Assembly (NCBI GenBank): GCA_025558095.1
Contig: JAIVFI010000033.1
Coordinates: 124,001 to 188,000, forward strand
Length of the DNA stretch: 64,000 bases
Reading direction: 5' to 3'
Source: Hyaloraphidium curvatum SAG 235-1
Taxonomy: Eukaryota; Fungi; Monoblepharomycota
Under the pieces are notes generated by a model, which saw only the letters and a list, made by a program, of their open reading frames with translations, made no database searches and was not told the origin of the DNA. The position numbers and the translations under genes were made by a program. Positions 1-64,000 of the stretch are shown piece by piece. Each line of letters opens with the position of its first letter. The first letter of the stretch is position 1.

Positions 1-263
1 GTGCGGATCGTGATGCCGTCCAATCGGTAATCAGGGGACAGAAAGCTCCTGAGTTACATGTTTTCTGCTTCAGGCACATGATAAACTACATGAAGCATGG
101 TGACTACTTCATGAGATGGTGGTTCCAACGTAGCTATCGAGTCAGATATGGACGACACTGGGTGCGGATCGTGATGCCGTCCAATCGGTAATCAGGGGAC
201 AGAAAGCTCCTGAGTTACATGTTTTCTGCTTCAGGCACATGATAAACTACATGAAGCATGGTG
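1..263. repeat. Tandem repeat with 161-bp unit (about 1.6 copies visible; array may continue left of the window)
   Basis: nt 1-102 are identical to nt 162-263; lower GC than the flanking genes. Confidence 0.95.
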
Positions 264-467
264 TTGAAGTCCTAACGCTGCTCCAATGATATCTGTGGCG
301 CTTTGATACACCGCCTTCGCGAAACACCAAAGAGCCCCTACCACAGTCCTCTGAGTTTACACTGAAATCCTTCTGACGGTAACGTCAACGCTGAACGAGA
401 ACGTCGATGTTCGATTGGCACTGCCGCACTGGGAAACTAATGCCCCTCTTATTGCGGCCCCGGAAAC

Positions 468-1043
468 TCAGATGTTGCAACCGTAGACTATCCAGCCGTA
501 CTGCCCGGCAAGCGTGCAGGTAGTGCCAGGGAAGCACTTGCAGTCGCCCGATCCCGAGCCTTTCCAAGCCCAGCGTTCGGCGGCGTTCTTGGAGATGCAG
601 TAATCATAGCAGTCCGCGTTGCTTGCCATCCCAGCAGTTGTGTCGGTGGGGGTCTCCGTGCAAGTCTGGTAATAGCCCAGCTGGGTGCAGTCGCTCGCAA
701 AGTTGTACCGGCGATAAAGACTGCGTCCGCCGTCCCCGGCGTAGGTAATGCAGGCGACGGAGCCGGCGGGGGCCCCGGGGTACGCGAACTCGCTGCCGAA
801 CGAGGGAAGCCGGACCGCGGATCGCGGGGGCGGGGCGGCCCACGTGGAGGGAAGATTGAAGGTCAGGATCGCGTGTGCGGACGCGTGGACAACGGGGGTG
901 TACCAGTATTCGACGTCGCTGCAGTCCGCGCAGGAGCGCCTGAACAGTGCGGCGCCGGGGCCCGCGGCCGGCACTGCCACGGCGGGCGCGGAAAAAGCGG
1001 CGACGATGACCAGCATGAAGTAGACGATGGAGAGACGAGCCAT
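468..1043 (-). CDS. Secreted small cysteine-rich protein (C-terminal WSC/Apple-like Cys pattern)
   Basis: Signal peptide MARLSIVYFMLVIVAAFSAPAVA, dibasic RR site, and C-terminal CYDYC...CKC...C...WIVYGC. Confidence 0.7.
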   Translation of the reverse strand: MARLSIVYFMLVIVAAFSAPAVAVPAAGPGAALFRRSCADCSDVEYWYTPVVHASAHAILTFNLPSTWAAPPPRSAVRLPSFGSEFAYPGAPAGSVACITYAGDGGRSLYRRYNFASDCTQLGYYQTCTETPTDTTAGMASNADCYDYCISKNAAERWAWKGSGSGDCKCFPGTTCTLAGQYGWIVYGCNI

Positions 1044-1373
1044 TTTACGCGCGAAGGGGCGTGGGGGGATGGGGTCTGACGGCTGTATCCTTGCTGGTCC
1101 CAGGCTCCGAACCAGCCCCGAAGCCAAATGACTCCGGTCCTACGTCATGTCCCGCGAAATGCATGAAACCAGCAATACTGTGCTTGGAGAGTGTGATCGC
1201 GCCTAGCGATCCGCTTCCGTGAGCTTCTCGGCCTCTGCGAGCCATACCTACGCATCAATCTGCGAACTCGGAGCCACGACGAGAAACTAACAAGGCTCAC
1301 TCGCAACAGATGGGGACCGTTGGAAGCCAAAGTCACCTAGACAACAGATCATGCCACTGCCAACACCGATAAG

Positions 1374-3965
1374 CTACTTCGCAATGTCTATCCTGACGAA
1401 GACGCTGGCGAAGGTGGCGAAACCTGCATTTCGAGGAGGTCCTCGATCAGCACCAATTGTTGCGACGACGATTGGGTCACCAACCTCTCCAGTTGAACAG
1501 CGGGACCGCGCGGTACCCCTCGCGGATGTTTGACAGGTAGAGCATGGCGCTCCCGATCACCTTGTCCTTGACAAACGTCTCGTCATCTCTCACGACAAAC
1601 CTCAAGAAGGCCATCTCGGGGCGCTCGACCTGGAAGACGACCTCCTCGTTCCATATCGGATCCCAGCCATTGTCGCGCACCGTCTGCGGGCGAAAAGCGT
1701 GAGCAAGGGATGGATGGACGGAGCGGATCAGCGACGGCATGCCTTGGTCGAGTAGATGTGCAGCCGCGCGGCTTCTGCTGTTTCTGCCTTCTTTTCCTCC
1801 TCCTTCCGTGCCTCGTCGGAGAGGTTCTCGGGCAAATCCGACTTGACGCCGCGGAACTCCGAGCCGGAAGAAGAAATGATCTTGGCATTGAGCCCGAGCA
1901 TGTTGACCTCGACGTATGGATCCACCACCTCGCCAACCTTCTCTCCATACGGCTTCTGCAGCGCCGAAGCCGAGACAATCCGCACCCTGACGGTCCACGG
2001 CGTCGGCGGCGGCCTCTTTGCGACGTCTCCAGGTGCGGGTCGCAGGTACTCGGGTTTCAGCACGTATCCAGAGAAGCCGTTGCTTCCGAATAGCGCATCG
2101 CTGAGCTCGAGCGCGCGGTCAAACGTCTGCATGTTGAAGGCACACATCTGGAACCCCATCGCCCAGAACGGTGTCGGATCCATGTTCGAGCTGCCAACGC
2201 GGAGCCCCTCGGGGTAGACTCGGCACAGATGGCTGGCCGCGTAGGTCGCCCAACCCGACCAGTCCGTCTTTATGAGTCCCGTGCAGACGCTTTCGTCCCG
2301 CTCAAAGATCACATTGGTCGGAACCGCTAGTTAGTGGCCAGAGTCAGTCAAAACTTGCAAGATTGCCTCCAAAAGGAACCCACGCCTCGACTTGTCCAGC
2401 GTCGCAAACCTCCAGTCGTGCAGGAAAACGAGCTCGGCAAACTCCCTTGGCATGGGCCCTCCGTCGCGGGCAAACGTGGTGGGGGGGCCCTGGAACTGGG
2501 TTCCTGCTGGATGAAGCCCGTTCTCGCTTTTCTGATCCGCACGCCGGACTGCGCCACCATCCTTGATAATGTACTTGTTCTTCAGGCCTGCTGGGCTCGG
2601 CAGCACCGCTGGTGCCTCTGCAGGCGCGTATATGGCGTCACCGAGCTGTTCGCGCAGGAACTTGGCCATCTTGGTGAGCACGGCCGGCGAGACGTGCAGC
2701 TCGTGGTCGAGCACGATCGGATACGGCGATCCACGGAAACCATACGCCTTGATGGCCCGGATCACATCGTAGTAGCTCACGGCATCCGTCAAGGTGTGGC
2801 CGTGCGTGATGACGGGCTCGCCGTTCTTTTCCCAGGTGTCGAGCTCCACCACCCTGCTACCGAGTACAAGGTATCGCACAAAGGTCTCGATGCTGGCCCC
2901 GCCAGTGAGCTGGTTGGCGGTAAGGTACGTGTTGTGTGAGGTTGATATGAAGTAGTTGGAGAGCGGCTGCGTCATGTCCTGCCACACGTCGCTCCGGCGG
3001 TGGGCGTAAACCAGGCACTCCTCCGAGAACGACAGGAAGACCTTGAAGTTTTCCAAGTTCATGCCCTTTTCCGGCTCGGGAACGAACTTGGCAAACAGCT
3101 TTTTCAGCCCGTCGTCGTCCAGCTTGCTCTTTTGCACCTCCCGCATGAACGTCTTCCAGGCATCAAATGTCACGACGCTCTCGTCCCCGGGTCCTTTGGA
3201 GCAGATGAGGTCGAAGACGGCCTTGACATCGTCGCGTCTCCGAAGGTACTTGAACAGCGCAACGAAGCCTTGGAAGTTGATCTTTTCCCCGTCCGGGCTC
3301 CTGTTCTCCGGCTTGGCCTTGGCAATAAGCGCCCGAACCTTTCGCCTACCGACGTCGGCAACATTGAAGCGATTCATGATGTCCACGATCTCCCCAGCAG
3401 AGAGGAACCCATCCGCGTCCTTGTCCGCGACCTTCCACACCCGCTGGACGAACACTTCGATGAGGTCCGTGACCGAGCCGTCCCGCGGCGTAAGGCGCAG
3501 AGCCTGCAGGCCGTCAAGGTAGGCGTCCACGATCGCGGGGCTCGGGGCAATCAGGTTCACGTTCTCGTTCTGGGCGTTGCGCACGTAGAACACGGTGAAG
3601 CAGGATTCGTGCTCCCCGGGCCGCAGGCTCTTGGCGTGCTTCTTGAACACCTCGGACATCGGGCCCTTCCGGATCTCCTGGATTGATTCGACGCGGAGCT
3701 CTTTCCAGCCTCGTCCGTCGGCCTCGACGTCGCTCCTCCGCTTCGTCTCGACAAGAAGTGCCATGCGGACCATATCGAACTGGATCATTCGCTGCAGGCG
3801 GTCCCCGTCCGATGAGATCTTGACCATTTGCTTCGCATCGCAAGGAGGAAGTGGGATTGAAGCGGCGGCGCCGGAGGAGGAAGGAGCGTCGCCGGCAACG
3901 AGCGTGACGGGCGCGGCCGGCGCGGGGGCGGCCGGCGCGGGGGAGGAAGAGGTAGGTTCCGCCAT
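1374..3965 (-). CDS. PLC1: Phosphoinositide-specific phospholipase C, delta-like (PH-EF-X-Y-C2), spliced
   Basis: X-box STSHNTYL/ELDTW/HGHTLT, Y-box RVYP..RVGSSN.DP..FW..G.QM.AFN.QT, C2 DPYVEV/NGWDPIWNE/GYRAVPL; last exon reads FATFASVFVRIDIAK*. Confidence 0.93.
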
Positions 3966-4167
3966 TGTTCTCTTTGAACGGTAAGCACGTCCGGCTGGGA
4001 TTCGACGATCTGCGCGAAGGTCCGTGTGGGCGGCACAGGGTCTGGGACCCCTGCCGATCCCTCATCGCGCCTGGATGGCTAGCTCCTCATTACACACAGC
4101 GATCACTCAACTTTACCATGGAACAGGTGTGAGCAAGCATTCATTCAAAGCATCACTATAAAGTCAA

Positions 4168-5732
4168 TCACTGTCCAACCCGTCTCCTTCTGGTCGTCAC
4201 CGCCCTCCGAGTGGTAGTCTTTCTCCGCGTCGTGGTCTTCCGCCTCGTGGTCGTTTTGCGCCTCGTCGTGGTGCGCGGAACCGTACGCGGCGGCCTGCTC
4301 GTGCTCTCCACCGCCGTTCTGGGTTTCCCATCCGTGATGTACACCCCGTCGTTGGGCAGCGACGGCTGCGGCCCCAGCGACGCTCCCGCGGGGGAGGCCA
4401 AGTAATCCGCCAGCCCTCTGACGACCGCGAGCCCGTCCTCCCCGGTGGGCCTGATCCACACCGCGGGGAGGTCGAAGTTGTTCGTGCCCTGGTCGCGGAG
4501 CTCCACGGTGAAGGTCACCATTCCCGCCGCCGAGCCCCAGTCGTCCAGGCATCCCGAGGTGGGATAGAGGTCGATGCCGCGCCCCGAGTAGTAGTACTGG
4601 TTGGTGGATTCGCGTACGCGGCGGGCCATGAAAGAGCCGAGCGCGGATAGCGCAGCATCGTTGGGCGAGGTGAAGGGCGAGATGAAGCCCCAGTTCTGAG
4701 GAAGGATGTCAGAATGCAAGTCGCAGCGGCAGTACAGGGAAAACGAACCCTCAGGATGAGCTGGCCAAAGCTGTGGAAGTCGATGAGGGCGTAGCGGCGG
4801 GGCAGGGCCATGATGGCGTCGTAGATGGCCGCGGATTCGGGCTCAGACAGCGGAGCCGTACCCCGGTACGTTTCCGAGTTGATATCCGACGACGAGCCGT
4901 ATTCGTATCCCCAAAAGTACGGCCAGTTGCGGTTCAGGTCCACCCCGCGCCCATTGGCCCCCCGGTTCTTGCGCCAGAACCTGTCGACCACGTGGCTATA
5001 CTCGTAGCCGTCCGGGTTCGCGAGCGGCGTGAAGAACCACTCGAAATTGTCCAGCGCCTCCGGCGAGGCGGAGTAGTTTCCGATGAGGGAGGACACGACG
5101 TAGAGTACCGTCGACAGCGCGACCCACTCCCGAGCATGTAGCAAGCCGTTGATCCATATCTGCTTCTTCTCGCCGACAACGCCATTGCCGGTGAGCCGGA
5201 AGACGTAGATATCGCGGCCCATGGTCGATTTGCCGATGCTGTACAGGGATCCCGAGACGCCGGCAGGCAGCGAGCTGGCGAGGTTCCGCAGATAGCTGAC
5301 CACTTCCGCGTACCGCCGATAAGTATCAAAGAACCCCGCATCTCCGGCGAGGTCATTGGCGGACAAGGCCCGGGTTGCGGCGTTCGAGGTCGAGTCCGAA
5401 CCGGCAGAGTTCCCGCCGTCGGTGGCGTAGACATTTTGCTGGACCACCTCGCAGGGCGAATCCGAGATTGCGTCCGCTTCCGCCTTGTGCTCCGGCCTGA
5501 TACGGACGATCACGGATCGGCCGCCGTCCGTCGCGCCGAGGGTGTCGAAGCGCAGGCGCTCCGCGAGGGCCAGCCAGGCGCCCCGGTTGTGCGGCACGGC
5601 GCACCGCACGGCCATCGTGCGCGGGTCCGGTGGGCGCGCAACCGGCGCAGCATGGGAAAGGTGTGGGAGAAGGGCGAGGGCCGCGGCGAGGAGGGCCGCG
5701 AGGAGGGTCACCGCGAGGAAGGCGGGCCGCAT
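4168..5732 (-). CDS. Secreted M14 zinc carboxypeptidase with prodomain and basic Thr/Arg/Lys tail
   Basis: Signal peptide, HAREW, NPDGY, WRKNR, GVDLNRNW, DFHSF, ELRD; one intron near 4695-4750. Confidence 0.92.
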
Positions 5733-6398
5733 GGGGGACCGCCGACCGAAAGAGGCCGCCGCGGGCCCCGCGGGCTGCGGCGGCGGGCCCCGGAGAGGCC
5801 ATTGTGTCCTATTTCGCCGCATCGTCTGTTCGGCCAGGATTCTGCCTGGCGCGGAGGGGGAGGGGGAAGCGAGGGATGGGATGACTGCGTGCTTGCGGCA
5901 GCATCGTCAGCCCGCGCCCCGTGCGGCATCAGCATCAAAACCACGGGCTTCACTTGGGACGCCAGGCCGGCCCGAAGATTCCCTTTCGAGCGTGGTAAAA
6001 CCGATGCCATGTTGAAGATATGTCATCGGGCGGCAGGGCCGAAGCAAATTGGGCCTTGGTTCACTTGTGAGGGACCGCGGTGGCCAATGGCCTATGGTGA
6101 AGTCGGTCCCCTGTCCACCCCTGTGGCAACTCGCAGACGCGGCTCTCTCTTCGTTTGTGGTGGGTACGTGGCTGAGAACGGCCCGGTAAACGCCGGGAAT
6201 GGATGATGCGCGATAACCATGGCGGTGCAGACTCCCCGCGGCTTTCCGGACCTCCACGCGACGCGACCGCACAGTCCGAATACGAAAAACCGCGCATCCA
6301 TTCCGTCCCGAACGCGCATCCATTCTGTCCCGAACGGCATCCGTGCTCCAGCGCCTCCGAGTCCGCGACCGTGCCCCAGCCCCTCCCCTTCCCGGCAA

Positions 6399-7699
6399 TC
6401 ACCCCGGCAGCCCCGCCCTGCAGTACGGACACCTGCGCCCGCGTTAGTCCCGCGGCGGACGGCGACGAAGGAACGCAGGACGCACTCGCTCCGTTCCTCG
6501 AGGTGCCTGCCGATGCACGCCCCGTGGAACCTGTGCCCGCACGGCAGCTTCCCCCGGAGGGCACGGCAACGTCAGCACGTCCTCCCAGAAAGCGGACGGG
6601 ACAGCGAACCTCCTTGACCCTCGTCCCGCCAGGCATCTCGTCGAGGCAGATGGGGCAGACGTGGCCCGCGGCGGACGCCGCGCGGCCGCCGGCGTCCGCG
6701 GGGGGCGACGGCGCGCGCGGGTCGACGACCACGGAGCGCACGCGGCGCATCTGCGCGGGGGTGGCGCCGGAGAAGTTGGCGGGGAGGGAGAGGAGGAAGC
6801 CTGGCGGACGGCGCGATCAGCACGTATCGCGTGCGGGGGTGCGAAGCAAGGGGTACCGGAGAGGCACGGGAGGATGTAGACGAGGATCGCGGGTGCGATG
6901 AAGATGGAGAGCTCGAGGAGGGTGAGCACGTTGGTCGTCGCGAGGAGGGGTGAGGTTGTGGGCGTCCTCTGTGGGTTCCACGCAGCGTGCTTTCGGTGAG
7001 CGACCGGGGCGCTCGCGCGGCAAGGTGGGAACCCACGCATGAGGGGTCCACGTACATGACCAGCCCCAGGCCGACCATCACGTCGACGATCTGCGCGAAA
7101 GTAATGATGACCGTGGCAACCCATGCTCCCTTCATCCGTTCCAATTTCCGGTGGACCCTGTACGTGATCCTCCCCACTTCCCTGGGCATCACGACCGCCA
7201 GCAGAACGCAAAACAGTATCTGCAGCCCCCTCAGCGCGGCCTGGACCCCCGAGAACGCAAACAGGCTCGGCGAACACACGGGCCTCGGTTCGCCGACCAT
7301 CGCGACCACCAGCGGTGCCAGCAACGCGGCATTGCCCGCTGCCTGCAGCACGGCCCACAGCCGCCACGCGGTCCACGCCCAGGGGGGCGGGAGGTCGGAA
7401 AAGTCCTCGTGCACGGGGCGGGACGCGTCGTCGGGGAGGGGGGAGAGGGGGTAGCCGTCGGGGTCGGGGTCCGCGTCAATGTCCGTTTCCGTGTCCAGGG
7501 TGACGGTGATCTCGGCGTCCGCGGGGGCCGGCGGGTCGGGCTCGCCGGCCGGGTCGTCGGGCGCGGGGCCGTTCGGGAGCGCGTCGGGCGAGTCCTCCAC
7601 GGGCGGCCAGCCGTCCGCCAGCGGGTGCTCGCTCGCGTCGTCGCGCGGGGGCATCGCCGCGGCCGCGGGGGCGGGCGCGGGTTCCGTGGGCGAAGTCAT
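6399..7699 (-). CDS. Multi-pass membrane RING-H2 E3 ubiquitin ligase, spliced
   Basis: About 4 TM helices, then CPICLDEM...(intron)LPCGHRFHGACI...(intron)CPYCR. Confidence 0.82.
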
Positions 7700-7840
7700 T
7701 GCGTTGCGTGGGGGACGGAGCGGCGGGGGCGTTGAGTGGGTAGCGCCATCCCCACACCCCGCGCGGGCAACCCCGGGCTGCGGGAAGAAATGCGCGATGA
7801 AATGCAGGCGGGCAGATGCGTGGAGACGGATGGACGGCGC

Positions 7841-7862
7841 GGGGGGGGGGGGGGGGGGGGGG
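7841..7862. repeat. G22 homopolymer in the divergent RING/PP2C intergenic region
   Basis: 22 consecutive G. Confidence 0.9.
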
Positions 7863-8113
7863 TGAGGCGGGGAGGCGTCGGCGCGCGGCAGGCCGGGGCA
7901 GGAAACCCGCCCAGCCCGGCACTCTGTATCATCAGATGTTGGCTGTATCATCGGAAGCTGGCCGCGATCGATCGGCCGCGATCGGCCGCCGGCCTTGATG
8001 GGTGTCGGGGCAGGCGGTGGAATCGCGTGGCGGAGCGCGGCGTCGCTGACGGGGCAGCCCCATCCCATCCCCCTCCCGGTGGCCCCGATGCCGCATCCCC
8101 CTCCCCGGCCGCG

Positions 8114-11100
8114 ATGAGCAGCGGTGCCGCCAAGACGGGCGGCGGCGGCAAGAAGGGGCCGGCGGGGGCGGCGGGCGGCGGGGGCGCGGCGGGCGCGGGT
8201 GCGGCGCCGCCCGGCTGGGGCACGCGGTCGTTCGGCGGGCTGCTGGGCAACGCGAGCATGAACGCGGCGTCGCTGCTCGCCACGCTGGGCGTGTCGCGGC
8301 AGCCGGCGGGGGCGGCGGCGGGGGGCCCCGGGCCCGGCCCCGCCGCGCGCAAGATGGCGACGACCGGCGGCGATTCCCGCCTCGCCTTCGCCGTGTGCGC
8401 CACGCAGGGCTGGCGCAAGGCCATGGAGGACTACGCGACCGCCACGCTGAACCTGCCGCTGCCGCCGCCGCTGGCCGCGGATCCCGCGCGCCGCGTCGAC
8501 TACTTCGCCGTCTTCGACGGCCACGGCGGCGCACACGTCGCCCGCTTCGCATCGCGCTTCCTGCACAAGCACATCGTCGGCCACGACGCCTTCGCCGCAG
8601 GCGACGTCACTAACGCCATCCGCTGGGGCTTCTTCAACACGGACAACGCCGCGCGGCTGGACGACCTCGCCGGCTCCGAGACGTGCGGCTCGACCGCCTG
8701 CGTCGCCCTCGTGACCGCAGACGCGCGGCTGTGGGTCGGCAATGCAGGCGACTGCCGCGCCGTGCTGGCAACGCGGGGCCGCCCCGCGCGCGCGCTGTCG
8801 AGGGACCACAAGCCGGACGTGCCGCAGGAGTCGGCCCGCATCCGCCGCGCGGGCGGCGACGTGTTCGAGAACCGCGTCATGGGCGAGCTGGCCGTGTCGC
8901 GGTCGCTGGGGGACTTTCGCTTCAAGAAGAACCCCAAGCTGGGCCTGGACGAGCAGCTCGTGTCCTCGGAACCCGAGGTGACGGTGACTCAGCTGTCGGC
9001 GGACGACGAGTTCCTCTTCCTCGCCTGCGACGGCATCTGGGACGTGGTCGGCAACCAGGAGGTCGTCGATTTCGTGCGGCAGCGGCTGTCGGCGGGCCTC
9101 GGCGCGGGCGAGATCTGCGAGCAGCTCGTGGAGCGCTGCCTGCCCGCCGCACCGACCGAGGACGCCCGGGGCATGGACAACATGACGGTGGGTTGTCGGC
9201 TGCGACGCTCCGTCCCTTTTCTCGCCGCCTCACACATCGTTGCCCCTTTTTGGCGTTCAGGTCGTCCTGGTCCTCTTCAAATCCTCCCACCTCTTTCCCG
9301 GCTACCTCACCAAGGCCCTCGACCGCTCCTCCTCCCTCGACCCCGACAAATCCCACGCCGTCTACAACGGCATCCTCCCCTCCCGCACCTCCCCCGTGCT
9401 CACCCCCGCGCTGGGCAACGCCACGGCCCCGAACCCCTCCTCCCTCAACCGCCCCTCGGCGGCCGCCACCTACCCCTCGGGCCTCCCCCCACCCTCCGCC
9501 CCCACCGGCGCCTCCATCGCCCGCTCCCCCTCGGAAAAGCTCGCCGAACCGCGCACCGCCCCCGTCCCCAACGGCGTCCCCGACCCCGCGCACGTGCACC
9601 GCACGCGGGACCAGAAGCGCCTCATGGCCATCTCGCTCCCCGCCGGCCTCGCGGCCGTGCCGACCGTCCCCGCGGACGAGGAGGACGAGGGATGGGCGCC
9701 CGCGCCCATGCCCGGCGGGGGCGTGGACATGAACATGACGCTCGTGTCGCCGCCGCCGTTCCTCCAGCAGGGCAGCCCGGCGTCGTTCGGGTACGATCCG
9801 CGCGGGTACGACATGGGGATGACCCTCGTCACGCCCGGGATACTGCCGGGGATGGTCGCACGCCCGATGGACGAGGAGGAGGGGTACGACGTTTCCTCGG
9901 CGCAGCAGGCGGGGTACGATGCCAGCGTGGCGATGCCGGTGCCCGTGCGGGGCGCGTCGCCGGGGTACGATTTCGCGGGCCTGGCGAGGCCGGCGTTTGC
10001 GGTGGAGCAGGCGGAGGAGGCGCCCTCGCCGCAGCCGGCGCCGGTGCAGGCGGCCATCCTGCCGCGATCGAGCAGCCTCGGGCTCGCGCTGGGCAGCAGC
10101 GCGGCGCAGGGGGTGCAGGTGCAGCGCAGCCCGTCGTTCGGTGCGGCACCCGGCACGCCGATGACGCCCGGGTCGGATCTGGCGAGGGCGGCGGCGATCG
10201 CGGCGGCGGCGGCGGCGGTGCAGGGGGACGCCAACGCCGGGGTGCCGCAGCGGTCGCCCGCGGCGAATGCGCAGGGGGTGCAGCGCAGCCCGTCGTTCGG
10301 CGCCGCGGGGGAGCGCGGGGGGTCGCCCTCCCCGAGGGCGTCGCCGGCGGCGCATGCCTACGGGACCTACGTGCCGTCGCCGCTCTCCGCGCCGTACCTG
10401 ACCGCGTCCCCCGCGGAACCGGACGGCGCCCCCCTTCCGGCGGGCATCCAGGGGCGCAAGAACTCGGCCGACCTGATGGCGGCGCTGCTGGCGCCCTCGC
10501 CGGCGGCGCTGCGGACGCGCGGCGGGCTGCCCTCGCAGAGCCTCCCCGCGGACGGCTCGCGGTCCGCGGACTTCAGCATCGGGTCGAGCGTCGCGTCGGC
10601 GCCCTCGGAGGACCTGGGCGTGCCGGTGGCGCTCACCGTCTCGGAGGGCATGCCGCTCCCCTCGGGCCGCGCCCCGCTCGCATTGGGCGAGCTCCCGCCC
10701 CGCGCCGTCTCCGCGACCCTCGCCTCCCATCCCTCCCCCGCCTCCGGCTCCCCCTCCACCCCCGGCCGCGTCTTCTCGGGGCGCGAGCACGTCGCCGGCC
10801 TCCTCCAGAACCTCAGCCTGTCTTCCCTCCCCGCCGCCGTGGGCGCGCAGCAGCGCAGCGATTCCGCCGCGTACGGTTCCCCCGGCGCCGGCATGCTCCC
10901 CGTGGACGCCGGGAGCAGCAGGTCGGGCGACTCGTTCCTGCAGCCCAACCGCTCCGCGACCCCGCAGACGGGATCCAACCCTTCCCTCACACCCGGTGCG
11001 CTGCTGACCCCCGGCGCCCCGGCGACCACCCCGGGAGGCTCGCTGGCGCCCATGACGGCGCAGGCGGCCAGCCTGAGCCGGCTGTTCAACGTGATGGCCA

Positions 11101-11219
11101 AGGCCTCCGTGGGCTCGGCGTCGCCGTCGAGCCAGGGGCCCGGGGGGGAGGTGGACTACTTCACGTACCAGCCGCACAAGAAGGGCGGGCAGGGCGCGGG
11201 CCAGGGGCAGGGGCAGTGA
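8114..11219 (+). CDS. PP2C protein phosphatase (Ptc2/3-like) with ~650-aa low-complexity C-terminal tail
   Basis: QGWRKAMED, FDGHGG, GSTA, NAGDCRAV, DHKP, LAVSRSLGD, ACDGIWD, DNMT; intron 9188-9260. Confidence 0.92.
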
Positions 11220-11416
11220 GGCGGTGGTGGGACAGGGGCCCGGGAGGCCCGGAAGGAAGGCGGGGCGGGATGTAGGGATGTATCTACGGTTAATTTTGAC
11301 GGAAGCGGGATTCGATGTGGGCTCCGGCGGTGATCGGACGGAAGACGGTTCGCGATCGGCGGCGGCGGCACCGCGGCCACCGATCCTGCCTCGCTCCACG
11401 GACCGCGCGAGCCGCG

Positions 11417-12639
11417 ATGCCGCCCCGCCCTCCTCCTCCCGCGTTCCTCCGCGCCTTCAGCCTCCTCGCCGGCCCCGCGCTCCCCCGCGCGCGGCCGTCG
11501 TGCCCGCGCCCCGCCTTCCGCTTCTTCTCCTCCGACGCGCCGCCTCCCGCTCCCGCGCCGCCGCGCGTCACCGTTTCCCACGCCCCGGATGGCATCACGA
11601 CCATCGCGATGGCAGCCAAGCCGGTCAACGCGCTGTCGGCGCAGGTCATGGCCGAGCTGCGGGACGCGTTCGCCAAGCTCAAGTACCCCGAGGACGGCGG
11701 GGCGCCGGGGGAGGGGACGACGCGCGGGATCGTGTTGACGAGCGCGTTGGGGCCCAAAGGTGCGCGGTTTGCGGCGGGAGGGGGCGGGATGGGGCGGGGC
11801 TGACGACCGGACGCGGGTGTCTCCCGCGGACGATCCAGTGTTCTCGGCGGGGCTCGACCTGCCCTTCCTCATGGGCCTGCAGAACAACGCGGCGGACAAG
11901 GCGAAGCTGGGGGAGTACCTGGGCCTGCTGAAGGAGCTGGTGCTGGCGATAAGGACGGCGCCGGTGCCGACGGTGGCGGCGGTGAACGGCGTGGCGCCGG
12001 CGGGGGGGACGATGCTGATGCTGCTGTGGGTTTCCCGCGGGCTTGAGCTTCGGAATCGTGGGGTCGAGCCTGATTTCTGGCGTTCTATCGCTCTTTCGCC
12101 CTTCCGCGCCGCCTTTTCTCCCAGATGTGACTATCGCATAGCTGTCGACGACGACAAGATCACCATCGGTCTTTCGGAGGTCTCTGTCGGTATCACCGTG
12201 CCGGCCTTCCTCGCCCAGCTCGCTGAAGGTTCGTCGTGCTTGCTTTCTCGTCTTCTCCGATCATCTGGCTCTTCGTACCCTGACTTCCGGTCCGCCGACC
12301 CCTTTTCCAGAAACCATGGGCCCCCACCGCACCGACCGCCACCTCCAGCTCGGCCGCCTCCTCACCCCCAACGCCGCCCTGCTGCACTCCCTCGTCGACG
12401 AGACCTGCCCGGACCACGACTCGCTGCAGGACCTCGCGCGGCAGCGCTGCCTCGAGTACCTCGCGGTGCCGCACCGCCCGCGCGCGCTGACCAAGCGGCG
12501 GAGCACGGACATGTTCGTGGCGGCGGTGGAGGACGGGCACGAGGACTTTGTCGAGGGGCTGTGGGAGGACGTGACGAGGGAGGGGGAGGGGAGCTTCAGG
12601 GACATCGTCGGGAAGATGATGTCGAGGGGAAAAAAGTAG
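11417..12639 (+). CDS. ECI1: Mitochondrial enoyl-CoA delta isomerase (crotonase fold), spliced
   Basis: Presequence-like N-terminus, KPVNALS, FSAGLDL, VNGVAPAGG, CDYRI, IGLSE; three introns. Confidence 0.8.
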
Positions 12640-12703
12640 CCGGGTCGGCGGGCTCTTGGTGCGTGTATCCGCCATTAGACCGGCCGTCGCCGTCGGATTT
12701 GTG

Positions 12704-14687
12704 ATGCTGGATGGGGCCTGGGACGACGCGTCCGCCGCAGTTTCTGGAACGTGCAGTTCGCCGAGCCGCCCGTCGGCAACCTCCGCTTCGCCTCCCCCGT
12801 CTACGGCCCGCGCGCCTGGGAAGGGACCCGCAACGCCACGTTCGAGGGACAGTGAGCATTCAACGTTGGTCTGGAAAAGCGATTCACGCTGACGGAGGCC
12901 CGACTCTTTGCCAGGACGTGCTGCCTGCAGTTTGCGTCCGCCAACGCCTCTCTCGGCCGCCCTGTCAACTACACCGAGGACTGCCTGTACCTCAACGTCT
13001 TCACGCCCGGAACTTCGCGGGCCGTGCCGGAAGGCGGATTCCCCGTCGTCGTTTACTACCACGGAGGATCTCATCAGACCGGATGCAAGGACCTCTCGCT
13101 CTTCAACGCTTCGAGGGTGACGGCTACGCAGGACGTCGTCTACGTCGTTCCAAACTGTCGGTCATCGTGTCGCAGCTCGACGCGCGGGGCTTCGCACGTC
13201 CATGTTGCTTGACCGTTGATCACCGACAGACCGCCTCAACATCTTCGGCTTCATCGCCGGCGACGCCATACGCAGCGCCAACGGCTCGCTCAACTTCGGC
13301 CTGCAGGACCAGCGCACCGCGCTCCGCTGGGTCCAGGAGAACGCCCGCGCGTTCGGCGGCAACCCGGACAATGTTACGATCCAGGGCGAGTCGGCCGGCG
13401 GCCATTCAGTCAGTTGCATGCAGCGCGATCGAGCGCATTACCAACTCTGATGACGTCGTTCAACGCCGAAAAAGGTGATCTGGCAGATCCTCAACTCGGA
13501 CAACACGGGCCTCTTCCACCGCGCGATCGCGGAGTCGCCCGCCCCGTGGGGTCCCCCGAGCCCCCAAACAACCGCAGCGCAGTACGAATTCGTGCTCGGC
13601 CAGCTCGGGCTTAACGCCACCGCTCCGCAGGAGGAGCAGCTCGCGGCGCTGAAGGATGCGCCGGCCGAGATGCTTCTGGAGGCGTCGGCCAGGCTGGACC
13701 TCTACCCGAGCGTGGACGGGACGACGGTCAAGGGCAATGAGCTGGAGCTGGTCGCGCGGGGAGAATATGTGGGCAACCTGAGCGGGTTGATCATCGGAGA
13801 CAACGACGACGAAGGGTGGGAGGCGTCAGAAGGCGCTGTTGCATTCGGGCTCAATCTCCGCTTCTCAAGCAGGACGGTCTTCGCCGCCGGCTTGGGTTTG
13901 ACCAACCCGCGCGCCGTTGGCGCATTCTACGAGAGTTTCGGACCCGAAATCAACGCGACGCTTCACGAACTGTACCCAATTGGGACGACCAATCGGTCTG
14001 CCTTTGCCGCGGCTTCCAACGTGCTGGGCGATGCTTTGGTGGGAGCGCATCTGCAGCTTCTGAAGTGGCTTCTTATCCGCTCGCATCAGTTCTACGTCCC
14101 GATTCGCGAGTTTGCCATTGCTGCCGCGGGCAACATCACTGATCAGCTGTTCAAGTACCGCTTCTCCGGCATTGTGTCCTCTGCTCAAGTTCCGGGGCTC
14201 CCCCTCGGCTCGTTCCATGTGAGCTTACCTCGTGCGATTCGCGATCACCCGCAACGAAGCCAAATGCCAGGGAGTGGAGCTTCCGTACGTCTTCAACGCC
14301 TCCAACTTCCTGAACGCATCCGAGCAGCTCACCGCCGACAACATGGTCCACCTCTGGACCTCGTTTGCCTCCGGATTGCTTCCCCCCTCGGCTTCTGGAA
14401 ACGATTCCGTGCCCGCTTGGCCCGCCTACCAAGGGCCCGGCGGAGAGGTCCTGCAGATCGGGCCCGAAGGCGGAACGCTGCGCATCGTCCCGGATTCCCA
14501 GCTCAAGCACTTCAACGAATCGACGTACAACCTGCTTGTGGAGATGCTCGGGGTGGGCGTGGCCGGGGCGTCGGGGAGCGCGGCGCAAAGGCCGGCCGCT
14601 GAGGATTGGGCGATCGGGCGGCTCCTACTCGCGGCCGGGAACCGGGATGGGGAATGGAAGGGCAGGAAGAGGCTCTGGCAGATGTAA
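12704..14687 (+). CDS. Type-B carboxylesterase/lipase; 5' end anomalous
   Basis: [39 protein letters not shown]...[24 protein letters not shown]. Confidence 0.85.
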
Positions 14688-14893
14688 AGGGACAGGTCCC
14701 TAAGTAGGATCGAGTTTGAATGCGGACGAACAGCAGCTGACGGAGGGAAGACGGGCGGATGCATTGCGCGCGCGGCCAACTGCGCGGGGCGTCCACACCC
14801 CTGCGACTCCGCGCGTGACTCCCGGAACGCATCGCGGCCGCGGCTGCTCGCCAACCGCGCTCCGTTGCCGAGCCGGCATCGATCTCCGCCGCG

Positions 14894-16381
14894 ATGTCTT
14901 CTCTCTTCAAGAAGGCGCCTAAAGAGGGGGTGGTCCGCGTCGAAGCGTCCAAGGCGGCGCCTGTCGTCGGCGTCCACTCCTCGGCAGACGCGGCGGCCAT
15001 CCTCGGCGTTGATGACCCGGAGGTCGAGTCTGATCATGAAGGTTGGCACCCATGCCCTCCTTTGTCGCTTCGCGGGCACCGGAACCTGTGGTTGACGGGC
15101 GCCACTCAGCCGAGGACAAGGCCGCGGGCAAGATTCAACGTTTCTGGAAGAAGAAAAAGTCATCCTCGAAAGAGAACCTGAAGCCCGTTGCTCAGAAGGC
15201 GGCGACGGCGCCGGCTCCGAAGCCTGCCTTGGACGAGGACACTGCGGCGACCAAGATCCAAAGCTTCTTCCGGAAGAAGAAGGCTCAAAAGGAGCCGGAG
15301 CTTCCGCGGCCCGTTGGGGGCACCCAGCCCCAGGTTCTGGTGTCGCGTCGCACAGTGGACGATGAAATGGCCGCCTTCGAGAAGGCGTTGGCCGAGGGAC
15401 CGCCGAAGTTCGAGGAGGAGGCAGCGACAGCCTCTCCCGCTCCGACGCTGACGGAGGATCAGGCTGCCCGCAAGATCCAGAGGGCATGGAGGAAACACGA
15501 AACGTACCCGGAACTGGAGCTGAAGGAACGCCAGACGGACGAGGCCATTATCAGCAAGGAGATCGCGAGCGAGGTTTGATCCGCCCAAGCCAATTGCTTC
15601 CGTCACTCACATCCCGTTCTTTCTCAGCTTCGTCGCCACATTCCTCGTCGACTCCGAAATTCCCCTCACTGGACCCTCCTCTACTCCCTCACTCAACACG
15701 GATCTTCCATGTCGACCCTGTACCGGAACCTGCTCAACGGCGGCCCCGTCTTCCTTTCGATCAAGACAACAAAGGGCAAAGTCTTTGGTGCCTTTGTCTC
15801 GGAGCAGGTGCGGGTTGCCGACGACGGAAAGGGGAACGCGCGGGCGGGCAAGACGGGTGGTTACTACGGAACTGGCGAGAGGTTCGCGAGTGACGCGATC
15901 TTTGTGGTCGTCCCGCTAATCTTCGCCCAACTAGCTTTCTTTGGCGAGTGCTGCCCAAAACCGCAACCGCGGACGGTTCTACGACGGAGCATCCAGAGGT
16001 GCACACGATGAAGGACGGCTCGCGGCTCTGGCTCCACGAGGCTTCCATGGACAACGATTACTTCATTTCCACGCAGCAGGACTGCATTATTCTCGGAGGA
16101 GGCGGCAAATCGGGTGCCGTGGCTCTCTACATCGCGGCGGATCTCTTCAACGGGTACAGCGACGGCTCGAGTCCGACGTACAACTTGGGAGGCATTGCCC
16201 TGGGGTCCGACGAGGATTTGCCGTGAGCAGGTCTCTTCTTGCTGGCGGGATCAGGACTTTAATCCTTGTTTCGCTCCCCAGTGAGAATCTGACCGATCCG
16301 GAAGCCCGCAAGAAGGTTGGCAAAGCCGACTTCCAGATCGCGCTGATTGAAATCTGGGGTTTCGCGCGAGACTTCATCTGA
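14894..16381 (+). CDS. TLDc (OXR1-like) domain protein with three N-terminal IQ-like motifs
   Basis: WTLLYSLTQHGSSMSTLY, VFGAFVSE, YYGTGE, LGGG, IEIWGF; motifs KIQRFWKK, KIQSFFRK, KIQRAWRK. Confidence 0.85.
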
Positions 16382-16572
16382 GCTACGTCGTCATGGAGAT
16401 TTAGATTGCATTTGAATCGAGTTTAGCGGCAGCTTTGCGATAGGTCGATCGCGGTCGCGGTCGATCGCGAGGTCGTGCGTCTAGCTCGCATCCGTCATCG
16501 ACTTCGAAAGCTAGCGCGTCGAGCGCCTTGAGAGCCCGCCGCCGTGCCTTCTGGGTCGCCGTTCGTGACGAA

Positions 16573-17377
16573 ATGACCGCCTCTCCTCCCGATGACGCGT
16601 CGAGCGGTGCCCTCCCGCCATGGCCGCTCTCGGAACTGGTCCTCCTCGGCGAACGGTTGGCACCGTACACTCCTTCCATCCCCTCCATATTCATCGCGTC
16701 GACTTCACTCCTCTCCCTTCTACCTGTTCGCGAATCTCTGCGGCGTCGCGAACCGCTGCGCGCTCTCGTGCTGCTCGCGTCGGCTGCGGTCTCCGCTCAC
16801 TACCATTTGCTGAAGACGGATCTCTATTACCACGCTGTGTTTGGAGAGGCAGATGCAGCTGGACGGAGGCCGGCACGGGAGGCCGAAGCCGGAATGTACA
16901 TGAAGCTAGCGAGTGCCGTGACACTTGCAGTTTATCTTCTCGCACCGGGCGAAGGCAGCGCGTGGATCAGAAAGGCAAGAGGAACAGCGAAGTTGAAGCT
17001 CTGTGTCTGACCGTGACCGTTCGCAGATCTTTCGCGCGAAACCCGACACTGTGCCGCGTCGGCCCCTCGGCCATCTGGTTCAGATCTTCTTCCTGCTCAC
17101 CGCCGGTGCGGATTTCGTTCCCAAGGACCCCACCTACAACCCCATCCGCGTCGCTTTGAGCTTCTTTAGCTACGTGGTTTGGTGGATGCTGACCTGGGTG
17201 ACGCTTTGGCGCGGATGGGTAGAGGAGACGGCGGAACCGGAGCCAGCACCTGTGACAGCACCAGGTGTTGAGGACAGTGTCAAATCAGACGCTGCCGAAC
17301 TCCCGACAGAGTCATCGCCTCCAAGGACACCGTGGAAGCGGAAGACGGCGAAAGGCAATCGTGCGGGAGCGTGGTAG
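16573..17377 (+). CDS. Hypothetical multi-pass membrane protein
   Basis: Several hydrophobic segments; a GC-AG intron at 16975-17026 joins the two ORFs in frame (WIRK|IFRAK). Confidence 0.6.
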
Positions 17378-17418
17378 AAGTGCTGTAGCCCCTTTTTCTG
17401 CGCGTATAAGCCAGCTCC

Positions 17419-18823
17419 TTATATGACCTTGAGCTCCACTTGTATCCCAACCTCGCCATTGCGCTGGACCCGCTTGCCAGCCTTGACACCTACAATGCTG
17501 CAAGACGTCCGTGAGAACACTGCGAAGCCAAGCAGGCCCCGTGCCCACCGAGTGTCGTTTATGCCCCAAAGCTTGCCGTCCTTCTCGACCCTAGCAGAGA
17601 TTGAGTAGTCAAAACGCTCGTCCAGTTTGTCAAGGTCGATCTTAAGGACAAAGTGCTGAGGAAGAAGTATCATAACGCACATTGCGCACGCTGAAGTCTC
17701 ATGACCAACGCACCTGGGGCCACTCGGACTTCTCGGCGAGTTCCGAGACGTGCTCGGCAATATCTATCGCCGCGGCATCGGCTCGCATCGTGTCCTGCGA
17801 AGGAACCAATGAGTCCGTGTGTCGCGGTTGCAGCGACGAGGAAGACACCTGAAGCTTGACAGTTAGCTTCGCTCCAGCAGGAACCTTGTACTTGGCGCGA
17901 TTCTCCGCTGTGTCTTCAATGTTCGCGTCGAGACGGGGATAGACAGCTCCAAAGAGGGAGGTGACCCCAGACTCGGCCGCCTTCGGGGAGGCGGCGGCAG
18001 CGGCCGGGGCTGCTGCTGCTGCTGCTGCTGCCGGTGCAACGCCGACGACCTTAAGCTCCACCTGAAGTCCAACCTCGTTGTTGCCCTGGACGCGCTTGCC
18101 AGCTTTGACTGCGACAGTGCTGGACAGGAACATCGGATGAGCATAGCTTCCGCAATGAACTGCATGCAGCACTCCCACCGGACGTCATTCAAGGCCCACA
18201 GCTTCCCGTCCTTTTCGACCCGGGCAGAGATAGTGTAGTCGTTCCGCTCGTCGAGCTTATCGAGGTCGATCTTGAGTGTGAAGTGCTGAAGAGAGTTGGA
18301 GGGGAGGACGTCAGGGCTTTATCCTGATCGCCGGCAGCCATCCTGTTTGTGCCATCAGGGATATGTGGTAGCCCGTTGGGCTTGTCGGGAGGGCCCGGCC
18401 GCTCTCAACTCGCGAGGTGCGCGGATCACGAGCGCCTCCGGCCACGCTCGCCCACGGACACCCAAGCCAGCAGCAAACAGCACCATCCGGAACTCCCAGC
18501 AATCGCAGACAGGGACTCCACTCGAAGGCAATCAGCCGATACGCACCTGGGGCCACTCGGCCGACTTGTCCGCCAGTTCCGCGACATGCTCGACGACGTC
18601 CGTCGCCGCGGCATCGACCCGCATCGTGTCCTGTCGGATGAATTCAATGAGTGTCTCCGTCCGGCTCGCGACCAAGAGCCGTAAGCACCTGCAGCTTGAC
18701 CGTCAGCTTGGCTCCGGTAGGAACCTTGTACTTCTCGCGGTTCTCAGCCGTGTCCTCGATGTTCTGGTCCATTCGGGGATAGACGGCCCCGACCAGGGTG
18801 ATGATGTTCGACCCGGACGACAT
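17419..18823 (-). CDS. Protein with two tandem YbaY/YscW-like domains, six introns
   Basis: Twice: VP.GAKLTVKLQDTMR.DAAA...WPQHF.LKIDLDKLDER.DY.ISARVEKDGKLW..ND.R, joined by a poly-Ala linker. Confidence 0.8.
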
Positions 18824-19031
18824 TTCGGCGGCAGCACCGGCTACAAGGGGCGGAAATGGGACGGCCAGGCTCAGGGACTCGCGCGGGTTCCCTCCAGTGC
18901 AGAAAATCCCTCGCGGAGCGGGGACAGCGTCGGGCCGCGGCGGATCTTTTCCCCGGAGAGGCACTTCCTGCAGCAAACGTTCTTTCCGAGCCCTCTCCGT
19001 TCGTCAACGAGAGCCTGAAGCTTATTCCTTT

Positions 19032-19082
19032 TCGCCGGAAGCGCTCGCCTCGCAGTTGTCGCCGGAAGCGCTCGCCTCGCAG
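19032..19082. promoter_or_regulatory. 24-bp direct repeat in a bidirectional intergenic region
   Basis: TCGCCGGAAGCGCTCGCCTCGCAG at 19032-19055 and 19059-19082; a regulatory role is inferred from position only. Confidence 0.5.
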
Positions 19083-19095
19083 AGGGTCGTTTGCG

Positions 19096-20242
19096 ATGGA
19101 GCTCGAGTCCTCCCACGTCCCGCATGGCGACTCCATGTCGCTGTTCGACCGCGACATCACGCCCCTGCCACACAAGGACGGAAGCTACAGGATACATTTC
19201 AATCCCCGATGGGCAAATGGAAACGGAAATCCTCTGGGGGGCCTCTACATCCCCATGTTGATGAACGCTGCTGTCCAGGAGATGAAGAAGAAGGGCTGGG
19301 ATTACGATGTTCCGGTGACAAACTACCTCCAGTACGCTCGGTCGGCAAGCCGTGAGTCTGCCCTTGGAGAAAAGACGCTCTCGAGGGTAACCTGCCTTCT
19401 TGGACAGTTTCGGCGACCTGCCGAATTGTCGTCGAGCCGCTCAAGGTCGGCAAGACGATGATCTTCCTGCTCGCCACGCTGTACGAGATCGACGGGTCCA
19501 AGCTCATCCTGTGCACGACCGCACACCTGGTCTACGCCTCGACGAAGCAGATGCCGGCCGGCTACGTTCAAGCGCGGACCATTTCTCATCTCCGACCCAG
19601 TGCTCCTCCCGTGGTCCCCTCGAGCAAGGACTGCGTGGACTTTTTCGACGCCTTCGGTCTCGGCACTGGCCGGAAGGCTGATCGTGGCTTCGTATTCCTC
19701 TGTGACCGCCGGCGGGCGGCCGAAGTACGGCAGCGTGCGACGGCGCTCCGGGGCCGCATGTTTGAAGCAGCGATCACCGGATCCGAGGTTCAGGAGCAGA
19801 TGGACATGACGCTTGAGTGCCTCGTTGGTTTCGTGGACCCCGGCCACGAGCAGCCGCGGCCGCATGATTGGCTGTCCGTGGGCCTGATGACGGATTGCCT
19901 CTGGGCGGTGAGATCGCGCGGCGCGTTCGCTGCTGTCTCATCGCCGACCTGATCTGGGTCCCTCAACAGATCAACGAGCTCTTCGGAATGGAGGCCGACC
20001 CCGCGTACAGATTCTGGTCAACTACAGTGTCACTTGGCATCCACTTCTTCCCGCCGCTGCCGGAACCGTCGAGGGAATCGGAGAAGGGCCTTCTTCTGGC
20101 CAGGGCGACAATCACGCACGTGGCAGGCGGGCTGTCGGAGCTGGAGGCCGTGATTTGGGACAGCGAGGGGAAGCGGATGGTGGCGTCTGCCCGGCAGACG
20201 TGCCTGACGAAGCGCGAGCTTCGCAACCCGCCGAAGCTATGA
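19096..20242 (+). CDS. Double-hotdog acyl-CoA thioesterase-like protein (TesB-like), spliced
   Basis: W..GNGNPLGG, VEPLKVGKT, TVSLGIHF, EAVIWDSEG..VASARQTCL. Confidence 0.75.
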
Positions 20243-20388
20243 TTAGGCACCGCCATGGACATTGTGAAAGGGAACATAGAGTGACTAGACAACTCCCATC
20301 AATCGCAAGGCTATGTACAACGACAGATCTAGGCTCTACCAGTCCAACGCATACTCTGACTCAGGGCCATCGACACGGCCATCAAGAT

Positions 20389-21738
20389 CTAGAACTTCCA
20401 CGGAATGCGAAGCCACCCCATCTCGCCGTCCCCCTCGTTCGAGAGCCCACCAGCAGCCTGCATCATGGCCTCCACGTCCGAGGCATCGTAGAAGCCGGTT
20501 TCCGGATCCCACACACATGGCGGGTCGTCGGCAGTGGCCGACGAGTGGTACTTGGTGTACGGGTGCTCCGCCGGGACTGATGTCGGCACGGCCATGGCAG
20601 GATCGTGGCTCGCGACCTTGCCTTGGGCAGCTGCAAGCAAAAGCGATTGCAATACCGTCGAGGACGGCGCGCCCGAAGACGAGGCCAAAGTCAAGGGGTC
20701 CAAGGAGGCACCGTGCCCCTCGGAAAAGGTAAAGGCGCGCTCTGCAGCTGGCTCCAGGCCTCCGTGCTCCCGCTGCTTCTGCTTGGCGTCGTGCACTGCC
20801 GAGAACGACTTGGCACGCTTGCGAATGATGCCTTCGGTCACCTTCTCCAGCCGCTCCAGACGCGCAGTCACGTCGAGATCGGAACCGTGCGAGTCTTCGG
20901 AAAAGACGGCGGCGCCAGCGGCCATTTCCTCGAGCATCTTCTTGGACTTTGGTCCGCGCTTCTTCACCTCGCGGGTGAACTTGCATTCCTCGCCGTGCGA
21001 CGCGCAGTAGGTGCAGCCTTTGACGGCGCCGGTCGGAGACGAAGCGGCCGGGAAGCCGTCGCAACGTCGCTTCCGCTGGATGCAGAGGTCGCAGGCGTGG
21101 GTAGCTTTGTGCAGCTTGTTCTCGCCCGAGGAGCGGCGCCGCCGCTGGGTTGCAGTCGGCTTCGGGTGGTGCCCGTCGGGAACGCGCAACGACGAGCCGC
21201 TGCTGTCGTATGCGGAGAGATCGAGGTGCGAAAAGCTGACGGCCCGAGCGCTGATATCGTCCAGAACCAGCTGATCGAGCCCCGTGCTCTCGCCCACGCT
21301 GGCGGCCGAAAGGGCCGGCGAGTACTCGTCCTCGGCAAAGCCGTTGCCGAACGTCGCCCCCTGGGCCCCCAGCATCGACGACAGCAGGAAATCGTTCCAC
21401 GCGAGATCATCACCAGCAACACCGACGGCACCTTCGGCCACCAGAGGCTGCATCGACCCGGTGAAGAGGGGCTGATCGAACAGGACCGACTCAGCAGACG
21501 AAGTTTCGTCGTCGAAAGGCTCGCCGATGGGCGGAATCAGCTCGAAGCTCCCGTCGGGATCGGCCGAGAGGTAGCTCGTCTGGTCAGCGTCCAGATAGCC
21601 GACCGGAACGGTCAGTGTCTCGGCGGGGGTCTTCTTGATGCGGCGAACGAAGAGCTGTGGAGACTTGCGGCAGCCCGGGGCAAGCAGAGAGTCGAAGCCG
21701 AAGATGGGCGACTGCGGCTTCGTCAGCAGGGAAATCAT
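20389..21738 (-). CDS. Zn(II)2Cys6 fungal transcription factor, intronless
   Basis: ACDLCIQRKRRCD...CTYCASHGEECKF, followed by KKRGPK and RLERLE. Confidence 0.9.
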   Translation of the reverse strand: MISLLTKPQSPIFGFDSLLAPGCRKSPQLFVRRIKKTPAETLTVPVGYLDADQTSYLSADPDGSFELIPPIGEPFDDETSSAESVLFDQPLFTGSMQPLVAEGAVGVAGDDLAWNDFLLSSMLGAQGATFGNGFAEDEYSPALSAASVGESTGLDQLVLDDISARAVSFSHLDLSAYDSSGSSLRVPDGHHPKPTATQRRRRSSGENKLHKATHACDLCIQRKRRCDGFPAASSPTGAVKGCTYCASHGEECKFTREVKKRGPKSKKMLEEMAAGAAVFSEDSHGSDLDVTARLERLEKVTEGIIRKRAKSFSAVHDAKQKQREHGGLEPAAERAFTFSEGHGASLDPLTLASSSGAPSSTVLQSLLLAAAQGKVASHDPAMAVPTSVPAEHPYTKYHSSATADDPPCVWDPETGFYDASDVEAMMQAAGGLSNEGDGEMGWLRIPWKF

Positions 21739-22691
21739 GGTGCGGGGGAGAGGGTGCTGGCAGAGGGCCGCGTCGGACGACGCAAGCCCGCACGAAGAAG
21801 CAAAACAGCCGGTTCCGAAGCACGAAGCAGGCCTTGGGGAGCCTGCGAGGTGGCCAACGAAGCTCGGTGCCGAAGAGATTCAGATGAGATATACTCCGTC
21901 GCTCCGTGCGGCCGAAACTCCGTTGGCGGGGATTCCGGACGAGAGCGCGTGCGAATGTCAAAGCCGTTCGATTCCTGCCGGGGAGCAAGACAGTTTAGGC
22001 CTTGGAGAGTATTACGGAGGCCTTGAGGCGTGGAAACACCGACCTTGGTGTGCGGGAGAGTGCCGGAGGCCGGCCCGGAAGCGGCCGGTACGAGTGCGGG
22101 CGATTCTTCCGCTTCACACCCGCACCGGTCACTCTGCATCTCCACAGCACCGAGTGAGCGGGCTAAATCCACACGATGCTAAACATTGAGGAACGCCATC
22201 AGGATCATCCCTCTTGTGTCGCGCCGTATGGTCGCGATTGACTTGTTCCGTCTGTTGCCCAACGTTTTCGGACGTGATGAGGCCCTTTCCTGCCCTGTTT
22301 GCCGGATGGAACGCGCGCACTTCTTCGTTCCTAGCTGCCTTCCTGTCTGACTGACGACTAACTCACTTTGCAGTTTGACGCCGACCCCATTCGCGTAAGC
22401 TACTGATCGGGTGACCGATGTCCAAGCCAATTGAGGCGCCAATCGAGGCGGCATGTCCATCACAACGACGATGTCAAGCAAGCGTAAGGGCAGTGATTTT
22501 CGCAAGCGCTTTGAGTCGCGCGTTTGGAATCCCCTCGTGTGGCGGGGCTCGTTTTCTGCGGCTCGGCTGCTTGCCACTGCCGCCCGCGCTTCTAATTGGA
22601 AACGCTCCGGGGGACGCACACAAAAGGGCTCTTCGTAGGTCCAGCAACCACCAACAACCCTTTTTGCAACCTCTCCTTACTTCGGAGCAAC

Positions 22692-23319
22692 ATGTCCGGC
22701 CCCGCCGACGCCGCGAAGCCGACCGTTGGCGCGCCCGCCTCTCCCGTGATCCAAATGTCGGTCACGCCTCCCGCGCCGGTTGCCCCCACGCTCGCCATGT
22801 CGGTCACGCCGCCGACGCTGGCGCGCGCCAAGAACCCCAACATCGACGCCGCTTTGGGCCCCGAGCACGAGACGGAGGCGCAGACGACGGAGGGCCTCCC
22901 CGTGCCAGGCACCGGCGCTCGGAGAGGCTCGGTCGCTTCGGCCGGCTCGAAGGGGTCGAGGAAGAGTTTCGCCGAGTCGATCATGACCGTGCTGAGCACA
23001 AGTGGTCGCGTTATCAAGGTGAGTCCCGTATCGTTGCCTCTGTCGGACGTGAGGGACTGAACCTGGGGGATGGAAACAGAAAGGCGTGCACAAAGCCGGA
23101 AAGGCTATCGAGGAGGGCCTCGCCGCACCGTAAGTTGCCTCTCCATCGACTCGAATGGCCGGAAGGGCATGGATGTCCGCTCGGGCCATTCCTCTTTTTG
23201 GTGCTTTGCGAACCATTCTGATGTGACTCACGCGCTGTCCCCCGCCCAGGTACAAGTACCTGGACGATCTGCCCCCAGAGGAAGCCGCTGCCGCTGCCTC
23301 GGCTATTCGTCCTTTCTAA
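22692..23319 (+). CDS. Hypothetical low-complexity protein, three exons
   Basis: Open frame joined across GTGAGT and GTAAGT introns; contains RRGS and a duplicated MSVTPP. Confidence 0.55.
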
Positions 23320-23445
23320 ACTCGCGGACTTGCGGCTGAATCGGACTCTTCTGGTGACCGCCGTGTGGGGCGCAGTGGTGGACAACATACGAGTGACGGA
23401 TCAGGATAATGTAAATCGACACCTCGATTCATGCGTTGAGCTTCT

Positions 23446-24270
23446 TCATTTCGCGGCCGTCGTCCTGGCATCCGGCGTCGGGTGTCCCGCGGTCCAGCCT
23501 CCTTCCTGTTGCCGTCGCCGATATTCGGTCACTATCACCATTCGCAGAGGGTCCCGATAGGTTTCCAGGGGAGGTACGACCAGCGTCGGGTCCTTGGCTG
23601 CCTCGTCCGCCATCCTGACGAGGATTTTCATGGGCAGAAGCGGATCCGAGGCCTCCAACGCCTCGCACTCGGAAGAGCTCATTGGCCCGCCCTTTGGAAG
23701 CTGCTGTCAGGCGAAGCGACTGCCACCAAAAGACATACGTGAGCTCACCTGATGCCGTAGAGTGCTTTTGCTGGCTTCCGATAGCCGCTCATAGTACCCA
23801 CGATCCCGGGAACAGAGGTACCGTTTCACCTCCACGTGGGCCGCCACCAGGTCGCAAATCTGCTTCGGCAGCCCCAAGTCAAACAGATATTCCGCGCCAA
23901 TGGTCTCGTGTCCAACGATTCCCCAAGTCACGGTTCCGCCGTCGGCCGCCGGGTCCGTCATGTGCTCGTGGAACTGGTGAGGGGAAAGGTGGCCAACATC
24001 GTGGAGCAGAGCGGCCAGGACGGCGCTCTCCCGCGACACGGGCAGCGTCGCAATTTTGGAATCGTTGTCGTAGAAGGTGCCGGCGAAGTGCCCGGCCTGG
24101 AGCGCGTGCTCGAGCTGGGAAACAGGTTCGCCTATGTACCCGCGGTCTCGGGCTTCGCCCAGCTGGGAAAGGAGGATCTCGCACGTCCTCTCGGCAAAAG
24201 CCAAGGCGTCGACATAGCCCGGTGCCGACGGCATTGAAGGCTCGGGAGCGGACGAAGCTACCGTTGTCAT
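23446..24270 (-). CDS. phnZ: PhnZ/TmpB-like HD-domain diiron oxygenase (organophosphonate C-P cleavage)
   Basis: YIGE.VSQLEH, LLHDVGH, GHETIGA, HVEVKRYL, LSEASK.TL..Q|GGPM, R.ADE.AK; one intron. Confidence 0.85.
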
Positions 24271-24810
24271 GGCCACGAGCGGCGGTTCGAACTTTGAACA
24301 TTGACCCGCGGCCCTGCCCGCGGCCTGAGTCTTCGTGCCTCTCCTTCCGGGTTCCGACAGATACCACCTGGTAGCCAGATTGCCAAAACTGCTGAAGCAG
24401 TGAAAACGAGCTCTGGTTTGCTTCCCGAGCCCGAGATGCGACAACTGAGTCATCAACAGGTCGACCAGACGTTGGGCCACGGACAGCTTCGAGCTTCGAC
24501 GAGGACCGCTCTAGTCCCGCCGTTCTACGTACAAGCGTGACGGTGCAGCGTATCTACAATGCTCGGTATCGTGAAACCCTTCCCAGGGGTCCACTGTTTG
24601 GTGTGGCCAACCTTGGCCAAGGGCCGCAACGAGGCGGCAAACAACTTGTAACGACGACGCAGCAAGGGTCCCGAATGACAACAAGATAGCATGAAGCAGC
24701 AGCGGTCCGCCGGCGGTCCGCCGGGTCCGATCGGCGGCGAGGGTCCTTGTCTCCCAGCGCCGCCCCTCCCCGCCGGGCTCTCCGGGCACCGGCGGGGTCC
24801 AGCGCACGGC

Positions 24811-25134
24811 TCAGAAATGCGAGGCGCCGTAAATGCTCCCGCTGGCCATGTCGGCGCAGAGGGCGGCGGCGATATCGTCGAAGAGGCGGCGCCATTCGTC
24901 GGCGGAGACGACGCCGTTGGAGCGGGCCGCGTGGAGGCTGCGGAGGGCCGTGTCAGCGGGCGGTGGGGGCGGAGAGGGCGGCGGAGCTTACGCTTGGAGG
25001 AAAGGAACCTTGTCCCGGGCCGAGCAGGCCCGATTCGAGAAAGTTTGGAGCAGCGCCGCCCGGCCGACGGGGTCCCTCTTTTCCGAGTGGACCTCGAGGC
25101 TGCGGAGGAGCCCAGGCAGCGAAGCGGAGCTCAT
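24811..25134 (-). CDS. Small hypothetical protein (~89 aa, two exons)
   Basis: A GTAAGC...GCTGAC...CAG intron joins MSSASLPG...FLQA to LHAARSNG...GASHF*. Confidence 0.55.
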
Positions 25135-25753
25135 TGTGTTGGAGAAGTGGTAGAGAGGGAGCCGAAGGGGCAGGAGCGCAGTGGAGGCGTGCAGGAGCGG
25201 TCCGGAGTTGCTGTGCCCCAAACTCGGCAGCGGGCTGGAGAGGAGCCAATCTCACAAGAATGGGTTGACTCGTCGAGTGCCGCAGCAACCGATGTTCAGG
25301 AGGCAGGCAGGTGCAAACCAGCTCCGCGATGAATGCTCTTTCGTTCTTCCGAGAAAAGACCCGGAACGGAGGGTTTCGCAGTTTCTCTTTCGCGGGGGCG
25401 TTGCGTAGGAGCTCCGCCCCTAGCAACCCAAAATGGTGCGACGGAGCGGAGGCGCAATCCGACCGTCGCACGTGAAGGCTGCGGGACCTGACTATGCTGG
25501 CAAAGCCACGATATGAGGAAAGCACCTTGAATCGGCCAGAGACAATGGCTTCGAGGACTCCGTTGGCGGGAAGAGCGATCGGACTTCAAAGACACCCGCT
25601 TGATGAAACTGCCGCTACCTGCGGTCTTCACGAATCCATTCATCGATCTAGTACTGTCGTCTGTCCGTAAGTTCTGTCGCCGCCGCGATCGCACCCGTCC
25701 CGCCCAGCCGTCCAGGTCCGCTTCACACGTCATGTCCTCCCCTGCAACGTTCG

Positions 25754-27527
25754 TCACGCCAGCGCCACACCGACCGTCACCCCCTTCTGCCTGTACCCAA
25801 CCGTCCCCAGCTTCGCCAGGTCGTATTCCCCGACCGTGACCCCCATCTCGGCCTCGACGTCCACCGTCAGCCTGAGCCCGCCCTCGGCCACCTGCGAGAC
25901 GATGCCCGTCAGCGCCGGGATCGAGATCAGCGGGGCCATGGGGAGCGCGGGGGACACGGTCGAGGTGGCGGCGGGGAGCTGGATGGGGGAAGCGAGCGGG
26001 GTTTCGGTGAGGGTGCCGAGCGGCGTCGGGCCGCTGGTGGAGGCGGCGGGGAGGAAGGAGGAGAAGAGGTTCATGGAGCTCTGCGTCGGGATCGGCGCCG
26101 CCGAGGGCGGGATCGTCACGCGCGCCTCGACGCCAGTGACGGCCATGGGGCAGTCGAACGGGTTGCGCATGCGCAGGCGGCTGCGGATCTTGCCCGACCA
26201 GAGGTCCGCGGCCGAAGGGAGCATGAGCTCGGCGGACTCGATGAACGGGTCGGGGAGGCCCGGCAGTGCGGAGCGGATGGAGAGGGAGGAGACGGCGCCC
26301 GACAGGTAGGGGATGGGGGTCGAGCCGGGGTAGCCGCGGATCACGACCGTCGAGGGGTTGTTGGTGAGGTAGGATTGCAGCAGGGCGAGGCCGGTACGGC
26401 AGGCGGCAGGGTGTGTGGGGTCCGGGTGGAAGGTGGCGAGCACCGAGGGGAGCTCGTTGACGCCGGGGAGGAGCTTGAGGTTGGGCATGAGGATCGAGCC
26501 GAGCGGCACGAGCTTCTCGGGGCCGCTGGCCTCGGCCGCATCGTCCGAGCCGGCGAAATCGTCGTCTGAGGGCGCGGGGGGCACCACGGGGGCGAGAAGG
26601 ATGAAGGAGACGTCGCCCAGATCGGCCGTGATCGGTGCGGGGTTGACGAGCTTCGCGGGCGACGTCATCTGGATCCCGCGCGGCGTGCCAGAGAGCACCT
26701 GGACCGAAGTGACCGAGACGTCCGCGAGCCCTGCCATCCCTGGAAATGGAGAGATGAAATGTGAGTTAAACAGGTCCTGTGCACCGGGGAGGAGGACGAC
26801 GAGGCCCGCCAGGACGTGGTGCTGTCCTTCGTCACGCCACTTGGCCCATTCGGCCCATCGACTGGGCTTTTGACAGCCCGCCACAATCCCGCAACCGACC
26901 CCAGGAATGCCCACCTTTCATCTTGACGGCCTTCTCGAGCCAGCCGCCCCTGATCCCGACCCAGCCGCCCAGCGCGCCGACGCCGACCCTGCCGCGCATG
27001 CCGACGACGAACTCCTCGCCGCGCATCATCTCGCCGGCGAACGCGTCGAACTCTGCGGGGTCCGTGACTGTGACGCGGGCCTCGACGGCGAGCGAGGCGT
27101 CCGCGGCGCCGGCGGCCAGGCCGATGGGCGGCATGGGCAGCGAGGCGATGGGCACGAAGCGCTCGCTGCCGTCGGCGTCGTGTGCGATGCGGCAGATGTC
27201 GACGGGGCCCTCGAACTCGACGGTCGCGGCGACGGGGACGGCGAGCGGGAGGCCCATCGCGCCGTCGACGGCCATCGCGAAGCCCTTCTCGTCGAAGCGC
27301 GCGAGGCGCATCGCGCGGAACGCGAGCGACGACCGCGCGACGAGCGCCGTCAGCAGCCGCGGAAGGACGACGCGCGCGAGCAGCGGGGGCAGCAGCAGCG
27401 CGAACAGCAGGAGGCGCAGGTGCGCCAGCGGCGCGCCCACCAGCGCAGACAGCGCAGACAGCGGGTGCGCCAGCGCGCCCGCCACGCTCGACAGCAGCGA
27501 CGGCTGCAGGGTCTGCTGCGCGGCCAT
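25754..27527 (-). CDS. DUF3712 (Tag1-like) membrane-anchored beta-rich protein
   Basis: N-terminal TM, VTDPAEFDAF, KAVKMK|GMAGL, LVNPAPITADLGDVSF, L.LLPGVN, NPFDCPM. Confidence 0.75.
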
Positions 27528-27948
27528 CGCGGTGCTGTGAATGATGTGCGGAGTTGCTTTCTCGAAGCAGGGGCTCGTCACATGCTTTCACCTGTTGCCG
27601 GTCTTCCAGCCGACGCCTCGGCCACAGACGGGCCGTGGAAAGTTCTGGTACACGATCTCCAAATGCCAGTCCTCGTAAGTGGCAGCGCGGAGTCTTGAAG
27701 AGCTTACCTTGCTCTCTGGCCCGCAATCAGCTTCACTCCGGACAATCCTCCTGACAATCGAGCCGATGCATCCCACCGCTAGCTGGCAGCATTCAGTTTC
27801 ATCCACACTCGTCCCATCGAGTAAAGTCCAGGTCGATTCCACACGGGTTTCGCTTGGGGGACGGAGCCGTTCTGGGCCGCACACCCGATCAGAGCTCCTA
27901 CGCGTCCACGCCGGCCAACTCCACTCGAAAGCGAAGCCGCGGAGCGAC

Positions 27949-29397
27949 ATGTCCGGCTCCGGCGGCTTCTTCGGCAGCATCTCGAACATCTTCAAGTCCT
28001 CCGGAGCGAGCTCGGCCGCCCCGCACTCCGCCATCCCGGCCTGCCCTCCGCAGCTGTCGGAGCCCTCGCTGCGCGCGATCCTCGCCCACAAGAAGAAGGG
28101 AAACGGTACAACGCTCGGCTCGCCTGGATTGAGCGTCTGCTTATGCTCACCGTCAGACGCCTTTGCGGCGGAGGACTTTTCCGCCGCCCTCGCCGAGTAC
28201 TCAAAGGCCATTGCCCAGTTCTCGTCCCCCGCGCCGCCCGCGCCGCCCCCCGGCCCCGGACCTCCCGCTCCCCTGACCGCGGAGGACCTCCATTCCCTCT
28301 CCCAACCCTCCCTCGCCCTCTCCGCCCTCCTCTCGAACCGCTCCGCCGCGCACCTCCGCCTGGGCTCCCCCGCCCCGGCCCTCGCCGACGCCGACGCCGC
28401 CGTTTCCCTCCGCCCGGGCTGGGTGAAGGGCCATTTCCGGCGCGGCGAGGCGCTGCTGGACCTGGAACGCCCCGACACCGCGCGGGAGGCGTTCGCGGCC
28501 GCGCTGGAGCGGTCGCCGAGGGACAAAAAGGTCGCGGAGCGGCTGTTCTGCGCCGAAGTAGGGATCCGGAACGCCAAGCACGGGGTGCTGGTGCATTCGC
28601 TGTTCCCGGGGAGGGGGGAGTACTGCCGGGCGTCGATCAACCCGGTCTCGAAGCTCATCTACCAGTTCGCCAACGAGCTGAGGAACTTTGTCCACCTCGT
28701 TGGGGACGCGCGGACAAAGGAGGTCGTCGCGATCGACCCCTGCTGGGACGCGGACGGGATCGCCAAGTCCGCCAAGGCGCGCGGGTGGAAGGTCGTCGGC
28801 ATCGTCGTCACGCACGGCCACTTTGACCACGTCGGCGGCCTCCCGCCGCCGCCCTTCAACAGCTACCGCATCCGTGTGTCGGGCCTGGCCGCGATGCTCA
28901 AGAAGTTCCCGCACGCGCGGGCCTACGCGCACCCGGACGACTTTCCGCAGATCCTGGAGCACAACCCGGAGCTCGAGAAGGAGCGCGCGCGGTTCGTCTT
29001 CACTCCGGACGGCACCGAGCTGGACTGCTTCTCGGGCCGCTCCCTCCGCGGAGTCTTTTTGCACACGCCGGGGCACACCCCGGGGTCACAATCGCTCGTG
29101 CTCTCCTCGCGGGCGCATCAGGACGCGCCGCCGCTGCTGTTTTCCGGGGACCTGGTGTTCCCATCGTCGTGCGGACGCATGGACTTTCCCGAGTCCGATC
29201 CGCAGGTGTTCATGCGGACGCTGGAGACGGCGCTGGACGGGCTGCCGGACGAGACGGCGATTTACCCAGGGCATGACTACGGCTCATATGTGCTCAGGCT
29301 CGGGACGGAGCGCGAGCGGGGGATGGTGGGCAAGGCCGGGGTCGCGAGGCTCATTGCGGAGATGGCGGCCGAGGCCGAGATGCAGAACTTGAAGTGA
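27949..29397 (+). CDS. TPR repeats fused to a glyoxalase II-like metallo-beta-lactamase
   Basis: TPR: SNRSAAHLRLG...P.WVKGHFRRGEAL; MBL: THGHFDHVGG, TPGHTPGS, FSGD, PGHDY; intron ~28106-28156. Confidence 0.85.
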   Translation: MSGSGGFFGSISNIFKSSGASSAAPHSAIPACPPQLSEPSLRAILAHKKKGNGTTLGSPGLSVCLCSPSDAFAAEDFSAALAEYSKAIAQFSSPAPPAPPPGPGPPAPLTAEDLHSLSQPSLALSALLSNRSAAHLRLGSPAPALADADAAVSLRPGWVKGHFRRGEALLDLERPDTAREAFAAALERSPRDKKVAERLFCAEVGIRNAKHGVLVHSLFPGRGEYCRASINPVSKLIYQFANELRNFVHLVGDARTKEVVAIDPCWDADGIAKSAKARGWKVVGIVVTHGHFDHVGGLPPPPFNSYRIRVSGLAAMLKKFPHARAYAHPDDFPQILEHNPELEKERARFVFTPDGTELDCFSGRSLRGVFLHTPGHTPGSQSLVLSSRAHQDAPPLLFSGDLVFPSSCGRMDFPESDPQVFMRTLETALDGLPDETAIYPGHDYGSYVLRLGTERERGMVGKAGVARLIAEMAAEAEMQNLK

Positions 29398-29563
29398 ATA
29401 ATGAATGCATTCCCAATTCATGACACATTGCGCTGAAACCCCAGCGGAATCCAACTGTACAGGTTAACTTTGCAGACGCATCCAGTCCAACGGCAAGCGT
29501 GCCGGCTCCAGGTACCCGCCATGTGGCGGGGCGCTATAGCGTCCTGCAGCCGGAAACGGGCGC

Positions 29564-30463
29564 TCAGGCCCCGGGCGGCTTGGCCTCCTCCTTGGTCTCG
29601 GCGGCGTAGGCCGGCGGCAGCGCCGGGTCCTTCTCGAGGTAGGCCGGCAGCGCCTCCTCCATGGCCTTGACGTCGACGGGCTTGACCGGAACCGGGGCAG
29701 CGGCGGCGGCGGGGGCGACCTCCTTCTTCTGGCGGCGGGCGAGGAGGAAGAGGACCAGGCCGGCGATGGCGGCGATGGCGACGACCGCGGCGACGATGAT
29801 GCCGCACATGGCGCCCATGGAGATGGTGGCGGACTTGGGGGTCGCGCTCAGGGCCGAGGCGCCGCCGACGAGCTGGGGGCAGTTCTGCTCCAGGTAGTAG
29901 ACGAAGCGCGAGTCGAGGCACTGCAGCATGCGCGTCAGCCGGTCGGGCGAGCGCAAACACAATCCGGCCTTTCCCACCCTGACACAGGTGCTGTATGCCT
30001 GGTTGTTGACGTACTCATCACAAGCTAGAAGAAGTTAGCAGTTTATAGAGGTGAGAGAGCAGTTTGGAGGACGGACGGAAAACCCACCTTGCGTGACCGA
30101 CGAGATCTCATTGATCCTGTTCAGCGTGGCCTGGGGGCACACGGAGCCGCATTTGCGGCTGTTGCTCATGTGGCACCTGTTGCGTGCGCCAGGCGAACAG
30201 ATTCCGGGTACCAGGGCACGAACAGCGGTCCGGCGGGCGAGAGCAGGAACGGCGAACGGATCGCGGTTGCCGGGCAGCCAGGCACGGTCCGACGAGTGAA
30301 ATGCACGATACGGCATGCCGCGGCCGGAGCACAGGCGCGTTTTGGGCGCGGGGCAGGGGGCGGGAGTCAGGACCCGTTTGCTGTGTCCGCAGCGGCGTCG
30401 CCTCCGAAACGGGCGAGCTGACGCCACGGGGCCGCAAGGAGGAACGTACCGATACATGGACAT
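29564..30463 (-). CDS. Small single-pass membrane protein with Cys-rich ectodomain and PY motifs
   Basis: Spliced MSMYRCHMSNSRKCGSVC...CDEY...CVRCLD...NC, one TM, then LPAY and PPAY; first exon tentative. Confidence 0.65.
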
Positions 30464-30773
30464 CCTTGAGACGTATCGCGGGGCCGGAGGAGGTCTCGGA
30501 AGGGTTGGGAGAGGGGGGAACACAGCCGGCGGCAAAGAGGCTGTCCTTGCGCTCGATCACTTTTCCCCCCCGCCTGACTCCCGGCGCCCTCGACTTTCTT
30601 GCCAGCGGGAAGTTTGAAGGCAACAGAATCATAATCATCGAAACAGAGCCATATGTACAGTTCTAAGCCCGACCCGAGCGGGCTATTTGAAACAGAGCAT
30701 TCCCAGATCTACAGATCTACAAACCGACGAGACCGACGTCCATCTCTCTCGAAGTCCATCGCAGTAGCTGGTG

Positions 30774-32130
30774 CTATGCGGCAAAGACCAGCGGCCGGGC
30801 GCTCTTGAGCGCCGACGTGTCCGATTCCACTTCCTTTGACCGGAACCCGGTCGCCATCCCCGCGACCGGCTCGTCCGAGACTGTGAGCGTCGCGACCGAC
30901 ATGACGTCGGTGTCCGAGTCCAGGAAAGAGGAAGCATCGCTGTCGCTGACGCTCCCGGTCTCTGAGTCCGTGTCGGCTTCCGAGGCCTCCTCCGCGTCGC
31001 GGCCCTCCAAGAAGGGCGAAGGCGGAGGCGTCGGCAGGCCGATCCGTATGCGGGGGTCCTGGTTCCGAAGGTACCAGTCGACGAACTTGCGCATGCCCTC
31101 CTCGATCGGGTGCTTGGGATCGTACCCGAGCAGCGCCGCGGATTTGGTCAGGTCCGCGTAGGTGATGGGCACGTCGCCCGGCTGGTCGCCCTTCTGGTTG
31201 ATGATGGCCTTCCGGCCCAGGGTGTCCTCGATCGTGGCGATGAACTGGTTCAGGCTCACGACGCGGTTGTTGCCGAGGTTGTAGACCTCGCACGTGCGCG
31301 GGTTGTCCAGCGCGGCGAGAATGCCTGAGACAATGTCGTCGATGAAAGTGTAGTCCCTGCAGGAGCTGCCGTCGCCGAATTTGTCGATCGGGATCCCGCG
31401 AGCGATGCGGTCGACGAACATGTAGGGAGCTGCGGAACAGGAGGTCAGCGAGGCCACAATGCACCCGGAACAAAGATCGTACCCATGTCGGGCCGTCCAC
31501 GAGGGCCGTAGACGGTAAAGAAGCGGAGGCCAGAGACCTTGATGCCGTAAAGGTTGCTGTAGGTCGCGGCGAGCAGCTCGCACGCCTTCTTGGTCGCCGC
31601 GTAGGGGGAAACCGGATTGTCCGTCTTGTCGTCCTCGGCAAAGGGCACCTTGGCGTTCTTGCCGTACACCGAGGACGACGAAGCGTAGACCATGTTGGCG
31701 ACGTTGTACTTCTTGGCCATCTCGAGCATCACGAGCGTGCCGTTGATGTTGGCCTTGACGTAGAGCTCGGGATCCTTGATGGACGGCCGCACGCCGGCGC
31801 GGGCCGCCAGGTGGCAGATCATGTCGGGCCGCTCGCGGGCAAAGATCCGGTCCATGGCCTCCATGTCCGAGATGTCGGCCTTGTAGAATCGGAGCACCCT
31901 GCCGCACGTCCGCGCGGCATCGTCCACGACCGTGAGGTTCTCGCGCTTGACGGCGACATCGTAGTAGTCTGGCGGGCGAGAGAAAGTCAATCGACCGGCC
32001 CACGGCGACGGAGCGCGGTTATCCTACCGTTGACCTCGTCGATAATCACGACGTCGTCCCCGCGGCGAAGGAGGGCCTCGGCAGTGTGGGATCCGATGAA
32101 ACCGGCGCCGCCGGTGACCACGACCTTCAT
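30774..32130 (-). CDS. UDP-glucuronate 4-epimerase (GAE/WcaG-type extended SDR) with acidic tail
   Basis: TGGAGFIG, N|DYYD...[50 protein letters not shown]; true start may lie further upstream. Confidence 0.88.
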
Positions 32131-32523
32131 GACGTTCGGCCGATGTGCTTGCGGAGAAGAGGGCGGCGATGCGGTGCCGGGGGTCTCCAGCAGCGACGGT
32201 CGGCGCGACGCTGTCCTTTGCGGGAAGCTTCCAAATGCCCCGGTATCGACGAGGCGGACGCGGTCGAAGCGGCTCGAGATATGCGGAGGACTCGAGACGG
32301 TCGGTGCGTCGTTTGGAAACAGGGTGGAGTGGAGGCGGGATCGGCAGCCCTTTATGCGGCCGGCCGCCGCCAAAGGGCTGGCATCCCCCGCCCGGAACGA
32401 TTTTGCCGATCCGACGCGGCCATCAGCACGATCCGCTTGCGCAACCAAAGAGAAGGCGAAACAAATGTAAATCGATCGAAGAAATGAGACATGTTTGGGC
32501 CAGATTCATGAAAGACGGGGCTG

Positions 32524-33411
32524 CTAGTGGTCCGCCCCTGCTGCAGATTGCGACTCTGGATCGGAGGCGCTTCTGTAACTCCCGTCCCCAAACTCGACAA
32601 ACCGGTTCCCCTCCTCGTCGAACCAATAATCGTTCACTTTCTCCGAGAGACGGCGGACGATTTTGAGTGCTTTCTTGGTCTCCTTCTTCGCCGATCCTTC
32701 GCCATGTGAGACGTCGATCGAGCGCAACCGCGCTTCGTATGCCGCGAGAACCCGGCCGGGGCCCATGATCCTTTCCAGATCGCGCATCATCAACACGATG
32801 CGCGGGTCGGGAGCCTCGGAGTGGAGAAACAAGAAAGCCGCGGTCCGGCAAAGGTCGAGGAGCTCGGCGGGCGCAGTGCCGGAAACGACGTCCTCGGCCG
32901 TGACCCTCAGGAAAAGAAACAACCTCCTTCCGTCGCTGAGACGGTAGACGACGTGGCTCCCCTTGTCTTCGCACCGCAAGACCCTTGGCCAGAGCCAGTG
33001 ATCGAGCGCCTCCTCGAACAGTGCGAGCAAGTAGCCCTTCGACAAGGCTGGATCGACACGTCCGTCAACAAAGACATAATCCCGCACGAAAGGCGTGTAC
33101 GGGTAGGAAAATGCCAAAGGCCGGACGTCAATGGCCGCGTCGCAGAAGACGAGAACTTTGTCTCTGCCGCCACGCGGAACCGCATCCTCCGGAAGCAGCG
33201 ACGAAGGTGCGGAGCTCTGCGAAATGCGGAGTATGCGCGCGACCGGGGACGGAACTGCAGAGGTGAAGTCCGTTGCCGCCGAGTCTGGGCCGAGTTCGAA
33301 AGCCGCCGCGGCAGCGCGAGTTCCCCGGCCTCCGGCGGCCGCCGTCGGCAACGAGCTGTCTTCCATTTCAGTGTCGTCCTCGGGACGAGCGTCGTTGTCT
33401 CCAGACGCCAT
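32524..33411 (-). CDS. Hypothetical intronless protein
   Basis: ~295-aa ORF with globular composition after an acidic N-terminus. Confidence 0.6.
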   Translation of the reverse strand: MASGDNDARPEDDTEMEDSSLPTAAAGGRGTRAAAAAFELGPDSAATDFTSAVPSPVARILRISQSSAPSSLLPEDAVPRGGRDKVLVFCDAAIDVRPLAFSYPYTPFVRDYVFVDGRVDPALSKGYLLALFEEALDHWLWPRVLRCEDKGSHVVYRLSDGRRLFLFLRVTAEDVVSGTAPAELLDLCRTAAFLFLHSEAPDPRIVLMMRDLERIMGPGRVLAAYEARLRSIDVSHGEGSAKKETKKALKIVRRLSEKVNDYWFDEEGNRFVEFGDGSYRSASDPESQSAAGADH

Positions 33412-33567
33412 GTCTGTCCGGTGGCGGCTGTATGACCGGACCGGTGACGCGTTGCGAACAACTCCTCGGACCAAACCGTTGACCAAAGGGCGGCCAGATT
33501 ACAAATGTACGACGCCAAAAACTCCACTTCCATGAATCGAGCATCTCTTTCTACATCAAGCGACCCT

Positions 33568-34592
33568 CTAGTCCTCATCTTCGTCGTCCTCATCCTCGTC
33601 CGCGGAACCCGATGCAGAAGGCACGGGATGGTCCAGTTGGAGCAGTTTTCGATGGAAGATGGCCGCATGGAAAGCTGCAAGGCCTTCCGGGTCCTGGGAA
33701 CGCCAATAGCTGTGAGACACGAGCACAGTGCTCAGGGAGATCACAAACCGAGAAAGCTTTGCTGCTCGTCAGCGCGGGGCCGGCTTTCGCGCGATCCGCC
33801 CACTCTCCGAGTCCCTTCACGATCTCTCCCGACGTTAGAGCTGTCTCTGGACCGTCCCAAGAGGCAAGGATGTAACCGTCGCCCTTTTCCACCTCCTTAA
33901 TGTGCCGCAGAGAGTGAGACGGACGAATCACACAGACCCAACGAAGTCCCGACCTTCTCAGCATCTCCATCCGAGTGCCAGCGCGTCGTGGTCCGGGACT
34001 CGCAGCATTCCCACACATCAATAAGCCCCGTCGTGTTGGCGTCCGCCTCAAGCTCCAGCACGATGACGTTCGTCAACGAGATGGTAGATTCCGGCAGAGA
34101 CGGCAAGAAAGAGGAATGAAGAATGAGCAGAGATAGACCAAGGGCCTTGAAGGCTTCCTCGGACGGCACGGAAGGCGGGAGAAGGACAGGAACGCCGCCT
34201 GCAAAGGCACATTGAGCGCTAGTCAAGCAGAGTCACGTCCTGGGAGCCTCACCGGCCTTGATGATGCCGAGGCAGCAGATGGCAAACTTGCACGGGGAGA
34301 ACTCGCCGCCCCACACTCCGATTCGCGGGGGTTTCCCCTTCACCAGCGCCGTCCCAACGCCAAACTTCCTCATCGCGCCGGCAAAAGTTGTGCTCTTGTC
34401 CCGAACCTCGCCGAGCGTCAGCTGCATGCCGGACGGAGGCGGGTCGCGGAAAGCAACGACGCCGGCATCGTGCTTCGCGAGTTTGCCGAGGATGAAGGAG
34501 TGCAGGTCCAGCCCCGGCCCGAGAGAGTCCGTGGTAATTGTCCTCTCCCCCTTCGGGCCTTTGCCCTTGCCGCCCTTCCGAGTGGTCGACAT
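33568..34592 (-). CDS. Truncated/degenerate AMP-binding (ANL) N-terminal-like protein
   Basis: LTLGEV...FAGAMRKFGV...RIGV...LGIIKA|GGVPVLL; no P-loop motif; ends in an acidic run. Confidence 0.55.
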
Positions 34593-35029
34593 GGCGGCGC
34601 GAAGTGAACGCGGCAATGCGAGATCAGCCGCGCCGACGCGACTTCCTCGGCCGCGCAGCCCTTGGGCCCCCCCGTGCGACATCACCAAACATCGCCGAGA
34701 GCTCAACTCGATTCAGATCCATAGCGCATCGAAGCTGATGGCTACGATTCTATGCCCTTTTATTGGACCCAAACAGCGCTTTTCAAGAACGGTTAAGTTG
34801 ACGCTGGCCGAAACCGCGCTGGCAGCCAAGAACCAAGTCGAAGATGAACGGAGCAGATCAGTGCTTGCCACATCAAGACCGATCTGTTCAGATGAAGCAC
34901 ACGTTTCTCGAAAAAGCACATCTTTTCCAGCTTGCTCGGGTATCTGGGCGGAGTGATCGGCGGCGGCTCAATCCGCCTGTCCCCCACGTTGCCACAACAG
35001 TTTGAGTCCGCCATTTCCCCTGGAGGATA

Positions 35030-36627
35030 ATGACGGCAGCCGAAAATCCTTCCGATGGAAGTGCTTTGCCCGAGGCCTCGGCCTCCGCCGCGGACGTCGG
35101 CTCGGAGCACCCCGTTGTCGTCCACCATGTTCGTGAAGCCGCGCCTCATTCTGTCGAGCTGCAGGAGGCGCTGGCGCCGTTCGCACCGGTGGTCCTCGTC
35201 GACGAGCGCGAGTCTGTTGTTGAGCAAGCCGTGGACGACGGGAAGTTGCACAAACGTGCGGACGGGGACCTTGAAGTCGACGAGTACCCCCCGAACGTCG
35301 GGGCCGACGTCGTGGTGGTAGATTCGATGCCAGACGGTGGCTACGGATGGATTGTCGTTGCCTGCGTTTTTCTCTTCAACTTTTACACCATCGGAGTGCA
35401 GCAATCCTATTCCATCTTCATTGGTTACTACTTGAACGTGCTCTTTGCGGGGACAGTCAACGCGAGCCAGGTCTCGCTGACAGTGTCGATGATGTCTGGA
35501 TTCTCCTTCCTGTTGGGGCCCTTCGTTGGCCGCTTGACGGACCAATACGGACCGCGGCTAGTGAGTCGGCCTCTCTTGCCTTGATCGTGGCTCGCCTGAC
35601 CGTCCGTCCCCGCGTGATCAAGACCGCACTGATTGGCGTGGTTCTGATGGTGATTGCGAACGTCTCGGCCTCGTTCTGCACCACGATACAGACCATCTGG
35701 GTCACGCAGGGCATCCTGTTCGGGATCGGGTGCTGCTTTGCGCAGAACGCAGCCGTATCTGCTCCGGCACAGTACTTTTCGAAGCGCTTGGCTATGGCTT
35801 TTGGCATTGGAATTAGCGGCAGTGGCATCGGCGGCCTCGCGTTCTCGTTCATCACCGCCGCGCTGCTGAGCAACCTCGGATCGCCGTGGACCCTGCGGGT
35901 CTACGCAATCATCAGCGCCGGAATGCTCTTTCCTGCCGCACTCTTGCTGCGGCGGCGGGTGAAACCGCCGAAGGACGCGGCAAAGACGCCTTTCTTCAAC
36001 GTCTCCTTCTTCAAGAACGCGCAGTTCCTTCGCCTCTTTGCCGGCGCGTTCATTTGCTGCATGGCTTTTCCCGCGCCCTTCTTTTTGCCCAGCTACGTTT
36101 ATGACAAGGGCATGGATCCCTCGATCGGAACAAATTTGGTGGCCGTGACCACGGGCCTTAGTGCCGTCGGCACTGTTCTCGGCGGCCTTGCTGCCTCGCG
36201 CTTCGGGACGCTGAACGTCTTTGTCGTCAGCCAGCTGTTTGCGGCCCTGTCCACGTTCATGTTCTGGATACCTGCGGGGACGAACGCGGCGCTGCTCTAC
36301 TTTTACGCCGCCTTTTGGGGCATCTTCTGGGGCCCTTTTTTCTCTCTGCTGGCGTCCGCAGCAGCTGTTCTCTTTGTGGACCTGGGGCCGTTCCCCGTGG
36401 TGATCGGATCTATATATCTTTCGATCTGCTTCGCCTTTTTTGCCAACGGCCCGACCATGGGCGCTCTAATTGACGCTGGAGCAGTCTATGACTCGTCGGG
36501 AACGCGTGTATCGAGCAACTATGTCTACGCGCAGATTTTCTGTGGATCAATGTACTTGCTTGGTGTGCTTTTTCTGGCCTGGGTGAGGTTCGTGCGGGCA
36601 AAGTGGAAGCTAGTCGCCAAGGTATAG
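35030..36627 (+). CDS. MFS monocarboxylate-porter family transporter (MCT/Mch-like)
   Basis: PDGGYGWIVV, GRLTDQYGPR, QGILFGIG, YFSKRLAMAFGIGISGSGIGG; about 12 TM; one intron. Confidence 0.92.
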
Positions 36628-36886
36628 AGGGGGCTTCTGGCGGCCGCGAACACATACTTGACGGATAGATCCTAACGACATTTTGCTTTACGGGAGCGAA
36701 GAAATGCTTTACATGAGCAGTGCGGCTGTGCAGGTGCACGGGGGATCGGAGCGGGCTGGTATGTAGCGGCGACACCCGAGCACGAGGTCACCTCGTGCGC
36801 GCGAGACGGACGTCGGGACAAGAGTCCCTGAAATCGCTCCGCATGTAAATGACGGCCTGCTGCCGGGCGAATCGGAGCACGGCGCG

Positions 36887-37908
36887 ATGACCAGTTCGCC
36901 GCTCGTGCCGGTTTTGCGGCCTCTCGCGAAGCGGAGCAACGTCGTTCGCTTCCTCTACTCCCAATTCTACGATCCCCAGCGCTCCGCACCCCCGGCGTTG
37001 GCTCCAACTTTGGTTCCTTTCCCAACGCCGGAGACGGTGAGTACGGCCGAGTCGTCCACAAGGTCCGCTGTACGAAAGCGAGACTGGGGAGCAGGTCAGA
37101 CAAGAAGTCCTGGATAACTTGGAGCTTCGAGTTCGCTACAACTGGCCTTTCGGTCGGTGCTCCTCCCACGTATTTCCTCTTTCAGGCCGTTGATAGCCTG
37201 ATTGCAAGGCTACAAGAAAGGGGCAACGATCTCTTTCGAGCAGATCAGGACGCGCTTGCCCAAGACGCTCGCGCTGTACCGCTCCCTTCCGGCTTTTCTT
37301 TCGCCTGTCTTGGGCGGCCAGACTGTGGAGTGCACCAAGGACGATGACCTCTCCTCATGTTCGGTGCTCGTTTACGAAGACCCCGGCGATACAATCTTTT
37401 GGCATTACGACAACAACTTCTACAGGAAAGGAAGCGTATGATCGAGGGAAGCTCATGATGTCTAACCTCGAGGCCGCGCTGCAGAGGTCGTCACTACACC
37501 GTCTTGCTCCCGATCGTGATCCGAGGTTCGGACACGCGGTACGAGTTCATGGAGTGGGAGACCAACAAGGTGGCTAGCCTGGAGCTGGAGGAGAACCAAT
37601 TGATGGCATTCGAAGGGTACTTAACCTGGTTTCGGCCACTATCGAGCCTCACAAGGCACCTGATCAGGGACAAGATCTTCCATCGGGCGACGCCCCAGAC
37701 TCGAGGCCTCCGGATCGTGCTCTCTATGACGTACACCACGGATGCCCTGGCAGAACATAGGGCAGACACGGCAAGGAGGTTCAAAGACGTCGCGTACTTC
37801 GGTCTGGACGCGGTGGGGCTCGGCAAGCTGGAACGCCTGGTCTTTGGCGAGAGGGCGACGACGAGCTTCATGAGGCCGAGCTCCGTTGATAAGCTCGTTG
37901 GGAAATGA
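36887..37908 (+). CDS. 2OG-Fe(II) dioxygenase-like protein, spliced
   Basis: LVYEDPGD.I.WHYD (HxD), distal FHRAT, R.VLSMTY. Confidence 0.78.
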
Positions 37909-38268
37909 TACCCTAGTGCTGTTTGGAGAGATTGCAGGCGGTAGCACGCCGATTTCCCGCGCCGCCTGAGCGATCAGGTGTCCCAGGCGACGTCGGGCAG
38001 CTCCATGATGAGCTTGATGATCAGCCGCTCCTGCAGGATCTTGTGCGGCTGCCAGGCGCAATGCGTGCGTGTTTCGGCTGGTGGGGATATCGGCCCATCA
38101 CTACTCAGGGCCAGGCCACGAAACAAACGTGCCCGGCCGTTCCACGCATCGCTGCTAGAACCGGCTGCCGTCGCGTCTGCGGGGTCGTAAAGAGCTCCTT
38201 CCATTACTCTGCAGCAACTTGCGGCCACCTCGGCTCGGACGTAGGAAGAGCACGCGAGGCCCGTCAAC

Positions 38269-39250
38269 ATGTCGACGCTCAGATGGGCCGCGGTCGCCCT
38301 CTTCGTTCCGCATGTCGCCATGACCCTGTACATGGCCCTCCACCCGCAATGGGGCCTCCTCGACGCGGACCTCATCGGAGGGATCAACTTTGTGACCTGG
38401 CTGCTCTTTGCCTACGTGCACCACCTGTCGATGTCGCGCAGCGCGGCCGAGGTCGTCGCCATGTTCGCCCTCCAGGCCTTCGTGGTCTGGTTCACTTGCT
38501 ACGTCGACAGCGTGCTCAAGTTGGACTGGTTCTTCGGACCCCACACCTACCATGAAAAAGCCCTATATGCTGGTTGGGTTGGACCAGTTCCAGTCTATGC
38601 AACGCTTGCAATGTATCCGGTACGCTCGTCGTCGTTTTCGTGCTCCATATGACCGTGTTCTGACCTCGAACGGCATCTTGCAGATGTGCTACGCCTCCAT
38701 GGTCCTCACGGACCTGCTGTTCCCGCCGTCGGCCGCTGCTTCCCCTCTCATGTCGTTTTTTTTGCTCCCCATCATCGATAATCTCTACTTCACGGGCTGG
38801 GACGTGGTTATTGATCCCATCGCCTCGTTCGAAGGCGTTTACGTCTGGGAGTCGCACCAACCGTTCCCCTCGCAGGACGCCGACGGCACGCGCCACTCGC
38901 GCGGCTTCAATATGGAGAACAACTGGTTCGGCGTGCCATACCCGAACTACTACACTGGTTGGCTAGCGAGCTTCTTCTGGATCTACCTCGGCACGCGCAT
39001 GGTGCGGCAGTACTACGGCGGCGGGCCCCGTGCCGAGGGCTCGGTGTACGAGCTCCTGCCCCTCCTTTCCTACGCCGTCAACTGGCTCTGGTGCTCTTCG
39101 ATCGCCCTGTTTGGCAAGGTCGGCAATCCTGGGCTGGTTCTGGTCGGGATCTGGGCCATGGGCATGCCTTGCCTCCTCGCGTTCGCGGGCTGGTTGTCGA
39201 GGCCTGCCGCCGTCAAGGCCAACGGTAAGGCGAACGGCAAGGCGCACTGA
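38269..39250 (+). CDS. CruF-like (carotenoid biosynthesis/DUF422) membrane protein
   Basis: FGPHTY, GPVPV, WDVVIDP...G.YVW, FGVPYPNY.TGW; multiple TM; one intron. Confidence 0.75.
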
Positions 39251-39519
39251 TTGGACTGGCTCTGATCCTGGATGAGTTTGTGTTGGATCGTGGATGTGGG
39301 AGGATCGGGACGGCAGCTACGTCACGGACGCGGACGCCAAGACGACAGTGGGCGGATCCTGGCGCCGGATTGGTTGATCGGGCAAACGTATTGCTAGATA
39401 GAGCCCTACTGCTAGTCTAGTGGTTGAATCGAGTGGTTTTGGAACAGCATCGCTGAGGGACGAATTCCCTCACGACCTCGCCACTCGAGTCCGAAGTGAC
39501 ACCACACTTCCGAGTCACG

Positions 39520-40238
39520 ATGGCGCCGCCGTTCCTCCGGGATCCCCGTTTCCTCCCTCTGCTCATCCTCCTCGCCCTCCTCATCGGCACCACCGGTGCG
39601 CTCTGCTCCCCGCGCTTCCGGTGCGCGGGACTGACTCCTTCCCGCAACCTCCGTCCCCGCCTCTTCCCGCCCCAATCCCCCGAATTGCCCCCGGCACGAC
39701 GCAGCCAACGCTCTCGTGCTCCTCCCCACCCTGCCTGACCCCATGCCCACGCACTTTGACTCGTCCGGCGCGCCGAACGGCTGGTCTTCCCCGGGGAGCT
39801 TCATCGGAATCTGGTTAGGAGTCGCATGGGGCATCGGCGTCGTGTTCGGGCTGCTGGCGCTGCTTCCCAAGGTTGGCTTTCGTCCATTACGGAAACACCG
39901 TAAAGTTAGGGCTGACCGTCGCCGCCGCCGTTCAGGTTCCACGGGGTTGCGTGAACCTCCCCTCCCGCGACGTCCTGGAGCGCTCCGGCCGCCTCCCGGC
40001 CGTGCTCCGCAAGGTCTCCGCGCTCCTTATTGTCAACGGCTGCCTGATTGTGGCCGTTATCTGGGTCATCTTTGCCCTCAGCGCCGCGGCGGCCGTCGCG
40101 GTGCCGCCGATGCTGCCCGCCGCGTCGGTGATCGTGCCGGTGGTGGTGCTGATCGCCGCCGAGATCGCGGTCATCGTGGGCATATTCTGGATTGTGAACG
40201 AGGAGACGAAGAAGGTCAAGGGGCCCGGATTGCTCTGA
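39520..40238 (+). CDS. DUF1648 (SdpI-like N-terminal) membrane protein
   Basis: LPTLPDPMPTHFDSSGAPNGWSS between TM helices, then VNLP; two introns. Confidence 0.78.
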
Positions 40239-40485
40239 GCTTCGGATTCCAGTTCATTCTTCTTTGAGTTCGGGGCTCGTCATGACGTTCAGTCGCCTGG
40301 TAAACACCAACGAAGACTGCTTTTCGTGGTGGCATCAGATTTTGGCTCCTCATCTCACCACGTGCCACGTGCTGCGGATTCTGACCAATGCTCCTGACAT
40401 TCACATTTCTCACTCTGTCAAATATGCCTCTCTTATGGATGCGCCATGCCTCAATGTGGATGTACACTGCTGACACAATACTTAA

Positions 40486-41472
40486 TCACTCGTCGACCAT
40501 CAGGCCCATCACGTCCCTTTCCGCGAGCGTCCACGACTCGGATGCGTCGTCCGCGTGCACCTCCCTCCCGGCCTCGAGCTCCTTCAACCTGGTTTCCAGC
40601 TCCACAACCTTGCTTTGGGCCTCTTCCCACGCCGCCCGGATGCCCTCTGCCTCCTTCCACGCCCTCTGGGACTTGTCCAGGGCCTCGTACACCGCAAACT
40701 TGGTGTCGCCATCCCCGAGATCGTAAGCCCACCTCCCCATCGCGTTCCTGGCCGTGATCCGCACCCTCCCAGGCTTCTCCAGCAACGCCTTGACCGCATC
40801 GAGGTTCTCCTTCATGCATGCTGAATGCAGCGCCGCGTTCCCATTCCTGTCCCTAGTTTCCGCGTCCGTCCGCGGATCCTCGAGCAGCAAACGGACCACC
40901 TCGGCATGTCCCGCAGCAGCCGCGACCCCCAAGGCAGCCGCACCCTCGGCGTTGCGCTCGTTTGGATCCGCGCGGCCGTCTTCCAGGAGCAAGCGCACGG
41001 CACGGGCGTTTCCCGTCGCGCAGGGCATCATGAACAGGGTCATGCCCTTGAACCCGTGCTCGACGGAGGCACGGCTGTCGGCGAGGAGGACCTCCATGGT
41101 GTCGGCGTGCCCGCAGAAGCATGCGGCGGCAAAGGGCGTAAGCCCGTCGCGGCTGCGGGCGTTGGGGTCCGCGTTGGGGTCGTGCAGGAGGAGCTTGACG
41201 ATTTCGGAGCGGCCAGATGCGCAGGCGAGCAGCAGCGCGGTCCAGCCGTCCTTCGAGCGCGCCCCGCCGTCGGTGCGCGTGTCGGCGAGGAGCAGTTCGG
41301 CCGCGTCCGCGTGCCCGCGCGAGCACGCGTGCATTAGCGGCGTCCATCCGTTGCCATCTGCGCAATTGGGATCGAGCAGCGTGTCCGCGAGGAGCGACTG
41401 CACGGTTTGCGCGTCGCCGTCGCGGCTCGCCTCGAGGAGGCGGACGCCGTCACCCCAGAGGAAAGGCCACAT
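40486..41472 (-). CDS. Ankyrin repeat protein with C-terminal coiled coil
   Basis: About 7 repeats of the G.TPL..A...G....V.LLL type. Confidence 0.9.
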   Translation of the reverse strand: MWPFLWGDGVRLLEASRDGDAQTVQSLLADTLLDPNCADGNGWTPLMHACSRGHADAAELLLADTRTDGGARSKDGWTALLLACASGRSEIVKLLLHDPNADPNARSRDGLTPFAAACFCGHADTMEVLLADSRASVEHGFKGMTLFMMPCATGNARAVRLLLEDGRADPNERNAEGAAALGVAAAAGHAEVVRLLLEDPRTDAETRDRNGNAALHSACMKENLDAVKALLEKPGRVRITARNAMGRWAYDLGDGDTKFAVYEALDKSQRAWKEAEGIRAAWEEAQSKVVELETRLKELEAGREVHADDASESWTLAERDVMGLMVDE

Positions 41473-42329
41473 GGTCGCGCGCGGCGAGCGGGAAGAGGGC
41501 GTACTGACAAGTCGACGACCGCAGTTCCGGGCCGAATCGAATGGGCGAGCGCCCGGGAGTCGCCAGCGGAGTTTCCTGGGGACGTGGCACAGCTCGGGCG
41601 GCAACTCGCACTTTTCAAGGCACAACAGTTGCCACGTCTTGCGAGCCACGTCAAACGTCGTCACCGGGCTAACGACGTAACGTCCCGGATGGACGTTGCC
41701 ACGTCGCGATCTAGCCCGAATGCGATTTTTCTGGCCGAAACTCATCGCTAGTTGAACTTCTGGTTCCTGTTTACGTCCGATTTACTTCGCGCGCCGGCGG
41801 CGACGAAGCTGGCTGGCTGTTCCTTGCCGCCCGTTAGCGGTGTACATGGGCAAGCAGCTGGAATTACATTCGTTGCTGAGTGTTAGGTTACTGTGGCTTG
41901 CAAGAACCGCGCGGCCGAGTCGGTGGTTGCCCCCGTCCTTGCCGCTGTACGCCGCACCGGGCCTCTCGCCGTCCCTGGCCGCTCGGAACTGCAAACCTTT
42001 CTGTAATGGCATGAATCGGTGCCGTCTCGTCCACAGAAGGAGCGGCCCGATGGGCACCCTGATCGGTCCGTTGCGGCACCGGGGATTCGGCGGGGACGCG
42101 GACGGGCCCCCAGACATGGGAAACCGCCGGAACAACCGCGGGCATCCGAGACAATTCTCCTTGAAACAGATATCGTACGCGATCCGGAGGGCGCCAGCCG
42201 ACCGATCGCGAGGATGTGGATTCAGGGACGCGATCCCAGATGATGTCGGGGTTCTAGCCCCGGCCGGCTGGCGCCCCCCCTTTTGGCTCGCGAGGACGGA
42301 ATCGGGGAATAGCCGGAGTGCCCATCGCG

Positions 42330-44615
42330 ATGCCGGCGTCCGAGCTGTCGTGGGCGCCAAAGCGGCGGCGGGCGCGGGGCCCCGGCATGCGCCGCTCGCG
42401 GTCGCTGGGCCGCGTTGCGTCGAGGGCCGTGCCGCCCCTGTTCCCGTTCCGTGCGGAGCGCCGCGTGCCTCCGCTCGGCGAGGCCCTCCGCGTTTTGGCG
42501 TTGGCGTTCATCGCCGCGACCCACCCGCGGCCGGTCGGCCTGCACGGGCCCTCCTTCCTGGCGGCTCTGGACGCGCGCGCAGAGGGACGGCCCCACACGG
42601 GCGACCCTCGCTGGCCGCGATTCTACCTGTCGCCAGTCTTTGAGGCTTTCTGGACGTACGCTACGGCGGCTGCCGCCCTGGCAAGCAAGGATCCCGCAAG
42701 GCGGGCCGCGCTCAAGCTGCCAATGCCCCTCCCCGACCTGGTCGACGCCCTGGAGGCGCGGCTCGAGGACGTGCTGGCCGCAGAGGTGGCCAGGTTCGAG
42801 AGGAACGCCGAAAAGACCGGCCCGGGACCGCATCTGCGCACGCCGGAAGCCTATGCCATCGTCTACGTGTGCAGCTTCGCGCCGTACCATCTGATGGCGC
42901 GCACGACCCGCACGGCAAACATTCGGGGCTTCATCCGCGTTGGCGCCCGCGTCTACCGCGCGACGCGGCTGCCGGGCGAGAACTTTGGGTCTGGGCAGGC
43001 TGATTCCGGCCCGCCGAACGCCGAGGACTTCATCTGGGACTGCTTCTGGTCGAGCGCCTTCTTCGGCCTGGCTTTCCACGACGCCTGGTCCGCCGCCGAC
43101 GCATTCGGCGCGGCGGCCACGCAGATCATCGACCCCGCCCTCGAATTCCCCGACGCCGAGATCCTGCCCCACGGCGGCATCTTTGATCGGCTGCCGGCCG
43201 CGGCGCTCAGGGACCCAAGCGCGCCGGCATCACCAGAGCTGCTTCGCGCCAGGTATGGAGTCTCTTGGCGGGACTACGTTGGATGGTTTGACCATCGCTA
43301 TTGCGACGCCGCGGACCCCGGCTCGCGCCTGCGCGCGCTCGCCCTCGTGCGCAACATGAAGGACTACGGCGCGCTCGTCACCTGCGGCATGGTGCTCTTT
43401 GTCCGCCTGGCCATCGAGGACCTCAGCACCTTCCTGCGCAGCATCGGCCTCTTCCGCCTGGACCTCCTCGTCGCCGAGGACCTCATCGCCAAGGGCCACG
43501 CCGTCCCCGGCCGCCCGCTGCACCCCCGGCCGCCGGTTCCGCCCCGCGTGGCCCGCCACCTCGACGTCGTGCTCTCCAACCCCGGCCTCCCCGAGGCCCT
43601 CCGTCGCAGCGCCATCGTCCGCTGGGCACTGGACGCCATCTCGATCGCCCTCCCCTCGGACCTCCTCTCGGCCATCCGCGCGGGGTCGTGGGACGATTTC
43701 GCCGCCTCCCTGCCCCCGCACTACTCTCCCGGCGAACGCTTCCAGATGCTCGGCTACCTGCCGTTCCTTCTCGAATCACGCACCGTCGTGCGCTGCCCCG
43801 AACCCTTCGTCGACCTCTCCTCAGACCCGGGCGCGCTGCACCCGCCGGACATCCGCTCCCCCGCCGGCGACGCTTCCATCCGCCCCGCAATGCTACGTCT
43901 CTGGTCAAGGACACGCGCGTTCTCCGAAGTGCCTGCCGAGGCCGGCGCAGCGGCCCGTATGGTGCGCATGATCCTTGATTCCGGTGGGCTCGCGATCGGC
44001 CTCGTGGTCGCCATCGCATGCCACGCCGCCGCCGTCGCCAGCTGGGCTCTGATCCTGACCGCCCGCGCCCTCGGCCCCGCCGCCGACCCGGGTGCGGCCG
44101 GCATGGTGGCTGCGTGCATGTCGATGCTCGCGGCCGGGGGCAAGCAGCACCGCGCCGTGGCGCTGCTCCTAGGGCGCGTGCTCGAGACGGGGTCGGTGGA
44201 GATGGGAGTCGGGGAGCTGGAGATGCTCCGTTCGGGGAGGCAGACGCGCCCCGCGTGCGGGCATGCGGGGGTGGGCGAGGTGGAGGGGGTGTGTTGGGGG
44301 TGCGCGATGGAGCGGATGGAGGCGTCGCGCGACGCGGAGGAGGGGGACGAGCGGTGGTCCGAGTCGGAGCGCGCGTCGGTGCTGAGCGAGGCGTCGGTCG
44401 GGACGGGGGCCAGCACCGCCAGCCTGGTTCCCGAGTCGGCGGCGGCGGCCGAGCCCGCGGATCCGGCGTTCGCGAGGCCGGTGTGGACGGTGCTGCACGA
44501 TGCGCCCGAGGAGCTGGCGAGGAGGATGCCGGCGCTGCGGAGGCGCGTGACGTTCTCGTCGGTCAGGGAGGTCTACGAGACCTTTTCGAGCGACGAGTTC
44601 CCGGAGGGGCGATGA
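42330..44615 (+). CDS. Hypothetical intronless ~760-aa protein with C-terminal PP1-docking-like motif
   Basis: Long ORF ending RRVTFSSVREVYETFSSDEF. Confidence 0.65.
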   Translation: MPASELSWAPKRRRARGPGMRRSRSLGRVASRAVPPLFPFRAERRVPPLGEALRVLALAFIAATHPRPVGLHGPSFLAALDARAEGRPHTGDPRWPRFYLSPVFEAFWTYATAAAALASKDPARRAALKLPMPLPDLVDALEARLEDVLAAEVARFERNAEKTGPGPHLRTPEAYAIVYVCSFAPYHLMARTTRTANIRGFIRVGARVYRATRLPGENFGSGQADSGPPNAEDFIWDCFWSSAFFGLAFHDAWSAADAFGAAATQIIDPALEFPDAEILPHGGIFDRLPAAALRDPSAPASPELLRARYGVSWRDYVGWFDHRYCDAADPGSRLRALALVRNMKDYGALVTCGMVLFVRLAIEDLSTFLRSIGLFRLDLLVAEDLIAKGHAVPGRPLHPRPPVPPRVARHLDVVLSNPGLPEALRRSAIVRWALDAISIALPSDLLSAIRAGSWDDFAASLPPHYSPGERFQMLGYLPFLLESRTVVRCPEPFVDLSSDPGALHPPDIRSPAGDASIRPAMLRLWSRTRAFSEVPAEAGAAARMVRMILDSGGLAIGLVVAIACHAAAVASWALILTARALGPAADPGAAGMVAACMSMLAAGGKQHRAVALLLGRVLETGSVEMGVGELEMLRSGRQTRPACGHAGVGEVEGVCWGCAMERMEASRDAEEGDERWSESERASVLSEASVGTGASTASLVPESAAAAEPADPAFARPVWTVLHDAPEELARRMPALRRRVTFSSVREVYETFSSDEFPEGR

Positions 44616-44748
44616 AAGGAGCCGCGGTGTATATCCGGCGATTGCTCAGCACGTGATCTTGATCCAAAGAAGGCCGATCTCGACGGGACTCCGAATCGCG
44701 CACCAGGAGACAGGAAGACCATATCAATTGCTTGGGAGCGCCCATACA

Positions 44749-46986
44749 TCACACGAGCAATGCAAGAGCCGCCACCGTCAGTGCGATCCATCCCGACGCC
44801 CGCGACACGGCGGCCGCCGTGGATGCCGGAGGCGACGGCGTGGATGTCGGAATGTCCGCCGAGCTCCCTGTCGCGCACGTCCGGTCCGCCGAAAGCCCGC
44901 CGCCCAGGACCGCCTCCGCGGCCGCGCACCACCCACCCCACCCTTCGGGACATTCGAACCCCGCCCCGCTTGTCGACGGAACGGGCTCTCCCGGCGCCAA
45001 GTTGCGGCACAGGGGATCCGAGTACCACGAGCAGCCCCCGGCGTCGGGCCCCAGGCACGCGGGGCGGCCGGTACCGGGCGAGCGGCGCACGGAGACGTAG
45101 TTGCCCTTGTCCGAGCAGGAGCGCATGCACGTCCAGGTGGTGGGCGAGGGTGTGGGAGCGGTGGGAGGGGCGGTCGAGGTGGGAGGCGGCGCGGTCGGTG
45201 AGATCGCGGCGGTGGACGTCGGGACGGGCGCCGACCGGTCCAGCCACGGCCTGGCCGTGCCCGAGCACCAAAAGTCAGCGCAATTCAAGGGTCCCTGGCA
45301 GCCTGCCGGGTAGGGATAATCCAGCTCCACCTGCTCGCAAGTCCATCCATCCCCGAGCGGATCCGCCTCGGACCGCGGGGTGCAGCACATGGCGTCCCAG
45401 TCGTACGGCGCGGTGCAGTTGCCGTCCCGGTAGAAGAAGCACGATTCCCCGTCCGGGCCGCGGCACTGCGCCGTCCGCCGCCCGCGCACGCGCAGCCGCC
45501 GGAGGAGCATCCACTGGTGGTACTTCCTGCTCTCCAGGCACGTCCAGCCGGTCTCGACGGCCACCTCAGACGCCAGCACGGGGGGCTCGCAGCGATCAAT
45601 CAGCAGCACCTCGCCGGAGACAAACACACACCCAGGCGGATAGAACTCGGAGTCGTGCAGGCGGCAGTACCTGACCGGGCGACCGAGGTCCCTGAACGAG
45701 CACACGCCCAAGTCTCGGGCGGGGTGCAGCAAGGGGGCCTCGAGGGCGGGGGCATACCCGCTGCCGCTGACATCGAGGACGACAAGGTTCTCGAGCGATG
45801 CCAGCCGCGACCCGGGGATGGGCCCGGTGGCGTTTGGCAGACGCAGTGTCAGTTCGGCGAGGTCGGGCATTCCCCAGAGGAAATCCGGGAAACCGCCCCT
45901 CGCCCCGCCCCAGAGCTCGAGCCGGATCAGGGCCTTGAGCTCCGAGATGCTCCCGCGTGGCTCGTTAACGTCGGACCCGTAAGGTGCGGCGGACAGGTAG
46001 GTGATTGCTCCGTCCGTGCACTCCACCCTGACGCCCGGCTGACGGTGCACGCCGCAGCACGTCTTGCCCGATCCGAAGGGGCCGGCGAGGAACTTTGCCC
46101 GGTCGAACGAACCCGGGTCGGGCTGCTGCGCCTGCAACCAGTCCGCCAGGTGCCCGCACTGCTCCTCGATCGTGCCCAACCCGTGATCCGTCCAGGGCTT
46201 CGGCACGTCGCCCCAGTGCGGCCGCACGGGTGGGTAGGCCGGGGGCGGCTCGCTGTACGGAAAGGGGTCGCCGGCGCAAGGCGGCAGACCTTGCACGCAC
46301 GCGGGCGGGGTACCCGCGGCCCATTCGGCACCGGCGTGGCTGCAAACGGTCTGCGGAATGCGGCAGATCCTCAGCGACTTGGGCATGGGCGGCAGCCAGC
46401 CCGACAGGGCGGTGCCGGAGAGGTCCAGCTCCTCCAGCGCCGGCGTGAGCACGTCCAGGCGCGGCAGCTGGCCCGACACGCCGGTGTGCGACAGGTTCAG
46501 CCTGCGCAGCCACAGGCCAGCGGGCAGCTGCCGCGGGGCGATGGGCCCCGCGAGGCGCGGGTTGCCGGCGAGGTCGATCTCGTCGAAGACCGGCAGCGGC
46601 AGCAGCGCGGCGGACGCGCCTTCGCCCGGCAGCTCGGCCGCGGCGGGCAGCTGCCATAGCCGCGGCGCGCCGGCCAGCTCGCCCGAGGTCCATCGCAGCG
46701 ACCGCACGCGGCCCGCCCCGTCGCAGGACACCGCGCGGCCGGCGCCCGCGGCGGCGGCGTCGAAGCCGCAGCACGGCTCGCCCGGCCGCGGCCACGGCTG
46801 CCCCGGCGCAAGGAAGGGCGCGAACGCCGCGTCGACCCCCGTGGCGTTGCGGAGGCGCAGGAAGCCGACGAGCGCGTCGCACTGGTAGCGCGGGTGCGGC
46901 GCATACACCGGCCCGCCGGCCCGGGACGGCGCCGCGACGATGGCGACCGCCGCTGCAACGAGGCCGAACGCTGTCCGTTTCTTCAT
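44749..46986 (-). CDS. Secreted, probably GPI-anchored LRR protein with Cys/Trp modules
   Basis: Signal peptide, two LRR blocks (LRRLNLSHTGVSGQLP, LEELDLSGTALSG), WTC modules, Ser/Thr stalk, hydrophobic C-terminus. Confidence 0.82.
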   Translation of the reverse strand: MKKRTAFGLVAAAVAIVAAPSRAGGPVYAPHPRYQCDALVGFLRLRNATGVDAAFAPFLAPGQPWPRPGEPCCGFDAAAAGAGRAVSCDGAGRVRSLRWTSGELAGAPRLWQLPAAAELPGEGASAALLPLPVFDEIDLAGNPRLAGPIAPRQLPAGLWLRRLNLSHTGVSGQLPRLDVLTPALEELDLSGTALSGWLPPMPKSLRICRIPQTVCSHAGAEWAAGTPPACVQGLPPCAGDPFPYSEPPPAYPPVRPHWGDVPKPWTDHGLGTIEEQCGHLADWLQAQQPDPGSFDRAKFLAGPFGSGKTCCGVHRQPGVRVECTDGAITYLSAAPYGSDVNEPRGSISELKALIRLELWGGARGGFPDFLWGMPDLAELTLRLPNATGPIPGSRLASLENLVVLDVSGSGYAPALEAPLLHPARDLGVCSFRDLGRPVRYCRLHDSEFYPPGCVFVSGEVLLIDRCEPPVLASEVAVETGWTCLESRKYHQWMLLRRLRVRGRRTAQCRGPDGESCFFYRDGNCTAPYDWDAMCCTPRSEADPLGDGWTCEQVELDYPYPAGCQGPLNCADFWCSGTARPWLDRSAPVPTSTAAISPTAPPPTSTAPPTAPTPSPTTWTCMRSCSDKGNYVSVRRSPGTGRPACLGPDAGGCSWYSDPLCRNLAPGEPVPSTSGAGFECPEGWGGWCAAAEAVLGGGLSADRTCATGSSADIPTSTPSPPASTAAAVSRASGWIALTVAALALLV

Positions 46987-47281
46987 TGTAACTGCGAGCA
47001 CGGAGCTCCTGATGTGAATGTGAGTCGTCGTGTGGCGAAGCAGGGATCGTGAGCCTCCTGAACCCGACGGTCACGTCATGCAGCTCCCACCGGCCTGAAA
47101 CTCATCATTTAATCGACATTTGATTCAAAGGCTTGCTACGCGCAATGACTCTGTCTCCTGACGGGAAAGAAGCCCAGGTAGCAATCGACCGGCTCCCCAT
47201 CGAGCCGGCACAGCGGCTGCTTCACCGCCCGACCCGAAGCAGGAGCATCCCGCTTCTTACTTAACTGGGTCACACCGCCAG

Positions 47282-47968
47282 CTACCACAGGCCCGGAACC
47301 AGTCTCCACTTCACCGCCTCCGCGTACTCCGCGTATCCATCCAGCCCCGTCAGCATCTCCTCCTCCCGCTCCAACCTCGCAGCGATCCCCGCCAGCAGCC
47401 CGATCGCCGGCATGGCGGCCCAGCGCGACCCCAGCGCCAACGGCGCGCCGAGCAGCAGCAGCGCGCCGCCCGAGTACATGGGGTGCCGCACGATCCCGTA
47501 CGGGCCCGAGGTAATGAGTCTCTGATCGAAGATTTGCACCGTCGAAGCAGCTTACGGGTTGGTGGCGAGCGCGACGGCGACGCCCAGGAATCCCAGCAGC
47601 ACCAAGAGCAGCCCGCAGTCCTGCACGAAGCGCGGGAGGCGTTCCCCGAGCAGCCTGTATTCGAAGCCGGCCAGCGCGAGGAGCAGGCAGAAGAGCGCGC
47701 CGTTGGCGGCCTGCAGCGCCGCGTGGCCCCCGTCGGGCTCTGCGACCGACAGCCGCCGCGCGACGAGCTCGGGGCTGAACGCGAGGAAGAAGCACGAGAG
47801 CGCGGCGCAGCACGCGAGGAACGCGGCGAGGAATCGGCGGCCCGGCGGGAAGCCCGTCGTGTCGGCGGCGCCGAAGAGCAGCGCCGCCATGGCGCACGCG
47901 AGGAAGACGAGGCCGCCGAGGGTGCCGAGCGCGAGGGACGCGGGGGAGGGCGGGCCGGACGCGTCCAT
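47282..47968 (-). pseudogene. Isoprenylcysteine carboxyl methyltransferase-family (ICMT/PEMT-like, bacterial type) gene with one in-frame TAA
   Basis: ITSGPYGIVRHPMY, EREEEML...GY.EY...V.WRLVPGLW; TAA at 47552-47554 within NP*AASTVQI. Confidence 0.75.
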
Positions 47969-48042
47969 TGTCGCCGAAGAGACGACCCGCGTGCACGCCA
48001 CCCGGGCGGAGGTCTGGATCCGCGCTTCCTTACACGTGCGCG

Positions 48043-48906
48043 ATGCAACTCCTCGTCCGCTTCCTCGCCCCGACCTTCGCCTCCTCGTGGCTGCTCGCCC
48101 TCGTGCAATTCCGCCTCGCCCGGGCCGGCGCCCCACCGGCCGCCCTGCTCGCGGCCAAAGTGGCCTACATGTTCGGCCCGCTGCTCGGCGCCCGCATCGC
48201 GCTGGGAGCGGGGTTCGCGGACGCGGCCGGGGTCAAATGGAGGCCCAACGCCGCGTGGCTCGGCGCGTGGCTGCTTCCCCCGGCGCTGGCGCTCGCCGCA
48301 CACGGGGCATCGGCGCTGGTGCCAGGCGTGGAGGCGAGCTACGGCGCGGAAGGGCTCCTGGAGAGGCTCGAGGGGCTGGTCGCGCCCGAGGACGTGGAGA
48401 AGGCGAGGGAGCAGCTGGCAAAGTACCCCCCGGGGAGGCTGCTGCCCCTGGTGCTGTTCCAGGCGCTCCTGGCGGGACCGACGGTCAATGCCGTCGCGGC
48501 CTTCGGCGAGGAGGTGGGCTGGCGAGGCGCGCTGCACCACATGCTCGGTGCCTCGGAGCCGGGCCGGTTCTGGCGCGCGTCGGCCATCACGGGAATCGTC
48601 TGGGGCATCTGGCACGCGCCGCTGATCCTGCAGGGGCACAACTACCCGCGTCATCCTAAATGGGGCGTGCCGATGATGGTGGCCTTCTGCACGCTGCTGT
48701 CGCCGTTGCTGGCGCACTTTCGGATCGCGGGAGGGTCGGTGCTCGCGCCGGCGCTGTTCCACGGGTCGCTCAACGCCAGCGCCGGCCTGTCGGTGATGTT
48801 CCTGAAGGGTGGATCGGACCTGGTTGTTGGATTGACAGGGGCCGCGGGACTGGCGGTGCTGGCGGCGGCCGACGTGTGCCTGTGGTGGATCCGCGGGTTC
48901 CGGTGA
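48043..48906 (+). CDS. CPBP/Abi (type II CAAX protease-like) intramembrane glutamic protease, intronless
   Basis: GEEVGWRG, WGIWHAP, ALFHGSLN. Confidence 0.9.
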   Translation: MQLLVRFLAPTFASSWLLALVQFRLARAGAPPAALLAAKVAYMFGPLLGARIALGAGFADAAGVKWRPNAAWLGAWLLPPALALAAHGASALVPGVEASYGAEGLLERLEGLVAPEDVEKAREQLAKYPPGRLLPLVLFQALLAGPTVNAVAAFGEEVGWRGALHHMLGASEPGRFWRASAITGIVWGIWHAPLILQGHNYPRHPKWGVPMMVAFCTLLSPLLAHFRIAGGSVLAPALFHGSLNASAGLSVMFLKGGSDLVVGLTGAAGLAVLAAADVCLWWIRGFR

Positions 48907-49052
48907 TGGATTGATATTATTGAAGAAGGATCTATTGTAATGTTGAGGGGTTGCGGTTCCTCTTCGGCCGACTGTCCACGCAACTCCCGGCTGAGTGACT
49001 CATCGGTCCCCAAAGTCGAACTCCGCTCGCCTCCCATCTCCGTGTTCCAAAG

Positions 49053-49490
49053 ATGCGCGTGTACCCCGTTGTTACGATCTGCGGCGAAGGCCCCGTCGTC
49101 GTCCTCTCCTCCTCCGCCGAGGCCGCCGCGCTCCGCGCCAAGGACCACTTCGGCCTTCCCCCCGACGCCTTCGGCCCGACGTCGTTCGAGGTCCGCGGCT
49201 CCCCCGACAAGGTCTACGTCGTCGGAAGCTGGGAGCGGGGATGCTGCGCGGGACTGCTCGGCGTCTACGCGGACGAGGGGACGGCCAACGCGGCGGCTGC
49301 GCGGCCGCCCACGCTGGCGCAGATACTGGCGAACCAGGTCGAGAAGGTGGTCAGGGAGTGCCCGGTGTTTGCGACCGTCGCGGAGTACGAAGCGTTCCAG
49401 ACGGATGAGGACGAGAAGGGGAGGGCCGAGTACGAAGCCAGAGTGGCCGAGAGGAAGAAGAAGCAGAAGGCCGCACGCGACGCGGTTTGA
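49053..49490 (+). CDS. Hypothetical protein (145 aa)
   Basis: Intronless ORF with coding-like codon usage and a charged C-terminal helix. Confidence 0.55.
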   Translation: MRVYPVVTICGEGPVVVLSSSAEAAALRAKDHFGLPPDAFGPTSFEVRGSPDKVYVVGSWERGCCAGLLGVYADEGTANAAAARPPTLAQILANQVEKVVRECPVFATVAEYEAFQTDEDEKGRAEYEARVAERKKKQKAARDAV

Positions 49491-49952
49491 TCTCTGGTGG
49501 GATCGCAGTCATTGCCACCGCATGATCAGATTGACAGGATGCTGACTCGTTTCCGCTCCAGATGCGAAGGTGCCGGAACTGAAGTCGGCCGGAACGAGGC
49601 CGGGCGATTGGGCGAGTGCGGACATGAATCAGATCAAATGGAGGCGATGCCCGTAGAATTCAATCAGGGAGGATCAACACCTATCTGGCGCAATGTCGAT
49701 CGCGGGAACTCGCACGGCTAAGGACCTTGACGCCCCCGTTCATTGCTGGCTTCGTCTTTCGTCCCCGTTTTGGTTGGCAGTGCTGCCGGCGGCCCACATG
49801 AAGGTTCCGGCGAAGGATTACGACCTCGTGGGCTGGAACATGGCGCTCCATACCATATAGGACATCGTAAACGCGTGATCGGCTGCCTCACGGGACCGGC
49901 GGCGGGACTGCGGTCGCCCACCGTCTCCTTTCATCTCGTCCGCCCCCCCAAA

Positions 49953-52900
49953 ATGGACGAGGACTTTTCGGCGCCGACGCAGCGCGGCCCCCGCGCGCCG
50001 CCGGTCTCGGTCTCGGCACCGGTATTGCCGGCTGTCGTGATCCAGCCGGTTTTCGGCGCCGGCGGGCTCGTCGAGACGCGTCCGCCGCCGTCGGCGCAGT
50101 CCGCGCGGGCGCCGTCGCCGCCGCCCGCGAAGCCGCCGGAAAAACAGCGGCGATCGAACGACGCGCCGCGGCGGCCGCCGGACCCGCCGCCGATCGCCGT
50201 GGGGGGCCGGAACATGCTGGGCCGCGGTTGGGGCAAGCTCAAGGCCGCGGTCAAGGGCGCCCCGGCCTTCTCGCCCGTTACGTCGCGGGCAAAGGACATG
50301 CCGGAGGACTCGGATTCGGACGCGTCGGATAGGGAGCGCGATTCCGAGGATGTGGAAAGGGACAAGGACACCCAGCTGCTGAAGGTCTGGGAGGACGACG
50401 GCCCGGCCTCGGGCAAGAAGCTGTTCGGGAGCAAGGGCGATGAGGGCGAAAAGGTCGAAGGCGGCGAAGGCAGAGAATGGAAGGTCCGCTATTTGGCCGT
50501 GACCGGTGGGTGGTAGCGACCGCGCTGCCGCGAGACGCGTCCCAACGGTGCCGCCCAACTTCCCAGGCCTCACGTCGGCGCACCCGATACTGCACAAGCT
50601 GCGCCTGGTCGTCTCGTCGGATCCGACTTCTGGCCTCGTGCCCGTGCACTCGTGGCCGCTCTCGTCGCTTCGCTCCATCGCGCTCTACTCGACCCCGCGC
50701 TCGAGCTTCATCGTCTCTTTCGCGGGCAGCAAGCGCCTTGGCTTCCAGGAGGCCAAGGAATACGTGTGGGTGGCCGAGGCCGACGACAAGAGGGGCGAGT
50801 TTTTGCGGACCGTGTGGGGCGCCATGACCGCGGACGAGAAGCGCGCCGTCAAGCTCGACGGGTGCGACTCGGATTTCGGGCTCCCGCCCATGGACAAGTC
50901 GGAGCAGCAGCGCGAACGCGAGCGCGAGAGGGAGCGCGAGCGGCGGCGTGAGGCCGAGCGGGAAAAGGCACCCGCAGCGGCTTCCACCCTCTCGCGAAAG
51001 CAGCGGCCCGCCGCGCAACCCGCTGCGACCCCCACCACTCCCGCCCCGGAATCCGCCGCCCCGTCGCAGGTCTCACCCAGCCCTTCCCCGCGCTCCACCT
51101 CCCTCAAGCCTGCCTCCCCGGTGCCGCCCTCGGCCGCGTCTTCCGCCCAGGGGGACTATCTTTCGCACGCGACTTTGGCCCCCCGTACCACCTCACTTCG
51201 CGGGGGAACGCCCACCACCCCCGCCGCCTCCCCCTTCTCCGCGCCTGGGGCACCGCCGCCCCCGCAGGACGACGAGGACGAGGAGTACGATCTCAACCTG
51301 CTCCTCAGCGCCGCGGACCGCCTGCTGGCGCGACAGCACCTTATGCCCCCACCCGCCCCATCGGAAACGTTGCCCGATCTGTCCGAGGTGCTCGCCACCT
51401 TCGACTTTCGGCCCGGCGGCGACGCGCGCGAGCTCGCGGCCCGGGTGGCCTCCGAAGCCGACGCCCTCGAGCGGGGCAACGCATGGGCGCTTCTGCATTC
51501 CCACGCCGAGGAACCCGCTCTGGACCGGGCCGTCGCCCGCGCGACGGAGGAGCTCGGCAAAGTCGAGGACAGGTACCTCCGCGCCTACGCCGAGAAGCTG
51601 GGCGGAATGGGCGCCGACGTGCGCGCGATCGAGCGGCGCAACAGGCGGGAGGGCACCGCGAGGGACAACATGGAGCGGCTGCTCAAAGAGACGCAGGGGC
51701 TGCTTGCCCGGTTGCGGCTGCCAGAGGGGCTGGTGGAAACGCTGCGGACCGCGGATCTGGGGGATGCCGCAGGGAGGGAGGCAGCGGTGCGGTTCGCGAG
51801 GGTGCTCTGGGCGCGCACGGGGGAGGATTTCGGGCAGCTGGCGTCGATGCGGGCCGTGCGGGACCGACGGACCGAGTGGGCGGGGTATGTGCGCGAGTTC
51901 GGCGTGCGCATTGGTAGGCACGTAGGCGGGGATTGTGAGCGGGCGCTGGCTGCGCACAGCAAGGCGGTGGCGGTGGGGAAGGGGACACCGCCGAGGGTGC
52001 CGGTGGCGAGACTAGCTGAGGCTCTTGGAGGCTACAGGGAGCTGCTGCAGTGGCTGCGGGAGGCGGATCCGAGGGCGCACTACGAGGTTCTTGGCGGCTA
52101 CGTGGAGAAGGTGGGGGCGTTTTACGACAAAGAGGTCAAGAGGTTCGCCGGGGACGTGCGGGGCGGCATGGGTGGGAAAGGCAACCTCGCCTACGGTGGG
52201 TCCCATTAGCATTCCTTCAAACGAAGCGGCGCTCACCCCCTGCCAGTCTTTGCGCCCGAGCAGCAGACCTCGGCGCCGACCGTCACCATCTCGTCCAACA
52301 TCAAGCAGACCTCGTCCGCCATCAAGGACTTTTCCGCCACCCTCACCCGCAAGACGGTCGAGGGCATCAAGGACAGCTCGGGCACCTTTCTGGCAACGCT
52401 CAAGCGCGGGGCCAAGCTCGACGTGCGCGCGCTGGAGGCCGCCAACGCGAGCGCGGGCGCGACGCCGCGCGCGAGCATGGATGCGGATCGCATGAGCGTG
52501 GCGACGAAGGAGACGAGGGGCAGAGAGGACGGGGACATTGACGAGGAGGGCACGACCGGGGACGAGGTGCGTGGATTGCCCAATATTGCTGGCGACTTTG
52601 CTCATAGCATCTTCAGGCGATGGAGATGGTGCTGACGGCCGTTGCGCCGCCGCTGGTGCAGCAGCAGGCCTTCATCACGGAGCTGTTTGAGCTCGAGACC
52701 AAGCGGGACGCAACGCTGACCAAGCAGCAGACCCAGGGCTCCGTGAACGGCGACGCGTCGAACGGTATAAGCAGGTCGGTGTCCAAGAAGGACATCAAGT
52801 GGCAGAAGCGCGTCGCGTGGGTGCTTTGCTCGTACTCTAGTCGGCCTGGCTGACCTGCATGGGCGCAGCGAGACAATGGACCGCTTCGTCCCTTCGCTCG

Positions 52901-54101
52901 TCCCCGAGCTCGTCCTCATTCTCGACACCGCCGTTCGCCGCGACCCCACATCCTCCCTCGGCGTCCTTGTTGTCGTCGAAAAGCACCAGGCCCTGGTCGC
53001 TGCCGCCGCTCTGCAGGGCGTGCCGCCGTCGCATTGGATGCTCGGCGTGCTGAACCGGACCGGGGACAAGGCCAAGGAGGCCTTTGCGAGATTCCTCGAT
53101 TCGCAGGTGGCCATCATTGAGGAGACCAAGGGAATGAACCGGAAGAAGATCGGCATCTTCGACTTTGTCCGGACTTTTCCGGTGGGCTTTACAGGTCGGC
53201 TCGTTCAAGACGTGGCTCACACTCCACCCAGCTCTTTGTCGACCGCATGGAGTCCCTCCTCGCCCTCAACCCCAACGCACCGCAGGACCCTGCGCCCCCG
53301 TCTCGGCAGGCCATCGCGGGGGCGTACGACCGCATCTCCCGGGCCATGTTTGACTCCCTGGACGCCATCTCGCGCGAGGTCGAGAAGGCGGCGCGGCAGG
53401 AGGAGGACGAGGGGAGGCGGTACGGGTCCAAGGCGGCCGGTGGAGGGGAGGAGGACACGGTTATTGTGCACGTTCTGCACATCCGTGGGAGTCGCGGATT
53501 TTTCGGCTGCGAGCTGTGGCTGACGTCTTGGGGTTTCCAGAGAACATGCACCACCTCTCGTCCGAACTGCGCTTCCGCAAGATACCCTCCCTCGAGCCCT
53601 GCGTCAAGCGCGCCAAGGGGCTATACGAGTACCACCTGGCGGCCTACACCAAGGTCGTCGTCCGGCGGCCCCTCGGGAAGCTCCTCGAGTTCTTTGACGG
53701 CGTTGACGAGATGGTGCGGAATGGCGCCGAGCGCGAGGTCGCATTCCGGCAGGCGTATAGCAAAGGTGCGCTCCGTGACCTCGTCAAGAAGTACCCCGGC
53801 AAGGAGGTGGGTCGCTGCAACGAGCCCGAATCTGTGACAAAGGCTGACCTCCCCCCGCGCCCTCCAGATCCGCAAATCCCTCGAAGTGCTCTACAAGCGC
53901 GTGGAGAAGCACTTCACGGAGGACGACTCGACGTCATCGCTCATGCAGGTCGTGTGGCGCAACATCCAGGAGGACTTCATAAAGCGCCATGCGCTCTTTG
54001 AGGAGCTCATCGCGCGCTGCTACCCGGGGTCGCAGATCCACCTCGAGTTCACCGTGCAGGACCTGCTGGGCTACTTCTCCGAGCTCGCGCGGTCCCACTG
54101 A
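49953..54101 (+). CDS. SEC3: Exocyst subunit Sec3/EXOC1, multi-exon
   Basis: N-terminal PH-like region (RYLAVT, SWPLSSL), coiled coil, C-terminal ENMHH, RPLGKLLEFFDGV, LYKRVEKHF, LMQVVW, CYPG. Confidence 0.92.
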
Positions 54102-54771
54102 TACCCTTGAGGGAAGGAATACCCGGAACGGAAGGACGGTGCCTAAGCTAAACCAGGGTCGGGCCGCGATATCTTTGGTGGTCGATAAATTTCGTTTTTG
54201 CTGGCCGCTGCGTGCCCAGTTACAGCCTGGCCTGGCCGTTCTCCGCCCGGATCCGGTCGAAGAAGGCGCCGATCATGTCCCCCAGCTCGTCCCTCACGTT
54301 CTTGTCCTGCAGCACCCAGTGGCCCCCCGGCACCGAGGCCGGCTCGAAGCGCGGGATGAATGCCTTCATCCGGTCCAGGACGTCCTGCTTGGCAATCGGG
54401 TCGTGCGTCGGGATGACCTGTGGGTACTCGCATCAGCACAAGCGAGTTTGGGAGCGGCATCGCCGGGCGAGGCACCCACGCAGAAGACCGGCATCCCGAT
54501 CGTCTTCCCCATTATTGCCCGCTCGTCCTCCCAATCCTCCCGTTTCGTGCGGTAAAACTGAAGGCTGCCGTTAAAGGAACCCTGGTCGTCCTTCCACGTT
54601 CGGAAATATTCGTCCAGCTCGGACGACAGCATCAGCTTGGTCCGCGGCATGTTCGGGTCGAGGCCCTCGAAGTACGAGCGCGTCGGGGAGGCGAGCTTGA
54701 ACACGTTTACCGGCAGCCGCTCTGCGATCCGTCAGCGAAAAGCAGGACCGGCACGCACCGTGTCCCACCAT

Positions 54772-55952
54772 TGAAGCGCCGAACGCAGGCCGGCGCGCCA
54801 AGGACGTCTCCCATGACCCCGTGCTGTTTGCCAAGCAGCAGAAGCGGAAGGCCTGGGACGAGCAGAGGCGGGGCGCGAGGCGTGAAGCGGCGGCCGCTCA
54901 GGGCTTGACGACCTGGGAGGCCAAGACCGAGAAGGAGAAAGCCCAGGAGCTGCAGGCCACCGCCAACTCGAAGGCGAGGAAGCAGGAGGCGATCGAGCAG
55001 GGCCTGGTGAGTCACGCAGATGACCGGTCCTGATCAGCCGACGTACCGTCGCACAGCTCGCTCCCCGCACCACGGGCAACCAGCGCAAGATGGAATACGA
55101 CTACGACCTGTGCACCGAGCGCCGCATGCTCAAGGACTGGATCAGGCTTGTCCTGGTGGGTGCCCGCTTTCCCTGTCTGATGTCCTCATGCTGACTCTAG
55201 GCCAGTGGCTCGAGCAAGATGGCAAGTGCGCGGGCTGCGGTGGGCCGCTCGAGGACCTGATCTTCGACTGCAACCACGCACTGGACCAGGTGAATCTGAA
55301 CCGCGCCGATCTTCTCGCTGCCCATTACCCCTTTCGCTCCCAGAAGCAGTTCAGGCTCGCCTCAGCCAACAGCCGCCGAGCGAGCGACACCATACTCGAG
55401 GGGCCAAAGACGGACCTGCGACACGTCATCTGCCACAAGCTCGAGACCCGGCGCCAGGCGAAAGAAGGAGAGATCAAAGGCGGTCAGTCTGGTTACTCGC
55501 TGGGGAACGGGCCGGCTCAACAGAAAAAGTGATGTATTCAATCCAACCAGATCCGCAGTGGGCGCCGCCGTCCGAGAGGCCGACGAGGCGTAGGCGATCG
55601 CGGCAGAGTCTGCGCGGTCGACGGCGTCGGTGACGTCCGCGGGGAGGGCTGCGTGGATCAGGTCGACGGCCTCGAGGAGGGCCGCGCGGCGGCGCAGGGC
55701 CTCGGCCATGCGCTGGTCCTGTGCGGGGACGCCCCGCCAGGTGGGCCAGGAGGTCGAGCTGCCGCAGCCCGGCGGTGTCCCGCAGCCACGCCGAGTAGTC
55801 CGAGACCTTCTGCAGCAGCTGGGCCAGCGGCGGGTGCTGCAGCAGGAGGCCGCCGTCTTCCTTGATGCGGCCGAAGCACAGCGCGAGCACGCGGGCGCGT
55901 ACTGGGGGCCGGCGGCGGGGTCGGCGTCTGCGTCGCGCCAGAAGCGCTCCAT
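54772..55952. mobile_element. Insertion flanked by CCAT direct repeats, carrying an HNH gene and a degenerate convergent ORF
   Basis: CCAT at 54768-54771 and 55949-55952; interrupts the hydrolase exon; whether it is mobile is unproven. Confidence 0.7.
54773..55532 (+). CDS. HNH (His-Me finger) endonuclease-like protein, 5'-truncated, three introns
   Basis: Spliced WLEQDGKCAGCGGPL...FDCNHALDQ|KQFRLAS...EGPKTDLRHVICHKLET; introns 55007-55056, 55156-55205, 55290-55343. Confidence 0.7.
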
Positions 55953-57105
55953 AAACATGCTCCTCAGGAACAGCTCCAAATTGGCCGCGATCTCCGCCTC
56001 GGCGTCGTCCCGGCAGAAGTAGAGCTGGTAGTTGAGCCTCGACGTGATCTTCTGCGCCTCCTCCAGGCTCTGGTGCTCTTCCCGCGGCGGCTCGTACGCC
56101 GCGCAGATGGGCGCCACCGCGAAGCACCGCTCCGGGTAGTAGAGGACGAACCGCCACGCGGTGAAGGCGCCCCAGTCGTGGCCCACGACGTACGCCCGCT
56201 TCACTCCGGCCCAGTCCAGCAGCGCGGCGGCGCCGTCGCAGCGCGCCTTGGTGGAGTAGTAACGGCGGCGGGTTGAAATGTCGGCGTTGACAACCTGCGG
56301 GGCGATGGTGCGGCCGCAGCTGTGTGCAGATGGTCAGCAGGAGGCGGCGGCACGCGTCGGTCCGACGAACCCAGGAAAGTCGGGCACCAGAACGCGGTAA
56401 CCCCTCCGCGTCATGTGCGGCGCGAAATGTCGGTAGCCGTACGAGTGGTCGGGGAACCCGTGCATGCAGATCACTGTCGGCGTCGCGTCCGGCTTGGCCG
56501 CATCGAACCCGCGCGGCCGGAAGTCGAGGTAGTGCCACGTGAGACCATTGTGCGGGAACGTTGCCCGGGGGAGCGTGGAGGGGTCAAAGGGGTCTACAAT
56601 TGGGCCGGTTGAATGCCAAGGAGGGAGATGGGGTGCAGGGAGCGGTTGCCGGGACCGGGGAGGCACATGCCGCGAAGAGCGAGGGCGCGAAGCCGAGAGA
56701 CGGCTCAATCTCGCGGAATCGCGACGAGCGCGGAGAAAACGCACTGTAGCACGTATGCGGGGCGGACATGTCGGGCAGGCGCAACGTACGCGCGACGCGG
56801 GAGACGCTGGAGTCCGATTTTAGCCGATCGCGCCTGGCGTCTCGAAGGCTTCGACCCAGGGCTCGCCCGAATCTCTGCCCGATCACGGGCTGAACCCCGC
56901 GACGAAGGGCTCGATCATAAACAATACACCGCATCGAAACAATCTGCGTCTCCGCACCCGCACTCGGGGTGGTTCCCGCGCCGGCCATCGCCGCCCTCTC
57001 CAGCGACCGCACCGTCAGATCTCAAGCCACGTCCACGCGCACACCATCCGCGAGATCTCGAACGGGTCCGCGGCCTTGAGCGTTTCTGACGGGGCAATCA
57101 CCATG

Positions 57106-58209
57106 TCAGCCGTGCATGGGTTTCCGGGCACGCAGTCCGGCCAACTCACTCCGCAAATCGTCCCACGCGATCCAGGGAACCGCCCCCCGCGCCCTCCTCT
57201 CCTCGGCCAGCGCCGCCTCCCTCCTCCTCATCTCCCCCTCCAACATTTCCGCCTCCCGCGCCCTGTCCTCCAACCGCTTCCGCAGCGCCCCCGCCTCCCT
57301 CGTCGCCTCCGCCCACCCGGCCTCCGCCACCCCCTTGGCCTCTTCGGCATGCGCGGCGGCCACCCGCGCCGCGGCCCATCCCGCGTGCGCTAGCTCGGCG
57401 CGGTGCCGCTCCCGCGCCAGCAGCCCCTCGCACGCCTCGAGGGATTCCCGCATGCGCGCGAGCGCGGAATGGAGTTCGGTTTCGCGGGCGCGCAGTCCGG
57501 CGCCGCGGGATTCCAGGCGGCTCGCGGCAGCGAGCGCGGACGAAAGTTGCTCCCGGATCGCCAGCAGCTCGGCCTGCGACGCGGCCAGCCTGTCCTCTGC
57601 GCCCGCCCGCGCGGTCCGCTCCTCCGCGACCTCGCCCGCCAGCCTCTCCAGCTCCCCCCGCGCCCTCTCCGCCTCCTCCCGCGAGGCCTTTGCCTCCCAC
57701 GGTTCCATGGGCCTGTACGCCCCTGCGCCGTCGGCCAGCAGCCTGAGCACCTTTTTCGCCGCCAGCCGCGCGGCGCCGGCGTGCCACGCCGCGTCGGGGG
57801 GGCCGAGGAGGAACCCGTGGAACGCCTCGAGCACCGCCGCCGGACAGTCCGAATCGGTGTACCGTTTATCGAGGGCGCCGTCGAGGAAGCGCGCGAGGGA
57901 TTCGGGGTGGCCCGGGGCCGAGGGCAGCGAGCGGAAGGCGAGGCGGCCGCCCCACCCCGCCCTGGCCGCGACCACCTCCCGCGGAGCACACAGGACGGCC
58001 TCCAGCATCAGCCCCGTGTCCTCGGCCATCTGCTTCCGCAGGGGGGCGGGGAGCAGCCACCCGGCGGGTTCGTGGGCGCGGCGGCACCAACGCGCGACGC
58101 GGGCGGCGGCGTCGGCGGGGACCCCTGCGGGGCGGCGGCCGGGCAGCGGCGGGGCGGAGAGCGGGGACGGCGGGGGCGTCGTCGGAGAGCGGGGAAAGGC
58201 GGGATCCAT
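57106..58209 (-). CDS. Hypothetical coiled-coil protein (3' end may extend via introns to ~56915)
   Basis: Pro-rich start, helical domain, long Ala/Glu/Arg heptad region. Confidence 0.6.
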   Translation of the reverse strand: MDPAFPRSPTTPPPSPLSAPPLPGRRPAGVPADAAARVARWCRRAHEPAGWLLPAPLRKQMAEDTGLMLEAVLCAPREVVAARAGWGGRLAFRSLPSAPGHPESLARFLDGALDKRYTDSDCPAAVLEAFHGFLLGPPDAAWHAGAARLAAKKVLRLLADGAGAYRPMEPWEAKASREEAERARGELERLAGEVAEERTARAGAEDRLAASQAELLAIREQLSSALAAASRLESRGAGLRARETELHSALARMRESLEACEGLLARERHRAELAHAGWAAARVAAAHAEEAKGVAEAGWAEATREAGALRKRLEDRAREAEMLEGEMRRREAALAEERRARGAVPWIAWDDLRSELAGLRARKPMHG

Positions 58210-58674
58210 CGCTCGCTGCTGCCCTGCTGACTTTAGCGTGGCAGCGGGGACCCTGGTGGGCCGATGCCGCCGACGAATCCTTGGCCCGTGATCGCCCGAC
58301 ACCCCGACGAGGAAACGCCCGTGCATCCGCGATGCATTGCAGTAGATGGTGCAGTCGTCCATCACATGTGTGGCCGTCTGTCTGTTCCGCAGGAGCGTGC
58401 GTCGCCCGGTGCCGGCCCAGGTTCCGGCCCCGCGCCGCCGTCTGGTCGCCCGCTCCGTCCAGCTCCCCATCCCGGCCGCGGGCCACGAATCGCGGCCTCC
58501 GAGCCCGCAAAGCCGATCAGAACACCCGCATCGTCGCAATTACCCACCTGTCCGCCCGCTGCGGCCCGCATTCACTCGCATCTCCACCGCCCGCGGGCCG
58601 CACCAGCTGTCCCACCTCCGCCATTTCAACCCCCGGAGGACGGGCGATTCCCACGACACCGACCCGCTTCCACA

Positions 58675-59623
58675 ATGGCGAACGCCTACCGCGCGTATTC
58701 CGACGCCGCGTCCTTCCTCGCCGCCGCCTCCCCCGCGCTGCTCGCCTCCCCGCTGTTCAATCAGCTCCCGCTCGCGCTGCCCACGCTGTCCTCCTCCGAC
58801 CCCGTTCGCTTCCCCGACGTGCGCTTGCGCACGCTGCACGCGCCCGATGGTGCCTTGCGCGGTGCCGTGGTGCACACCCCTCCCTACGCGGCCAACCTGT
58901 CGCTCATGGCCGCGGAAGACGCGCGCGAGATGGGCCGCGCCTACGCCGCCGAGTTTGCGCTGCCGGCCGGCTTCTCCTGCGTCGGGGAGGACGCCGCCGC
59001 GCGCGCGTTCGCCGACGGCGCGCTGGACGCGCTGCAGGCGATGGGCCGGACCGCGCGGGTTGAGGCGGAGGACCGGCAGGGCCTGTGGAAGCTCACCGCC
59101 GTCGCACCCCCCGCACCCCCTCCCGCCCTCGGGAAGATGAGGCCCGCGACGGCCGACGACGCGGAACTGCTCCAGCGATGGCTGGAAGCATTCACCGCCG
59201 AGGCCGTGCCGCACGATCCTCCCCCCGCGCCCGGGCGGGGCGCCGCCCTCGCCGCGCGGGGGGGCGCGCGGCTGTGGGTGCTGCCGGACGGCACGCCGGT
59301 GTGCTTCGCGACGTTCGGGAGGGACGTGGCGGGGTGGGTTTCCGTGGGGCCGGTGTACACGCCGCGGGAGAGGAGGGGGAGGGGGTATGCCGGGGCGCTG
59401 GTGGCGGAGATGGGGAGGGAGGCGTTGAAGCAGGGGAGGCCGGGGTGCACGCTGTTTACCGATCTGGCGAATCCGACGTCGAACGGGGTCTACAAGAGGG
59501 TGGGGTACGAGGTGGGTGGCCGGCTTGGGCGTCGTGGGCGGACGTAGCTGACCGCAGCGCCAGATGGTCGGGACGTTGACGAGGTTCAAGGTGGCGGTCG
59601 AGGACGGGAAAGCGGAGGCGTAG
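58675..59623 (+). CDS. Bacterial-type GNAT acetyltransferase (FR47-like C-terminal domain)
   Basis: VGPVYTP...RGRGYAGALV...LFTDLANPTSN.VYKRVGY; intron 59512-59563. Confidence 0.88.
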
Positions 59624-59751
59624 ATTACGCTCAGGAGGTCGATGGACGTGAATCGTAGTTGAATCGCGAGTTCCGATCTATGCCTCCCGCGGCCGGCCGC
59701 GGGTCCAACCTCCGCCCAAGCACCCATTCTCCGGCACCCACGACCACCCCG

Positions 59752-61032
59752 ATGGCCGCCCCCGCGCCCGCCCCCGCGCATCTCGCCTCCCTGCTCGGCC
59801 GCGTGTCCCTCGACGGCGGCCACGGCGCGCACTCGGGCGACCTGGCCGACGCCACGAGCGGGTGCCCCGCCGCCGCCCCCACGGTGTCCATCATCGACCA
59901 CGCCGACGAATCCCGCACCGCCGCCCCGCCCGCGGACTTGCAGCGACCCCATCACGCGGCAGCCGACGGCCACTCGCACGGCGACGGCTGCGCACCGTCC
60001 GCGCCGGCCATCGTGTGGACGCTCACGCGGCAGGCCATCCGGAAGTCAATCGGGGCCGACCCGATGGCCGCGGGCGCGCATTCGCCGTGCTTTTCGACGA
60101 CGGTGGCGGTGCCGGAGGGCAGGAAGAGGCACGGAGGGGCGAGGAAGGGGGGGGAGCCCGTGCCTGAGGGGAGCAAGGGCACCGGGGAGGAAGCCACCTC
60201 GGATGCCCTCCCGGATGCCATCCAGGGAGCCGATCGGCACCAAAATGCCCAGGATGGAGCTACCAAGCCCCCCTCCGACGACATCGTCTCCCGCACCGAG
60301 CTCCGCCTCGGCTGGCAGCTCCTCCTCCGCACCGCCCCCCTCGACATCCTCACCGCGCGCGACCCCCGCGCCCTGGACGAAATCGCCCTCTTCGTCCGCG
60401 CGGCCTTCGTCTCGGGGGCGCCGGAATCGTGCCCGTGCTGCTTCAACAGGACGGCGTCGTTCGACGTCGAGTTCAGGGCGAGGAAGGTCCCGCGCGCCGA
60501 TCAGGCGGCGGAACCGATCCCCGCGGCGCCGGCGCACGCCGAGCATCCGTCCCCGCGCAGGCAACCCCGGGGCAAGCACCACCCCTCCCCCGACAAGAAA
60601 CCCGCCCCCCCCCCGGCCCCGCCCGCGGTCCCGCTCGCCGACGCCCCCACGGGAACCTTCCGCACCGCCCCTTCCCCTCCATCCGACGGCACCCACCCCC
60701 TACTCTCCTTCACGCTCACCGTGCAGCCCCCCCCGCGCCGCAAGGGTTCCCGCCCCGCGCTGCCCCCGCGCTTCGCGGCGGGCCGCGAGTCGTGGGGCGC
60801 TTCGCTGCCGGGGACCTCTTGGCCGCGCGTGCTGGCGGTGCTCGATTCCATCGCGGGGGAGGAGGATGCGGTGCTCGAGGTTGGGGTGAGGATCCGGGAG
60901 GTGCGGGTCAGGGATGTGAGGAAGAAGAAGCATCCCGAGACGGGGGAGTGCGAGGCGGACAAGGGTGGGTGCACGGGCGATGGGGAGGGGGGCAGGGAGG
61001 GGGGGAAGAGGGGGGTTAGGGGGACGCAGTAA
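59752..61032 (+). CDS. Hypothetical protein with a probable MATH/TRAF-like domain interrupted by low-complexity inserts
   Basis: IVWTL...SPCF / WQLLL...IALFV...RTASF / RF....ESWG...LEVGVRI. Confidence 0.5.
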   Translation: MAAPAPAPAHLASLLGRVSLDGGHGAHSGDLADATSGCPAAAPTVSIIDHADESRTAAPPADLQRPHHAAADGHSHGDGCAPSAPAIVWTLTRQAIRKSIGADPMAAGAHSPCFSTTVAVPEGRKRHGGARKGGEPVPEGSKGTGEEATSDALPDAIQGADRHQNAQDGATKPPSDDIVSRTELRLGWQLLLRTAPLDILTARDPRALDEIALFVRAAFVSGAPESCPCCFNRTASFDVEFRARKVPRADQAAEPIPAAPAHAEHPSPRRQPRGKHHPSPDKKPAPPPAPPAVPLADAPTGTFRTAPSPPSDGTHPLLSFTLTVQPPPRRKGSRPALPPRFAAGRESWGASLPGTSWPRVLAVLDSIAGEEDAVLEVGVRIREVRVRDVRKKKHPETGECEADKGGCTGDGEGGREGGKRGVRGTQ

Positions 61033-61366
61033 TGGACGTTTGAAGCGGCGGCAGGCAACACTGGTCCTGTTCCCATTACTTCTTCCCCGGCTCGCACATC
61101 CTCCACATCCTGGGGATGGCTGCGCCGGAAGGTCCTCCGATATGCACTGTTTCGACGTGACCTTCTTCCATTGAGATTCCTTGCCGATCCCACGTCGGCA
61201 TGGTGCCGGTTCCACGCATGGCATTTCCATGGCATCCATCCTGCACAGGATCAGGCGCGGCAAGTGAACAATCTGGTTTTCAGGTCCCAGTCACCGCCGG
61301 CCTTGGCGTCGCGTGGCGAAGCATGCGGTCCCCATCGCGAGTCACATCGAACTCGAACTACATCTA

Positions 61367-63001
61367 ATGCCAATCGGACGGACATTTCCGACAATTCGCA
61401 CCTTTTTTCTCTTCGCTCTCTGCCTCCTCGCGCTGTCCCGAGCGGCGACGGCGGGCCACTCGGGCACGGACCAGACGGAGGCCATCGATCCCGCCACGGG
61501 CCTTTGGACCTGCTCGCTCTTGTCCTGGTCGACCGCCGGCGGGGGCTCGGTGCACCGCTGCGTCGGCGCTTGCCCGGGCGGGTCTCGGACGCTCGGCGTC
61601 GGGCGGCGGGACGTCGCGGACCTGGGAGAATGCGGCACCGCGAGCTGCGTCCGCATCCCGTCGCTCAACTGCTCGTTCGTGAGCGTCGTCTCCGTGAACG
61701 CAGCCGGGTGGAATTATGGCGCGCAGGTCAAGTGCCGCGGGAACGGCACCTGCACGCTCTTCTCGGACCCCTGGTGCAAGGACGAAGTCGGCCCAGCGCC
61801 CGCTTCGGCCGGCCCGACCTTGTGCGACGCGCCCCAGAACGATACAAACCTCACAACATTCTCTCCGTGGTGCTTCGAGGCCTATCACTCCCTGTTCCGC
61901 TCGCCCGTGCCGGAATCGTCGCGCTGCTCCGACCTCTCCCACCTCGTCGCCGCCAATAGGCCTTGGAACAGCAATTGGACGTGCGTGCGCAGCTGCGGGG
62001 GTCCGCTTCCGGGGTTGCACATGCAGATCCGCCGAGCGGGGCTCGGATCGAACGCGGACGCCGAGTGCCTCACCATTGATTCGTACATCAATCCGGCCAA
62101 ATCGTGCGCCTTCTACTGCGATCCGCAGTGCAAGAACCTCCTCCTCGGCTTGGCCTCCCAGCTCCACGAGCCCCCGTACTACCCCCAGGCTAATTGCAAC
62201 CGGACCTCCTCCACGGCCTCGTGGTGCCCCGCCGCGCTCGCCGTGGCCCTAAACGGCACCCTCCCGTCCCCCCAGATCTGCGAAGCGGTCCCCATGTGCC
62301 CGCTGGATCGGGGCGGAAAATACGTCCCGCTCTCGACATGCGTGCGCTCCTGCGACCCCGGCGATAATGGGCACTACTTCATCGCCGTCTCGCTGCCCCC
62401 CGTTAACCGAAACACCCCCGTTCGCACCGCCTGCGCCGGGCCAAGGAACGGCACCATAGTGCCGGGTTTGGCGTTCGAATCCGGCACCGCTTGCTCCTGG
62501 TTCTTGGACCCGGCGTGCACGGTGCTGGCGCCGGGAGAACCGACGCCGGCGGAGATGGCCAATGACCGCGTGGTCGCCGGAGTGTTGTGCCCGCTGAAGG
62601 AGCAGGGCGTGGTGAGGGGCTCGTGGTGCGACAGGGCGGAGGAGGCCTTTGAACCGGGGGGAGTCAAGACCGTTCTGCCATGCGGGGCGAAGAAGACGAC
62701 GACGGAGCTGCAAATGACGTCGACAAGGGCGGCGACCTCGACGGCGGCACAAACGACCTCGACGGCGGCACAAACGACCTCGACGGCGGCACAAACGACC
62801 TCGACGGCGGCGCAAGCAACCGCGACGGCGGCGCAGGCAACCTCGACAGCTGTGCAGGCGACGCCCACCCAGGCAACGTCACCCGTAGGACAGGCAACGT
62901 CCACACGTGTGCCATCGGGCGCTGGACGCACGGGAGCGTCCGAGGAGGTGGCATGGATGGGGACACTGGCGGCGCTTGCAGCGATCGTTGCGGCGGTATG
63001 A
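61367..63001 (+). CDS. Secreted, probably GPI-anchored Cys-rich surface protein with Thr/Ala repeat stalk
   Basis: Signal peptide, three Cys/Trp modules, TTSTAAQ repeats, hydrophobic C-terminus. Confidence 0.82.
   Translation: MPIGRTFPTIRTFFLFALCLLALSRAATAGHSGTDQTEAIDPATGLWTCSLLSWSTAGGGSVHRCVGACPGGSRTLGVGRRDVADLGECGTASCVRIPSLNCSFVSVVSVNAAGWNYGAQVKCRGNGTCTLFSDPWCKDEVGPAPASAGPTLCDAPQNDTNLTTFSPWCFEAYHSLFRSPVPESSRCSDLSHLVAANRPWNSNWTCVRSCGGPLPGLHMQIRRAGLGSNADAECLTIDSYINPAKSCAFYCDPQCKNLLLGLASQLHEPPYYPQANCNRTSSTASWCPAALAVALNGTLPSPQICEAVPMCPLDRGGKYVPLSTCVRSCDPGDNGHYFIAVSLPPVNRNTPVRTACAGPRNGTIVPGLAFESGTACSWFLDPACTVLAPGEPTPAEMANDRVVAGVLCPLKEQGVVRGSWCDRAEEAFEPGGVKTVLPCGAKKTTTELQMTSTRAATSTAAQTTSTAAQTTSTAAQTTSTAAQATATAAQATSTAVQATPTQATSPVGQATSTRVPSGAGRTGASEEVAWMGTLAALAAIVAAV
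62733..62860 (+). repeat. Coding minisatellite, 21-bp unit (TTSTAAQ), about 6 copies degenerating 3'
   Basis: ACGACCTCGACGGCGGCACAA repeated. Confidence 0.9.
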
Positions 63002-63143
63002 TCTTTTCGTGTGGTTCTCGTGGTGTACAGAGATCTGTGACGTCAGGCTGCTGTACCACGGACCGCGGTCCCCGTTCTCAAGGCCTCCATCGGCAGGCTG
63101 CTCCATGTTGTCCGAAACCACCCCGTACGCAAAATGCGGCCGA

Positions 63144-63733
63144 TCACTGGGCCGGAGCGGATCCGCAGGCGTTCCGGTGCTCCGCCCAGTCCAACCTCTG
63201 GCACTCTTTGGAGCAGTATACCACGGCCTTGCACCTTTGGCACCTTTTGAACTTGCCGTTGCCGTCGACGGTGGGCGGGTTCGGAACGTTGCAGAACGAG
63301 CAGAACCTCCTGACCTCTGGGTCGAATTGGTGCGGGACGCCGAAGAATCCGTCCAAACCAAGTCGTTTGCGGACGATGGGCATGATGTGGTCGACGTCGG
63401 TTCCCGTCTTGATCAGCTCGGGACCGTCCCAGACTTCGATGGAGAGCGAGTCGACGACGTTGGCGAAGATCGCAGCCGTCCAGTTGATAACAATCTCTTC
63501 GGCGGACGTCAGCGCGCTGCCCTGGGCGCGCCGGGCGGGAAAGTGAGCCCACCGTCCGTGACTTTCTCCAGGTGTTCGCGCGTAGCCGGACGGGCCCATA
63601 CTTTGTTGAGGCGGGGGCGCGAATGCGCAACCGCAAAGAGGAGCGAGCCGGCATTCTTCCTGATGCTCATGTCTGCGAACACGCTGCCGGGCAACTTGTA
63701 GGTGATGCGGAGGTCCACGTCGTTAGCGGCCAT
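63144..63733 (-). CDS. MYND zinc-finger protein, two exons
   Basis: CSFC...RCQRCKAVVYCSKECQRLDW.EH...C. Confidence 0.88.
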
Positions 63734-64000
63734 TGCAGGTGCGGCGGGGAGCTTCGGCGCGGGGTGCGGATCGGAGCGATGCGGCCGGGGCGGCCGGCGA
63801 GATCCGTCCGTCACGGGGCGGTGGGGGGGCGCAGAGACACGAGGCAAGCAGACGCGCGGCGGCGGCGGTCAAGAGGTGCCGCCGTGGAAGACTCAGAGGC
63901 AGGTTTGCGCGGGACGGTTTGGTGTTGGTCGCGCGCGAGTCACTGGTCCCGCGCGCGCCAGGCTCTTCAGTCTCGGCTTTTGCATGAACTTGTGCAACGT

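Follow-up and report, generated by a model that had tools for sequence, protein, structure and literature searches.

The alpha/beta-hydrolase gene of Hyaloraphidium curvatum SAG 235-1 is interrupted by an insert of about 1.2 kb that consists of three unrelated gene pieces joined directly to one another, as a homology search of the organism's own genome revealed. We favor, by a modest balance of probability, the view that this insert was acquired as a one-off complex capture, or templated insertion, when a break that had opened the chromosome within a hydrolase exon was repaired. The window that we analyzed is a stretch of 64,000 nt (contig JAIVFI010000033.1 of assembly GCA_025558095.1, positions 124,001-188,000 of the forward strand), and all positions below are those of the window unless a contig is named. 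Copies and sources of the insert were searched for in the organism's own 32-Mb assembly. The RNA evidence comes from contigs of one run, whose strain is probably the same as that of the genome.

Results

The interrupted hydrolase gene

The hydrolase gene (Abhydrolase_1) lies on the minus strand and is broken between about 54772 and 55952, as an earlier preliminary description of this DNA had it. The NCBI model for the gene, "Alpha/Beta hydrolase protein, partial" (Hyaloraphidium curvatum), ends at LRSMF. The first hydrolase exon in RNA (56371-56593, with the HGFPD motif) is supported by its ORF, a domain match and an RNA contig. It is followed by a 51-nt intron (56320-56370; joint 56319->56371 with CT..AC ends in RNA contigs) and by the exon at 55941-56319, which carries the GHDWG nucleophile motif, ends in ...LRSMFMERF and is seen both as an ORF and in an RNA contig. 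On the other side, a 47-nt intron with the donor GTGGGA (54722-54768; joint 54721->54769 with CT..AC ends in RNA) adjoins the insertion. The RNA-supported exon beginning (E)RLPVNVFK (54478-54721), an intron of about 62 nt (54416-54477; joint 54415->54478 with CT..AC ends in RNA contigs) and the last exon (54220-54415) complete the gene. The catalytic His motif lies in the last exon, whose stop codon is at 54220-54222; its ORF and an RNA contig over 54282-54415 support this exon. ORFs and RNA contigs together show that all hydrolase exons are open, spliced and in possession of their motifs. The preliminary description had proposed a search for empty sites in other strains; a relative has the site empty, its contig L025 encoding LRSMF...ERLPVNVFK without interruption. 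The exon at 54478-54721 has 84% DNA identity to L025:973-1055, and one 25-residue stretch adjoining the junction differs from the relative at 1 residue.

The insertion is real. An assembly artefact that joined unrelated reads has next to no probability: the assembly does hold some redundant contigs, one of which (C53) duplicates positions 30070-51151 of the window, but RNA contigs made independently of the genome assembly span both insert junctions with 0 mismatches. C53 was also considered as an empty-site alternative haplotype and rejected, since the duplicate covers 30070-51151 only and ends short of the hydrolase. Over the right junction, a single RNA contig runs unbroken from 55757 to 56319. 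The hydrolase RNA contig extends at least 195 nt into the insert, the hydrolase reading frame hits a stop codon within the insert, and no form that skips the insert was found among the RNA contigs. Past the N-terminal half, the hydrolase mRNA continues into the insert and ends there, with loss of the catalytic Asp and His encoded downstream, and inactivation of the hydrolase by the insertion is the best reading. An intron was rejected as an explanation of the insert because the 4-bp repeat allows 5 cut positions, none with GT-AG, GC-AG or AT-AC ends, and because RNA reads through. A homing endonuclease gene in a self-splicing intron or intein was rejected as well, since the insert stays in RNA at both junctions and the hydrolase frame stops inside it.

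Junctions and flanking repeats

A check for target-site duplication found two direct repeats at the insert flanks, both where the preliminary description had placed them. One is of 7 bp, GAAGCGC (54773-54779 on the left and 55941-55947 on the right), and the other of 4 bp, CCAT (54768-54771 and 55949-55952). The preliminary description had proposed that deletion of 1181 bp including one CCAT copy restores the hydrolase with the junction MVGH|ERLP. This junction requires a 37-nt intron with the donor GTGCGT, whereas RNA shows the 47-nt intron, and with the observed intron the CCAT deletion leads to a stop codon. Removal of the 1168 bp between the GAAGCGC copies gives the in-frame sequence MFMERFN|ERLP. 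Since no other simple reconstruction keeps the frame with the 47-nt intron, GAAGCGC and not CCAT is the best flanking repeat. In this preferred reconstruction the right copy is native hydrolase (codons ERF). The left copy also forms the first bases of homology to a gene on contig C25 (6/7 match), and since it continues that homology, microhomology fits better than target-site duplication. Microhomology was judged at the left junction only (7 bp), the sources for the remaining junctions being too diverged. The 47-nt intron and left flank showed no homology to the upstream part of the C25 gene.

Three gene pieces without a close source

Piece B (54773-55532, plus strand) is a 5'-truncated copy, from codon 79 to the stop, of an orphan gene that we call the Cys/His gene; it is 77% identical to C25:431684-432432. 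As the preliminary description had recognized, its ORF crosses three introns. The four exons (54773-55006, 55057-55155, 55206-55289 and 55344-55532) comprise 603 nt without a stop or frameshift; introns 1 and 2 are spliced out in RNA contigs, and intron 3 is without RNA cover. The suspected truncation was borne out too: the frame is open to the left edge with no ATG, and, compared with the C25 gene, the promoter and codons 1-78 are missing. Between the two copies dS is 0.45 and dN/dS is 0.47 overall, falling to 0.17-0.26 in exons 3-4. Directly adjoining the stop codon of piece B are about 58 bp that belong to a gene of the Amidohydro_3 family (55534-55591, minus strand, motif LVGLSDGGAH). Its 38-40-bp core is 95% identical to contigs C23 and C10, and the alignment reaches beyond the core; the C23 ORF matches PF07969 with an E value of 2e-11. 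This piece seems to enter its intron by a few bases.

Piece A (55593-55940, minus strand, about 350 bp) is an internal fragment of a gene of another family and is 74% identical to C42:78913-79242, with a dS of 0.52 and a dN/dS of 0.42. Its frame is shifted by two deletions, one of 4 nt and the other of 23 nt. The family is large, with at least 65 matches; language-model features point with high confidence to Fungal_trans, and the family looks like fungal transcription factors. In a relative-rate count with 8 outgroup paralogues, 9 changes fell on the window lineage and 18 on the C42 lineage. Public proteins held no closer relative of piece A, the C42 protein itself being the sole match.

The related locus of each piece is a longer gene in which homology stops at the piece ends, and the pieces have no common termini. 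No closer source for any piece was found in the assembly, the best matches being 77%, 74%, and 95% over a 40-bp core. The insert had been described as one cassette, a view that the three unrelated pieces contradict. A single donor locus was rejected because C25, C42, C23 and C10 are separate contigs and the flanks of the C25 gene lack the other two genes. RIP-type mutation was rejected as the cause of the 23% divergence: 88 transitions stand against 85 transversions, and G+C stays high.

Tests for a mobile element

The insert is single-copy. The search for copies with the same ends, also suggested in the preliminary description, found none elsewhere in the 32-Mb genome, and the same search returned 23 copies of a genuine 432-bp mobile element at 88-100% identity. 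No pair of terminal inverted repeats links the insert ends beyond an 8-bp match (7/8) around a palindromic GCGC. The insert contained no tandem or long terminal repeats, and its ends no A-rich, poly(A) or LINE tail. In agreement with the preliminary description, we found no transposase, reverse transcriptase or group I intron in the insert, nor a group II intron or an RNA family match. A Helitron was rejected, as the insert ends are unlike an A|T insertion with TC...CTRR. Tested as a LINE retrocopy, piece B keeps its three introns and the insert has no tail; the 7-bp flanking repeat is compatible with such an origin.

In one of its two readings, the preliminary description took the Cys/His gene for the HNH endonuclease of a mobile element that had left a 4-bp target-site duplication. 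The assignment to HNH is unproven. The searches were made with single exons or natural in-frame read-through stretches. At E values up to 1, Pfam gave no HNH-type match and two unrelated DUF models (0.11 and 0.16); no profile match to PF01844, PF02945 or PF13392 was significant. The PDB gave no match at E up to 10, and neither did tblastn against phages. Exon 3 alone gave sub-threshold hits to PHROG endonuclease VII (E 0.03-0.16), and the language-model neighbours were all HNH clusters, at a fairly high score. The AlphaFold2 model, built from a two-copy alignment with the exons unjoined and intron 3 read through in frame, had a mean pLDDT of 43.7 and was unusable. The motifs DCNH and RH.ICH are invariant between both Cys/His copies and not placeable on a fold. 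Like T4 endonuclease VII and HNH enzymes, exon 3 has a CxxC followed about 10 residues on by D-x-x-H, and exon 4 has R-H-x-I-C-H. Unlike them, the protein has DCNH instead of DHDH, no second CxxC pair, a much longer motif spacing and a long low-complexity N-terminus, and its gene has spliceosomal introns. The Cys of DCNH occupies what we take to be the first-His position of DHDH-type enzymes. The insert as an HNH-nuclease mobile element is therefore not demonstrable, given the absence of same-end copies and long inverted repeats, the conflict of the 4-bp model with splicing and the sub-threshold HNH scores.

A search of 1.84 billion representative proteins for Cys/His homologues returned one spurious repeat protein only. 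The search with exon 1 was swamped by low-complexity words and found nothing, and the back-translated motifs of exons 3 and 4 had 0 matches in metagenome and viral contigs. The genome holds two copies of the gene, one in the window and one on C25. The C25 copy is part of a stretch of about 4.4 kb by which a carboxyltransferase gene is split. The Cys/His gene is the only content common to the hydrolase and C25 insertions, whose ends and flanks differ.

Discussion

On the reading that we favor, a chromosome break would have arisen in the hydrolase exon. Three stretches would have been linked one after another and used to close it: the Cys/His gene, introns included, from codon 79 through the stop, about 58 bp of an amidohydrolase gene, and about 350 bp from inside a transcription-factor-like gene. 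One junction would have formed at the 7-bp GAAGCGC common to the target and the incoming DNA, the product expected of end joining or template switching at microhomology. The outcome is a broken hydrolase gene with an insert whose plus strand is still transcribed and its introns spliced. The preliminary description had offered DNA captured at a break as one possibility. Capture itself fits, but the expected longer donor gave way to three loci, related at 74-77% or at 95% over a 40-bp core. Its argument that retained introns speak for DNA-level movement is reasonable, yet copying of antisense or unspliced RNA is still compatible with them.

Complex insertions of several fragments, templated or captured and with microhomology of 0-20 nt, have been described (PMC11724301). 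Those in yeast, human and plants resemble the present insert in that unrelated fragments are joined directly in a single event, over 0.1-1.5 kb, with 0-20 nt of microhomology and neither terminal repeats nor a transposase (PMC11724301). Our insert likewise joins genome-homologous stretches directly and shows microhomology without transposon hallmarks. Documented templated insertions are copy-paste events with identical sources kept in the same genome; here the nearest relatives of the large pieces have 74-77% identity, the amidohydrolase match is 95% over a 40-bp core, and the sources seem to have been functional genes. That the assembly holds no source closer than 74-77% argues against capture. 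So does the C25 copy of the Cys/His gene, which likewise lies in gene-interrupting DNA, an unlikely coincidence if capture were random. A target-site duplication is another possible origin of the 7-bp flanking repeat.

The insertion event appears to be young relative to the 23-26% divergence of the pieces, because the hydrolase exons are open and spliced with their motifs and a 25-residue stretch is 1 residue off the relative. If so, source copies are absent from the assembly, and they may be lost, unassembled or foreign. The counts of 9 versus 18 changes for piece A and the dN/dS of 0.17-0.26 in exons 3-4 of piece B suggest that the source copies were functional genes. Old neutral decay would also give a dN/dS of about 0.45 and the equal dS (0.45, 0.52) of the two large pieces. 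The insertion could be old, derived from the present C25, C42 and C23/C10 genes with neutral drift since, and with a hydrolase still useful, for instance via its halves or an unseen spliced form; a dN/dS near 0.45 lies about midway between the values for a neutral and a constrained lineage. We give this little credence, because the relative-rate count runs the opposite way, the Cys/His exons have neither a stop nor a frameshift over 603 nt with 2 of 3 introns seen spliced, and the hydrolase is intact while its mRNA enters the insert, with no skipped form in the contigs. A chimeric retrocopy is very unlikely as well. A LINE reverse transcriptase would have primed at a nick, copied an antisense or unspliced Cys/His RNA, switched to amidohydrolase and transcription-factor-like RNAs, and left a 7-bp target-site duplication. 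The genome has active retroelements, the flanking repeat has the right form, the minus strand is sense for the transcription-factor-like and amidohydrolase pieces, and the antisense orientation of the Cys/His piece on that strand would explain its kept introns. Neither insert end has a poly(A) or LINE tail, however, the amidohydrolase piece seems to include a few bases of its intron, and the missing source copies are as problematic here as in the other readings.

Pack-type transposons and Helitron capture produce transcribed mosaics of cellular-gene fragments, with introns, inside other genes. A non-autonomous cut-and-paste element of Pack type, moved in trans and now single-copy, would account for the gene-fragment patchwork and, through its movement, for the missing second copy. 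It could have had an 8-bp imperfect inverted end with a 4-bp duplication, or a 7-bp duplication, and the ends TGAAGCGC and TGGAGCGC are indeed inverted (7/8) beside the CCAT repeats. We consider this improbable, since most of the 8-bp match simply follows from the direct repeat and its palindromic GCGC core, the intron seen in RNA does not keep the frame under the 4-bp model, and the left "end" belongs to the C25 coding homology. Unlike Pack-type elements and Helitrons, the insert has no long terminal inverted repeats, Helitron ends or element family, and no same-end element occurs anywhere in the genome. It is unlikely, too, that the Cys/His protein is a diverged His-Me nuclease whose gene spreads by break repair into protein-coding genes, taking with it pieces of the sites that it occupied before; the copy in the window would then be a dead 5'-truncated derivative. 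Such an element would be an undescribed nuclear, intron-bearing, free-standing one of an early-diverging fungus. It keeps a small probability because the C25 copy, like ours, lies in DNA that interrupts a gene (carboxyltransferase there, hydrolase here). The endonuclease VII hints in exon 3 (E 0.03), the HNH neighbours and the accompanying fragments, which lack a genomic source and were constrained before capture, point the same way. Yeasts have a nuclear free-standing homing family, the WHO elements, with a LAGLIDADG/intein-derived nuclease of specific target; they bear pieces of the gene that they target, and that gene stays functional (PMC7282813). Under this minority reading the likeness to WHO/HO would be a nuclear, protein-gene-associated nuclease gene with adjoining diverged gene fragments. 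Here, in contrast, the host hydrolase is disrupted, not spared, and the fragments stem from genes other than the host gene. HNH, Pfam and PDB searches gave no match at threshold, the fold was unpredictable, and DCNH has Cys in place of the first His. Moreover, the two insertions share no ends or flanks besides the gene, their target sites are dissimilar, and no homologue was found among the 1.84 billion representative proteins or the metagenome and viral contigs.

In the capture reading, which we prefer, this is a clean natural three-fragment break insertion in a zoosporic fungus, seen soon after it inactivated a gene, and RNA shows that a captured fragment is still transcribed and spliced. 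Its value is to show, in a single case, how mosaic pseudogenes and possibly new exons arise through repair; the kind of event is not in itself surprising. Two features deserve notice: the three pieces have no source in the assembly, though at least one evolved as a working gene, and the other orphan Cys/His copy likewise lies in gene-splitting DNA. If both features recur genome-wide, they would suggest either that DNA of a related lineage was taken up or that a new kind of mobile element, linked to a nuclease, is at work.

The two Cys/His copies are nearly identical over one tract of 75 nt (55187-55261, plus strand), which straddles the boundary of intron 2 and exon 3 with 1 difference from the C25 copy. 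The best 90-nt segment has at most 4 differences against 23% elsewhere (P ~1e-6, ~7e-4 corrected), and the tract is probably the result of gene conversion.

Interruption of the hydrolase gene

An Abhydrolase_1 match identifies the minus-strand gene as an alpha/beta-hydrolase; its exons lie at 56593-56371, 56319-55941, 54721-54478 and 54415-54220. Foreign sequence separates the two halves between 55941 and 54772. The NCBI entry "Alpha/Beta hydrolase protein, partial" is 100% identical to the N-terminal half and ends at LRSMF. RNA evidence came from one public run (X1), which is stored as contigs, is probably of the same strain as the genome, and was taken as RNA because GT..AG introns are absent from its contigs. 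In these contigs the hydrolase has lost its introns at 56320-56370, 54722-54768 and 54416-54477. One unbroken contig (56319 to 55757) spans the right junction, and on the left another links exon 54478-54721 through a 47-nt intron to 54769-55005 within the insert, all of this with 0 mismatches. For this strain at least, both junctions are thus genuine, and splicing does not remove the insert. The hydrolase reading frame continues into the insert and stops at 55362, so the catalytic Asp and His, coded downstream, are lost. Once the 47-nt intron is removed, a minus-strand ATG within the insert (54812-54814) shares the frame of the hydrolase exons downstream; speculatively, it might allow separate translation of the C-terminal half.

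The RNA-supported intron 56320-56370 retains CGRTIAPQ, matching CGKTVAPG of a relative, at a place where the NCBI model joins PGF to VVNAD; the public model therefore has a wrong intron at 56319-56371. In a single RNA contig (54282-55250) the minus-strand hydrolase introns and the plus-strand Cys/His introns are both removed, so overlapping antisense transcripts must have been merged. A direct link from 54929 to 55205 is also seen in one RNA contig; the 275 nt left out have non-canonical AG..CA ends, and the link may be an assembly-graph artefact.

The insertion site

The preliminary description restored the hydrolase by deleting 54772-55952, one CCAT copy included, and in one of its two alternatives read the CCAT repeat as a 4-bp target-site duplication. 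The arithmetic of this deletion is correct, but it requires a 37-nt intron with the donor GTGCGT. The donor observed in the X1 contigs is GTGGGA at 54768, giving the 47-nt intron, and with it the CCAT model runs into a stop after MFMSGCR. Removal of the 1168 bp between the GAAGCGC copies (54773-54779 and 55941-55947) yields MFMERFN followed directly by ERLP, which agrees in frame with the splice seen in RNA. The GAAGCGC copy on the left aligns with GGAGCGC where homology to a gene on contig C25 begins. For this reason the 7-bp repeat may represent microhomology of target and incoming DNA instead of a transposase footprint; since the chance of such a repeat is estimated at roughly 1-5%, the point is suggestive only.

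An empty site was found in another organism. A 1.3-kb Logan contig (L025, from ERR15093815; G+C 52%) codes for a hydrolase orthologue that reads LRSMF, seven residues and then ERLPVNVFK, all within one exon. The two halves lie 12 nt apart in L025 and 1221 nt apart in the window; the insertion is therefore derived. Intron positions differ as well: at the two H. curvatum sites compared the L025 hydrolase lacks an intron, and it has an additional one after RLNYQ, which indicates fast intron turnover between the two organisms.

Composition of the insert

A search of the whole 31.9-Mb assembly divides the insert into three pieces. Piece B (54773-55532, plus strand) is 77% identical to C25:431684-432432, where a full-length Cys/His gene of four exons and 278 codons starts Pro-rich and also encodes a Lys/Ala/Glu-rich stretch and a Cys/His domain. 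Piece B spans codon 79 to the stop codon of that gene with identical intron positions; intron 2 measures 50 nt in piece B against 51 nt in C25, and the two copies therefore differ in read-through frame. Introns 1 and 2 of piece B are spliced in the X1 contigs, and intron 3 is without RNA cover. The tract 55187-55261 (75 nt), over an intron-exon border, has one difference from C25, which suggests gene conversion between the two copies.

The second piece (55534-55591, minus strand) matches a stretch that is conserved in two paralogues of the Amidohydro_3 family, on contigs C23 and C10; its core is 95% identical to these paralogues, which share 70% identity. Piece A (55593-55940, minus strand) has 74% identity to the interior of an 856-codon ORF on contig C42. 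Its frame is shifted between deletions of 4 nt and 23 nt, which explains the "compensating frameshifts" of a companion description. The family of the C42 ORF has at least 65 matching places. Language-model features place it beside Fungal_trans regulators (0.95), and HMM searches gave no support for this assignment. A large lineage-specific family of ORFs of about 750-1100 codons occupies window 42441-44402 and 40 or more further loci; its members are mostly single-exon and mutually 30-38% identical, with no Pfam match and language-model features likewise adjoining Fungal_trans regulators.

The Cys/His gene is real: it is conserved and spliced, and its Cys/His part is under constraint. Its HNH label was examined with single exons or natural in-frame read-through stretches as queries. 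The Pfam matches, to two unrelated DUF models (E 0.11 and 0.16), included none of HNH type, and neither PDB sequences nor phage genomes gave a match. HMMER, run in full against 1.84 billion representatives, found one spurious repeat protein, the exon 1 search found no homologue, and back-translated exon 3 and exon 4 motifs matched no metagenome or viral contigs. PHROG endonuclease VII against exon 3 (E 0.03) is a weak hint. So are the language-model neighbours, every one an HNH cluster, at 0.89, below the tool's level for more than a lead. The AlphaFold2 model of the exon 3, intron 3 and exon 4 read-through has a pLDDT of 43.7, too low to use. The gene is an orphan and at most a putative nuclease.

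Origin and age of the insertion

The insert had been recognized largely correctly. Its interpretation as a mobile HNH element is unsupported, as the Cys/His gene has only two copies in the assembly, no inverted repeat pairs the insert ends and no HNH-type Pfam match was obtained. Neither tandem repeats nor an Rfam family was found in the insert, and no part of it has a closer copy than 74-77% in the assembly. As a control, the same tool recovered 23 copies, at 88-100% identity, of a 432-bp element that lies 254 kb from the insert on its contig. This element (C33:441760-442240; L034:2760-3240 in a contig cut-out), many copies of which share one end and vary in length at the other end, represents a true mobile family with recent activity.

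The second copy bears on mobility as well. On C25 the Carboxyl_trans model is matched on either side of the Cys/His gene, with model positions 2-101 upstream and 150-236 downstream, on the same strand and about 4.4 kb apart. The interrupting DNA (C25:428380-432810; cut-outs L026:6380-10000 and L027:1-810; coordinates approximate, at an exon or intron site) holds the only full-length Cys/His gene, single-copy orphan ORFs head to head with it, and non-coding DNA that resembles four C27 loci at 72-82% identity. Both Cys/His copies thus lie in gene-interrupting DNA, which random capture does not predict. A nuclease-linked mobile element, which would bear a loose resemblance to the yeast WHO elements (PMC7282813), would explain it and is nevertheless improbable; the ends of the C25 insertion differ from those of the window insert. 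Capture at a break, the alternative in the preliminary description, fits best; it would be a complex insertion of three fragments, a kind of event that PMC11724301 describes. This assessment covers one RNA run, one genome assembly and a relative known from the L025 contig.

The pieces could be taken to reflect an old insertion drifting neutrally since. Piece B differs from C25 with dS 0.45 and dN/dS 0.47 overall (0.92 in exon 1, 0.17-0.26 in exons 3-4), piece A from C42 with dS 0.52 and dN/dS 0.42, and taken alone these values are compatible with old drift. However, with eight outgroup paralogues, distant enough to make this a rough test, 9 changes in piece A fall on the window lineage, 18 on the C42 gene and 11 are undecided. 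Piece B is free of stops and frameshifts over 603 exon bases, with two of three introns seen spliced. The hydrolase is undamaged except for the insertion, and in one 25-residue stretch adjoining the junction a single residue separates it from the distant relative. From these four observations the event looks young and the source copies look like working genes. Those copies are absent from the assembly; they may have been lost, have escaped assembly or have belonged to a related lineage.

Contig C53:1-20658 nearly duplicates window 30070-51151 (99.7-100% identity, one gap of about 418 bp), stops short of the hydrolase and is probably assembly redundancy or a haplotig.
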